Of a stretch of 40,000 bases of DNA, positions 1-40,000 are shown piece by piece; within the stretch, counting starts at the first letter, position 1, and every line of letters starts with the position of its first letter. Made by a program: the position numbers and the translations under genes. The DNA is taken from assembly GCF_900107395.1 (NCBI RefSeq), contig NZ_FNPW01000001.1, positions 150,074 to 190,073 on the forward strand. Reading direction: 5' to 3'. Source of the DNA: Pseudomonas sp. NFIX28 (GTDB lineage Bacteria > Pseudomonadota > Gammaproteobacteria > Pseudomonadales > Pseudomonadaceae). A model generated the notes under the pieces. That model ran no database searches, had not been told where the DNA came from, and saw only the letters and a program-made list of their open reading frames with translations.

Positions 1-316
1 GGGTCACCACCGCGAACAGCTCCACCGGGGCCAGGGCCAGCCCCTGGGCCACCACCAGCATGTACGGCGCGCCGATGCCGACGACCATCAAACCGATGGT
101 TGTCCAGCTCAGGCCCCGGCGGCCATGGCGAAGCAGGTAGGGCAGCAGGATCAGCCCGGAGACGCTGTAGCGGATGCAGGTGATGTCGTAGGCATCCAGC
201 GGCGTGCGGGTCAGCCCCAGCCGGGTGACCACCGGGAACGCGCCCCAGATCAGGGCCGCGGCGAGGCCGCACAGAATGCCGGCCCAGCGCTGTTCGGGAC
301 TGACGGTGAGCGTCAT
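1..316 (-). CDS. EamA/DMT-family transporter, N-terminal part (gene continues past the left edge)
   Basis: Own translation of the minus strand from ATG at 316: MTLTVSPEQRWAGILCGLAAALIWGAFPVVTRLGLTRTPLDAYDITCIRYSVSGLILLPYLL... It shows consecutive hydrophobic helices and an EamA-like N-terminus. It is absent from the ORF track because it is open at the window edge. Confidence 0.55.
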   Translation of the reverse strand, partial: MTLTVSPEQRWAGILCGLAAALIWGAFPVVTRLGLTRTPLDAYDITCIRYSVSGLILLPYLLRHGRRGLSWTTIGLMVVGIGAPYMLVVAQGLALAPVELFAVVT

Positions 317-345
317 GAGCGGGTCCTCGCCGTGATGCCCCGGGG

Positions 346-1374
346 CTAGCGGTGGCCGATCTTCACCGAGCCGGCGTTGCCGCGCTTGCGCAGGTAGGCG
401 TACTCGATGTCGTTGAGCAGCATCTGCGCCCGGTTGATGTGGCGCGAGGCGTAGTTGACGCTGGTGAGGAAGTGCGCCAGTTCCTCGGTCTCGGCGAAGT
501 TGCCGTTGTCATGGGCGACCTTGGAGAGGTCCAGGTTGCGGCGGTTCTCCAGTTTGCTCAGGTAGTCGATGTCGATCACCCGGAATGCCGCGCCGATGCT
601 CAGGCCGCGGGCATTGAGCACCTTGTGCCATTCGAAGGGTGGGTTGATCAGCACGTCGCCCGGCTCGACGTAGACGATGTCGGCCTCGTAGTCGCCGCCC
701 GGCGCCTCGCGGCCGCTGCTGGTTTCGAACATCAGGTCGTAGTCGCGGAACTGGTCGCCCAGCTGCGGTGGGCGGGTGCTCCACTTCTTGGTGCCGGCGA
801 TCATCACGAAGATATTCAGGGTCGGGAAAATGTGCCAGTCGCTGCCCACCGCGCCGCGGGCCGGCTCGCCGTATTCCTGGGTGCTGTAGCCGAGGAACAT
901 GTGGCCGGTGACTTTCCAGGCGTCGACGTTGAACCAGGGTTTGCTGAAAACCTGCTGCTTGACCAGGTTGAAGGCATCCTTGCCCCACTCGTAGGGGTCG
1001 TTGTAGCTCGATGAAATGGTGCCCAGGTGCGAATAGACGTCGAGGTGGTGGGTGAAGATGTCGTCGAGGAATTCCTGCCCGGTGCCGACGCGGCCGGTGA
1101 CGTAGTTGTAGTCCGAGGCGCCGTTCTCGTCGCGCATCGACACCGGCTGGTCGCCGGCCTTGACCCGCCATTGCAGGTTTTTCCCCGAACCGACCTGATC
1201 GAAGAACGATCGTTGCGAGAACTCCTCGCCGATGGGCGCGAGCCTGCGCAGCAGGGCCGGTTTGCTGAACCCCTCGGTGAAGCGCTCGACCTTGTCGCGG
1301 GTGAGCTCACCCTTGTGCTCGCAGGGCTCGATGACATTGATGTAGCCATACCGGATACGACTGTTCGAAACCAT
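346..1374 (-). CDS. cupin (JmjC/cupin_8-like) domain protein
   Basis: ORF 346..1509 trimmed to the ATG at 1374, which is preceded by AAGGAG. Motifs SDWHIFPTLNIFVMIAGTKKW and PPFEWHKVLN resemble the cupin_8/JmjC beta-barrel. Confidence 0.6.
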   Translation of the reverse strand: MVSNSRIRYGYINVIEPCEHKGELTRDKVERFTEGFSKPALLRRLAPIGEEFSQRSFFDQVGSGKNLQWRVKAGDQPVSMRDENGASDYNYVTGRVGTGQEFLDDIFTHHLDVYSHLGTISSSYNDPYEWGKDAFNLVKQQVFSKPWFNVDAWKVTGHMFLGYSTQEYGEPARGAVGSDWHIFPTLNIFVMIAGTKKWSTRPPQLGDQFRDYDLMFETSSGREAPGGDYEADIVYVEPGDVLINPPFEWHKVLNARGLSIGAAFRVIDIDYLSKLENRRNLDLSKVAHDNGNFAETEELAHFLTSVNYASRHINRAQMLLNDIEYAYLRKRGNAGSVKIGHR

Positions 1375-1542
1375 TTCGAAAACTCCTTTTTCCTGACGTA
1401 AAAAGAGAAAACCGCTCGCGCTCACGACCGCTGCTACCGGGCGTGGTTGCGCAGGTGAAGCCGACTTCCTTCCGTGGCACGGAGCGAAAGTCGTGGACCA
1501 GTACATCAAGCATGCTTACCGGGAAGCGCCTATCGGCTATTA

Positions 1543-1594
1543 TTGACATGGCTGTCAAAGATAGCAGTGTTGGTATCTTTGACAACGTTGTCAA
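1543..1594. promoter_or_regulatory. two TetR-type palindromic operator candidates in a divergent intergenic region
   Basis: TTGACAtggcTGTCAA at 1543..1558 and the perfect 16-bp palindrome TTGACAACGTTGTCAA at 1579..1594. Both lie between the cupin gene and the TetR gene. Confidence 0.5.
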
Positions 1595-1617
1595 TAACTA
1601 TGTGAGCAGTGATTTTT

Positions 1618-2211
1618 ATGGCGGGTGTCAGGCAGTTTGACGAAGAAAAAGTATTGTCGGCGGTCCTTGAGGTGTTCTGGCGCAAGGGCTGGCAGTCCAC
1701 CTCCATGGCCGACCTGGCCGAGGCGGCCGAGGTCCAGCGCGGCTCGCTGTACCATGCCTACGGCGGCAAGGAAGCGTTGTTCCTGCTGGCATTCGAAGCC
1801 TACGCCACGCGCTTTTTGGGCAACGCCGCCAAGGCCCTCGAGGCCGCGGATGCCGAGACCGCGCTACGGCAGTTTTTCCAGGTGGCGATCAGCAACATGA
1901 CCAGCGGCACGCCGCCCAAGGGCTGCCTGACCACCAAGACGGCCACTGAAGCCGATGCGATCGGCCCGCGCATCCAGCAACGTTTGCGCGACCTGCTGGA
2001 CGCCCTGCAACTGACCATCGGCAGCGCGCTGTCGGCCGAGCAGATTCGGTGCGACCTGGCCCTGGCGCCGGCGGAAGCGGCGCAGGTCATGGTCACCTTC
2101 ACCCGTGGGCTGGCGGTGATGGAACGCATCTACCAGGAGCCGGCGCGTTTGCGCAGTACGGCCGACTCCCTGGTGCGGATGCTGGTGCCGAGCGTCCAGG
2201 CGCGGGCCTGA
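1618..2211 (+). CDS. TetR/AcrR family transcriptional regulator
   Basis: N-terminal HTH signature VLSAVLEVFWRKGWQSTSMADLAEAAEVQRGSLYHAYGGKEALF. The first ATG of ORF 1609..2211 is at 1618. Confidence 0.85.
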   Translation: MAGVRQFDEEKVLSAVLEVFWRKGWQSTSMADLAEAAEVQRGSLYHAYGGKEALFLLAFEAYATRFLGNAAKALEAADAETALRQFFQVAISNMTSGTPPKGCLTTKTATEADAIGPRIQQRLRDLLDALQLTIGSALSAEQIRCDLALAPAEAAQVMVTFTRGLAVMERIYQEPARLRSTADSLVRMLVPSVQARA

Positions 2212-2328
2212 GCCTCGCGCCGTTTTACCGGTTGTCGTGCCCGGGGGATTGCTTCGTGCATCTGCAAGATTCCTGGCGGCGCAGGTGCAAGGTCCTGGGC
2301 GCCGCTTGGCAGTGAGCCGGGCAGGGCG

Positions 2329-3105
2329 CTACAGCAGGTGGGCGGCAAAGCCCTGGCGGTTCGCGGTGATGTCCGGGTGCAGGGTGAGTTCCGGGATCTG
2401 GTAGGCGCCGGCGTTCTGCGGGCGGAAGGCGATGGGCGCGGTCTGCTGCAACTGGTCGAGGCGCTGCCCGAGTTGGTCGCAGAGCCTGGCGTAGCGCGCC
2501 TCGTCGATACGCCCGGTGCGGTAGATGACGAAGGGCGGCAGCACGTCGAAGCCGGGGTAATAGAGGATGCCGTGGTGGATCGGGAACAGCAGGTCGTCCA
2601 TCGGTCCGTTGATCCCGCGCGGGCCGTAGTGCGACTCCCAGCCGCCGGCGGTGACGATCAGCATCGCGCGTTTGCCCGCCAGGGTGCCTTCGCCGTAGCG
2701 GTCGCCCCAGCGCGCATCCGAATGCTCGCCCACGCCATAGGCAAACCCATAGGCGTAGACCCGTTCCACCCAGCCCTTGAGAATCGCCGGCATGGAAAAC
2801 CACCACAGTGGAAATTGCAGCAGCACGGTGTCGGCCCAGAGCAGCTTTTCCTGCTCGCGGGCGATGTCCGCCGACTGCAGGCCCTCTTCGAAGGCGCGCT
2901 TGGAGTCCAGGGATGGATCGAAGCGGGCGTCCTCCGCCCGGCCCAGGCTGTCGTCGGCGTCCAGCGGCGCCTTCCAGTTCATCGCGTACAGGTCCGAGAC
3001 CTGGACCGCATGGCCGGCGGCTTCCAGGCGCTTGAGCGTGAAGTCCTTGAGCGAGCCGTTCAAGGAGCGGGGTTCGGGGTGGGCATACACCAGCAGTACA
3101 TTCAT
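2329..3105 (-). CDS. NAD(P)H dehydrogenase (quinone), flavodoxin-like fold (NQO1/MdaB-like)
   Basis: ORF 2329..3483 trimmed to the ATG at 3105 (GGAGA upstream). MNVLLVYAHPEPRSLNGSL...LLQFPLWWFSMPAILKGWVERV is typical of flavodoxin-like quinone reductases. Confidence 0.8.
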   Translation of the reverse strand: MNVLLVYAHPEPRSLNGSLKDFTLKRLEAAGHAVQVSDLYAMNWKAPLDADDSLGRAEDARFDPSLDSKRAFEEGLQSADIAREQEKLLWADTVLLQFPLWWFSMPAILKGWVERVYAYGFAYGVGEHSDARWGDRYGEGTLAGKRAMLIVTAGGWESHYGPRGINGPMDDLLFPIHHGILYYPGFDVLPPFVIYRTGRIDEARYARLCDQLGQRLDQLQQTAPIAFRPQNAGAYQIPELTLHPDITANRQGFAAHLL

Positions 3106-3155
3106 CACAGGGTCTCCAATGTCGGGAGACCGCAGGATCGATGCTCGCCAGGTAT

Positions 3156-3175
3156 ATTGGAAATGAATATCCAAT
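3156..3175. promoter_or_regulatory. LysR-type binding box candidate
   Basis: Inverted repeat ATTGGA-N8-TCCAAT between the divergent quinone reductase and LysR genes. Confidence 0.4.
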
Positions 3176-3190
3176 ATCCCAGGTATTGTC

Positions 3191-4084
3191 GTGAATAATT
3201 TAAGACGCTTGGACATCAACCTGCTGCTGACCCTGGATGTGCTGCTCGCCGAGCACAACGTGACCCGCGCGGCGCAGCGCCTGAACCTGTCGCAGCCCTC
3301 GGTCAGCGTGCATCTGGCCAAGCTGCGGGAGATATTCGGCGACCCGTTGCTGCTGCCGGGGCCGCGCGGCATGCGGCCCACCGCCCGGGCCGACGCGTTG
3401 CGCGAACCTTTGCGCCGGGCCCTGGAGGCCCTGGAGCTGGCGGTGGCGCCGGCCAGCCCGTTCGACCCGGGCGCGGCGACCAATACCTGGAGCGTGTCGG
3501 CTTCCGACTACGGCGAGTCGACAGTGCTCCTGCCGGCGCTGGCCGGCTTGCGCGCGGCGGCCCCCGGAACCCGGCTGGCGGTCATCGAGCTGGAGCCCGG
3601 GCGCCTGGTGCGGCAGGCCGAGCAGGGCATCATCGACCTGGCCCTGCATACCCGTGACGATTCGCCACCCGGCCTGCGCCGCCGTGTGCTGTTCAGCGAG
3701 CGTTATGTGCTGGTGGGCCGCGCGGGCCATCCACGGCTGAAACGGCGCCCGAGCCTGGCGCAGTTCGCCAGGCTCGAGCACGTGGTGGTGTCGCCCGATG
3801 GCGGCGGCTTTCATGGCGTCACCGACAGCGCGCTGGCCGAGGTCGGCCTGACGCGCCGGGTGGTGCTGTCGGTGCCGCATTTTCTGTTTGTGCTTGCGGC
3901 GCTGGCGAGCACCGACCTGGTGGCGATGCTGCCGTCGCGCCTGGTGCGCGACAACCCGGCGCTGAAGGTGGTCGAGCCGCCGCTGGAAGTGCCGGGCTAC
4001 GACATGGCCATGCTCTGGCCCGAACGCTGCCACCGCGACCCGGCCCACCAATGGCTGCGGGAGTTCATCGTCGCGTCGTTATGA
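3191..4084 (+). CDS. LysR family transcriptional regulator
   Basis: GTG start. N-terminal LDINLLLTLDVLLAEHNVTRAAQRLNLSQPSVSVHLAKLRE is a LysR HTH; it is followed by a substrate-binding domain. Confidence 0.85.
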   Translation: MNNLRRLDINLLLTLDVLLAEHNVTRAAQRLNLSQPSVSVHLAKLREIFGDPLLLPGPRGMRPTARADALREPLRRALEALELAVAPASPFDPGAATNTWSVSASDYGESTVLLPALAGLRAAAPGTRLAVIELEPGRLVRQAEQGIIDLALHTRDDSPPGLRRRVLFSERYVLVGRAGHPRLKRRPSLAQFARLEHVVVSPDGGGFHGVTDSALAEVGLTRRVVLSVPHFLFVLAALASTDLVAMLPSRLVRDNPALKVVEPPLEVPGYDMAMLWPERCHRDPAHQWLREFIVASL

Positions 4085-4090
4085 GCGCGG

Positions 4091-5026
4091 TTACGGCTTG
4101 TCCCTGACCGTTTCCCACGGCGCGCCCTGGGCAAAACGCGCCTCGATCCACTGCTTGAAGGCCTGGGTGGTGGCGCTGCTGAAACGCGCGGACGGGCGCA
4201 GCAGGAAGATCCCCGAGTCGCTGTCCAGCTGCCACTGCGGCAGCACCCGGACCAGACGCCCGCTGGCCAGGTCCCGGTTCATCAGCCAGTCGCCGCCGGC
4301 AAGAATGCCGACGCCGGCCCGGGCCGCGGCCAGCAGCGCTTCGTTGTCGTTGCTCTGCAAGGTGCCATGGATACGCACGGTTTCCAGCCGGCCCTGGCGG
4401 GTCAGGCGCCAGTCGGGCCAGGAACGCAGGCCGGTAAAGCCCAGGCAGTTGTGGCTGGCGAGGTCGGCGGGCGCCTGCGGTTCGCCATGGCGTTGCAGGT
4501 AGTCGGGCGACGCGCAGAGGATACGTCGGTGCGCACAGAGTTTGCGCGCCACCAGCTGGCTGTCGGCCAGTTCGCCGATGCGGATCGCCGCGTCGAAACC
4601 TTCGCCGACGATGTCGACGAAACGGTCCGAATACTCGGTCTCCAGCGTCACCCCAGGATGGGCCAGGGCGAACTCGGCGAGAAGCGGGCTGAGCCAGCGC
4701 CGGCCCATGGCGGCCGGCAAGGCCAGGCGCAGGCGCCCGCGGACCTGCGCGGCGCCCTGGGAGGCTTCGTGTTCGGCTTCGCCGATCAGGCACGCCGCAT
4801 GCCGCAAGCGCTCCACCAACCGCACGCCTTGATCGGTGAAGCGCAATTGCCGGGTAGTGCGTTGCACCAGGCGAATGCCCAGGCGGTTTTCCAGCGCCGC
4901 CAGGCGCTTGGACAGAACCGAGGGGTGGCGCTGCAAGGCCCGGCCGGCGGCGGCGAACGAGCCGTGCTCGAAAAGCGCCATCAAGGTGGCGAGTTCATCG
5001 GCCTGGCGGCTGTCGAACGGATCCAT
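4091..5026 (-). CDS. LysR family transcriptional regulator
   Basis: LATLMALFEHGSFAAAGRALQRHPSVLSKRLAALENRLGIRLVQRTTRQLRFT is a LysR HTH. Confidence 0.85.
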   Translation of the reverse strand: MDPFDSRQADELATLMALFEHGSFAAAGRALQRHPSVLSKRLAALENRLGIRLVQRTTRQLRFTDQGVRLVERLRHAACLIGEAEHEASQGAAQVRGRLRLALPAAMGRRWLSPLLAEFALAHPGVTLETEYSDRFVDIVGEGFDAAIRIGELADSQLVARKLCAHRRILCASPDYLQRHGEPQAPADLASHNCLGFTGLRSWPDWRLTRQGRLETVRIHGTLQSNDNEALLAAARAGVGILAGGDWLMNRDLASGRLVRVLPQWQLDSDSGIFLLRPSARFSSATTQAFKQWIEARFAQGAPWETVRDKP

Positions 5027-5084
5027 GTGCCTGGGCTGCCTCGTTGTGCGGCCAGAAGGCCGGAAGTGAAGGAAAGGACCGGCC

Positions 5085-6065
5085 TCAAGGTATCAGCACA
5101 ATGGCGCCTTGCGCGCGGCCTTCTTGCAGGTCGGCGTGGGCCCGGGCCACGTCGGCCAAGGGGTAACGCTGCCAGATCCGTGGCTGGATGATACCCGCGG
5201 CGAAGGCGTCCAGCACATCGGCGGCGCGCATCTGGTATTCGCTGGCGCTGGCGGTGTGGGCGGCGAGGGACGGGCGGGTGAGAAACAGCGAGCCCTTGGC
5301 GTTGAGCGTGCCGACCTGCACCGCCTCCGGAGCGCCCGACGCCGCGCCGAAGGACACCAGCAGGCCGCGGGGACGCAGGCTGTCGAGGGAGGCTTCGAAG
5401 GACACCCGGCCGATCGGGTCGTACACCACATCGACCTTGTGTCCTTGAGTGACCTCGACGACCTGTCGGGCGAGGGTGGCGGCATCGAACACCAGCACCT
5501 CGTCGCAGCCGGCGGCCCGGGCTCGCTCGACGCTTTGCGCCTTGGACACCACGCCAATGACGCTGGCGCCCAGGTGCTTGGCCCAGGGCACCATCAACTG
5601 GCCCAGGGCCCCGGCGGCGCCATAGATCAGCACCCGGCTGCCGGGGCCGACGGGGTAGGTGGTCTTGAGCAGGTATTGCGCGGTGATGCCTTTGAACAGC
5701 AAGGCTGCGGCGGCATCCGAGGCCAGCTCCGGTGGCAGCTTGACCAGGCGCTCGGCCGGGTACAGGCGAGCGCTGGCATAGGCGCCGAGGGGCCCGGTGG
5801 CGTAGGCCACGCGATCGCCGACCTGGACCTGAGTGACCCCGGGACCGATTGCCTTGACCAGGCCCGCGCCTTCCAGGCCGAGCCCGCAGGGCAGGGCAAC
5901 CGGTACGGCGCCGCTGCGCTGGCTGAGGTCCAGCGGATTGACGCCGATGGCCGTCTGCTCCAGCCAGACCTCGCCGACCCCGGGCGCCTGGGCTTGTGCC
6001 TGCTCGAACTGCAGGACCTGAGGGAGGCCAACTTCATGAAGGTGTACGCGGGTGATCATGCTCAT
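5085..6065 (-). CDS. qor: NADPH:quinone oxidoreductase (zinc-independent MDR/zeta-crystallin type)
   Basis: A GroES-like N-terminal domain and the Rossmann motif VLIYGAAGALGQLMV. The ending AHADLQEGRAQGAIVLIP is typical of Qor. Confidence 0.8.
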   Translation of the reverse strand: MSMITRVHLHEVGLPQVLQFEQAQAQAPGVGEVWLEQTAIGVNPLDLSQRSGAVPVALPCGLGLEGAGLVKAIGPGVTQVQVGDRVAYATGPLGAYASARLYPAERLVKLPPELASDAAAALLFKGITAQYLLKTTYPVGPGSRVLIYGAAGALGQLMVPWAKHLGASVIGVVSKAQSVERARAAGCDEVLVFDAATLARQVVEVTQGHKVDVVYDPIGRVSFEASLDSLRPRGLLVSFGAASGAPEAVQVGTLNAKGSLFLTRPSLAAHTASASEYQMRAADVLDAFAAGIIQPRIWQRYPLADVARAHADLQEGRAQGAIVLIP

Positions 6066-6481
6066 TCTCCTGGGCGCTGCGCGCTAGCAAGCTGGGGAGA
6101 AACGAGGATAGGCTGCCGCTCCAGGGTCAACAATCCGGCCTGTTTGCATTTGACTGCTGCATGCAATGCAGCAATTGACGCCGCGTTTACCCGCCCGGTA
6201 AGAACCCGCATGATCATTGGGACCAGCCTGTCGATGCTCCGCGACAACACAAAAGAGGCGAGGAGGTGGCTTGCCCACGCCCCGATCAAGGCAGGCCCTC
6301 GGCATTGAATTATTTTATTCCTGTTCTTGACATGCCCGGCGAACAAGTCCAGAATTGCGTCCATTCCTGATTCAGGAACGCGAAAAACCCCTTAGAATTC
6401 AAAGGGTTGGAAGCTAGAGAAGTTTAAGTTTCCAGCTTCGAGTTGTATGCCTTTGATGCGGTTGCAATGCATCGAAAGTTT

Positions 6482-6555
6482 GGCCGAGTAGCAAAATGGT
6501 TATGCAGCGGATTGCAAATCCGCCTACGCCGGTTCGATTCCGACCTCGGCCTCCA
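6482..6555 (+). tRNA. tRNA-Cys (anticodon GCA)
   Basis: Folded by hand. Acceptor GGCCGAG/CTCGGCC, short D stem GCA/TGC, anticodon stem GCGGA/TCCGC with loop TTGCAAA, T loop TTCGATT, 3' CCA encoded. The T stem GCCGG/CCGAC has one C-A mismatch. Confidence 0.9.
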
Positions 6556-6563
6556 AACTGAAA

Positions 6564-6595
6564 AGCCCGTAGATCAACGATCTACGGGCTTTTTT
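6564..6595 (+). terminator. rho-independent terminator after tRNA-Cys
   Basis: 12-bp stem AGCCCGTAGATC / GATCTACGGGCT with loop AAC, followed by TTTTTT. Confidence 0.85.
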
Positions 6596-6613
6596 ATTGG
6601 CTGGAGGAAAGCA

Positions 6614-6651
6614 GGCGTTCCATTACTTTTAATGGGGCGTTCCATTACTTT
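6614..6651. repeat. tandem direct repeat next to attL (candidate integrase arm-type sites)
   Basis: GGCGTTCCATTACTTT occurs at 6614..6629 and again at 6636..6651 (22-bp period). The second copy overlaps the integrase stop codon. Confidence 0.6.
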
Positions 6652-7694
6652 GATGGCTTTGCAATGGCGCCGATTCGGCGATACACCCGCTTTGTGATTT
6701 CCTGCTCCGAGTGACCCAGCAGCAGGCTGGCATCTGCAATATCGAGGATCTCGGATGCAGCTTTTGGACGAATATCCTTGAACTGAAATTGAGAGATTTT
6801 CTCCGCAATGTCAGGTTTTGCTTCGGCGATCGCCCGAAGTCGAGCCGCCTCCCGGGCATCGTCCCAGCGGTTGCGCAGCATTTGCTGCGACACTCGTTTC
6901 CCGCTCTTGTTGAGGATGAAGTGCTGGCCCCCGTGGTGCCTTGTCCTGCCGGTTATCCTTTGGATGAGTTCACCGAGGCTGTTTTTCTGACCTTCAACCT
7001 CCATCAAAATACGCAACCTCTTGTCCGTCTTCCCTTGGCGAACGAGAAGATAGGCCCCCTCAACATCTCCCTTCTGCATCGCCAGGACATCTGCAGGGCG
7101 CTGGCCGGTCAAGTAGGCCAGGTCCATTGCATCCTTCAATTCGGGTGGTGCTTCGGCGTAGACAGCCGCCCAGACCACGTCATTGGCGTAATAGTCCCTC
7201 GGCTTCTCCTTGTTCTTTCGAACGCCCTGACAGGGGTTCTCCCTGTCGGTGAATCCCCACTCTCTGGCCATGTTGAATACGTGCGATAAAAGCGCGATCT
7301 CTCGATTCGCCCTGGTCTTCGCAACCCTGGCGTCCCGATACTGGGCGATTAGCGATGGGGTAATGGCATCGATCGGGGCGGTGTCGAATCCTGCCCGAAG
7401 GTGCTTCATTTCAGCCTTGTTGTCCTTCTGGGTCCGTGGAGCTTTTTTCGGGACAATGTCCCGCATGTACCGATCAAACACCCCCTTCATTGTCATCAAG
7501 TCGAGCGGCTTGTCCTTCGCCTCAAGTTCAGCCCATTTCATTCTGGCCAGGTCCAGGTCTTTCCCGAGGGGGATATCTTTGCCGGTGGAGTCTCGGTAGT
7601 AGTAAGCCACCCAGACCTTTCCGTTTTTCCTGGTCCTGGATCGTTCGTACATTCTTGGGGGGAGGTGTCGGTTTTCGGTCTTGCGGGGGCGCAT
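6645..7694 (-). CDS. int: tyrosine integrase, lambda-Int type with N-terminal arm-binding domain
   Basis: The N-terminus PRMYERSRTRKNGKVWVAYYYRD is arm-binding-like. The C-terminus has LTGQRPADVL and LLLGHSEQEITKRVYRR (catalytic H...Y region). It is adjacent to a tRNA. Confidence 0.9.
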   Translation of the reverse strand: MRPRKTENRHLPPRMYERSRTRKNGKVWVAYYYRDSTGKDIPLGKDLDLARMKWAELEAKDKPLDLMTMKGVFDRYMRDIVPKKAPRTQKDNKAEMKHLRAGFDTAPIDAITPSLIAQYRDARVAKTRANREIALLSHVFNMAREWGFTDRENPCQGVRKNKEKPRDYYANDVVWAAVYAEAPPELKDAMDLAYLTGQRPADVLAMQKGDVEGAYLLVRQGKTDKRLRILMEVEGQKNSLGELIQRITGRTRHHGGQHFILNKSGKRVSQQMLRNRWDDAREAARLRAIAEAKPDIAEKISQFQFKDIRPKAASEILDIADASLLLGHSEQEITKRVYRRIGAIAKPSK

Positions 7695-7695
7695 A

Positions 7696-7938
7696 TCAAT
7701 TCACTCGCGAAAAATCAGCAGTCCATGTTGAAGCGGCCGGCGGCGGGCTGGGGTCGATGATTGTTGGCGTGACCAGGCCGAGCTTCATTCGTGCGTACAT
7801 TCGGCCAACCAGGGGGCGTTTCCCGCGGCTTTCGACGTATTGCCAGTTCCGGTCATCAAGCCAGCGGCGCTGGTAGGCCCTGGCCTTGTAACCAGTGATC
7901 TCGGCGAGTTCATCGTCCGAGAGGATTTCAGATGCCAT
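7696..7938 (-). CDS. DUF4224-type small protein (excisionase/recombination directionality position)
   Basis: ORF 7696..8088 trimmed to the ATG at 7938. LSDDELAEITGYKARAYQRRWLDDRNWQYVESRGKRPLV matches my memory of the DUF4224 pattern. It abuts the integrase start. Confidence 0.65.
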   Translation of the reverse strand: MASEILSDDELAEITGYKARAYQRRWLDDRNWQYVESRGKRPLVGRMYARMKLGLVTPTIIDPSPPPAASTWTADFSRVN

Positions 7939-7976
7939 GGTGTGCTCCATGCTGCCTGCGGCGGCAGAGAATGAGT

Positions 7977-8180
7977 TCAGGGCCTGGCCCGCTGGATGAT
8001 GTAGACAGCTATGGAGGCAGTGGCTGAAAGCCAAAGCGCCGTGCCGAAGGTGCCGATGATGAAGGCAGCATCGGTTCCGCTCTCCCACATGGCCGGGACG
8101 GCGTAGAAGAACCAGAGGAGGGTGATCAGCATGTAGGCGAGTATGCCGACCAGGATCTCGAAGAGTTTTTTTGCAGACAT
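7977..8180 (-). CDS. small two-helix membrane protein, unknown function
   Basis: 67 aa with two hydrophobic segments (ILVGILAYMLITLLWFFYAV and IIGTFGTALWLSATASIAVYII). Confidence 0.5.
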   Translation of the reverse strand: MSAKKLFEILVGILAYMLITLLWFFYAVPAMWESGTDAAFIIGTFGTALWLSATASIAVYIIQRARP

Positions 8181-8300
8181 GGGGATTCCTTGCCCGCCTG
8201 GCGGGCTTCTGAAAGTTGAGTGGGTTTTTCGGAAAGGTCTGATGGTCGCCGGCGTTGCGCGCGGCTATGTTTGAATCGTTCGCCCGGCCCGTTGTCCTGG

Positions 8301-9645
8301 CTATCCGTCGACTGCAATACGGGCTGTGGCGAACTCCTCCAAATTCAACTGCTTCGGTTTGTTTCGCTCATGCTCAATTCGTGCACGAGCGATCGCCATA
8401 TACCCGAGACAGTTTCCGTGCTCGTCTTGGTCTCGCTCGATGCCGATGAAGCGGAAGCCCTCGCGCATCGCCGCCTTCCCAGTGCTACCGCTGCCCATGT
8501 ACGGGTCAAGCACGGTACCGCCTGGCGGTGTGACAAGGCGCAGCAGGTAGGCCATCAGGTCTGTCGGCTTCACCGTTGGGTGGTTGTTTCCGGTGGTACC
8601 GACGTTCTCGACTTTGCGCAGGGTGGTGCCCCGCTGGAACTGCAGACCGGGATCGGTCAGGCCCTCGTGGCGGTCCTTGCGGCTGGTCTTGGCGCAGTAG
8701 AAGAACCTGGCTGCGCTGCCTTTGTCTGCGTGAAACTCCCCAGCCACCCGCGCACGCTTGCCGGTGACGTTGCCTGCGCTGGCTGCGCTAGCCTCAGTTC
8801 CGCGCACAGGCGCCGCCGCGCCAGCCTCAGACGGAAACGCCATCACCACCTCGTCGCTGCCGTCGTGAATCAGGTTGGCGGGCCAGCGGCCCATTCGTTC
8901 GCTATGATCAAGCCCTTCTCGCTGGTCGGAAATCCTCCCACTCTCCCCAACGGTCATTTCGCCTGGTCGTTTCGGAAAGGCCTCGTTTTTTCCGCGTGAG
9001 TGAGTGGATACGGTCTCTGTCCCGACACGACATCCGCCGATGTTCAGTGCCCCCGGTGCCGTACACCAACACGTTCTTTGATACTGTGCCAATCAGCGGT
9101 TTACGCGCTACGGTGATAGGCTCAAGCGCTGGCTTTAGGGCTGTGCCCCAGCCCTCCCAGTGCGCAGCCGCGTCGGTGGCTGGTGCGGTGATCGCTGATG
9201 TGTCGATGCGTGCGGATGGATTGCTTGCGTAGTTTCCGCCACGCATGTCGGTGATTGGCGTCGCAGCTCGCCCGGTTTTTCGACCGACTACCTCACGCTC
9301 AGCACCGGCCGCCTTGTCGATCGCCTTGCTCACGTCCATCGACTTCGGAAAGCCCGACCCATAGACCCAAGCGATCATGTCGCGGATCTCGAACCCAGCG
9401 TCCTCAATGCGGACCGCCATGCGGTGCTGAGTGCGGGTGCTGGCGAACGCGAGCAGGTGGCCGCCAGGCTTGAGCACGCGCAGGCACTCCGCCCATACCT
9501 CGACCGCCGGCACGTCGTGGTCCCATTTTTTTCCCATGAATGAAAGGCCGTAGGGCGGGTCAGTCACGATGCTGTCGACGGAGTTGTCTGGCATAAGCCG
9601 CAACTGCTCGAGGCAGTCGCCATGGTAGAGCTGGTATTCGCTCAT
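8301..9645 (-). pseudogene. beta-class N6-adenine/N4-cytosine DNA methyltransferase, split by a +1 frameshift
   Basis: ORF 8908..9726 carries the motif IV DPPYG and ends ...NVLVYGTGGTEHRR. ORF 8301..9092 continues ...GALNIGGCRVGTE... and carries the SAM motif DPYMGSGSTG. Removing one G from the G5 run (plus-strand C run 9050..9054) gives the continuous reading YGTGALNIGGCRV. Confidence 0.8.
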
Positions 9646-9694
9646 CGCTTCGGCCCCGTGTAGATCAGCCAGGCCATGTAGAGGATGGGAAGGA

Positions 9695-10123
9695 TCATGG
9701 CGCCACCCGCCGAGCCCACTGCACATGCGGGCCTTCCTCGGTATCGAAGATCCCCATCAGGAACCACTCGGGGCCTGGTGATTGCGGATCCCAGCCATTG
9801 CAGTGACAGCCGCCCTCAAAATACGGATGGCTCGCCAGATCGGCGTCCATGCCCCAGGTCTTCAGCTCAAGGCCCTGCTGTGCCACCCAGGCCTTGTAGG
9901 GCGCTGGATCTTCGCCACCGCCGAAGTCTGGGATGCCCGGGTGATGCCACCAGCCATCCTCGTCGCGCTTAACTTCCACCGGCCCGAAGGGGGTGGAGCT
10001 GTGCAAAGCGCAGGGCATCACGTAGAGCACGTCCGAGTACTCGCCACCGCCGGAGCTGAAATCCATTTGGCACCCGCACTTCGCCGGCGCGCCATTCACG
10101 AACGATATCTTTTCGGTAGGCAT
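9695..10123 (-). CDS. hypothetical phage early protein
   Basis: 142-aa ORF with ATG preceded by GGAAGGA, in the tightly packed leftward operon. Confidence 0.65.
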   Translation of the reverse strand: MPTEKISFVNGAPAKCGCQMDFSSGGGEYSDVLYVMPCALHSSTPFGPVEVKRDEDGWWHHPGIPDFGGGEDPAPYKAWVAQQGLELKTWGMDADLASHPYFEGGCHCNGWDPQSPGPEWFLMGIFDTEEGPHVQWARRVAP

Positions 10124-10165
10124 GACTTGTCCTTCCGGCCAGGCGGCCGAGTTGAGAGAGTTGAG

Positions 10166-10345
10166 TTAGGGGTAGTTCTTGCTGATGCGCTGGGCGATGT
10201 CTTCGAGCTCGCCGGCTATTTCAAACATTTGGTTGTTGTCTCGCCTAGATACAACGGGAGAGCGATGCACGTTGCGGCCGCTCAAAATCCAGGCGCACAG
10301 CAGGATCAGCCAGGCCTCGGCCTTCCGGTGGATGAAGCGCTTCAT
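10166..10345 (-). CDS. hypothetical small protein (59 aa)
   Basis: Own translation: MKRFIHRKAEAWLILLCAWILSGRNVHRSPVV...ISKNYP. Its ATG overlaps the stop of the upstream gene (ATGA). It is below the ORF-track size cut-off. Confidence 0.35.
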   Translation of the reverse strand: MKRFIHRKAEAWLILLCAWILSGRNVHRSPVVSRRDNNQMFEIAGELEDIAQRISKNYP

Positions 10346-10809
10346 GCCTGCGCTACCGGGTGTGCTGCGTTCCAGAGCTCGAAGGCTTCTTGCGTGGTTG
10401 CCGCTTCGATCTTCTCGTCACACTGGTAGCAGTGCGCCACACCGCCGGCGGCGCCTACATCGCGGTGACCTTGTTTGCAGGGGCTCATGCGCCAGTCGTC
10501 ATCCGCTGCCGGCGCGCCCTGGCTGAGTGCGGCCTGGGTTTCAGCCTCCAGCTCCTCAAGGCCCCTGTCGTCGTCGACCATGGGCAACCAACGAGCAAGA
10601 AGCGCATTACGTTCGGTCAACCGACCTTCCAGCTCATCCGCCCGCTGATCCTGCACGGTCAGGCGCTGCTGTAGGGCATCGCGCTCGGCAAGGACGCGGT
10701 CGAAGTCGGCAGCCATTACCAGATCGCCGTCCTTGTCTGCCACGTATCGCTGGTCATTCCAGTGAACCCAGTAGCGTTTCACTGTGGTGAGTTTGTTTTC
10801 TGTAGGCAT
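10342..10809 (-). CDS. hypothetical phage protein with central coiled coil
   Basis: 155-aa ORF with GAGGA upstream of the ATG. The segment DRVLAERDALQQRLTVQDQRADELEGRLTERNALL looks like a coiled coil. Confidence 0.65.
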   Translation of the reverse strand: MPTENKLTTVKRYWVHWNDQRYVADKDGDLVMAADFDRVLAERDALQQRLTVQDQRADELEGRLTERNALLARWLPMVDDDRGLEELEAETQAALSQGAPAADDDWRMSPCKQGHRDVGAAGGVAHCYQCDEKIEAATTQEAFELWNAAHPVAQA

Positions 10810-10970
10810 AGGGAGTCCTCAATGGCCGCGTCACGACCAAAAGTGATGTCAAGGGGGGAGGAGTGAGAGAAAGTTTCGACCTGTAGCAAGGGCTGCTACA
10901 GGTTTCCGGTATACAAGCGAATTCGTCGTGACATCAGAATCAGTGGCACCTCAACTAAGTGGTGCCAAGC

Positions 10971-11078
10971 ATGAAGCGACTGACAGAGTGGATAAACCTG
11001 ATTGCCTCTATGATCCGTTTGGCTGACGTGATCCTCCGTACTGGGCTCATTGAGTGGATCAGTGATCGATTGCAGTGA
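10971..11078 (+). CDS. hypothetical 35-aa peptide
   Basis: Own translation: MKRLTEWINLIASMIRLADVILRTGLIEWISDRLQ. Its stop overlaps the GTG of the next ORF (GTGA). No clear SD. Confidence 0.2.
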   Translation: MKRLTEWINLIASMIRLADVILRTGLIEWISDRLQ

Positions 11079-11347
11079 GGTGCTACGATGGCGCCTTCAT
11101 CAAATTGGGTCGGCCCATGACAAAGCACGATATCTATGACGAGCTGGAAGGATTTCAGCTCTGGAACTACATGGAGTGCGAGAAAGACGAGGAAGGCCGG
11201 GAGACTTGGCGTATCAACGTCGAGGTGAAGCGGGGCGGGGAAGTAGTGGTGCCGGTTGTCGCTGGCGATCGCACATTCCCCGACCGCGGTCTGGCCCAGG
11301 TCGCCGGCCGAGAGCTTGGGGCGAAGTTGCTGGCGGAGCGTGGTTAA
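11075..11347 (+). CDS. hypothetical protein (start uncertain: GTG 11075 or ATG 11117)
   Basis: 90-aa ORF on the strand opposite to the early operon. It converges on and overlaps by 4 nt the end of the C5 methyltransferase gene. Confidence 0.4.
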   Translation: MRCYDGAFIKLGRPMTKHDIYDELEGFQLWNYMECEKDEEGRETWRINVEVKRGGEVVVPVVAGDRTFPDRGLAQVAGRELGAKLLAERG

Positions 11348-13506
11348 GCTGCTCGCGACTGCTGCTCGGTCACTCGCCATGGGTCGTTGGCCCTGGCCAG
11401 CGCCGCCATTGGCGGAGGGCTGACGCTGTTGCCGCACATGTGCACCTGCTGAGTCTTGGTGAACGGCTTGCCGTCGGCGCCGCGGTTGATGATGTAGTCG
11501 GCCGGGAAGCCCTGGGCCTTGTACAGCTCTGACGGCTGCAGCATCCGCAGGCAGATATCGACGATCACGTAAGGGGTGCCCTTGATGGTCACGGTGACCA
11601 GGCCGAGGCGGTCCTTGGTGGTGATAGTTGGCGCCGGTGCGTCGGCCCCACTGATGTTCTCGGTGCCGTAGTAGCTGATCAGGAAGGCCGCGACGCGCAG
11701 GGCGCCGGCTTCGATCTCTGGCGATAACTGCAACTCGACCAGCGAGCTTTTGCCTCCGCCTCCTGCTGTGATGGTGGGGGCTGGTTCGTCCACGGCTTGG
11801 CCGATACTTGCGCCAAACTGGCGCTCCATGAAGGCTGTCATCAGGCCGTGGTGAGTACCGCCGGCGCTGATGGTGTGTAGCGGGTCCGCGGCGTCTCGCG
11901 CATCGCAGTTTCCGCGCAGGTGCACCAGGTTTGCCGTCACCAGCTGCTGCTGGCTGCCGGTGTTGGTTACAGTCGTCATCGGGTCCTCGATGCTCTTGGC
12001 CGCAATGGTGTTGAAACCTCCGTTCATCTGGGCCATGAACACTGTCGAGATGCCCATGGCGTGCGCGGTGCCGGCCGGGCGCTGGTAGTTGCCACCGCTG
12101 GTGATGGTCGGCAACGGATCGTCGAGCGCTTTGCCTTCATCCGCAAACCGGAACTTGACCAGGTGCGCCGCCGCGATCGCGCGGTGGTTCTGGGTCATCA
12201 GCGTCCCGGCCGGCAAATCCACGGAGACCGGCTTGCCGGAGTACTCGGGTCCACCAGCGCCAACCAGCACCGCGCCTGTAAGGGCGTGTTTTACCCCTCC
12301 AGCGACAACAGTGCCCAGAGGCTGGTCGAGTCCTGGCACGCGCGGTTCCTGTCCGGCGCGCTCGCCATATCCGGTCTGGATCAGGGTCGGGCTGATCAGC
12401 GTTAGCTCACCGCGATTCGCGCAGGTGACGGTCGGCAGCGGGGCAGCTGGGTCGTTGATCCGGTCGCTGCCCTGGTGCGTAGCTGGCGCGATGATCGGAC
12501 TTGCCATGGCGAAAGATCCGCCGCGGGGCCAGGATGTCACAGTGCGCAGCGGCTCATGGGCTGACTGCACGCTATCGCCCGACCAGTTCGCAATCGGCAC
12601 GATGAACGGGTCAGCGGCATCGAGGACGAACTTCTTCATGCCCTTGGCGATCCGGCGCAGGGTGGCCGGCGCCAGTGGCTTCGGACGGTCAAAGATGCTT
12701 TTGCTCGGGATGGTCCAATCGATGCACTCGGCAGCGGTGCGCCACTTCTTTTGGTCCTTGGCCGGATTCTTGGCGTGGGTCGGCTCGGGCCAGACGATTG
12801 GCTGGCCGTCACATCGGGCGATCATGAACAGGCGCTCCCGGCTGGTCGGCGCGCCGAAGTCGCAGGCTTTGATCACTCGCCATTCAACGGCGTAACCCAG
12901 ACGCTGCAGCTCGGCGACGAAAACGGCCCAGGTCTGGCCGCGGCGTTTCGGGTTGGGCACCAGGAACTGCTGGTGGACCGGTACAACCTCGCCGGGGGCA
13001 GCTACTCCGCCGCCGAGCTTCACCACGCGGCCGGTGGTCTTGTCGCGCTTGGCCACCAGCGGCCCCCATTGCAGGATCTGCTTCACGTTTTCCAAGCTGA
13101 TGACGCGGGGCTTTTTCTTGCCGGCCCACTTCAGACCGATCCACGACAGGTTCCGGATCTCGCGCTTGCGCGGCTGACCGCCGGCGGCCTGGCTGTGATG
13201 CGTGCAGTCCGGCGACATGTGGAACCAGCCCACGGCCTTGCCGTCGCACTCGGTATCCGGATCTCCGTCGAAAACGTCGGTGGTGTAGTGAACTGCACCA
13301 GGGTGATTGACGGTGTGCATGCTGATCGCGCTGGCGCTGTGGTTCTTCGCGACATTCACCGCGCGGCCCAGACCCATCTCCAGCCCGGTACCGGCGCCGC
13401 CACCACCGCAGAAGAAGTCGACAACGATCTCATCGTCCTGCGTGCTGAAACCAAGTCCGTATTGGGTTTTAAAATCGAAGGGGTGTTTCTTCTGTTGTGC
13501 GGACAT
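11344..13506 (-). CDS. DNA (cytosine-5)-methyltransferase, unusually long (720 aa) with a reiterated target-recognition region
   Basis: Motif I DFFCGGGGAGTG; motif IV SPDCTHHSQAAGG; motif VI ISLENV; motif VIII TSRERLFMIA; motif IX RMLQPSELYKAQGFP; motif X CGNSVSPP. Confidence 0.9.
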   Translation of the reverse strand: MSAQQKKHPFDFKTQYGLGFSTQDDEIVVDFFCGGGGAGTGLEMGLGRAVNVAKNHSASAISMHTVNHPGAVHYTTDVFDGDPDTECDGKAVGWFHMSPDCTHHSQAAGGQPRKREIRNLSWIGLKWAGKKKPRVISLENVKQILQWGPLVAKRDKTTGRVVKLGGGVAAPGEVVPVHQQFLVPNPKRRGQTWAVFVAELQRLGYAVEWRVIKACDFGAPTSRERLFMIARCDGQPIVWPEPTHAKNPAKDQKKWRTAAECIDWTIPSKSIFDRPKPLAPATLRRIAKGMKKFVLDAADPFIVPIANWSGDSVQSAHEPLRTVTSWPRGGSFAMASPIIAPATHQGSDRINDPAAPLPTVTCANRGELTLISPTLIQTGYGERAGQEPRVPGLDQPLGTVVAGGVKHALTGAVLVGAGGPEYSGKPVSVDLPAGTLMTQNHRAIAAAHLVKFRFADEGKALDDPLPTITSGGNYQRPAGTAHAMGISTVFMAQMNGGFNTIAAKSIEDPMTTVTNTGSQQQLVTANLVHLRGNCDARDAADPLHTISAGGTHHGLMTAFMERQFGASIGQAVDEPAPTITAGGGGKSSLVELQLSPEIEAGALRVAAFLISYYGTENISGADAPAPTITTKDRLGLVTVTIKGTPYVIVDICLRMLQPSELYKAQGFPADYIINRGADGKPFTKTQQVHMCGNSVSPPPMAALARANDPWRVTEQQSRAA

Positions 13507-13559
13507 AGGGGATCCTCGCCGGTATATTGCGGATTCGTAGGGAAGTCGGATGTGATGAA

Positions 13560-14006
13560 ATGAAAATTTGGGATCGGTATCAGGAAGAGCGGAAGCACCG
13601 AAAAGATATTGAGGGGCAGATAAAGCGTATTGAACAACTCAGCAAAGTTGTTCCTGAGCAAAGTCTTGATATGGAGCTCTGGGGTTATGTTCCTGAGGAG
13701 GTCAAAACTCTTGAGCAAGCTGAGCAGTGGTTAGCCGTGCTGCAGACTGCGCAGCTTCGGCGCAGAGCCGAGCGGTATGGAATCGAAATGCCCGATACCT
13801 CTGCGGAAGACTTGGGCCGCCGGATGGAATGGGATGCGGATCAGAACGAACCTTACTATTTGACCAGCAAGGGCATGCGTCTCGTGAACCTCGCACTGCG
13901 AGAGGAAGAAAAGTATCGTTGGGATAAGTGGAATACGCGCATTTCCGTAACCATTGCGCCGCTCAGTTTGATCGTGGCGATCCTCGCACTTGTCTACGGT
14001 AAGTAG
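13560..14006 (+). CDS. hypothetical protein with C-terminal membrane anchor
   Basis: ORF 13527..14006 trimmed to the ATG at 13560. It is charged and helical, and ends in the hydrophobic tail ISVTIAPLSLIVAILALVYGK. AT-richer than its flanks and on the opposite strand to its neighbours. Confidence 0.55.
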   Translation: MKIWDRYQEERKHRKDIEGQIKRIEQLSKVVPEQSLDMELWGYVPEEVKTLEQAEQWLAVLQTAQLRRRAERYGIEMPDTSAEDLGRRMEWDADQNEPYYLTSKGMRLVNLALREEEKYRWDKWNTRISVTIAPLSLIVAILALVYGK

Positions 14007-14079
14007 GGTGCCGGCTGGCGTGATTCGTTGAAGTGTGCGTAGGCGGCTAACAGCCAATCGAATTACTGGAGGACGGTAC

Positions 14080-14808
14080 ATGCCTAACAGTTTTGCTTCT
14101 AAAGGCTTCTTGTCCTCTGACATAGACGCCTTCAAATCCTCAATCAAAAAGCAATATTCGGAGGAGTTTGATAAGGCTTCAGCGTTGTCCGAGCGAGCCC
14201 ATCAACAGCTGTTGAGTTTGCCCATGGAAGAGCAGACAGCGTGCATTCTAGCGGCCATTGTTTTTACTGAGCGCACCATACGGGGCTGCCAGGGGGCAAT
14301 TCTGCTTTGCGAATCAGGCCTTATCCAAGAAGCCCAAGTGCTAGTTCGTACCGCTACTGAAACTTTGTTTGCAGCTTCAGCACTAGTTACAGATGACCGG
14401 GTTTACGACCGAATGGCTCGCGCTAGCGATCATGAGGATTTAGTTCAAGCGCGAGGGATGATGAAGTCTCCTTGCTCGGACTTTACGGATGATCATTTGG
14501 CTGCCCTCCAAGAGGTTGTTGGGCGTGCGGAAGAAAATGCTGCTAAATATCCGATTTATGAGGCTGCACAGGCGGCCGGGCTGCTTCCTATGTATGAAAC
14601 CTTCTATCGAGGACTTTCCGCTTTAGCTAGTCATGCGACATTCCGGTCGCTCGACAGGTCTTTTGAGGGGGACGGGGAAAGCTTTACGTTCATCATGGGG
14701 CCCAGTGATAAGCAGCTAGCTTTTACATTAGGCACAGTCTGCTCGTGTCTTTCTGAAGCTATAAATTGCCTTAACAAAATATTGAATAAAGCAAATATGA
14801 AGGATTGA
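14080..14808 (+). CDS. all-helical hypothetical protein (DUF5677/AbiV-like impression, unverified)
   Basis: ORF 14035..14808 trimmed to the ATG at 14080, which is preceded by GGAGG. The segment RGCQGAILLCESGLIQEAQVLVRTATETLF resembles helical AbiV/DUF5677-type proteins from memory. Contains RMARASDH (Rx6H). Confidence 0.6.
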   Translation: MPNSFASKGFLSSDIDAFKSSIKKQYSEEFDKASALSERAHQQLLSLPMEEQTACILAAIVFTERTIRGCQGAILLCESGLIQEAQVLVRTATETLFAASALVTDDRVYDRMARASDHEDLVQARGMMKSPCSDFTDDHLAALQEVVGRAEENAAKYPIYEAAQAAGLLPMYETFYRGLSALASHATFRSLDRSFEGDGESFTFIMGPSDKQLAFTLGTVCSCLSEAINCLNKILNKANMKD

Positions 14809-14821
14809 TTGCCTTGCACCG

Positions 14822-15130
14822 CTAAACCTCGGCGCCAGTCTTGGCAAACTCTTCAAGCTGTCGCGACCACTTTTCAGTAACGACCATTTCAGGTCGTGAC
14901 ATGGTGGCGTAGCGGGCGGATTCTTCTGAGGGCGCTGCAGCCAAGTTGATCACTATCGTAGAGATCGTTTCCTGCCATTCCTCGAAGTCGTGGCGCTCGC
15001 CGAGGATCAGCAGGGCATCATCGAGCGCTTTCGAAACAATCAGCGAACGTTTCTCGGCGCCGATCCGCTCGAGCAGCGCCTTCTCCTTGGCGCGTTTGTC
15101 CTTCTGTAATTGGGCATTGCTCTTGGCCAT
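14822..15130 (-). CDS. hypothetical phage early protein
   Basis: 102-aa ORF directly downstream of the exonuclease gene in the leftward operon. Confidence 0.6.
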   Translation of the reverse strand: MAKSNAQLQKDKRAKEKALLERIGAEKRSLIVSKALDDALLILGERHDFEEWQETISTIVINLAAAPSEESARYATMSRPEMVVTEKWSRQLEEFAKTGAEV

Positions 15131-15205
15131 GGCCTACCTCTTCAATTCCACTGGCCGGCAGTGCCAGCCAGGTCTGTCGTTTGCGTTGTTGGATGCGAAA
15201 GCGTC

Positions 15206-16828
15206 TCAAGCTGCCACCTTGACCAGTCTCACGCCGGCCATGCTGAACTTGGCACCCTGAGCTGCGACCATCGCGTCGAGTGCTTCCCAGTCCACCGTCA
15301 GCACCGAAATAGGGGCTTGGCCGTAGGCGACGGCCTTGATCAACGACTCCAGATCGAACACTTCAGCCTGCAGGTTCACCGGCGCCGCAGTGGTGGTCAC
15401 TGGCTTCGTGGCGGACTGAGCCGGTGCGGTGGGTTTCACCGACGCTGGGCTGGCGACTGGTGCAGGCTCAACCGGCGCCCTGGCCTTCGCCTCGTCTTCG
15501 ATTCGCTTCAGTTCCTGTTGGCGGATCTGCTCGCGCTGGGCTTCGGCTTTCTGCTCCTCGGCCTTCTGATGTTCGGAGATCCGCACCTTGATCAGCGCGA
15601 TCAGGTCGTCGTTCGCCTTCATCACCAGCTGCTGAATGTCGTTGAACAGGAAGGCGTGATCGACTGCCAGCTCGGCCAGGCTGGCCAGATTGATGCGGAT
15701 TGCGTCCGCGGTTTGGCTGGCAGCAATTTTCGCTCGAGCCAGCTCGGTATCGACGGCGTCCTGCAGGCTGGCGATCGTGCGCTTGTTCTTCATGGCTCCA
15801 GCGAAGTCAGCCGTCACCGCGGGCAACACAACCCGACCCAGGGTCTTGTTGATCGCTGCGACGTGATCCGCCAGAGCCTGCTCGGCCTTTTGCTTGATGT
15901 TGCTCTTCACCAGCAGCTCTTGGGCTTTCACCAGCTTGTCGACTTTCAGGCGAGTTTCCCGGGCGTGTGCGCAGATGCGATCGAGAGATGAAAACAGCTC
16001 GTCGATGGTCTGGGTTTGCGAGAGAGCCTGTTTCTTCGCAGTGTCGACTGCTTGCTCGACATCGCTGCACCACTTCACAGCCTTCTTGGCGTCGGCGAAG
16101 TCCTGGTCTGTAACCAGCGTGGTCTTCACCGAGTCGATGACAGCCAGCGCCGACTCCTCGAACACCTTTAGGTTGCTCGCAGTGACCATGCCGGTCAGCT
16201 CGATGCGCAGTGCGGGCAGTTCGTCCGGGGCCTTGCCGACAACGATCGACGGCGCCTCGGCCATTTCGAAGTTGGCCAGGTCGGCCTCGAACTGCTTCCA
16301 GCCTTCGACCAGTTGTGCGGCGCGGCCGGCGACAGGCCGGTATTCCATGTGCACGAAGTTCTCGGCGGTGCCGTCAGAGCAAACAAAAATCACGCGTTCG
16401 GCGCCGCTCACCAGCAGCTGCTGCTCAAGCTGCCAGAAGTAGTGCGGCTCCAGCTCCCCGGCCTTCACCTGGGCAACCAGCGACTCGTTCCACAGCTTGT
16501 GCTCGAACAGGGTCTCGCCAAGCATCGTGGCGCCGTCCATGGAGGCCAGCAGTTTGCCGTTGGTGCCCACGACAGGGTAGAGCTCTTCGCCGATCATGGC
16601 CTCGACAAGCGGGCGGGCCAGAGCTTCGGTGGCGTGACCCTTGTCGAAGATGTGTTGTTGAGCTGGGGTGATCTCCGGCGTGATGCCGGTTTTCTTCACG
16701 GTCAGCAGGTCAGTCCGGGTTTGGTATTTCGAGACGCCCATCATGGCGGGGGCCTCGGAGGCGGTGTCGTGCTGGGCGCGGAGGGCATTCCACTCGGCGG
16801 AGCCTTGGACTATGTTGTGAATTTTCAT
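15206..16828 (-). CDS. YqaJ-type (lambda Exo-like) recombination exonuclease with a long C-terminal extension
   Basis: The N-terminus MKIHNIVQGSAEWNALRAQHDTASEAPAMMGVSKYQTRTDLL is the YqaJ signature. Its start overlaps the end of the upstream RecT gene. Roughly 340 residues follow the nuclease domain. Confidence 0.8.
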   Translation of the reverse strand: MKIHNIVQGSAEWNALRAQHDTASEAPAMMGVSKYQTRTDLLTVKKTGITPEITPAQQHIFDKGHATEALARPLVEAMIGEELYPVVGTNGKLLASMDGATMLGETLFEHKLWNESLVAQVKAGELEPHYFWQLEQQLLVSGAERVIFVCSDGTAENFVHMEYRPVAGRAAQLVEGWKQFEADLANFEMAEAPSIVVGKAPDELPALRIELTGMVTASNLKVFEESALAVIDSVKTTLVTDQDFADAKKAVKWCSDVEQAVDTAKKQALSQTQTIDELFSSLDRICAHARETRLKVDKLVKAQELLVKSNIKQKAEQALADHVAAINKTLGRVVLPAVTADFAGAMKNKRTIASLQDAVDTELARAKIAASQTADAIRINLASLAELAVDHAFLFNDIQQLVMKANDDLIALIKVRISEHQKAEEQKAEAQREQIRQQELKRIEDEAKARAPVEPAPVASPASVKPTAPAQSATKPVTTTAAPVNLQAEVFDLESLIKAVAYGQAPISVLTVDWEALDAMVAAQGAKFSMAGVRLVKVAA

Positions 16829-17712
16829 ACCGGCTCACCTTCAATCGGCGCGAGGCCTTGGATGGTTTCGATCTGCTGATCGGTCAGGGTGTACTTGCTG
16901 GCGATGGTCGCGATGACTTTCTCGGGTGTTGACCGGCCCGCGTCGATCGCGGCGCGCCATTTCGGCAGGTTCTCGGCGAGCTTGTCGTCGGGGTAATCGG
17001 GGAGTTCGTCGGGAGAGGCTGTCGGGCGTGGTGAAACGTCGCGGACAGCTGGTGCGCTTTCTTCGAGCTCGTCTGGGCTGTATACGCCTAGGATCACGTC
17101 CGGGCAGTAGAGGCGCGACCAGCGTTTGGTGGCCAGGTAGGCCAGTTGCTGGCGAGGATCGTCCGCCCAGAGCGTGCTGTTGCGGGTGCGGGCCTGGGCC
17201 AGAAGCAGCTCAAGGACGCGCGGTTCGTCCTCGCCGCGGAAGGTGGCCCAGACCTTTACGCCTAGACCTTGCTCGTCCTCCAGCTTCCAGCCCGGGACGC
17301 GGTACTCGCCCTTGTCGCCGTTCTTGATGGTGAACTGTCCGATCACCTTCTCCCAGGCTCCGAACCACTCATAGTGCAGGCGATCCATCACCGGTGCGCA
17401 GGTGGTAATGACTGCGTTGACCAGCTGAGCCTCATAGCCAAGGACGCCGTTGACCAGGTGCGTTTTCTGGGCCACCGCAAATGGATTCATCTTCCACTGC
17501 ATCGATTGCATGACGACCGCCAGACAGTCCGCAGGGTTTCCGTTGAAGTGCTTCGGTAATGTGGCGCGGCCGGTGGCCATGACTTCGGCCAGGCGCATCA
17601 TCTTGTCCAGGCTGTCGCCGTCCAGTACCAGAGCACTGGTGCTGGTTGCTGCGTGAGGAAGGACGTGAAGATTTCGATCGTGCGCCACCGGCGCCACGCT
17701 TTGTGCGGACAT
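16825..17712 (-). CDS. recT: RecT-family single-strand annealing protein
   Basis: PADCLAVVMQSMQWKMNPFAVAQKTHLVNGVLGYEAQLVNAVI is RecT-like. It is paired with a YqaJ exonuclease. Confidence 0.8.
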   Translation of the reverse strand: MSAQSVAPVAHDRNLHVLPHAATSTSALVLDGDSLDKMMRLAEVMATGRATLPKHFNGNPADCLAVVMQSMQWKMNPFAVAQKTHLVNGVLGYEAQLVNAVITTCAPVMDRLHYEWFGAWEKVIGQFTIKNGDKGEYRVPGWKLEDEQGLGVKVWATFRGEDEPRVLELLLAQARTRNSTLWADDPRQQLAYLATKRWSRLYCPDVILGVYSPDELEESAPAVRDVSPRPTASPDELPDYPDDKLAENLPKWRAAIDAGRSTPEKVIATIASKYTLTDQQIETIQGLAPIEGEPV

Positions 17713-17839
17713 GACTATTCCTTGCCGCGCCTAACGCAGCTATTGAGGAGTGGACTAAAAATGGATTGCCAACTTGCTGGCAATGGGTCTCAGTTGGTTG
17801 CTAGCATCGCCGGCCATTAACTCAGCAAAAGGACTTGTA

Positions 17840-18103
17840 ATGGCTTCCAAAAAAAAGGCACCACCATCTTTCGTTATCAAATTTGAACCGATGCAGGTAT
17901 CGATTGAGCGTCGTACGAAACAAAAAAAATGGGTGGATGCTGATTCCCTCTATTTCCGGACCAATGACGGGGTGACGCGTATCCAATACGCAGGAGAAAT
18001 TGCCGAGGAGGCATATAACGAAATTCAGATGCCGAGTGATCCAGAGTTTTTGCGATATCTTGCAAAAAAACTCAAGGCTCTAGCAAAGAAGCTGGAAAAG
18101 TGA
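17840..18103 (+). CDS. hypothetical lysine-rich protein (opposite-strand insert)
   Basis: ORF 17774..18103 trimmed to the ATG at 17840, which is preceded by AAGGA. AT-rich relative to its flanks. Confidence 0.5.
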   Translation: MASKKKAPPSFVIKFEPMQVSIERRTKQKKWVDADSLYFRTNDGVTRIQYAGEIAEEAYNEIQMPSDPEFLRYLAKKLKALAKKLEK

Positions 18104-18220
18104 CTACCAAGTGATTCGATCAGCGAGGGCGCCCAGCAGCATCAGGAAGGTGCAGAGGAGAAGGGTGAATGCAGAGCCGCGCCAGAAGCAGTAGCGCTTG
18201 GCGCGTTGGTAGGAAGTCAT
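18104..18220 (-). CDS. hypothetical 38-aa membrane peptide
   Basis: Own translation: MTSYQRAKRYCFWRGSAFTLLLCTFLMLLGALADRITW. Its ATG overlaps the upstream stop (ATGA). Confidence 0.25.
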   Translation of the reverse strand: MTSYQRAKRYCFWRGSAFTLLLCTFLMLLGALADRITW

Positions 18221-18588
18221 GGCCATGGCCTCAGTTGCTGAAGCACCAACTCATGAAGCGCCTTTCCGTCACGACTGATGCGTTGCCCACGAAGCTGCCA
18301 CTTTTTCGTGCTGGGCCAGCAGTCGATCATTCGCCCGTCGGGAAGCGTCAGCACAACGTGGTAGCCGTTGTTGTGCTTCTTGTGGGCAATGCCAGTTCGG
18401 GATAGCCAGCCTTCAAAGCGCTGCATGGCTTCGGCCTTCATGCGCTTTTTATGACCTTCGGGGTTCGGTTCGCTGCCTTCGCCGCCACAATTCCGGCAGC
18501 AGCGCGGATAGCCAACATCCTCGCCGATGAGCTGGCAGCAGCTCATGCAGTGACTGCCGTCGGCCACGCTGTCTTCATAGAAGCTCAC
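18217..18588 (-). CDS. hypothetical Cys-rich (zinc-finger-like) phage protein
   Basis: 123 aa with CMSCC...CCRNCG. GTG start overlapping the upstream stop (GTGA). Confidence 0.55.
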   Translation of the reverse strand: MSFYEDSVADGSHCMSCCQLIGEDVGYPRCCRNCGGEGSEPNPEGHKKRMKAEAMQRFEGWLSRTGIAHKKHNNGYHVVLTLPDGRMIDCWPSTKKWQLRGQRISRDGKALHELVLQQLRPWP

Positions 18589-18779
18589 GGCCGAACCCTC
18601 ACCGCTATCCGGCCGCCCTTCATCGTCGGCGCCAGGCGCTGGGGCAGGCTGGCCACGGCACGCTCGCGCGGCAGGCCGATCACTTCGTTGAAGGGGAGGC
18701 CGAAGCCCAGCATGATCAGCTTCGCTTCGATTTCATCGAGCTGTTCGTCGATCAAGGTTTTTACTGGTGGAGTACTCAC
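18585..18779 (-). CDS. hypothetical phage protein
   Basis: 64 aa. GTG start overlapping the upstream stop (GTGA). Part of a chain of coupled small genes. Confidence 0.45.
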   Translation of the reverse strand: MSTPPVKTLIDEQLDEIEAKLIMLGFGLPFNEVIGLPRERAVASLPQRLAPTMKGGRIAVRVRP

Positions 18780-18967
18780 GATGCCTCCTTGCGCCGCTGA
18801 CAGGCTTCCATCAGGCGCTTGCAGTAGTGGTTGAACTCGTCGGTGGTGATCGCACCGTCAGTGTATAAACGGGTGATCAGCTCCTGAACCAGAAGGCCGA
18901 TATCAGACTGGCTGCCCTGGTCGCTGACGCCTTCGAGGGCCTGGTCGATGAGGATGTGAGGGCTCAC
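18776..18967 (-). CDS. hypothetical phage protein
   Basis: 63 aa. GTG start overlapping the upstream stop (GTGA). Confidence 0.45.
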   Translation of the reverse strand: MSPHILIDQALEGVSDQGSQSDIGLLVQELITRLYTDGAITTDEFNHYCKRLMEACQRRKEAS

Positions 18968-19404
18968 AAGCCACCATCCACGTCGTCTTCGCGCTCTTCT
19001 CGTTCGGCCGCCACCGCATCAACGGCGTATGGCCTGAGCATGTCGATGGCGATCTGTTCCAGGGTCTGGACAGGCCTTTCTGAACCGAGCAGGTCGCCGG
19101 CATGGCTGTGGGATTCGCTCTGGCTCCCAACGACCGCGGCCAGAACCAGGCGGGCGAACGAATCACGCTTGTCCTCGCCATCGATCTGCCGCTGATTCAG
19201 GTGGCCCTGGAGGTAGGTGGCGAACTGGCCAGCCGTGACGGTGATGGGTTTGCTGTAGCGCCGCTTCCACGACACGTCAGCACCGCGCACCAGCTGCTCC
19301 GCCGCATGCTCCAGCCATTCACGCTCGGCTTCGCTGTCGTCGGGTGCCTCAGCAGGCAACAAAGCGTCGAAGCGCTCCTGGCAAATCTTCAGTGCTGCGT
19401 TCAT
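18964..19404 (-). CDS. hypothetical acidic phage protein
   Basis: ORF 18964..19497 trimmed to the ATG at 19404, which is preceded by GGAGAC. Confidence 0.55.
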   Translation of the reverse strand: MNAALKICQERFDALLPAEAPDDSEAEREWLEHAAEQLVRGADVSWKRRYSKPITVTAGQFATYLQGHLNQRQIDGEDKRDSFARLVLAAVVGSQSESHSHAGDLLGSERPVQTLEQIAIDMLRPYAVDAVAAEREEREDDVDGGL

Positions 19405-19574
19405 GGTTGTCTCCAGGGTGGAGGGGTGTTGATCCAACAAAACTCGGCTGCACTCGACTGCTCCACTGGTTGCCGTTGGGCGTGGAGGGGAGTGCATGCG
19501 GGTGGTGTCGGGGAGGGCGGTCAGGTTGCTGGCTGCTATATTTCAGCGAGTAGTTTTGTAAAAAGGAGAGGCAA

Positions 19575-19799
19575 ATGGGCTGGGATGAAAGCCGGCACAA
19601 AGCAACTTGTGGTTCTTGTGGGCACGAGGGCGTCCAGGTCAGACGCTCAAATGACTATGGCGAATCGGATGATCGGTGGGAGGGTTTCGCTACTGTTCCG
19701 GCGAAGGAGTGCGATTACCATCGAAAACGCTCCGGTGCTCGCGTGCCTGTCTGCAATTGCAAGAGTCAGAACATCATCGTTGGTCCGCTAATACAGTAA
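19575..19799 (+). CDS. hypothetical small zinc-ribbon-like protein (opposite-strand insert)
   Basis: Strong SD AAAGGAGAGG 5 nt before the ATG. Contains CGSCGH ... CNC cysteine pairs. Confidence 0.55.
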   Translation: MGWDESRHKATCGSCGHEGVQVRRSNDYGESDDRWEGFATVPAKECDYHRKRSGARVPVCNCKSQNIIVGPLIQ

Positions 19800-20296
19800 A
19801 GATGCGGGCGCCCGGCGCTGCCCGGGATGCGTCAAGTCTGGCCAGCTGTTGCCCTCGGACTCGCCCGCGATGCCGGTTACTTGTTCGGCGCTGATGTCAT
19901 CAGCAGATCCTCAGGGCTATGCCCGCTGCGGGGCGCTGACAAAGCGCGCTCTCCGGAACCGATATTCTCTCGTCGGTCCAAGCGCCCAGCACTGTAGTGG
20001 CTGGGAACACTGTTGCTCGGCAACCCAGGGTTAGCGCTTCATGGCGGTATCTCCTATTGCTTGCTCACTGGGCAGGCAGTGGCCACCTATTGAAGCTGCA
20101 TTGGAATGTCGGTCCTGACCAAGATGCCTAACTACGTCCGCCCGTTCGCATACAAACAGTTGGCCTGGATCAGCTTTTTTTATGGGGCGCCGACATTCCA
20201 ATACAGCCTCTTTCGAGGTGGTCGGGCCGCATGTGCGAGCACTGATCGCGGCGCGGGCCAATTCCTGAAAGCTGGCCATGCTTCGCCGGCAGTTTT

Positions 20297-20320
20297 CGTC
20301 AGGCTGACGTGGCGCTGGTT
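20297..20320. repeat. left copy of a 24-bp direct repeat
   Basis: CGTCAGGCTGACGTGGCGCTGGTT. It contains the palindrome CGTCAG-G-CTGACG. Confidence 0.8.
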
Positions 20321-20382
20321 ATCCTGCTTGCCGGGTCAGAGGCTGGTAGCATCAGTGCCTCTCCTCACAACATGGAGTCGCT

Positions 20383-20796
20383 ATGCGCCAAGTTGTTGCT
20401 AGAGCGCTGGACGTGATCGCATTAGAAAGCGGTAGGCCGGAATACACAGAGGCTTTCAGGGCTGCCCAGGAAGTCGTGACTGAGTTCGGCGAGTTGGATT
20501 TGGCTGATCGGCTGTTTGCTGATATCCCAGAGTCGATCCCGTTTTTACTAGTGGCCAAACTCTTCGACCTGCTGGCCTGGCAAACAGACGACAACGGTTC
20601 GGCGATGACTCGCACTATTGAACGTTGGCTTGTTGAAGGCACGCATCTACGCAAGATTCAGATCGCTCTATATCTCGATATCTACCCGTTTCCGGATGAG
20701 CGCGAGATGTATCGCGTACTGTCCAATGTGGCGATATCCCACCCGGAGGTGGCTGATAAATGCCGGCAGCTAATCAGCTCTCGGCAAAATCGGTAG
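20383..20796 (+). CDS. hypothetical helical protein carried on a repeat-flanked cassette
   Basis: 137-aa ORF with GGAG upstream. It is on the opposite strand to the early operon and is bracketed by the 24-bp repeats. Confidence 0.55.
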   Translation: MRQVVARALDVIALESGRPEYTEAFRAAQEVVTEFGELDLADRLFADIPESIPFLLVAKLFDLLAWQTDDNGSAMTRTIERWLVEGTHLRKIQIALYLDIYPFPDEREMYRVLSNVAISHPEVADKCRQLISSRQNR

Positions 20797-20869
20797 CACC
20801 TGGTAAACATCCCAAAGCCCGCTCAGTGAACGAGCTTCAGTGTTGTTTTCCATCGTGACCCGCGTATAG

Positions 20870-20893
20870 CGTCAGACTGACGTGGCGCTGGTT
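20870..20893. repeat. right copy of the 24-bp direct repeat
   Basis: CGTCAGACTGACGTGGCGCTGGTT, with 23/24 identity to 20297..20320. It lies immediately 3' of the stop of gene 20896..21681. Confidence 0.8.
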
Positions 20894-20895
20894 GG

Positions 20896-21681
20896 TCAGT
20901 CGTCAAAGCCGTAGGAAAAGTCGTCGGGGTCGCAGTCGATCACAAGAATGGCGTTGCCGAAGTACAGGGACGCCAGCATGCGCTCCCACTTCGAATACAC
21001 CTGCATGTCGATCGCGATCTTCCTGTCATCCAGCTTGGCGCTGTAGACCTCACCAAACGCCAAGGTTGGTTTCCAGTGGTCGCCGGTTTCACGCTCGCCC
21101 TTGATACTGATGTGCAGCGCATGTTTCAGGCTGTAGTTGCTGCGCGAGGAAGATGAGTAGTGTCCGCTCCGGTAACTGTCTTCCGGCTCTGGATCGAAGT
21201 AGATGTGCATCGTCTTGTGGGAGTAGCTGCCGTCGCCTTCTTCAACGCGAATTTCCGGGCGCTCCCATCGGCCTTCGGCGGCACTCTCTTTGTGGTGCTC
21301 CACGAATTCGTCGAGCAGTTTCTTCAGCGAAACTTCGCCGGTCAGCAGGCCCTCACCGGTGAGCACATCAGCTATGGACTTTTCGGCGCGCTCCAAGATG
21401 AGCGAACCCATGGCCGCTTGTTCCCAGCGCTGGTTCAGGGCGTTGGCGACGAGGGCGTTGTAGCGCTGAAGCTCGAACATGTCGCTGACGTTGGCCGGCA
21501 GTGCAGCCTTGACGGCTTCCTTGATTGCTCCGCCGAAGTCGCCGTAGGAGCGGAAGGTATCGCTCACAACCTCTTTGAACAGCTTCTCGATGCCCTCGTC
21601 GATCAATTCGCGCGGACGGTCGGAGTGGGCGTATGCAGTGACGCGCTCGGCAAGCAGCGCTTGAAGGGTTTGTTCGCTCAT
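20896..21681 (-). CDS. hypothetical phage early protein
   Basis: 261-aa ORF downstream of the ParB-like gene. No motif recognised. Confidence 0.65.
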   Translation of the reverse strand: MSEQTLQALLAERVTAYAHSDRPRELIDEGIEKLFKEVVSDTFRSYGDFGGAIKEAVKAALPANVSDMFELQRYNALVANALNQRWEQAAMGSLILERAEKSIADVLTGEGLLTGEVSLKKLLDEFVEHHKESAAEGRWERPEIRVEEGDGSYSHKTMHIYFDPEPEDSYRSGHYSSSSRSNYSLKHALHISIKGERETGDHWKPTLAFGEVYSAKLDDRKIAIDMQVYSKWERMLASLYFGNAILVIDCDPDDFSYGFDD

Positions 21682-21759
21682 TTGGTGCTCCGTGCTTGAT
21701 CGGTTGATTTCCCGTCTTTCCTCGTGAGAGGCCGGGTGCTGCTTTGCGCAATTGAATTG

Positions 21760-22620
21760 CTAAGCCGCCTCTTTGGAAGCGCTTACGGCTTGTTGGAGTT
21801 TGATGAGCAGTATTGTGGGGAGGCTGACCTCTGGCCCCGAGCTATTCAGGCATCCCTCAGGCAACGCTTTGAAGATTTCCTGCGCCGCTGCGCGGATTGC
21901 TTCGAGCTGCTGGCGTGGTGTGGTCGGGCCGCGCATCGATCCCGCGGTCACCTTTGACTTCCCGGTGGCCTTGGCTTTTTGCAGTTCTCCACCGAGGACC
22001 TTGCCTGCGTTCTCGCCATGCTGGCGGACGACTTGAACAGCCGTTGTCGCAGAGACCTGGCCTGAGGCGACCAATTGCTGCACGTCGGTGTTTGCATTGC
22101 CGAGCGTCATCACCTGCTCAACATGCTGGCGGGTCTTGCCGACCTTTTTTGCGATCTGATCAGGTGTCCAGCCGAACGCCGTGAGCCGCTTGTAACCGTC
22201 GGCCAGCTCAAGAGGAGAGAGCTTCTTTCCTTCCTGGCTGGTGATGACCCTGGCGACACGTTCGGCGTCGTTACCCTCGAAGGGGACAATCGAGATCCAG
22301 GCCTCTAAGCGCTTTGGGTCATCTTTGCTCGGCACCCTTGGAAGTCGTCCCGCCTGGTCGAGCTTCAAGTAGGCGCGACGACGGCGATGGCCATCGACAA
22401 CCCACATTCCACCCTCAGCGCGAGGTCGAACCTCCAGTGCCGGGATCTGGCCGCCGGCGAAGATGAACTCAGCCAGAGCATCAATACTTTCTTCCAGCTC
22501 TTCGCCTTCGGCTCGAAGGTTGAAGCCGGGTTCTTCGTAGAGATCCTCCAGGCGCGCCTTCATTGCGTCGGCACGTTTCAGATCCCCGTCCTTGATCATT
22601 TGCTTGAAAGACTTGGCCAT
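21760..22620 (-). CDS. ParB-like nuclease/partition domain protein with central HTH
   Basis: ORF 21760..22728 trimmed to the ATG at 22620. VVDGHRRRRAY is the ParB/Srx box. PDQIAKKVGKTRQHVEQVMTLG is an HTH. Confidence 0.75.
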   Translation of the reverse strand: MAKSFKQMIKDGDLKRADAMKARLEDLYEEPGFNLRAEGEELEESIDALAEFIFAGGQIPALEVRPRAEGGMWVVDGHRRRRAYLKLDQAGRLPRVPSKDDPKRLEAWISIVPFEGNDAERVARVITSQEGKKLSPLELADGYKRLTAFGWTPDQIAKKVGKTRQHVEQVMTLGNANTDVQQLVASGQVSATTAVQVVRQHGENAGKVLGGELQKAKATGKSKVTAGSMRGPTTPRQQLEAIRAAAQEIFKALPEGCLNSSGPEVSLPTILLIKLQQAVSASKEAA

Positions 22621-22720
22621 GCAATTTATTTCCAAGTGGTTGTCATCCCAAGCAGCCCTCGCGAGAAGGCTGCTCAGTGATGCTTTCCGCCGTGACCCGC
22701 TACTGGCGTCGGTCACTGGC

Positions 22721-22846
22721 TCAATCAAGTTGTTCCTCCAGCCGCGGGCCTTTCGGCTTGTTCTCCCGCTGGATAACTGTTCTTGGCGCTTTACGCTGCA
22801 CGCCCGGGTCAGTTGCCAACCCTCTGAACCGTTGAGGCCGGTTCAT
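22721..22846 (-). CDS. hypothetical 41-aa arginine/lysine-rich peptide, first ORF after the leftward early promoter
   Basis: Own translation: MNRPQRFRGLATDPGVQRKAPRTVIQRENKPKGPRLEEQLD. Weak SD (AAGG). Confidence 0.25.
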   Translation of the reverse strand: MNRPQRFRGLATDPGVQRKAPRTVIQRENKPKGPRLEEQLD

Positions 22847-22946
22847 CGCTGCCTTTGAATCTGGGCCGGTGGTGATCCGGCAAGGGGTGTCGCTAAAGAG
22901 CGGCGCGGCTTTCGCTGCTAGGCCAGTGTTGTCTGGCTTGCGAATA

Positions 22947-22986
22947 AAAGTAGCAGTGCTGCTATTTAATGTAAATAGCGCTGCTA
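22947..22986 (-). promoter_or_regulatory. leftward early promoter (PL-like) with two operator sites (OL-like)
   Basis: On the minus strand, TTTACA (22970..22975), 17 nt, then TACTTT (22947..22952). The operator-like 14-mers TAGCAGTGCTGCTA (22951..22964) and AAATAGCGCTGCTA (22973..22986) match the sites between cI and cro. Confidence 0.6.
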
Positions 22987-23005
22987 ATAATATTTTTTGA
23001 GAGCG

Positions 23006-23030
23006 AAAAAAAGCCCGCTCAGTGGCGGGC
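23006..23030 (-). terminator. rho-independent terminator closing the cargo operon
   Basis: The minus strand reads GCCCGC-cactga-GCGGGC followed by seven T. It sits just before the PL-like promoter. Confidence 0.75.
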
Positions 23031-23223
23031 TCTCGTGGACTGAATTAGCTAGCCCTAGCAAGGGGTCGGCACTAGGGACGGGATAGGCTGGCGCTGAGCG
23101 CGAGGCGGGCTGGGGTAGGGCCTCAGAATGAAAAGCATGGTGTCTGTCATGCCTGGGCGGGACACAGGCAACAAGAAAGCCCGCGCAGGGTGCTTCCCCG
23201 CTATGTCTCGCGAGCGGGGCGCT

Positions 23224-23697
23224 TCAGGTGTGAATTATGAGCGTCTGTAGATACCCGCTCTCATCGAATAGGACCGGGTATCTACCCCCATCAATCAGCG
23301 AGCGCAACTGTTGGGAATGACTGGATTGCCTAAATGCAATCTGGCACTCGGCAGCATCAAAGAATCGTCTCAGATGGGGTAAGGCAAGATAGAGTGCAGA
23401 CTGGTCGACTCTCAACGAGAAACTAACTATATCCAGTTGATCGGTTAGATCTCGATACAGGTCCATGACTAGGAAGCTTTCATTTTCAGCGGACGGATAG
23501 ATGTGGACGTCACCAGCACCAACAGGTGTGTCGTCGAAGTAGGTATCGTACAGCTCAGTAATGTTGAGCGCGATTCCCATAGCCTTCAAAGCTACTGCTA
23601 GATCAGCGTTGGGGATGTGCTCGTCCTCTGCCCATGTGACGAAGTCAGGCATTGAAACGCAGATGTCGAACTCATTGGCGCAGATGATAGGGGGCAC
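23224..23697 (-). CDS. hypothetical acidic cytoplasmic protein (cargo island)
   Basis: 157-aa ORF in AT-rich DNA. The start is uncertain (GTG 23697 or ATG 23652) and neither has a clear SD. Confidence 0.5.
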   Translation of the reverse strand: MPPIICANEFDICVSMPDFVTWAEDEHIPNADLAVALKAMGIALNITELYDTYFDDTPVGAGDVHIYPSAENESFLVMDLYRDLTDQLDIVSFSLRVDQSALYLALPHLRRFFDAAECQIAFRQSSHSQQLRSLIDGGRYPVLFDESGYLQTLIIHT

Positions 23698-23822
23698 TGA
23701 AGGCTTGTCCGGTCAGAGTTGTGGGCGCTGATCGTACCACCCCTGTGAGCCGTTTCTCTCATGGGGCGAATATGGTGTGGTTTGATGGATGAGTCACCAA
23801 CTGGATTGGCAGGGAAGGGCGG

Positions 23823-23850
23823 AAAAAAAAGCCCGGCGCTGGACCGGGCT
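23823..23850 (-). terminator. rho-independent terminator
   Basis: The minus strand reads AGCCCGG-tccagcg-CCGGGCT followed by eight T. Confidence 0.8.
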
Positions 23851-23864
23851 GACTGCGCATGAGT

Positions 23865-24284
23865 TCAGTTTGGTTTGCAGGTCGTTCGGTACTTTCCGTT
23901 TGGAAGGTTGTCAGCGAAAATATGGCAAGATTTTTGATACTCATTGTTTTTGTATACTTTAGCAGTAAGGTGCACAGATGAATTCTCAGCCTCTCCCCCT
24001 TTGTGCCAGAGATTACGCTTCAGATAAAGGTTTGTGTTCCCAATAGATTCGAAGCCATTTTTTATGGAGTCGTGACTCGAATTTTTAAGTGCAAAATCGA
24101 CTGTAGGTCTTTTTTCAGGCAACGGTGTGATATCTCTCTGGGCTTGAGTGATTAGGGCATAATCATTACATTTATTTGTCTCGGGATCGTCTTTACACAC
24201 ATAAACATCTGCTGTTGAGTTTGTGGAAAAAGCTGTGAGCCATAGTACTGATGTTATTTTCAGTAGAGATTTAATTTGGTTCAT
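23865..24284 (-). CDS. secreted/periplasmic hypothetical protein with signal peptide and four cysteines
   Basis: First in-frame ATG at 24284. MNQIKSLLKITSVLWLTAFSTNSTA|DVYVC looks like a Sec signal with an A-x-A-like cleavage site. Very AT-rich. Confidence 0.6.
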   Translation of the reverse strand: MNQIKSLLKITSVLWLTAFSTNSTADVYVCKDDPETNKCNDYALITQAQRDITPLPEKRPTVDFALKNSSHDSIKNGFESIGNTNLYLKRNLWHKGGEAENSSVHLTAKVYKNNEYQKSCHIFADNLPNGKYRTTCKPN

Positions 24285-24440
24285 TGGAGTCCATCCCAAT
24301 TGCAGTGCGATAGATGATTAATGCTGGGCAAAGCCTACCTTGGATTTGCCAGCAATAACTCTAGCCCATGATCCAGGTATTCGCCTGTAAAATTCGTGTG
24401 ATGTTGCGATTCTAATTAGTTAAGTACCTGCACGGCGCAC

Positions 24441-24462
24441 AAAAAAGCCCGGCGCTGGCTTG
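24441..24462 (-). terminator. weak terminator sharing an 18-nt block with the 23823 terminator
   Basis: AAAAAAGCCCGGCGCTGG at 24441..24458 is identical to 23825..23842. Only a 5-bp stem (AAGCC/GGCTT) remains, followed by a T run on the minus strand. Confidence 0.4.
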
Positions 24463-24463
24463 C

Positions 24464-24928
24464 TTACCGAGACATAGACTTTTTGCAAATGCTAATTATT
24501 GCAAGGCTAATAAAAAGCACTTGAGCCATGCTGTTCATTGATAACACAAGTGCGCACCGCATGAATAAGTGTGCTGATGTTGCGGAGAGAGACATAATCG
24601 AGAAAATAAACGTGGCAGCCAGAGTGGCAATGCAATAGAAGTACATGGCGAAAAATACATCTAAATATTTGTTTTTCTTATAGTTCTGAAATGCCCTGGA
24701 TTGAGAGAAATTGAGTAAAATGGCGATGACCGCAGCAAGGAAGCCGAGCATGGTAAATGCATAAGATGCAATTATTGCAGCCAGTTCCTTTCTGTTTGAA
24801 TACAAACTAAATGATAAGTCAATATTGTAGGCTGTAAGTGCTTTGTAGCTCGCAAGCAAGATCGGACCAGGAGCTGACATTATTGAAATGTAAAAAACGA
24901 CTAAAATCAGCCTTGTCAGTTTGTCCAT
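24464..24928 (-). CDS. RexB-like four-helix membrane protein
   Basis: 154 aa from the ATG at 24928 (GAGG upstream), with four predicted TM helices. It has the same size, topology and position relative to cI as lambda RexB. The block ASYAFTMLGFLAAVIAILL corresponds to the lambda block SSYAGTMIAILIAALTFLI (from memory). Confidence 0.65.
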   Translation of the reverse strand: MDKLTRLILVVFYISIMSAPGPILLASYKALTAYNIDLSFSLYSNRKELAAIIASYAFTMLGFLAAVIAILLNFSQSRAFQNYKKNKYLDVFFAMYFYCIATLAATFIFSIMSLSATSAHLFMRCALVLSMNSMAQVLFISLAIISICKKSMSR

Positions 24929-25778
24929 CTTCAATAAACGCCTCTAACTGTTCCTTTAGTTTTGCATTCTCTCTGATTTTCGTTTCCATGATTTCAGAAA
25001 TAACGCTTTCTTCGTAGTTGCCGAGATCGTCCGAGATGACCCCGCGTCCTACCACATAAAGGTCGAGCATAGCAGACTTCGCATCATTTTTCGCTTTCAT
25101 TACCAGCTTTTCGACACCCTGGTCAGACGTCGCGCTCACCAGTCTCTGAACCACAGGCTTTATGCTTCGCCCCTTGATGGGTTTCAATGTTATCTCAAGT
25201 GAGTCTAGATCATCTATATCTCCTCCAGCGCTTATAACATTGAGGATGTTTTGAGCCAGAGAGTTTTCTTTTTTAACTTCAATTGTGGTTTTTCCAATGA
25301 AGTTCATTTTAACCGCTTCATCTCGTGTTGCTTGATGTATAAGCGGATGTATGCAGAATGACCAGCTCCCATTGTTTGTATAGGTTAGTAGCGTGTTAAT
25401 CATTTCGCAAAATGTGTCAAACTTTGGAGAAAGAGAGGATGACGCGAAGCCGAAGAAGTTGTTCTTTATGATAAGGTAGGAGGCAAATCCGACCTTTTCA
25501 TCTTGCCCAAGGAATTGCTTGAACTCTCCAATTGACATGCTTGAAGTATCAATTTTCTTAAATGTTTCCGCGTCCCGCGTCATTGCCAGTACGCAAACGT
25601 TTCCAGCTAACCTCTGCAAGTATATGTTTTCAGAGTTGTGCTTAAAGCTACCCTTTAGGGTGGGGTCTTGGCATTCCGCAAAAGAAAGTATAAATCTTGA
25701 CAAGTCAAATAGATGTTTTCCGTAGTGTAGCTTGTGGCTTAGATAATATCCGTAATAACTAATTCTCATCGAATCCAT
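24819..25778 (-). CDS. RexA-like protein
   Basis: 319-aa soluble ORF downstream of cI. Colinear blocks DEKVGFASYLII..FFGFA, MNFIGKTTIEV and LDSLEITLKPIK correspond to lambda RexA DESLGFPSFLFV..TIGFA, MHFIGRTTVKV and FDSLDIVIKPKF (from memory, not searched). Confidence 0.65.
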   Translation of the reverse strand: MDSMRISYYGYYLSHKLHYGKHLFDLSRFILSFAECQDPTLKGSFKHNSENIYLQRLAGNVCVLAMTRDAETFKKIDTSSMSIGEFKQFLGQDEKVGFASYLIIKNNFFGFASSSLSPKFDTFCEMINTLLTYTNNGSWSFCIHPLIHQATRDEAVKMNFIGKTTIEVKKENSLAQNILNVISAGGDIDDLDSLEITLKPIKGRSIKPVVQRLVSATSDQGVEKLVMKAKNDAKSAMLDLYVVGRGVISDDLGNYEESVISEIMETKIRENAKLKEQLEAFIEDGQTDKADFSRFLHFNNVSSWSDLACELQSTYSLQY

Positions 25779-25875
25779 TCCGTAATTTTGTAGGTGCCTG
25801 CCTGGGTTGCGTTATTTAGATAATCTACGAGATCACTATGCAGTCATTCCCCCGCAAATCCTTCCTGCCTCCAAC

Positions 25876-26040
25876 TCATCCGCGCGCTGCATAGAACTGG
25901 TTCAGCGCTATCAGCTCAATAACAGCCACCATCACGCAGAATGCAACAAAGCCTCGAGTGAAGACCCTGCGAGGCTTTTCGTAAGGCTGGATGTTAGCGA
26001 GACCGCCGAGAAGGTCGGATAAAAAGTCGAGCAGCCCCAT
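25876..26040 (-). CDS. hypothetical 54-aa single-helix membrane peptide
   Basis: Own translation: MGLLDFLSDLLGGLANIQPYEKPRRVFTRGFVAFCVMVAVIELIALNQFYAARG. GAGG lies about 13 nt upstream. It sits between cI and the RexA-like gene. Confidence 0.3.
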   Translation of the reverse strand: MGLLDFLSDLLGGLANIQPYEKPRRVFTRGFVAFCVMVAVIELIALNQFYAARG

Positions 26041-26323
26041 CACCCATCAGCCTCGCTGTTAATACGCCCAGCCTTCAGCTGGGGCGTGCACGTTTCAATG
26101 AAGAGCCCTGCGGCTTTCGCCAATCCTAATCCGATCCAGTGCCCGGTTTAGCGCGTCCAGGGCATCGAGAAGGGCTTTAGCCTCAGCCTCTCGTCCGTCA
26201 CCTCAAAGTCGCTCAGCCATTTTGTTGAGGACCTGGATGGATCGCTCAATGTCAGCAGCAGTAGCTGCCTTGGTATCTGTCGGCTGCTTCTTCGTCATTC
26301 AATACTTCCGCGGCGCAGGGTGG

Positions 26324-27112
26324 TCAGCGCGAATACATCGCCCACCAGAACACATGACCCAGGATAGAAATGTGCTGCTCCTGGATTTGCTGGAAGGTGT
26401 AGTCCTCGTCCGGGTGCTCGTCACGGTTAAAGCTGCGCAGGCGAATCCCGATCGGGATGCGGTAGACCTGCTTCACGCGCAATTGGCCGTTGTGGTTGAT
26501 GGCGTACATCTCACCGTCGACGATATCGCTCAGGGAGTTTTTCCCTACGTTCACGCCTACGGTGGCGCCGTCACGCAACACGGGCACCATGCTATTGCCG
26601 CCAACCCTCACACACTTCGCGTTGCTGAACTGAACGCCGTTGTGGCGCAGATCTTTTTTGTTGAAGCGCAGACGCGAGTTGGCGCTTTCCTCAATCGCAA
26701 ACCTGCCAGATCCGGCTGCCAGTTCTACTTCATGGAGGAAGGGGACGTAGACCTCATCATCATCGAGCGGTGTTTCGTCGTCCCAAGTCTCGATACTTCC
26801 TAATTTTACGCTTGGCTGTATGCGGTCCTGCTGCACGCTGGCAACAGTGGATAACAGTCGAGAGCTGACCTCGCTTGCATCAAAGTTGAGCGCCTTTGCG
26901 AGCTTCAGCAGTGCTTCCACATTTAGTGGCACCTTCCCGGTGGCGTATTGGCTGAATGCACTTTGCCCAGACCATCCGCACGCTTCGGCAACGTCAGCCT
27001 GCGTCAGGTTACGCCCGGCAGCTTTTGCAGCTGATTTCCGCTGTTCGTAGATAGCTTTGAGCCTGGCGCTCTCGGCGACTTCTTCGGGGGTGAGGGGGCG
27101 ACGTATTTTCAT
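26324..27112 (-). CDS. cI: CI-type prophage repressor (XRE HTH plus S24/LexA-like autopeptidase)
   Basis: HTH LTQADVAEACGWSGQSAFSQYATGKVPLNVEALLKLAKAL. The C-terminal domain has GGNSMVP (Ser nucleophile) and GQLRVKQ (Lys). Confidence 0.9.
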   Translation of the reverse strand: MKIRRPLTPEEVAESARLKAIYEQRKSAAKAAGRNLTQADVAEACGWSGQSAFSQYATGKVPLNVEALLKLAKALNFDASEVSSRLLSTVASVQQDRIQPSVKLGSIETWDDETPLDDDEVYVPFLHEVELAAGSGRFAIEESANSRLRFNKKDLRHNGVQFSNAKCVRVGGNSMVPVLRDGATVGVNVGKNSLSDIVDGEMYAINHNGQLRVKQVYRIPIGIRLRSFNRDEHPDEDYTFQQIQEQHISILGHVFWWAMYSR

Positions 27113-27126
27113 ACGAATAAGAGTAT

Positions 27127-27198
27127 TAGCAGAGCTGATATCCGAGCAAACAGCGCTGCTAGTATTTTATTGCTGATAAAAAACAGCGCTGCTACTAT
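27127..27198. promoter_or_regulatory. OR-like operator cluster with divergent PR-like and PRM-like promoters
   Basis: Sites TAGCAGAGCTGATA (27127..27140), AAACAGCGCTGCTA (27148..27161) and AAACAGCGCTGCTA (27181..27194). The rightward promoter is TTGCTG (27170..27175), 17 nt, then TACTAT (27193..27198). Confidence 0.65.
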
Positions 27199-27228
27199 CA
27201 ATGGCAGATATCAAGCCGTGGAAACTCC

Positions 27229-27432
27229 ATGAAAAAGATCCCTTTGAGCAAATACCTAGAAGAGCACGGCACTCAAGCCGCGCTTGCCGCTGCTCTCGGC
27301 GTGAACCAGAGCGCGATCTCGCAAATGGTTCGAGCCGGCAGAAGCATCGAAATCACCCTTTATAACGACGGGCGTATTGAGGCGAATGAGATTCGTCCGA
27401 TCCCGGCACGCCCCAAGCGCACAGCAGCCTGA
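27229..27432 (+). CDS. cro: Cro-type HTH regulator
   Basis: 67 aa, divergent from cI. HTH TQAALAAALGVNQSAISQMVRAG. Confidence 0.8.
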   Translation: MKKIPLSKYLEEHGTQAALAAALGVNQSAISQMVRAGRSIEITLYNDGRIEANEIRPIPARPKRTAA

Positions 27433-27513
27433 GGCAGTCATTGCTTACTGCCTGAGCAAATGATCGCCCACGCACTGGCAGGGCGCCACGGAAACAGAAT
27501 TGAGGTTTTACGA

Positions 27514-27936
27514 ATGGAAGATTTTCTCCGGTCCTGCCAGAGCGCTGTGCTGGGCAACGAGGCCAAGGCCCTGGCTGCGAAGATGGGCGTTCCCCATGTC
27601 AGCCTGCTGCAGCGCGCCAACCCAGACAACGACGCTCACCACCTAACAGTCGAGCATCTGTTTGGGATTCTGCTGCACACCGGCGACATGCGGCCGCTGA
27701 CGGCCTTGGCCAACGAGTTTGGCTTTGACCTGGTGGCGCGGACTCCCCCTAAACCCCAGGCCTTGACCAGGTCCCTGATCAATGTAGGCAAGGAAGTGGC
27801 TGATCTGACGATCGCGGTACACGAAGCCCTAGGCGACAACCACGTCAGTGCTTTCGAGAAATCCCTGATCCGCCAAGAGATCGACCATGTCCGACACAGC
27901 CTCGACGTGATGGATGCGTCGGTAAAGGCCGCTTGA
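27514..27936 (+). CDS. phage regulatory CII-family protein
   Basis: ORF 27460..27936 trimmed to the ATG at 27514 (GAGG upstream). FLRSCQSAVLGNEAKALAAKMGVPHVSLLQRANPDNDAHHLTVEHLFGILLHTGD fits my memory of the CII/CP76 family. It is positioned after cro. Confidence 0.65.
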   Translation: MEDFLRSCQSAVLGNEAKALAAKMGVPHVSLLQRANPDNDAHHLTVEHLFGILLHTGDMRPLTALANEFGFDLVARTPPKPQALTRSLINVGKEVADLTIAVHEALGDNHVSAFEKSLIRQEIDHVRHSLDVMDASVKAA

Positions 27937-27937
27937 A

Positions 27938-28906
27938 ATGCAATTCACCATCACGATCAACCAGGTGAAGGCGCTCGAGTGGGGGCTGAATTCTCAGCAG
28001 GCCCTGCTGTTCGCCTTCATCTACGGCTGCCCGAGCTGGACCAAGCCGGTTAAGACCGACGATGGGATCTTCTTCGCGCTGAGCAAGGCCAAGATCGTCG
28101 AGGAGCTGCCGCTTCTCACTGACAAGCCGGACACTGCCTATCGCATGCTGAAGGTCCTGGACGAGGCCGGCTTAATTGAGCTTTCCAGTACTTCGAACAT
28201 CACGCTTTTCCGGCTGACCGAGAAGGCCGTCGAGTGGAACCAGAAGCTTGATGGGTCGGAAAAATATCCGACCCCGCCAGAAAACAAAGGTCGGAAGAAA
28301 ATCCGATCTACCTCGGAAAAATCTCCGAGCAAGATCGGAAGAAAATCCGAGCGAGGGTCGGAAAAAAATCCGACAAATCAGGATACCAATCATCAGGATA
28401 CCAATCAGGGTACCAGTATCAGTTCTACGCCCCAGGCTGCCGCCAAGGTCGCGACGGGGCAAATCGTTGCATTCGCTCCCCAGCAACCACGGTGCGAGAT
28501 TCCGGCCGACATGCCAGGGCCGAAAGACCAGGCCTGCAAGACCTTCAAGACCTGGGCGAACTACGCCATGGCCTACCGCAAGCGCTACAGCACCTGGCCG
28601 GTGTGGAACGGAACGGTCGGTGGCCAGATCGGAAAGCTCATTGATCGCCTCGGCATCGACGTTGCCCACCACGTCGCCGCGTACTACCTGACCATCGACG
28701 ACTCGCGACTGATCAACGGTTGCCACAGCATCGGCGACCTGCTGGCCAAGGCCGAGGGCTACCACACCCAGTGGGCCACCAACCGCCGCATGAACTCGAC
28801 CACTGCCCAGCAAATCGAGCGCAAGCAAGCGAACCTCACCGCGGGCCAGGACGCTGCCAATCGCATCATCCAGCGAGCAGGGGGGCAGCCAAATGAATTC
28901 CTCTGA
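27938..28906 (+). CDS. replication initiator (lambda O analogue) containing the origin iterons
   Basis: Winged-helix-like N-terminus. It lies in the replication-module position and has an internal array of dyad-symmetric iterons, as in lambda O/ori. Confidence 0.65.
   Translation: MQFTITINQVKALEWGLNSQQALLFAFIYGCPSWTKPVKTDDGIFFALSKAKIVEELPLLTDKPDTAYRMLKVLDEAGLIELSSTSNITLFRLTEKAVEWNQKLDGSEKYPTPPENKGRKKIRSTSEKSPSKIGRKSERGSEKNPTNQDTNHQDTNQGTSISSTPQAAAKVATGQIVAFAPQQPRCEIPADMPGPKDQACKTFKTWANYAMAYRKRYSTWPVWNGTVGGQIGKLIDRLGIDVAHHVAAYYLTIDDSRLINGCHSIGDLLAKAEGYHTQWATNRRMNSTTAQQIERKQANLTAGQDAANRIIQRAGGQPNEFL
28253..28373. repeat. five iterons (TCGGA-N5/6-TCCGA dyads): candidate phage replication origin
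   Basis: GGGTCGGAaaaataTCCGACCC 28253..28274; TCGGAagaaaaTCCGA 28291..28306; CTCGGAaaaatcTCCGAG 28312..28329; TCGGAagaaaaTCCGA 28335..28350; GTCGGAaaaaaaTCCGAC 28357..28373. The last four are spaced 22 bp apart. Confidence 0.75.
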
Positions 28907-29693
28907 ACGCATGGCGCCGGAACAGGTAGCGCGGCTGGCATTGGCAATCACTGCGACTGCCGAGGTGCTGGGGCAGTCCCTGACCGCCGATGCAGCCGAG
29001 ATGATGGCGGGTGACCTGGCCGAGTATCCGGCCGAGGTTGTGGCCGGTGCGCTGAAGGCATGTCGCCGGGAGCTGGTCGGCAAGTTGACTCTGGCTGCCA
29101 TCCTGCAGCGCGTCCAGGCCGCCGACGGCCGCCCGGGAAAAGACGAGGCCTGGGCCATCGCCATGAACACTAACGATGAATTTGAAACCGTGGTGCTGAC
29201 TGACGAGATCCAGCTGGCCCTGGCCGCGGCGAAGCCTGTACTGGACGCCGGCGACAAGGTCGGTGCCCGGATGGCTTTCATCAGCGCCTACGAGCGATTC
29301 GTTGGCCAGGCCCGGGAAGACGCCAAGCCGGTTAACTGGCACGTCTCTGTGGGCTTCGACGCCAGCCGCCGCATCCAGGCGGTTACCAAGGCCGTGGAGA
29401 TGAAACGTATCCCGCAGGAGCGCGGGCGGTTGTACCTGGCCGACCTGAGCGTCACGCCAGTTACCGAAGACGGCCGGGCAGTCGTGGCGCTGCTCACGGG
29501 GGAGGTGGCCAGGCCATCGCCAAAGCTGCGCGCAAAGCTCGCTGCGGTGAAGACATCAATGCTGGAGATGCAGTCAGCATCAGCCAAAAGGAAGGACGAA
29601 ATGCGGATTGAAGCGGCCAATGAACTGGCTGATCGCCGGGCGATGCTGGTTCAGCAGGCCAAGGAATTGGAAGCGATGAGGGCGGCGCAATGA
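28893..29693 (+). CDS. hypothetical replication-module protein (lambda P position)
   Basis: 266-aa ORF that overlaps the initiator stop. No motif recognised; the assignment is by position only. Confidence 0.6.
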   Translation: MNSSERMAPEQVARLALAITATAEVLGQSLTADAAEMMAGDLAEYPAEVVAGALKACRRELVGKLTLAAILQRVQAADGRPGKDEAWAIAMNTNDEFETVVLTDEIQLALAAAKPVLDAGDKVGARMAFISAYERFVGQAREDAKPVNWHVSVGFDASRRIQAVTKAVEMKRIPQERGRLYLADLSVTPVTEDGRAVVALLTGEVARPSPKLRAKLAAVKTSMLEMQSASAKRKDEMRIEAANELADRRAMLVQQAKELEAMRAAQ

Positions 29694-30052
29694 ACATCGA
29701 CAAGACAAAACTTAAATCGCTGCTGTGGTCTGTAGTGGCCTCATGGAAGGCTGACGATGGCGACCTGCAGCGTCACACTACGGCGCTGGATGAAATCCTG
29801 GGCGACAAGACGGTGGAGGAGGTGGCGCTGCTGCTGATCGCGGAGAACGACAGGCTGGAGGTCGAGGGTGACAGCTCGAAGACGCTGCTAAGGGACGCAA
29901 TTGCTCGCGAGGATCAGCTCAAGGCCGAGAACGAGACGCTGCGCACCGCGCTTGGCGACTTGCTTTCGCTCTACGAAGCCGACGATGGCTGCCGGAGCCT
30001 TCCTGAATACATCGCGGGTCGTGCCGCCATGGGCAAGGGAGAGCAGCCATGA
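29690..30052 (+). CDS. hypothetical phage protein
   Basis: 120 aa with ATGA overlaps at both ends. Confidence 0.6.
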   Translation: MNIDKTKLKSLLWSVVASWKADDGDLQRHTTALDEILGDKTVEEVALLLIAENDRLEVEGDSSKTLLRDAIAREDQLKAENETLRTALGDLLSLYEADDGCRSLPEYIAGRAAMGKGEQP

Positions 30053-30519
30053 CCGACAAGATCAGCGTCAACTGCCAGGCCAAGCTCTCCGAAGCCATCA
30101 CCTGCCTGACCACCATGTTCCGGGAGAAGAAGTTCGTGGTTGTCTCCCTGCGCCCGGGGAAGGACCGCACGCTGGACCAGAACGCCCTATGGTTCGCGAT
30201 GTACAGGCGCATCGCCGAGATGACCCAGATCGGCGATGCAGGCGACGCGCGCCGGTACTGCAAGCTTCACTTCGGCGTTCAGATCCTACTGAACGAGGAT
30301 GCCGGGTTTCAGGCTGAGTGGTACCGGGTCATGCGCCATCTTCCCTACGAGACGAAGCTCTCAATGATGGGTGGGTGCAAGTTGTTTGGCCCGGATGGTT
30401 TCCCGGTGACCAGCCTGTTCAATCGCGCCCAGGGCATCCAGTACACCGATCGCATGGCTGCGTACTTCACCGGCCATGGCGTGGTGTTCAGTGACCTGCT
30501 GAGCGAGGTGGCGGCATGA
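30049..30519 (+). CDS. ninB: NinB/Orf-family recombination mediator
   Basis: VVSLRPGKDRTLDQNALWFAMYRRIAE matches the NinB R-[ST]-x-x-QN-x-x-W pattern. Confidence 0.7.
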   Translation: MTDKISVNCQAKLSEAITCLTTMFREKKFVVVSLRPGKDRTLDQNALWFAMYRRIAEMTQIGDAGDARRYCKLHFGVQILLNEDAGFQAEWYRVMRHLPYETKLSMMGGCKLFGPDGFPVTSLFNRAQGIQYTDRMAAYFTGHGVVFSDLLSEVAA

Positions 30520-31187
30520 AGCGCACCCCACTACAGCGCAAAACCCCGCTCAAGTCAGGTGGACCGCGCCGTAAGCGCTGTCCTTCATGCCGCGTGATGT
30601 TCGTGCCTGCTCGAACCTCGCAAGCCGTGTGCGGGGAGATCGAATGCGCCATCGCTTACGGGCAGTCCGAGAAGGGCCAGGCGCGCGCCAAGAAAGCCTT
30701 AGCGGATGTAGGTCGCCGCGAGATCAAGGACCGCAAGGAGAAGCTGAAGAGCCGCGGCGATCACGTCCAGGACGCAGAGAAGGCGGTGCGGGATTGCCGG
30801 CGCACTTTCGAGCTGTGGATCGGCAGCGGCTGCATCAGCTGCGGGAAGACGCAAGAGGAAGTGCAGGCTGCCCAGGGCTGGAAGACTGGCGGGGCCTGGG
30901 ACGCCGGCCATTTCCTCGGCAAAGGCGCCCGGCCAGAGCTCCGCCTGGAGCCGAACAACATATGGCTTCAGTGCAAAAGCTGTAATGCCGGCTCCTACAA
31001 GTACGCACGCAAGGGGCTGACTGTATCTCAGGGTTTCAGGGAGGGCCTGATTGCCCGTATTGGCCTTGAGGCGGTCGAGGCGCTCGAGGCCGACCACGAG
31101 CCGCGCAAGTACACCGTGGATGAACTCAAGGCGATCACTACCGAATACCGGGCCAAGACCCGAGAACTGAAGAGGACAGCAGCATGA
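30516..31187 (+). CDS. ninG: NinG/Rap-family recombination endonuclease
   Basis: The N-terminus MKRTPLQRKTPLK...CPSC and the later CISCGK...DAGHF...NIWLQCKSCN are typical of NinG. Confidence 0.75.
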   Translation: MKRTPLQRKTPLKSGGPRRKRCPSCRVMFVPARTSQAVCGEIECAIAYGQSEKGQARAKKALADVGRREIKDRKEKLKSRGDHVQDAEKAVRDCRRTFELWIGSGCISCGKTQEEVQAAQGWKTGGAWDAGHFLGKGARPELRLEPNNIWLQCKSCNAGSYKYARKGLTVSQGFREGLIARIGLEAVEALEADHEPRKYTVDELKAITTEYRAKTRELKRTAA

Positions 31188-31870
31188 AGCTGATCAATGC
31201 AAGACAAGTATGGACTGAGGCCCAGCATGAATCGAACACGTCGATCAGCGCTGTGGCAATTGAACGGGCGGAAGCGGCACCCGTGAAGACGGGCGGGCGC
31301 ATCAGTAAGCGCGAGGCCAAATTCCCGGCGCTTGGTAGCGAGAAGGGCGAGGAGGCGGCGCGCTTTTCCGTGCCTGGGCAGCGGATCAGCATTAGCGAAA
31401 CGCGCCGCACGCCGATTGGTCGGTCCACGGCCCGTGCCGCGCACCTGGCCACCATCGGGAAAGTCCTGCGCGCCATCGACACGCTTCCTTTCCAGGTGCA
31501 GCAGTTTGGGCACTACCTGTACCACCCATGCATGACCGTGGTGCACATGCTCAACGCTGAGAAGCTGATCTGGGCCGACACTGACTTTTCGGCGCTGACC
31601 GACGCCAAGGCCGCGAAGGTCCATTGCCTGGTCACCTGCGCTTTGCAGTCCTACAAGGCCGAGGCGAACGGCGGAAACCCATGGGGGCCTGCGCGGGTGG
31701 CTGAGGGGATGATGAAGCTCTACGGCATCGCCATCGAGCCCAAGGTCTGGGATCGGGACTGGAAGGCGATATGGGACTTCCTTCGTGCGGCCATCAAGGA
31801 AGTGGATGATCAGGCTCAACAGCCTATTTGGCAGGTTATTTACGCGGAAAGAGAAGAAAGTGCAGCGTAA
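31184..31870 (+). CDS. putative late-gene regulator (Q-like by position only)
   Basis: Last gene of the nin region, immediately upstream of a strong promoter plus terminator pair. No sequence motif recognised. Confidence 0.55.
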   Translation: MKLINARQVWTEAQHESNTSISAVAIERAEAAPVKTGGRISKREAKFPALGSEKGEEAARFSVPGQRISISETRRTPIGRSTARAAHLATIGKVLRAIDTLPFQVQQFGHYLYHPCMTVVHMLNAEKLIWADTDFSALTDAKAAKVHCLVTCALQSYKAEANGGNPWGPARVAEGMMKLYGIAIEPKVWDRDWKAIWDFLRAAIKEVDDQAQQPIWQVIYAEREESAA

Positions 31871-31874
31871 TTAG

Positions 31875-31903
31875 TTGACATGTTGGGGTTTTTAAGGTAA
31901 TTT
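31875..31903 (+). promoter_or_regulatory. late promoter candidate (PR'-like)
   Basis: Perfect -35 TTGACA (31875..31880), 17-nt spacer, then TAATTT (31898..31903). Confidence 0.55.
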
Positions 31904-31943
31904 TTCTACATTGCGCAACGTGGCTCCAGCGCAAACTCCTTCG

Positions 31944-31971
31944 AAAGCCCGGCCATTGTGTCGGGCTTTTT
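31944..31971 (+). terminator. rho-independent terminator about 40 nt downstream of the late promoter (tR'-like)
   Basis: AAAGCCCG-gccattgtgt-CGGGCTTT followed by TTT. Confidence 0.75.
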
Positions 31972-32026
31972 GTTGCGTGTTTTCCGAGATGACGGCACAT
32001 TGCTATCCTCATTGAGGAGGTTGGCT

Positions 32027-32299
32027 ATGGTCAGAAGCAAGCGCAAAGCATTCGCTTTACTACAGATGGTAGAGCTCCACGGTGATTTAGGTGGGTTGTC
32101 TTTGCCAGCCATGCGCTCAGAAATTGAGCGGACAGAGTTTGTGTGGTCTGGTGCCGACAATTACCACCTTCAGCTGTTAGTTCAAGGCGGCTATCTTGCC
32201 AAGACAGAAATTACAGCTCACGAGCCGGCAACGGTGCAGCTCACATGGGCAGGGCACGACCTCCTAGATTCACTTCGGGAGGAGTTTGATGCGGATTGA
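32027..32299 (+). CDS. DUF2513-like winged-helix protein
   Basis: ATG preceded by GAGGAGG. YHLQLLVQGGYL...LTWAGHDLLDSLRE resembles the DUF2513 signature from memory. Confidence 0.55.
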   Translation: MVRSKRKAFALLQMVELHGDLGGLSLPAMRSEIERTEFVWSGADNYHLQLLVQGGYLAKTEITAHEPATVQLTWAGHDLLDSLREEFDAD

Positions 32300-32318
32300 C
32301 CCGTGCGCTCCTTTGATG

Positions 32319-32340
32319 CCCCGCCCAGAGCGGGGTTTTT
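32319..32340 (+). terminator. rho-independent terminator
   Basis: CCCCGC-ccaga-GCGGGG followed by TTTTT. Confidence 0.75.
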
Positions 32341-32375
32341 CTTGCCCGCAGGAAATCTGCGACGTACCTATTCAG

Positions 32376-32401
32376 GGCCTCAGCATTCGCTGGGGCTTTT
32401 T
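32376..32401 (+). terminator. rho-independent terminator (second of a tandem pair)
   Basis: GGCCTCAGC-attc-GCTGGGGCT (one G-U pair) followed by TTTTT. Confidence 0.6.
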
Positions 32402-32419
32402 CGTTTCTGGAGCATAGCA

Positions 32420-32956
32420 ATGCAGAGTGATGACTTCGTTGAAGGTGTATCAGGCTGGCGGATGAGCCGGGGCAAGATTGAGCTGTATGGCTGGAAATAT
32501 CCGGTCATCCTCGGAAAACTCGACGAGCCGGAGCCTGAAGCGAGCGAAAAGTCGCCCAAGCCCTTCATCATCGTCGATGGCGTGACCTACATCAGGCAGG
32601 CCAAGCTCGATGCCAACTGGCAGGTGAAGATGGAGCCGCTGAATGGCAAGTACGTCGCCACTGGCGTCGGCGTTGGCCTTGAGTCGCAATTCCTGGTGGA
32701 CGCTGATCGCTATGCGGTCGGCGGCTATGTTGGGAATGGTCCACAACCTGGCGATGCGCCGAAGGCTGGAAGCGCGACCTCAATGCTCGACGCCATGGCC
32801 AGCACGATCAGCGAAACATCGCTCGGCAAGGACCTGTTGAACGAGATCGGCAAGGGCCCAGCAATCGCCGATCAGGTCCGCGACGTTCTTCGCGCCGAGC
32901 TCAGGCCGGGCGGCATCCTGTACCGCGGTTTATCACATTCACAGGCCCCGCACTGA
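32420..32956 (+). CDS. hypothetical protein resembling a fragment of tail-tip/host-specificity (J-like) proteins
   Basis: ORF 32303..32956 trimmed to the ATG at 32420 (GGAG upstream). Blocks SGWRMSRGKIELYG, FIIVDGVTYIRQAKL, WQVKME..NGKYVATGVGVG and SQFLVDADRYAV recall J-type central tail fibre proteins (memory only). Confidence 0.5.
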   Translation: MQSDDFVEGVSGWRMSRGKIELYGWKYPVILGKLDEPEPEASEKSPKPFIIVDGVTYIRQAKLDANWQVKMEPLNGKYVATGVGVGLESQFLVDADRYAVGGYVGNGPQPGDAPKAGSATSMLDAMASTISETSLGKDLLNEIGKGPAIADQVRDVLRAELRPGGILYRGLSHSQAPH

Positions 32957-32969
32957 GCGGGGCTTTTTT
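32945..32969 (+). terminator. rho-independent terminator
   Basis: GCCCCGC-actga-GCGGGGC followed by TTTTTT. The stop codon lies in the loop. Confidence 0.8.
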
Positions 32970-33026
32970 GTTTTGGGCAATGCCCGGGCCAACGCAGGCC
33001 CTTTTTAATCCCCATGGAGACACCCA

Positions 33027-33350
33027 ATGGCAGAACCAACGAGCACTGCCGCCAGCGTGCTGCTGGTTAAGTACGGCGTGGTCATGGCTGCATTCATTGG
33101 CTCGATACTGTCCCTCGGTTTTCTGAAGGACCTGACTCGGGGCCAGGCGGCCGCGGCTGTGGCTACTGGCTTCTTTTTCTCGGTGTACCTGACCCAGCCC
33201 GTTACCGCATGGCTCGCTACAAAGCTGAGCCTTGTGGTGGATGACAACCTCTTGTGCGGGGTGGCGTTCGTGCTGGGCCTGACCGCGATGAACATCATCC
33301 CGGCCATCAAGAAGGTCATCGGGTCGTTCCCTGCGACGCGAGGTGCCTGA
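33027..33350 (+). CDS. holin candidate (three hydrophobic helices)
   Basis: 107 aa with GGAGA upstream. It has TM segments and a basic C-terminus, and is the first gene after the late terminators. Confidence 0.6.
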   Translation: MAEPTSTAASVLLVKYGVVMAAFIGSILSLGFLKDLTRGQAAAAVATGFFFSVYLTQPVTAWLATKLSLVVDDNLLCGVAFVLGLTAMNIIPAIKKVIGSFPATRGA

Positions 33351-33351
33351 C

Positions 33352-33624
33352 ATGAACAGTATCCTTGTATCGGCGCTCAGCGTGACCGATGCGGTTCTGT
33401 GCATCCTGGTCGCCCTGGCAGCCTGTGACTACCTACGCCGTGTTCGCCCGATCGACCAGCCCCTGCTAAGCATCGCCTTCTACCTGGTGGCCATCGGCGC
33501 GTTCGGTTCGTTCGTGACGACCATGCAAGGTCAATGGGTTAACCCCTTAGGCGTAATGCTGCATGGTGGTGTCGTGGCGTATGCCTGGGCCCGCCGCGGG
33601 CATGTGTTCGAGGTGAAGGGGTAG
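33352..33624 (+). CDS. small multi-helix membrane protein (second lysis-cassette component?)
   Basis: ATG at 33352 preceded by GAGG. 90 aa with about three hydrophobic segments. Confidence 0.5.
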   Translation: MNSILVSALSVTDAVLCILVALAACDYLRRVRPIDQPLLSIAFYLVAIGAFGSFVTTMQGQWVNPLGVMLHGGVVAYAWARRGHVFEVKG

Positions 33625-33628
33625 AGCA

Positions 33629-33925
33629 GTGGAGTACCTGATCGGCAACAACCAGTACGCGGCCAGCTACCAAGAGCTGCGCGAGGAGCGCGCCCGCTTC
33701 ACCCAGATGACCGACAAGCGCTTCCTGAAGGAGCTTCCCGCGGCCCTGCACTTCGCAGTGTTCGTGTGCTGGTTCAAGGAGCTGCCGTCGAGCGTTGTCC
33801 TGTCGGATGAGGGGATCGTCCACCAGATGGCGCACTTGATCCACTTGAAGGACGAGCCGCTGGTTATGGCCAGGCTTGGCGAGATCCGCGAGCTGTTCAA
33901 CAAGCAGCTGCAGCTTGCAGCGTAA
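33629..33925 (+). CDS. hypothetical protein
   Basis: 98-aa ORF with a GTG start preceded by GAAGGGG. No lysin motif seen. Confidence 0.45.
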   Translation: MEYLIGNNQYAASYQELREERARFTQMTDKRFLKELPAALHFAVFVCWFKELPSSVVLSDEGIVHQMAHLIHLKDEPLVMARLGEIRELFNKQLQLAA

Positions 33926-33965
33926 GTCGCGACACGTTTCGCGAATCAGCAAATTGTGTCGCGAC
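33926..33965. terminator. long inverted repeat between convergent genes (bidirectional terminator candidate)
   Basis: GTCGCGACAC (33926..33935) pairs with GTGTCGCGAC (33956..33965). The 20-nt loop contains the palindrome TTCGCGAA. Confidence 0.5.
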
Positions 33966-33972
33966 GCTTAGT

Positions 33973-34371
33973 TTATGAATTCTTTTTGAGGTAAGCCTCA
34001 AGGTTATGCAGTGCGTAAGAGAGCTCGAGCTCAACCTCATATAGTCCTCTGACCCAGGATTGGCTATGTGGGCTTGTGTCGGTTCGCATTCGGAAGTTCG
34101 CGGAAGTGCTCCTGACGGCTGGGCCAAAGAAGAACTGCTCAAGATCAGTCTTTGGTGTTTTACGGCGCGACAGTGTTTCGTACTTGGCAGCATCCTTAAT
34201 CTCACCCTTCAGCTTGGTGAGTCGGGCCTTCAAGAGGTCAATGCTGTTCGAGGAGAGTCTTGATTTGTCGGCAGCATCGTTGACTAGGCTACGAGCTTCG
34301 TCATGCCATCTTTTCAGCTCGGAAACAATGGCCTGGGCCTCATTTTGGTCAAGTTCCATTTGGGCTTCCAT
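33973..34371 (-). CDS. hypothetical helical protein (minus-strand cargo between lysis and packaging)
   Basis: 132-aa ORF, AT-richer than its flanks, downstream of the 69-aa ORF. Confidence 0.55.
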   Translation of the reverse strand: MEAQMELDQNEAQAIVSELKRWHDEARSLVNDAADKSRLSSNSIDLLKARLTKLKGEIKDAAKYETLSRRKTPKTDLEQFFFGPAVRSTSANFRMRTDTSPHSQSWVRGLYEVELELSYALHNLEAYLKKNS

Positions 34372-34417
34372 TTATATGTGTAGTAGGTGTGCCGCAGGTG
34401 AGTGCGGCACGGATGCA

Positions 34418-34627
34418 TCAATCTGCCGTTTTAAGAGCAGCTTGGATCTTGTCAGCATACTGCGACAGCTTGCCCATTTCAGTTTCAAGACTGGTTCCGG
34501 CGATAGCTGTGCCGATACGGCTTTGAATCAGCTCCAAGGCTGCACCAACGGCGACAGCACGCTGCGCTGCGGGAATCAATTGGCGGTAGGAGTTTTCACC
34601 AACTTTCGAGATCGCTTCGATAGACAT
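34418..34627 (-). CDS. hypothetical small protein
   Basis: 69 aa, with AAGGAAAG just upstream of the ATG. Confidence 0.5.
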   Translation of the reverse strand: MSIEAISKVGENSYRQLIPAAQRAVAVGAALELIQSRIGTAIAGTSLETEMGKLSQYADKIQAALKTAD

Positions 34628-34712
34628 CTTCTTTCCTTAAAACGGTTAATTGGGTACTGCGCCATTACTAATGGAGTCACGTGCTCTACCAATCAAGTGC
34701 CTGAGACAATTT

Positions 34713-35312
34713 ATGACAACCAAGCAACCCGACTGGGAGGCGATCGAACGAGCCTACCGGGCTGGTGCGCTTTCCATAAGAACCATTGCTGAGCGTAACG
34801 GCATCAGCGACACCGCGATCCGCAAGAAGGCCAAGGCCTCTGGGTGGAATCGCGACCTTTCCGAGCAGGTGCGTAAAGAGGTTCGCAATAAGCTGGTTCG
34901 CGGTGAGGTTCGCGATGAGCAATGTGCGAACCCTGAGCATGACGCGGAGATCATCGAGGAAGCGGCAGAAGAGGGCGCGACGGTTGTTCGCAGCCATCGC
35001 CGAGACATTCGCAAGGCCACGAACCTTGCGAACCTGCTGATGGATGATCTGCTGATGACCATTCAGAAGCGCGAAGAGATCGAAGACGCGATTGTCGACG
35101 AGACGGCGGAGGACACCAACAGCATGCGCCGCGGCTCGATGCTCGCTGCGGTCGGCTTGCCGAGCAATGCCAAGACCCTGTTCCAGCTTTCGTCTGCCAT
35201 GAAGAACCTGCAGGTGCTCGAACGCCAGGCTTTCGGTCTGGATGAGAAGGAGAAGACGGACGACGCGGACGAGCTGTCCAAGCTGATGGATGAATTGTCG
35301 AAGGAAGCCTGA
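34713..35312 (+). CDS. terS: terminase small subunit
   Basis: ORF 34650..35312 trimmed to the ATG at 34713. PDWEAIERAYRAGALSIRTIAERNGISDTAIRKKAKASGWNRDL is the usual HTH N-terminus of small terminases. Confidence 0.75.
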   Translation: MTTKQPDWEAIERAYRAGALSIRTIAERNGISDTAIRKKAKASGWNRDLSEQVRKEVRNKLVRGEVRDEQCANPEHDAEIIEEAAEEGATVVRSHRRDIRKATNLANLLMDDLLMTIQKREEIEDAIVDETAEDTNSMRRGSMLAAVGLPSNAKTLFQLSSAMKNLQVLERQAFGLDEKEKTDDADELSKLMDELSKEA

Positions 35313-35314
35313 TC

Positions 35315-36052
35315 ATGAAGCCCGGAGTTATCTACGTCATCGAGTGCGCTGGAAACGGTAAGCGCTATGTCGGTTCGACGTCCCGTAGGCCAAATCAGCG
35401 CCGGCTTGAGCATTTGCATCATCTGCGAGCAGGAAAGCACCACTCGAAGCGGTTGCAGCGGTGCTTCAACAAGTACGGCGAGGATGCGCTTTCATTCTCC
35501 GTCGTCGAAACAGTCGAAGACCTGAATATGCTGCTCCCACGAGAACAGTTCCACATCTGGCGTGCCGAAGGCGATTGCCTCAACAGCGCAGACGTCAGTG
35601 ATTCAGTTCACTGCGCGAGGATTGCCAACACTGGTCGTATACAGGACGCTGATGAGAGAGCGCGTCGATCAGCCTCCTTGCTTGCGGCTGTCGCCTCTGG
35701 CACCAAAAAGCCAAGGGCTTGGACGGACGAGCAAAGGACTCAGCATTCGATAATCCTGACCGGTAGGAAGATGCCGGCGGTCAAAAATTCAACGAGAGAG
35801 AACATCAGCAAAGCGCTCAAAGGGAGAGCTCCTTCGATTGCCGGCAATACTAGATCAGTGGCCGTGAGAACCGAGTTCATTGCCGATGAGCTCGGCGGGT
35901 GGCTGGAGATGCGTGCCGCAGGCTTGAGCTACCGCGAAATTGAGCGGCGAACCGGCAGGTCGCGAAGAATGTTAGAGCGCGAATGCTCAAAGGCCGCCAA
36001 TGAAGCCAGAACACCTGAAACTACTGAGAGACAAGAGATTCCGGCTCAATAA
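35315..36052 (+). CDS. GIY-YIG homing endonuclease with NUMOD3-like repeats and C-terminal HTH
   Basis: GVIYVIECAGNGKRYVGST (GIY...YVG), RRLEH, and PREQFHIW (catalytic Glu region). TDEQRTQHSIILTGRKMP and STRENISKALKGR are NUMOD3-like. LSYREIERRTGRS is an HTH. Confidence 0.8.
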   Translation: MKPGVIYVIECAGNGKRYVGSTSRRPNQRRLEHLHHLRAGKHHSKRLQRCFNKYGEDALSFSVVETVEDLNMLLPREQFHIWRAEGDCLNSADVSDSVHCARIANTGRIQDADERARRSASLLAAVASGTKKPRAWTDEQRTQHSIILTGRKMPAVKNSTRENISKALKGRAPSIAGNTRSVAVRTEFIADELGGWLEMRAAGLSYREIERRTGRSRRMLERECSKAANEARTPETTERQEIPAQ

Positions 36053-37490
36053 TCTCTACTTCATCACCGACAAGCAGGGTAAGAAGATCCGCTTCCGGAT
36101 GACGGACGAGCAGATCGAATATTTCGAGGGGATGCACACCAGGAACATTATCCTGAAGGCTCGCCAGCTCGGCTTCACCACCGAGTGCTGCATCATCCAG
36201 CTGGACGCTGCGCTGTTCGAGTCGGCCAAGTGCGCATTGATTGCCCATACCCTGAACGACGCCAAGCGCCTGTTCCGGGAGAAGGTGAAGTATGCCTACG
36301 ACAACCTGCCGGCCGAGATCCGTGCCGCCAACCCGGCCAGGAACGATGCCGCCGGCGAGCTGGTGTTCAGCAAGGGCGGTTCGCTTTATGTATCCACCTC
36401 GTTCCGGGGTGGCACGCTGCGCTATCTGCACGTCTCCGAGTTCGGGAAGATCTGCGCCAAGTTCCCCCACAAGGCGCGTGAGATTGTCACTGGCGCCTTC
36501 GAGGCGGTGGCCACTGAGTGCTTTGTCACAATCGAGTCCACGGCTGAGGGCCGGGCCGGTTACTTCTTCGATTACTCACAGAGCGCCGAGAAGCAGCTGC
36601 TGTCCGGTACGCCGCTCGGTAAGCTGGACTGGAAGTTCTTCTTCTTCAGCTGGTGGAAGAACAAGGCCTACTGGCTCGATCCGGCTGAGGCGGTCATCCC
36701 GCAGCGCCTGACCGACTATTTCTACGAGCTATTCGCCAAGCATGGCATTGACACCAACCCGGGCCAGCGCGCCTGGTACGCCGCCAAGGAGAAGACCCTC
36801 GGCGACGATATGAAGCGGGAATACCCTTCTCTGCCGGCGGAAGCCTTTCAGCAGTCGATTGAGGGCGCCTACTACGCGAAGCAGTTCACGAAGCTGTACA
36901 GCGCGCAGAAGATCGGCCCGCTACCGGACAACAGTCATCTGCCGGTCCACACGATTTGGGATATCGGCGTCGGCGACTCCACGACCATCTGGTTCGTTCG
37001 GATCGTCGGCGAGGAATACCACGTCATCGACTTCTACGAGAACAGCGGCGAAGGCCTGCGGCACTACATGAAGGTGCTCAAGGATCGCAAATACACGTAT
37101 GGCGATCACTGGGGCCCGCACGACATCGACAACCGCGAATTTGGTAGCGACGGCAAGACCCGCCGCGAACTGGCCCGTGAGGGTTACGAAATCGATGGGC
37201 AAAAATACAGCCTCAAGTTCAGCGTTGTTCCGAAGCTTGGCATCGACGAAGGCATTGAGCAGGTGCGGGAGATCCTTCCGGCCTGCGCCTTCGATGAGTC
37301 CAAGTGCGAGCTGGGTATCTCCTGTCTGGAGAACTATCGAAAGGAGTGGGACGACAAGCGGGGCTGCTGGAAAGACAAACCACTTCATGACTGGTCATCG
37401 CACGGCGCGGACGCCTTCCGCTACTTCGCCGTCTCGATGGGCCGACGCAAACGCACAGGCGGAACACGCCGAATAGGAGGCTTGGCCTGA
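36000..37490 (+). CDS. terL: terminase large subunit
   Basis: LRDKRFRLNNLYFITDKQGKKIRF...RNIILKARQLGFTT carries the ATPase Walker A-like region. The C-terminal nuclease has DIGVGDSTTIWF and HDWSSHGADAFRY. Confidence 0.85.
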   Translation: MKPEHLKLLRDKRFRLNNLYFITDKQGKKIRFRMTDEQIEYFEGMHTRNIILKARQLGFTTECCIIQLDAALFESAKCALIAHTLNDAKRLFREKVKYAYDNLPAEIRAANPARNDAAGELVFSKGGSLYVSTSFRGGTLRYLHVSEFGKICAKFPHKAREIVTGAFEAVATECFVTIESTAEGRAGYFFDYSQSAEKQLLSGTPLGKLDWKFFFFSWWKNKAYWLDPAEAVIPQRLTDYFYELFAKHGIDTNPGQRAWYAAKEKTLGDDMKREYPSLPAEAFQQSIEGAYYAKQFTKLYSAQKIGPLPDNSHLPVHTIWDIGVGDSTTIWFVRIVGEEYHVIDFYENSGEGLRHYMKVLKDRKYTYGDHWGPHDIDNREFGSDGKTRRELAREGYEIDGQKYSLKFSVVPKLGIDEGIEQVREILPACAFDESKCELGISCLENYRKEWDDKRGCWKDKPLHDWSSHGADAFRYFAVSMGRRKRTGGTRRIGGLA

Positions 37491-38941
37491 TGCCAGTGCA
37501 ATCGACAAATCCGGACTACGACGTGCACATCGCCGAGTGGGAGATGATGGACGACGCGCTCGAAGGTGAGTGCGCCGTGAAGCGCAACGAACGTAATCTG
37601 CCCAAGCCGAGCGGTATGGTCGAAGCTGAAAAGATCGACGGCGCCGGCAACAAATACCTCTACGAGAATTACACGAACCGGGCTCAGTACGAGCACTGGG
37701 TGCGCGACTCGCTGCGTTCGATGATGGGCTTGGTGTCTCGGTTGATCCCGGAGATCGAACTGCCCGGCGGCCTGAAAGGGCTGGAGGACAACGCCACATC
37801 GGACGGCTTCGGCCTGAAGCAACTGTTCTTCCGCATGGTGCGCCAGGCTATCTCGCACGGCCGGGTGCCGCTGGTGGTGAACATCGATGAGCGCGGCGAG
37901 CCGTACTTCTCGACGTATGCCACGCGCAACGCCATCAACTGGGACACCGCTGATCAAGGCGGCCGGCAGGACCTGGTCCTCTCGGTGTTCCGTGAGTTCC
38001 GCAAGAAGGGCGGCGACCGATACAGCCATGACTGCGACACGGTGTTCCGTGAGTTCTTCATGCAGGACAGCGTCTGCCATACCGCTGTGCGGAACGAAGG
38101 CGGGGAGCTGGTCGGGAACGAAAAACCGTTAGGCACCACCGGTACGGACGACCGCTTGGTCAAAGGCCTGCCCTACCTGCCAGTGATCTACTGTGGCTCG
38201 ACCGACAACTCGCCGGACGTCGACGAGGTACCACTGCTGACCATGGCGCGCGCCGCGTTGAAGTCCTACCAGCTGAGCGCTGACTACTTCACCGCGCTGC
38301 ACCAGACCAGTCATCCTCAGCCGTGGGTGTCCGGCCTCGATGACTCTGTAGAGCTCAGCGTGACCGGGCCATCTGCTGCTTGGGATCTTGGCCCGAACGG
38401 CGAGTGTGGTTATCTGGAGTTCCAGGGGGCCGGCATCGAAGCCGTCCGCAAGGCCATGGATGACCAGAAGAATGCCGCGCTTGAAGCCGGCGCCAAGGTC
38501 ATGGATGTGGGTGGCATTGAGTCAGGCGAGGCGCGCAAGACACGCCAGAACGACCAGCACGCCACGCTGCACAGCATCGTCGTCACGGTGGCAGAGGCGG
38601 TGGAGCAGGGGCTGCGATATGCAGCCGAGTGGAAGGGCTACGACCCCAAGCAGGTCAAGTTCAAGGTGAACCCTGAGTTCGTGACCCCGGTGGTCGACGC
38701 CCAGGTGCTCGCCGAGCTGCTGAAAGGTGTGATGTCCGGAACGATCAGCGCCGACACCTACTGGCAGTACCTCACCACCGGCAAGCTGCCGGATCGCCCA
38801 TATGAAGATGAAGCCGACCTGATCAGCGATGAGCGCGAGTCGGCCGGCATCAACTTGGATAAAGAAGATGTCAACGACAAACCAGGCGCAGGCGGACAGC
38901 CAGCTGCTGGAGCAGACGACCCGTCACTCGGTAATGCTTGA
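37490..38941 (+). CDS. portal protein (DUF4055-type)
   Basis: 483 aa immediately after terL (TGATG overlap, GGAGG upstream). The N-terminus IAEWEMMDDALEGECAVKRNERNLPKPSGM is typical of this portal family. Confidence 0.75.
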   Translation: MPVQSTNPDYDVHIAEWEMMDDALEGECAVKRNERNLPKPSGMVEAEKIDGAGNKYLYENYTNRAQYEHWVRDSLRSMMGLVSRLIPEIELPGGLKGLEDNATSDGFGLKQLFFRMVRQAISHGRVPLVVNIDERGEPYFSTYATRNAINWDTADQGGRQDLVLSVFREFRKKGGDRYSHDCDTVFREFFMQDSVCHTAVRNEGGELVGNEKPLGTTGTDDRLVKGLPYLPVIYCGSTDNSPDVDEVPLLTMARAALKSYQLSADYFTALHQTSHPQPWVSGLDDSVELSVTGPSAAWDLGPNGECGYLEFQGAGIEAVRKAMDDQKNAALEAGAKVMDVGGIESGEARKTRQNDQHATLHSIVVTVAEAVEQGLRYAAEWKGYDPKQVKFKVNPEFVTPVVDAQVLAELLKGVMSGTISADTYWQYLTTGKLPDRPYEDEADLISDERESAGINLDKEDVNDKPGAGGQPAAGADDPSLGNA

Positions 38942-39980
38942 GCGACTTAAGGCCGGCGAGGTCAAAAAGTTCGAAAAGTACCTGCGCCAGATCGACACGC
39001 TAGTGCGGGAGCAGTTGACCCGCAAGGAGCTGACGACCTACAGCCGGGACCGTCTTGAGCAGTTTCTGGCTCGAGTGGACGGCAAGCTGCTGGAGATCTA
39101 CAAGGCCTATGGCGATCTGGTGCAGGCTGATCTGGTCGACATCGCGCTGTACGAGTCGACCTTCGAGGCCAACAGCCTGAGCAATGCGCTCTCCATCGAC
39201 GCGGTGGTGCCGAGCAATACCGTGATCCGCGCGGCGGTGTTTTCCTATCCGCTGCAAGTGAAAGGCATCGACGGCGGCAAGCTGCTGAAGAGTTTCGTCA
39301 GCGGCTGGACGCGCACAGAGACGATGCGTGTGACGAACACCATCAGACTCGGCTTCGGCCAGGGCCAGACCAATGCCCAGATCATTCAAGCGATTCGCGG
39401 CACCGCAGCTCAGAACTTCACGGACGGCGTCTTGGCGGTGAGCAATCGCAATGCTGCATCCGTGGTGCAGACGGCAATCCAGCACGTGGCCACGACGGCA
39501 CGAATGGAGACGCTGAAAGCCAACAGCGACGTGGTGCTGGGCTATCGCTGGGTGTCGACACTCGACCGCAAGACCTCGCAGCAATGCAAGGGCCTGGACG
39601 GGATGCGCTTCGACTTGGGCAAGGGGCCGTTGCCACCGGCGCACATCAACTGCCGCTCCACTACGGTGCCGACCACCAGACTATCGGAGATGTTCGCCAA
39701 GGACGCCACGCGCGCCTCGGTGGGCGACAACGGCGGGGCCCAGGTGGACGCCAGCCTGAACTATTACGAGTGGCTGGCGACCCAGCCGGCAAGCTTCCAG
39801 GATCATGCGCTGGGCCCGGTAAGGGGTAAGCTGTTCCGGAACGGCGGCCTGACGCCCGAGAAGTTCGCCAAACTGCAGCTCGACAAATCGTTCAGGCCAC
39901 TGACCCTGGCCCAACTCAAAGAGATCGAGCCTGACATGTTCACCCGAGCAGGCGTTACACTCGGCGCTCCCGCAAGTTGA
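38868..39980 (+). CDS. head morphogenesis protein, SPP1 gp7/Mu F family
   Basis: GYRWVSTLDRKTSQQCKGLDGMRF...PPAHINCRSTTVP is the MuF signature. The start was chosen at the ATG at 38868; the alternative is 38934. Confidence 0.75.
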   Translation: MSTTNQAQADSQLLEQTTRHSVMLERLKAGEVKKFEKYLRQIDTLVREQLTRKELTTYSRDRLEQFLARVDGKLLEIYKAYGDLVQADLVDIALYESTFEANSLSNALSIDAVVPSNTVIRAAVFSYPLQVKGIDGGKLLKSFVSGWTRTETMRVTNTIRLGFGQGQTNAQIIQAIRGTAAQNFTDGVLAVSNRNAASVVQTAIQHVATTARMETLKANSDVVLGYRWVSTLDRKTSQQCKGLDGMRFDLGKGPLPPAHINCRSTTVPTTRLSEMFAKDATRASVGDNGGAQVDASLNYYEWLATQPASFQDHALGPVRGKLFRNGGLTPEKFAKLQLDKSFRPLTLAQLKEIEPDMFTRAGVTLGAPAS

Positions 39981-40000
39981 GATAGCCGATGCAGATCATC

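Follow-up and report, generated by a model that had tools for sequence, protein, structure and literature searches.

Two rightward genes, here called A and B, interrupt the leftward early operon of a prophage in the 40,000-nucleotide stretch of Pseudomonas DNA that was analysed as a whole (the window). We conclude that this insert probably consists of two prophage accessory cassettes, each independent and with a single gene, that have come to adjoin one another in a cargo slot prone to recombination. A, a widely shared module, carries a conserved upstream region of its own with a TATATT box; B is one of various cargoes that occur behind a 26-nucleotide junction sequence. Both are new members of catalogued families without an assigned function. 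A preliminary description of the same DNA had read the two genes as the halves of one system. This pairing fails, so the main value of the present analysis is corrective.

The insert and its borders

The element that hosts the insert is a Pseudomonas lambdoid prophage with a leftward early operon, and the slot lies between a methylase gene and the recombination module. The features are, in window coordinates:

11344..13506, minus strand: C-5 cytosine DNA methylase, 720 aa (PF00145, E 1.9e-24); flank of the slot, divergent from gene A
13491..13559, plus strand: conserved junction with promoter-like sequence, moving together with A; contains the leftward gene's first codons and ribosome-binding site as well as CGGACA (-35-like) and TATATT (-10-like)
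13560..14006, plus strand: gene A, open reading frame for a charged helical protein of 148 aa with a C-terminal transmembrane anchor (tail-anchored); matches phrog_19471
14010..14035, plus strand: 26-mer junction GCCGGCTGGCGTGATTCGTTGAAGTG; here the A module ends and the slot for variable cargo begins
14068..14072, plus strand: GGAGG Shine-Dalgarno sequence of B, read from the sequence, 7 nt before the ATG; the B module starts here
14080..14808, plus strand: gene B, open reading frame for a stand-alone DUF5677 protein of 242 aa; matches PF18928
14822..15130, minus strand: open reading frame of 102 aa without a Pfam match, convergent with B
15120..15197, minus strand: linker consisting of the hairpin CTGGCTGGCACTGCCGGCCAG, a Shine-Dalgarno sequence and ATG GCC AAG; found ahead of differing leftward genes among related prophages
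15206..17712, minus strand: YqaJ-type exonuclease (540 aa; PF09588, E 1.1e-10) and RecT recombinase (295 aa; PF03837, E 8.8e-42); flank of the slot

The open reading frames and the flank profiles agree with the earlier description of a two-gene plus-strand insert inside a minus-strand early operon, reaching from the methylase to the exonuclease/RecT block. The GC calculation likewise confirmed that the insert is richer in AT than its surroundings. Genes A and B form an island of GC 0.50 within an operon of GC 0.64: values of 0.48–0.52 between positions 13400 and 14800 compare with 0.64–0.67 in the methylase gene and 0.59–0.65 in the exonuclease/RecT block. The backbone genes share 80–86% DNA identity with temperate Pseudomonas phages. 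When GenBank phages were searched at the DNA and protein level, only these backbone genes matched, and nothing was returned for the insert, for A or for B. The proposal that the insert is a moron is borne out by its AT-rich composition, its opposite orientation and its place in the early region of a prophage. Atypical GC content, opposite strand and presence or absence with sharp breakpoints are all features of prophage morons that can be observed here; a promoter, the remaining one, is predicted.

Comparison with related loci by blastn places these breakpoints at 13491, at 14006 or 14035, at 14069 or 14080, and at 14926 or 15173. Homology to loci that contain A only starts at 13490–13494 and ends at 14006, or at 14035 where the 26-mer directly follows A. 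Homology to loci that contain B only starts either at 14069, inside the Shine-Dalgarno sequence (L009), or at 14080, the ATG (L027–L029), and extends to 14926 or 15173. The B relative is in most loci the only gene of a low-GC island that measures 700–800 nt.

Two short conserved sequences mark these borders. The 26-mer GCCGGCTGGCGTGATTCGTTGAAGTG, which occurs once in the window, is found with 100% identity directly after A in L005 and L025, some 820 nt behind A in L006, L007 and L030, and directly before a B relative in L026. The linker with the hairpin CTGGCTGGCACTGCCGGCCAG, also present once in the window, is 83–97% identical in most loci; in L010 and L012 two copies flank B on both sides. 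These linkers may mediate the exchange of modules. The linker folds no better than shuffled sequences and belongs to no Rfam family. RNA folding gave z-scores between -0.5 and 0 for the A–B spacer, for the junction element and for the sequence downstream of B; the Rfam scan returned a tRNA only, and the terminator scan predicted nothing either between the two genes or behind B.

The flanking genes recur as well. Homologues of the methylase with 70–96% identity adjoin relatives of A or B in L005, L006, L019–L021 and L023. Homologues of the 102-aa gene (77–85%) lie beside B relatives in L009, L016, L017 and L046, and remnants of its 3' part are present in L026–L029. The gene or its 3' remnant goes with the closest relatives of B.

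Distribution of genes A and B

Protein A matches phrog_19471 with an E value of 4.9e-20, its residues 12–134 aligning with profile positions 7–129 of 142 (123 of the 142 positions covered). This phrog has no annotation, so the match tells nothing about function. There was no match to A in Pfam, PADLOC or NCBIfam. The homologues of A form 26 clusters with a mean column identity of 75%. Two lines of evidence corroborate the C-terminal membrane anchor that had been read from the sequence: hydropathy analysis identifies a single C-terminal hydrophobic helix at residues 125–143, and the AlphaFold model (pLDDT 75) contains one long helix from residue 103 to 146. A Foldseek search of the PDB with this model found no structural neighbour at E ≤ 0.001. 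The top matches, MarR-type proteins with E ≥ 0.36 and a TM score of about 0.25, were treated as noise.

In every A locus the gene starts 45–53 nt from a divergent leftward gene, whatever that gene may be. The leftward genes comprise large or small C-5 methylases, a PAPS reductase, a DUF2786 gene and a gene for an unannotated protein of 257 aa. The intergenic sequence contains a -35-like CGGACA at 13500–13505 and a -10-like TATATT at 13523–13528. This is also the site picked by a promoter scan, in which a single site does not exceed chance expectation. The TATATT motif is nearly invariant across 10 aligned loci, also in those whose upstream gene is from another family. From this conservation, A appears to carry its own predicted promoter; B brings no promoter, just its Shine-Dalgarno sequence. 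Downstream of A the neighbours vary: they encode proteins of 59, 70, 80 plus 183, 86, 219, 226 or 247 aa, or B, or a 254-aa protein on the minus strand.

We then asked how often A and B occur together. Context loci were drawn from species-representative genomes, viral contigs of IMG/VR, metagenomes and look-ups of the exact proteins, and each locus was searched by tblastn with every member of both families. Counts were de-duplicated, lineages were defined at 95% identity, and at least 700 nt of sequence was required upstream of B or downstream of A. No relative of A was found upstream of B relatives (0 of 31 loci in 20 lineages), and no relative of B downstream of A relatives (0 of 13 loci in 7 lineages). 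The latter set includes copies of A that are 99–100% identical to the one in the window. These copies (L005, L025) are followed by an 86-aa gene with two transmembrane segments or by an unrelated 247-aa gene. Relatives of B with 85% identity (L027, L028) are directly divergent from an N6/N4 methylase. Those with 81% (L009) and 77% identity (L046) are preceded by a TIR-like protein of about 290 aa that is 71% identical between both loci and that in L009 matches the PADLOC TIR effector model with E 3.9e-6. In one further locus, L026 (B at 88%), the upstream sequence is just 80 nt long; it contains the 26-mer and could hide a second A+B pair.

These data bear directly on the pairing put forward in the preliminary description. 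Spelled out, it would be an abortive-infection system of two genes that resembles RexA/RexB, with B, a HEPN-like soluble protein, as sensor or executor and A, the membrane protein, as its partner or effector. Within the window this arrangement looks plausible: the genes are neighbours on one strand, separated by 73 nt and by no predicted terminator, and both are AT-rich cargo. Small membrane proteins are also encoded near several B relatives, as identified by hydropathy in L003 (165 aa), L020 (155 aa), L004 (183 and 217 aa) and L027 (210 aa). However, these proteins are related neither to A nor to each other and are absent from most loci, and most B relatives stand alone; a non-homologous membrane partner for B was rejected on these grounds. 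Distant branches of DUF5677 were inspected for a conserved partner too, and this was discarded, the upstream genes of L043 and L045 (184 and 185 aa) being unrelated. The model is further contradicted by the unrelated genes downstream of identical copies of A, by the breakpoints between the two genes, by the poor conservation of the RMARASDH motif and by the lack of a HEPN signal in profile and fold searches (see below). Above all, the survey for co-occurrence elsewhere, an absence of which had been named in advance as speaking against the pair, found none in 20 lineages of B and 7 lineages of A. The proposed pair of A and B is largely refuted by these co-occurrence data, and we consider the two-gene system very improbable.

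Gene B and the DUF5677 family

The preliminary description had assigned B to DUF5677 without any database search, and this call is upheld: residues 59–199 match PF18928 with E 9.7e-16 and 58.7 bits, above the Pfam gathering threshold of 27.1 bits. All 68 diverse relatives of B match the same profile. B itself found no match in PADLOC, NCBIfam or PHROGs. The strong Shine-Dalgarno sequence was also read correctly, with GGAGG at 14068–14072 and 7 nt to the ATG. An exhaustive profile search at E ≤ 0.001 retrieved 2067 cluster representatives of the family, nearly all of which are stand-alone proteins of 235–280 aa that match from end to end. Wherever a source names a relative of B, the name is just "DUF5677 domain-containing protein". 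The Pfam model spans only about 165 of the 242 residues of B, and no function is assigned to the family.

The AlphaFold model of B (pLDDT 86, pTM 0.82) is helical apart from a small beta-hairpin at residues 195–204. The description of B as all-helical holds but for this hairpin. Across the 68 diverse members three residues are invariant (Q71, R90, H185) and six are present in more than 90% (G9, G80, E94, A163, Y172, P208). G80 and E94 are each found in 66–67 of the 68 relatives, E94 in 67, and R177 in 61. Judged by the positions of the helices in the model, Q71, R90, E94, Y172, R177 and H185 may form one site, and B would be a soluble enzyme-like protein.

Kinship of B with HEPN or AbiV proteins had been suggested on the basis of two sequence elements, both of which exist and neither of which carries the assignment. 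The segment RGCQGAILLCESGLIQEAQVLVRTATETLF is indeed part of the conserved core, with Q71, R90, G80 and E94, but it matches DUF5677 and no HEPN or AbiV model. The Rx6H motif RMARASDH (R111 to H118) is present in B, but it recurs in no more than 6 of the 34 close relatives and 8 of the 68 diverse ones and is not a family feature. No column of the B-family alignment contains a conserved R-x(4-6)-H. Neither B nor any of the 68 diverse relatives gave a HEPN or AbiV match in Pfam and PADLOC beyond two single-member PADLOC HEPN matches at chance level (E 0.02–0.03), and B had none in NCBIfam either. Sequence-profile searches of the PDB with the close and the wide alignment of B returned chance or designed-repeat matches only. 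The proposed Foldseek check for a HEPN-like fold found nothing at E ≤ 0.001, either for A against the PDB or for B against the PDB and BFVD. A single HEPN entry, 2hsb, appeared, at rank 7 among generic helical bundles (E 0.45, TM 0.19/0.36, rmsd 16 Å), and the AbiV structures 9BJ5-7 were absent from the top 50 matches of B. Kinship of B with HEPN or AbiV proteins thus finds no profile match, no PDB sequence match and no significant fold match.

A different version of the idea would make B alone a divergent HEPN-type RNase, acting as a single-protein abortive-infection effector or toxin, with an active site made of E94 and R177-x7-H185 instead of RMARASDH. The conservation of H185 (invariant), E94 (67 of 68) and R177 (61 of 68) speaks for such a site. 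In the model, R177 lies near the end of the helix formed by residues 169–183, H185 in the flexible loop beyond, and E94 on an earlier helix. This combination of a helix glutamate, an arginine at a helix end and a loop histidine echoes the published HEPN layout (PMC3710099). The model of B also shares with AbiV a beta-hairpin ahead of the last helix, and 2hsb, the entry at Foldseek rank 7, is a structural neighbour of AbiV. Against this stand the spacing of seven residues, which falls outside the defining four to six, and the failure of the 68 members to match HEPN families above chance level. The 2hsb match is not significant, 9BJ5-7 are missing from the top 50, and the invariant residues Q71 and R90 have no HEPN counterpart. 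We regard this reading as improbable. Its extension to the whole family, by which DUF5677 with its more than 2000 clusters would be an unrecognised divergent HEPN-like nuclease, serving as a single-protein abortive-infection effector or toxin on prophages and other mobile elements, with B as a Pseudomonas prophage example, is likewise improbable. Should DUF5677 proteins be nucleases, the putative site may comprise E94 with R90 and Q71, together with the R-x7-H at the helix end.

The relatives of B point to mobile and defence-related surroundings as well as to ordinary ones. Distant DUF5677 members adjoin a resolvase together with HsdM, or an integrase, PIN, HNH and Schlafen-like genes, and one is fused to a BrnA antitoxin. 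Others reside in an ordinary chromosomal setting, for example between an aldehyde dehydrogenase and NtrY. In contigs with defence islands, DUF5677 has been reported as enriched in the vicinity of serine recombinases (PMC12632615). In the same work the sole DUF5677 open reading frame assayed for defence, a distant member from Bacillota, was not protective against six Enterococcus phages (PMC12632615). Two further profiles touch the edges of the family: DUF6988 matches weakly in 10 of the 68 relatives, and PDC-S52, a single-gene defence candidate of PADLOC, matches weakly in 9 of the 68, with a best E value of 2e-4.

Function and comparison with known systems

In our preferred reading of two independent accessory cassettes, A and B would be expressed from the prophage against the lytic early operon, each acting alone. 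Since no terminator is predicted between them, B would in the window be read through from the putative promoter of A, forming an operon by juxtaposition only. The tail anchor and the conserved promoter-bearing placement of A suggest a lysogen-expressed protein at the inner membrane face, where it would act on the cytoplasmic side. Superinfection exclusion is our guess at its most likely role, and an unsupported one.

B would most likely be a single-protein effector of phage defence or conflict. Such a role seems to be favoured by the moron features of the insert, by the TIR-like and putAbiC genes among the slot cargo, by the weak similarity of relatives to PDC-S52, by the mobile and defence-island neighbours of the family, by the BrnA fusion and by the enrichment near serine recombinases. 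The non-protective DUF5677 open reading frame and the ordinary chromosomal settings of some members would argue against it.

These latter points belong to a wider alternative, in which neither gene is defensive. The cargo would then benefit the phage or be neutral, encoding for instance a regulator, an anti-defence protein or a modifier of host physiology, or B would be a housekeeping-type protein. Beyond the assay (PMC12632615) and the non-mobile chromosomal contexts of some DUF5677 genes, this alternative can draw on the absence of direct PADLOC matches for A or B. It also fits the conservation of A in L006, where A at 91% identity is more conserved than its neighbours, the methylase reaching 74%; such conservation would suit a role that is important to the phage itself. 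It sits less well with the orientation against the lytic operon and the AT-rich composition. The slot moreover holds TIR-like (L009) and AbiC-like genes elsewhere, the latter a putAbiC gene in L032, and the wider DUF5677 family includes members with weak similarity to PDC-S52 and with mobile or defence-island neighbourhoods. We therefore rate a non-defensive nature of both genes as somewhat unlikely.

Irrespective of the roles of A and B, the analysis delimits a cargo slot in Pseudomonas lambdoid prophages, with short conserved linkers at the module borders, as an example that could guide the mining of such hotspots for defence genes. The conserved residues Q71, R90, E94, Y172, R177 and H185 provide targets for mutagenesis in DUF5677, a large uncharacterised family that is found repeatedly on mobile elements. 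phrog_19471, a conserved tail-anchored protein with a putative promoter, can serve as a marker of the slot.

Among characterised systems, A and B recall RexA/RexB of phage lambda in that a soluble and a membrane protein are encoded side by side by a prophage and presumably expressed in the lysogen. However, RexA/RexB-like pairs are defined by conserved co-occurrence, which A and B do not display, and there is no sequence similarity. RexB is moreover polytopic, whereas A has one C-terminal transmembrane helix.

B by itself resembles AbiV, the RNase from a Lactococcus toxin–antitoxin system of type III (PDB 9BJ5-7), in being the small and mostly helical product of a single-protein accessory gene found on mobile elements. 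In both proteins a beta-hairpin precedes the last helix, and a conserved histidine lies on a flexible segment. The features that define AbiV are its canonical HEPN dimer, its motif 91-RNHKSKH-97 and its RNA antitoxin (abiV2), which inhibits the RNase (bioRxiv 2024.05.05.592566). Neither a canonical HEPN dimer nor the AbiV motif was found for B, and no RNA antitoxin was seen. The B module begins at the Shine-Dalgarno sequence, so no conserved non-coding partner travels with it ahead of the gene. B also differs from AbiV in lacking a profile match, a conserved R-x(4-6)-H and a significant fold match, and it is about 40 residues longer. With PDC-S52, which is merely a candidate and for which no mention was found in the literature searched, B shares the single-gene organisation, but B itself has no PDC-S52 match.

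The slot as a whole compares with the prophage moron and defence hotspots of P2-like and lambdoid phages, with which it has in common the conserved flanks, the variable AT-rich cargo, the orientation against the operon and the presence of defence-type genes. Unlike those hotspots, it shows short conserved linkers at its module borders: the 26-mer, and the element of hairpin, Shine-Dalgarno sequence and ATG.

Conserved sequences around the two cargo genes

The gene of the tail-anchored membrane protein (A) and that of the stand-alone DUF5677 protein (B) are accompanied in the window by the following conserved sequences.

13491–13531: junction upstream of A; it takes in the opening codons (M-S-A-Q) of the leftward gene of the minus-strand early operon, together with the ribosome-binding site of that gene
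14010–14035: 26-mer GCCGGCTGGCGTGATTCGTTGAAGTG, 100% conserved in related loci
15120–15197, minus strand: linker of 60–78 nt

The codons and ribosome-binding site of the junction are common to unrelated upstream genes, namely C-5 methylases, DUF2786 and a 257-aa protein. Since these unrelated genes share the same start, the recombination border lies inside the coding start of the leftward gene. The 26-mer is found right after A, about 820 nt past A beyond a different insert, or right before a relative of B. It behaves like a module border.

The linker consists of a hairpin (CTGGCTGGCACTGCCGGCCAG), followed by a Shine-Dalgarno sequence and ATG GCC AAG. In most related prophages, the same linker precedes different leftward genes. 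Two of the compared loci contain it twice, with one copy on each side of the B cassette (L010, 6863–6902 and 8359–8413; L012, 7598–7636 and 9093–9150). The linker matches no family in Rfam and folds no better than shuffled sequences. One possibility is that the prophages share it as an element for recombination or for the initiation of translation.

Other genes of the window and of an A-bearing prophage

Further features of the window are listed here.

6482–6552, plus strand: tRNA gene (Rfam RF00005, 60.8 bits)
11075–11347, plus strand: 90-aa ORF in a GC dip (0.48–0.52) within the minus-strand operon
17774–18103, plus strand: 109-aa ORF in a GC dip (0.48–0.52) within the minus-strand operon

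Neither ORF has a match in Pfam, and the 90-aa ORF is 98% conserved in locus L005; both may be further morons. An A-bearing prophage (L032) contains a putAbiC gene (PF16872, 5710–6609) in the same early-region neighbourhood, which supports the view of this region as a collector of defence cargo. The tRNA gene may indicate where the prophage attachment site lies, or it may be encoded by the phage. The YqaJ domain of the 540-aa exonuclease (15206–16828, minus strand) is limited to residues 12–144; the C-terminal ~390 residues outside this domain have no domain assignment and a high content of A, E, K and Q.

Neighbours and fusions of DUF5677 proteins

In one lineage, a TIR-like protein of ~290 aa recurs with B; it is encoded directly upstream of 77–81% identical B relatives.

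L009, 4998–5870: TIR-like protein
L046, 407–1270: TIR-like protein

The two proteins are 71% identical to each other and have no family in Pfam. The protein matches a PADLOC TIR effector model (E 3.9e-6). Its gene could have a role in defence, as a TIR-like or nucleoside-deoxyribosyltransferase-like gene. In L046, the 77% B relative (1364–2091) is broken into ORFs of 181 and 72 aa. A frameshift is the apparent cause; the TIR-like gene upstream, by contrast, is intact.

In L043, a distant DUF5677 gene is immediately preceded by the gene of a 184-aa protein (3101–3655) with the classic R-x4-H sequence LRNELIHH and no match in Pfam or PADLOC. P0211, a 385-aa protein on a 1.9-kb contig, fuses a BrnA-antitoxin domain (E 4.4e-11) to DUF5677 (E 8.7e-22); in no other multi-domain architecture observed did the partner domain have a name.

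What the first reader, a model, noticed from the sequence alone, without database searches (positions are those of the whole stretch)
24464..25778. Diverged RexA/RexB-like two-gene exclusion module in the lambda rex position
Seen in sequence: a 319-aa soluble ORF and a 154-aa four-helix membrane ORF lie downstream of the CI repressor on the same strand. They sit in DNA that is visibly AT-richer than the GC-rich phage backbone. The island lies between an OL-like and an OR-like operator cluster, which is the lambda layout OL-rexB-rexA-cI-OR. From my memory of lambda RexA, three colinear blocks match: DEKVGFASYLII..FFGFA, MNFIGKTTIEV and LDSLEITLKPIK here, against DESLGFPSFLFV..TIGFA, MHFIGRTTVKV and FDSLDIVIKPKF in lambda. 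The membrane ORF matches RexB in size and topology and shares one block. Identity is low, so automated annotation would probably call both genes hypothetical. Inference: this is a lysogen-expressed abortive-infection or exclusion system in a Pseudomonas-like host. Its trigger and spectrum there are not known to me.
Basis: partly seen in the sequence, partly recalled or inferred. Interest (0 to 1): 0.8.

Follow-up and report, generated by a model that had tools for sequence, protein, structure and literature searches.

The report
Pseudomonas prophage RexA/RexB exclusion genes
A Pseudomonas prophage carries true but distant relatives of phage lambda's RexA/RexB phage-exclusion genes, next to its repressor gene as in lambda; this is a new member of a well-known defence family, with one unusual detail: the two genes overlap by 110 bases.

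Summary
ORF 24819..25769(-) is a RexA. Evidence: Pfam PF15969 E 1.3e-53, PADLOC RexA 9e-72, phmmer to the lambda RexA structure 8TWQ E 4.6e-23, and an AlphaFold model whose top Foldseek hit is 8TWQ at E 1e-16. ORF 24464..24928(-) is a four-helix RexB. Evidence: PADLOC 3e-28 and hhalign to lambda RexB at 95% probability over 137 columns; Pfam scores it just below its cut-off.

The genes lie downstream of an S24/HTH CI repressor, opposite cro/cII. They sit between three OR-type and two OL-type operators, in a 40-44% GC island within a 55-65% GC Pseudomonas prophage.

About 30 relatives (Pseudomonas spp., Azotobacter) keep the order cI, then rexA, then rexB. NCBI calls all of them "hypothetical protein". 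Both genes are under strong purifying selection.

Unlike lambda, RexA here is a 316-aa long form. Its conserved 36-residue tail is encoded out of frame inside the first 110 nt of rexB, and both frames are constrained. Function was not tested here. A more distant RexAB-type system in P. putida was shown experimentally in 2026. Verdict: a new member of a known kind, of modest interest.

The parts
27127..27194 (.). OR-like cluster of three operator palindromes (27127-27140, 27148-27161, 27181-27194) between cI and cro
   Evidence: Pattern search (0-3 mismatches to TAGCAGCGCTGTT) and repeat family D1
27229..27432 (+). cro (67 aa), divergent from cI
   Evidence: Pfam Cro PF09048 E 2e-16
26324..27112 (-). 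CI-type repressor (262 aa, HTH + S24 autopeptidase)
   Evidence: Pfam Peptidase_S24 2e-18 and HTH_3/HTH_31; PHROG transcriptional repressor 8e-46
25876..26043 (-). 55-aa ORF with one hydrophobic segment. It travels with rexAB as the 5' end of the shared 1.64-kb module
   Evidence: phrog_29612 E 3e-10. 91% aa identity in L006/L007; the C-terminal 30 aa are 67% identical in L008/L009. Module boundary at 26080
24819..25769 (-). rexA, long form (316 aa; the maximal ORF starts at 25778)
   Evidence: Pfam RexA 1.3e-53, PADLOC RexA 9e-72, PDB 8twq 4.6e-23, Foldseek 8twq_B E 1e-16. Start position taken from homolog lengths
24464..24928 (-). rexB (154 aa, four transmembrane helices)
   Evidence: PADLOC RexB 3e-28, PHROG RexB-like 1.7e-5, Pfam RexB 22.2 bits (below GA 27), BLASTP to lambda RexB 2e-7, hhalign 95.3%. 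Hydropathy and AF2 model. The ATG is conserved in all clade members
24819..24928 (-). 110-nt dual-coding overlap: the RexA C-terminal tail (codons 281-316) and RexB residues 1-37 (TM1) in another frame
   Evidence: Same overlap in 9 relatives. Third-position identity rises from 0.38 to 0.63. Only 2 differences in 108 nt against L007, compared with 9-10% elsewhere
24445..24461 (-). Weak hairpin plus T-run directly after the rexB stop; a partial copy of the terminator at 23830-23850
   Evidence: Pattern scan. The fold is not better than shuffles (dG -8.3, z +0.9). 25-nt repeat D3
23865..24284 (-). 139-aa ORFan with a signal-peptide-like N-terminus, inserted behind rexB in the same low-GC island
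   Evidence: No family in Pfam, PHROGs, PADLOC or NCBIfam. Only hit is a 100% match in Pseudomonas sp. NFIX28. Insertion inferred
23830..23850 (-). Strong intrinsic terminator after the ORFan
   Evidence: dG -14.8, z -2.0
23224..23697 (-). 157-aa ORF of unknown family between the island and OL
   Evidence: no significant family hit
23005..23031 (-). Strong hairpin plus T-run just upstream of OL, in the position of lambda t_imm
   Evidence: Read in the sequence; dG -16.8, z -3.2. Not listed by the scan
22951..22986 (.). OL-like cluster of two operator palindromes (22951-22964, 22974-22986) overlapping a leftward promoter-like TTTACA-17-TACTTT

Best explanation
This is a RexAB-type two-component phage-exclusion (abortive-infection) module carried as a low-GC cargo cassette in the immunity region of a lambdoid Pseudomonas prophage.

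**Shown.** The 316-aa protein is a member of the RexA family and the 154-aa protein is a four-helix RexB homolog. They sit directly downstream of cI on the same strand, and no strong terminator lies between cI and rexB. Both genes are under strong purifying selection.

**Inferred from lambda** (Parma 1992 and Snyder & McWilliams 1989, from my own knowledge; PMC11077077; PMC12894663). The genes are co-transcribed with cI in the lysogen. Cytoplasmic RexA is a dimeric, non-specific DNA-binding protein whose basic K-A-K motif, equivalent to lambda R219/K221, is conserved. It senses a product of superinfecting-phage replication or recombination and activates RexB in the inner membrane. RexB then dissipates membrane potential, ATP falls, growth stops and the infection aborts.

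**Specific to this lineage.** RexA has a conserved helical C-terminal tail that is encoded inside the first 110 nt of rexB in another frame. I infer that this overlap fixes the RexA:RexB translation ratio, which is critical for Rex function in lambda and in P. putida.
For: **Family membership**
- RexA.
- RexB.

**Context**
- CI, Cro and CII are identified.
- The operator clusters are shown.
- The order cI, then 0-3 small ORFs, then rexA, then rexB, opposite cro, holds in eight independent Pseudomonas/Azotobacter prophage loci that carry different repressors.
- The pattern scan finds no minus-strand terminator between cI and rexB.

**Selection (window against L007)**
- rexA: 69 synonymous against 4 non-synonymous codon changes.
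- rexB: 32 synonymous against 2 non-synonymous.

**Conserved functional residues**
- Lambda R219/K221 (essential for DNA binding, PMC11077077) align with the nearly invariant K225-A226-K227.

**Overlap**
- The rexB ATG sits at rexA nt 842 in all clade members.
- No codon position in the overlap is free to vary (0.60/0.66/0.63, against 0.69/0.79/0.38 outside).

**Functional precedent in the genus**
- P. putida RexABpp protects against phages and damages membranes in a RexB-dependent way (PMC12894663).
Against: - No experiment bears on this locus, and its trigger and spectrum are unknown.
- Pfam RexB is below its curated cut-off (22.2 against 27 bits).
- Foldseek of the RexB model against viral structures found nothing significant.
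- The RexA model is of moderate confidence (pLDDT 75). Its TM-score to 8TWQ is only 0.50-0.54 with rmsd 7 Å; a different domain orientation is a possible reason, but I did not test that.
- Co-transcription with cI is inferred only from the absence of a predicted terminator.
- P. putida RexABpp is a much more distant lineage, so its phenotypes transfer only by analogy. It matches lambda RexA only at HHpred level, and its RexB has at least 181 residues (a Y181H substitution is reported).
Confidence: 0.85

Rival explanations
1. The pair mainly serves the prophage's own lysis-lysogeny switch rather than exclusion. RexA would bind DNA or the repressor and bias the switch toward lytic growth after induction, with RexB modulating this. 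This role has been reported for lambda RexA/RexB.
For: The genes sit inside the immunity region, next to cI, in every relative examined. The DNA-binding K-A-K motif is conserved. [quoted passage not shown]
Against: The same cassette (98.7% RexA identity) is combined with three different, poorly related repressors and operator sets. A function that depends on a specific CI or operator partner is therefore unlikely. The low-GC, horizontally exchanged cassette looks like cargo. The two roles are not mutually exclusive.
Confidence: 0.1
2. The logic is reversed, as in mycobacteriophage Butters. The RexA-like cytosolic protein would be the toxic antiphage effector, and the membrane RexB-like protein would only sequester it.
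For: PMC12894663 summarises that Butters gp30/gp31 works this way. A solitary RexA homolog without rexB exists in Acinetobacter chromosomes, so RexA can be kept on its own.
Against: The sequences here are colinear homologs of lambda RexA and RexB. RexB is as strongly conserved as RexA. In lambda and P. putida the membrane protein is the effector.
Confidence: 0.04
3. The genes are a decaying remnant with no current function.
For: The prophage may be cryptic. NCBI annotation calls the proteins hypothetical, and gene callers often miss or truncate rexB.
Against: The reading frames are intact in all relatives. Synonymous changes far outnumber non-synonymous ones (69:4 and 32:2), and the overlap is constrained in both frames.
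Confidence: 0.01

Closest known systems
Phage lambda RexA/RexB (and the near-identical modules of phage 434, SfI, Hafnia yong1 and Klebsiella ST101-KPC2phi6.1)
   Same: RexA is homologous (27% identity over 263 aa, E 2e-26) and RexB is homologous (28% over 88 aa by BLASTP; 137 aligned columns by hhalign). The gene order cI-rexA-rexB between OR and OL is the same. RexB has four transmembrane segments. RexA has the same two-domain fold (8TWQ is the top structural hit). The basic DNA-binding pair is conserved.
   Different: RexA is 316 aa here against 279 aa, with a conserved helical tail (W301; helix 298-313). rexB starts 110 nt inside rexA, whereas lambda has a 15-nt gap. A 55-aa ORF precedes rexA, and two extra ORFs lie between rexB and OL. 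The host is Pseudomonas. I found no evidence for an internal rexB promoter of the lambda P_LIT kind.
P. putida prophage P1 RexABpp (PP_5643/PP_5644; PMC12894663)
   Same: The genus is the same. It is a prophage-encoded pair of soluble and four-TM membrane proteins downstream of a CI-like repressor, with small ORFs in between. Its antiphage function and RexB-dependent membrane damage were shown experimentally.
   Different: According to the paper, RexApp matches lambda RexA only by HHpred (E 3e-5) and RexBpp has no detectable homologs of known function; a Y181H substitution shows that RexBpp has at least 181 residues. The proteins here are recognised directly by Pfam, PADLOC and BLAST, and RexB is 154 aa. 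They are therefore a different lineage, closer to lambda. I could not obtain the PP_5643/5644 sequences to compare directly.
Actinobacteriophage Rex-like pairs (Sbash gp30/gp31, CarolAnn gp44/gp43, Butters gp30/gp31)
   Same: They are two-gene prophage defence modules made of a cytosolic protein and a four-TM membrane protein, expressed from the lysogen.
   Different: I saw no sequence-level relation here. An uncharacterised Sbash protein appeared only as a non-significant structural match (E 1.3). Butters uses the reversed logic.

Membership tests
RexA (Pfam PF15969 / PADLOC RexA) | Significant match to the curated family profile over its full length | tested here: met
   Pfam 182.4 bits (cut-off 25), profile positions 1-234 of 235. 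PADLOC 9.2e-72, positions 1-263 of 267. PHROG 12654 at 2.4e-35
RexA (Pfam PF15969 / PADLOC RexA) | Direct sequence homology to lambda RexA | tested here: met
   phmmer against 8twq_A E 4.6e-23. BLASTP 27% identity over 263 aa, E 2e-26
RexA (Pfam PF15969 / PADLOC RexA) | Two-domain RexA fold (split globular domain plus dimerisation domain, PDB 8TWQ) | tested here: met
   AF2 model with pLDDT 75. Foldseek top hits are 8twq_B/A at E 1e-16, probability 1.00, TM 0.50-0.54; the next hit is at E 9e-3
RexA (Pfam PF15969 / PADLOC RexA) | Basic residues needed for DNA binding (lambda R219/K221) | tested here: met
   They align with K225/K227, which are nearly invariant in 23 relatives. Residue roles are taken from PMC11077077
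RexA (Pfam PF15969 / PADLOC RexA) | Dimerisation and non-specific DNA binding in vitro | not testable with these tools
   Needs purified protein (SEC-MALS, EMSA)
RexB (Pfam PF15968 / PADLOC RexB) | Match to the curated family profile | tested here: inconclusive
   Pfam 22.2 bits, below the gathering cut-off of 27 (E 2e-4). PADLOC RexB 3e-28 over positions 8-140 of 141. PHROG RexB-like 1.7e-5. Relatives carry precomputed PF15968 hits
RexB (Pfam PF15968 / PADLOC RexB) | End-to-end homology to lambda RexB | tested here: met
   hhalign of the 14-sequence alignment against lambda RexB: probability 95.3%, E 2.2e-8, 137 columns (7-148 against 4-140). BLASTP E 2e-7
RexB (Pfam PF15968 / PADLOC RexB) | Small inner-membrane protein with four transmembrane helices | tested here: met
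   Four hydrophobic segments. The AF2 model (pLDDT 82) has long helices at 3-34, 46-73, 88-112 and 119-153
RexB (Pfam PF15968 / PADLOC RexB) | Structural match to a RexB model or structure | tested here: inconclusive
   No solved RexB structure exists. The best BFVD hit is at E 1e-2 to an uncharacterised protein. The afdb50 library was unavailable
RexAB system (lambda-type exclusion module) | rexA immediately followed by rexB, downstream of and co-oriented with the prophage repressor, inside the immunity region | tested here: met
   The arrangement is conserved in relatives
RexAB system (lambda-type exclusion module) | Both proteins required for exclusion of superinfecting phage, with RexB-dependent membrane depolarisation | not testable with these tools
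   Needs EOP assays and membrane-potential or ATP measurements

The most novel reading that the evidence does not exclude
Long-form RexAB, seen here and in Azotobacter, Desulfobacterales and Desulfurellales relatives, may be mechanistically distinct from lambda's system in how the sensor and the effector are coupled. On this reading, the conserved helical RexA tail is encoded out of frame within the codons for RexB's first transmembrane helix and acts as a functional coupling element. It would set the RexA:RexB translation ratio through the overlap, or dock RexA onto RexB, or both. Lambda's 279-aa RexA with separate cistrons would then be a derived, tail-less form.
Probability: 0.25. Interest if true: 0.5.

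Novelty: new member of a known kind. Interest (0 to 1): 0.3.

Why it matters
Rex was the first abortive-infection system to be discovered, yet its trigger and the way RexA activates RexB remain unresolved. The P. putida paper counts only five described Rex-like systems.

This locus belongs to a Pseudomonas/Azotobacter lineage that is clearly homologous to lambda RexAB, unlike the far more distant P. putida RexABpp. It lives in a genetically tractable genus, and phage collections exist for at least one species of that genus (the P. putida CEPEST set). That gives a second, independent setting for studying trigger and stoichiometry.

The conserved dual-coding overlap offers a concrete handle on the ratio dependence long known from lambda genetics.

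There is also a practical point. PGAP-style annotation labels both genes hypothetical, and gene callers often miss or truncate rexB because of the overlap. Surveys based on called proteins may therefore under-count RexAB.

Tried and rejected
- **NCBIfam.** It gave no RexA or RexB match for these proteins.
- **Close phage relatives.** Megablast of 23000-28000 against deposited phages matched only the cII segment of two Pseudomonas phages. tblastn with RexA found only 19 enterobacterial-type records at about 27% identity and no Pseudomonas phage.
- **Species-representative genomes.** The scan gave only four loci. Most relatives came from exact-protein look-ups instead.
- **RexB structure.** There is no PDB relative. 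BFVD Foldseek found nothing significant. The afdb50 library was not available.
- **Lambda P_LIT-like promoter inside rexA.** Promoter-like sites were not enriched (7 found against 4.7 ± 2.0 expected). Synonymous sites just upstream of the overlap show no extra conservation (third-position identity 0.32-0.48). I rejected the idea as unsupported.
- **Terminator directly after rexB.** The pattern match folds no better than shuffled sequence, so I downgraded it to a weak or partial hairpin.
- **The 139-aa and 157-aa ORFs as further system components.** They have no family hits, and neither has a tblastn match in any relative's locus. I treat them as separate cargo.
- **Rfam.** It finds only the tRNA-Cys gene.
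- **Direct comparison with P. putida PP_5643/PP_5644.** This was not possible because the sequences were not retrievable with the tools.

Full report
**1. Observation**

The minus strand carries a 319-aa ORF at 24819..25778. It also carries a 156-aa ORF (TTG start) or 154-aa ORF (ATG start) at 24464..24934/24928. Upstream on the same strand is a 262-aa protein with HTH and Peptidase_S24 domains, a CI-type repressor, at 26324..27112. A Pfam-Cro protein (27229..27432) and a CII (Phage_CP76, 27460..27936) are divergent from it.

GC falls to 0.38-0.45 across about 23800-25900, against 0.55-0.65 on either side.

A 13-nt palindrome, TAGCAGCGCTGTT, occurs with 2 or fewer mismatches only in two places. 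One is 27127-27194, with three sites in the cI/cro intergenic region. The other is 22951-22986, with two sites overlapping a leftward promoter-like TTTACA-17-TACTTT. The described layout is therefore real. It differs from lambda in having a 55-aa ORF between cI and rexA, and two further ORFs between rexB and OL.

**2. Identity**

*RexA*
- The 319-aa ORF matches Pfam RexA at E 1.3e-53 (182 bits, cut-off 25, full model length).
- It matches PADLOC RexA at 9e-72 and the PHROG 'RexA-like exclusion protein' at 2.4e-35.
- phmmer finds the lambda RexA crystal structure 8TWQ at E 4.6e-23. BLASTP gives 27% identity over 263 residues, E 2e-26.
- An AlphaFold2 model built from 23 relatives (pLDDT 75, pTM 0.65) has 8twq_B as its top PDB hit by Foldseek: E 1e-16, probability 1.00, TM 0.50-0.54. 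Nothing else scores below E 9e-3.
- Lambda R219 and K221, whose double mutation abolishes DNA binding (PMC11077077), align with K225 and K227. These are nearly invariant in the clade.

*RexB*
- The membrane ORF matches PADLOC RexB at 3e-28 and PHROG 'RexB-like' at 1.7e-5.
- Pfam RexB scores only 22.2 bits, below the cut-off of 27.
- A 14-sequence profile aligns with lambda RexB end to end: hhalign probability 95.3%, E 2e-8, 137 columns.
- It has four hydrophobic segments, and its model consists of long helices (pLDDT 82).
- Structural comparison for RexB was uninformative.

**3. Relatives and context**

The large protein collection holds 32 RexA clusters and 17 RexB clusters of this lineage. 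Those with a source name come from Pseudomonas spp. or Azotobacter salinestris, apart from one distant Acinetobacter RexA cluster, and NCBI names all but that one 'hypothetical protein'.

I examined eight Pseudomonas/Azotobacter prophage loci: L006-L008, L010-L012, L015 and L003. In each, the order is an S24 repressor, then 0-3 small ORFs, then rexA, then rexB, opposite cro and next to lambdoid replication and Nin genes. Gene callers skipped or truncated rexB in several loci, but tblastn finds it in all of them.

The window shares a 1.64-kb module with L006 and L007, at 24442-26080. It contains the 55-aa ORF, rexA, rexB and the trailing hairpin. Nucleotide identity is 86-97%, while protein identity is 98.7% for RexA and 97.4% for RexB. 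The flanks, including cI, are different. The cassette is therefore exchanged between lambdoid prophages that have different immunity specificities. Together with the low GC, this marks it as horizontally moving cargo.

Selection is strongly purifying. Between the window and L007, rexA shows 69 synonymous against 4 non-synonymous codon changes, and rexB shows 32 against 2.

Deposited phage genomes contain RexA only in enterobacterial-type records, at about 27% identity to this one. The exhaustive profile search finds 289 clusters at 50% identity among 1.84 billion representative proteins, so the family is rare. Most full-length hits are 300-331 aa.

The window itself is a prophage. A tRNA-Cys gene lies at 6482-6555, followed by an integrase at 6645..7694. 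A RecT/YqaJ recombination module and a C5 DNA methylase are also present. The 139-aa ORFan behind rexB has a single 100% match in Pseudomonas sp. NFIX28, which is probably the source genome.

**4. What differs from lambda**

In lambda, Hafnia phage yong1 and Klebsiella phage ST101-KPC2phi6.1, RexA is 279 aa and rexB starts 15 nt after the rexA stop.

Here, and in every member of the Pseudomonas clade, RexA is 316 aa (323 in one case). The rexB ATG (M-D-K/R...) lies at rexA nucleotide 842. The last 36 codons of rexA and the first 37 of rexB therefore share 110 nt in different frames.

Both frames are constrained:
- Pairwise identity by rexA codon position is 0.69/0.79/0.38 outside the overlap and 0.60/0.66/0.63 inside it.
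- Between the window and L007, the overlap has 2 differences in 108 nt, against 9-10% elsewhere.

The tail contains a nearly invariant tryptophan (W301) and is modelled as a helix at 298-313 with pLDDT above 80.

Distant long-form relatives in a Desulfobacterales MAG and a Desulfurellales MAG also overlap rexB, by 68-125 nt. Overlap plus tail may therefore be the commoner form, and lambda's arrangement the derived one. This last point is inference.

**5. How it most likely works**

By homology, the module is a lysogen-expressed exclusion system. The pattern scan finds no minus-strand terminator between cI and rexB. The hairpin right after rexB is weak (dG -8.3, z +0.9). Strong terminators follow the ORFan (23830-23850) and precede OL (23005-23031). 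I therefore infer a cI-orf55-rexA-rexB transcript from the maintenance promoter, possibly reading into the ORFan gene.

The steps from sensing to abortion are taken from lambda and P. putida work (PMC11077077, PMC12894663, and classical genetics from my own knowledge). RexA senses infection. RexB is activated in the membrane. Depolarisation, ATP loss and growth arrest follow. None of these steps was tested here.

Because Rex activity depends on the RexA:RexB ratio in both studied systems, I propose that the overlap sets that ratio translationally. This is a hypothesis.

**6. Rivals**

- A primary role in the prophage's own switch is possible as a second function. It is hard to reconcile with one cassette serving three unrelated repressors.
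- Butters-type reversed logic is unlikely given colinear homology to lambda.
- Pseudogenisation is excluded by the selection pattern.

**7. Novelty and verdict**

However, Pfam, PHROGs and PADLOC already recognise the pair, and a RexAB-type defence has been demonstrated in P. putida. That system is more distant: it matches lambda RexA only at HHpred level, and its RexB has at least 181 residues (PMC12894663).

This is a new, untested member of a known family. The conserved dual-coding overlap and the RexA tail are a modestly novel structural detail. Interest 0.3.

Noticed in passing
window 23818-24458 (ORF 23865..24284, minus strand): A 139-aa ORFan with a signal-peptide-like N-terminus and four cysteines lies between two copies of a 25-nt repeat (23818-23842 and 24434-24458, 92% identical). 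The repeat is the 3' half of a terminator. In L006/L007 the sequence after rexB continues like the window sequence after the ORFan terminator, so the ORFan looks like an insertion behind rexB. Its only database match is 100% identical, in Pseudomonas sp. NFIX28.
   Followed up: partly
window 25876-26043 (minus strand): A 55-aa ORF with one hydrophobic segment (phrog_29612, E 3e-10) sits directly upstream of rexA. It moves with the rexAB cassette in L006/L007 (91% aa identity). Its C-terminal 30 residues are conserved upstream of rexA in L008/L009, but it is absent in L010 and L015. It may be an accessory component.
   Followed up: partly
L013 and L014, 6001-6945: A 314-aa RexA homolog in Acinetobacter (28% identity) stands alone without rexB. 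Its context is chromosomal and not a prophage: it lies between an EamA transporter gene and NYN/gatCAB genes. The index lists it in 53 blocks of the collection. One source names it 'putative exclusion protein'.
   Followed up: partly
L006 8839-9306, L012 6842-7303, L015 6839-7306, L009 1680-2138: Gene callers missed rexB or truncated it (95-139 aa instead of 152-154 aa) in several assemblies. The likely cause is its 110-nt overlap with rexA. Surveys based on called proteins would under-count complete RexAB pairs.
   Followed up: yes
window 24442-26080 compared with L006 7687-9328 and L007 2916-4557: The same rexAB cassette is combined with three different CI repressors (262, 240 and 288 aa) and with different downstream cargo: an Imm_superinfect gene in L006, a 218-aa ORF in L007, and the ORFan here. 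This is mosaic exchange of a defence cassette between immunity regions.
   Followed up: yes
window 23224-23697 (minus strand): A 157-aa ORF between the low-GC island and OL has no significant match in Pfam, PHROGs, PADLOC or NCBIfam, and no tblastn match in any of the fetched relatives' loci.
   Followed up: no
window 6482-7694, 11344-13506, 15206-17712, 21760-22728: These features define the prophage frame. A tRNA-Cys gene lies next to a lambda-type integrase. There is a 720-aa protein with a C5 cytosine methylase domain and a YqaJ/RecT recombination pair. A 322-aa ParB-HTH protein is the first gene of the leftward operon, where lambda has N.
   Followed up: partly
L005 471-2673: In a Desulfurellales MAG contig, a long-form rexA (319 aa) is followed by an overlapping 155-aa rexB-like ORF that carries the TATFSFTILGFLATV motif. 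A DNA methyltransferase-like ORF comes next. This shows the overlapping architecture well outside the Pseudomonas clade.
   Followed up: partly
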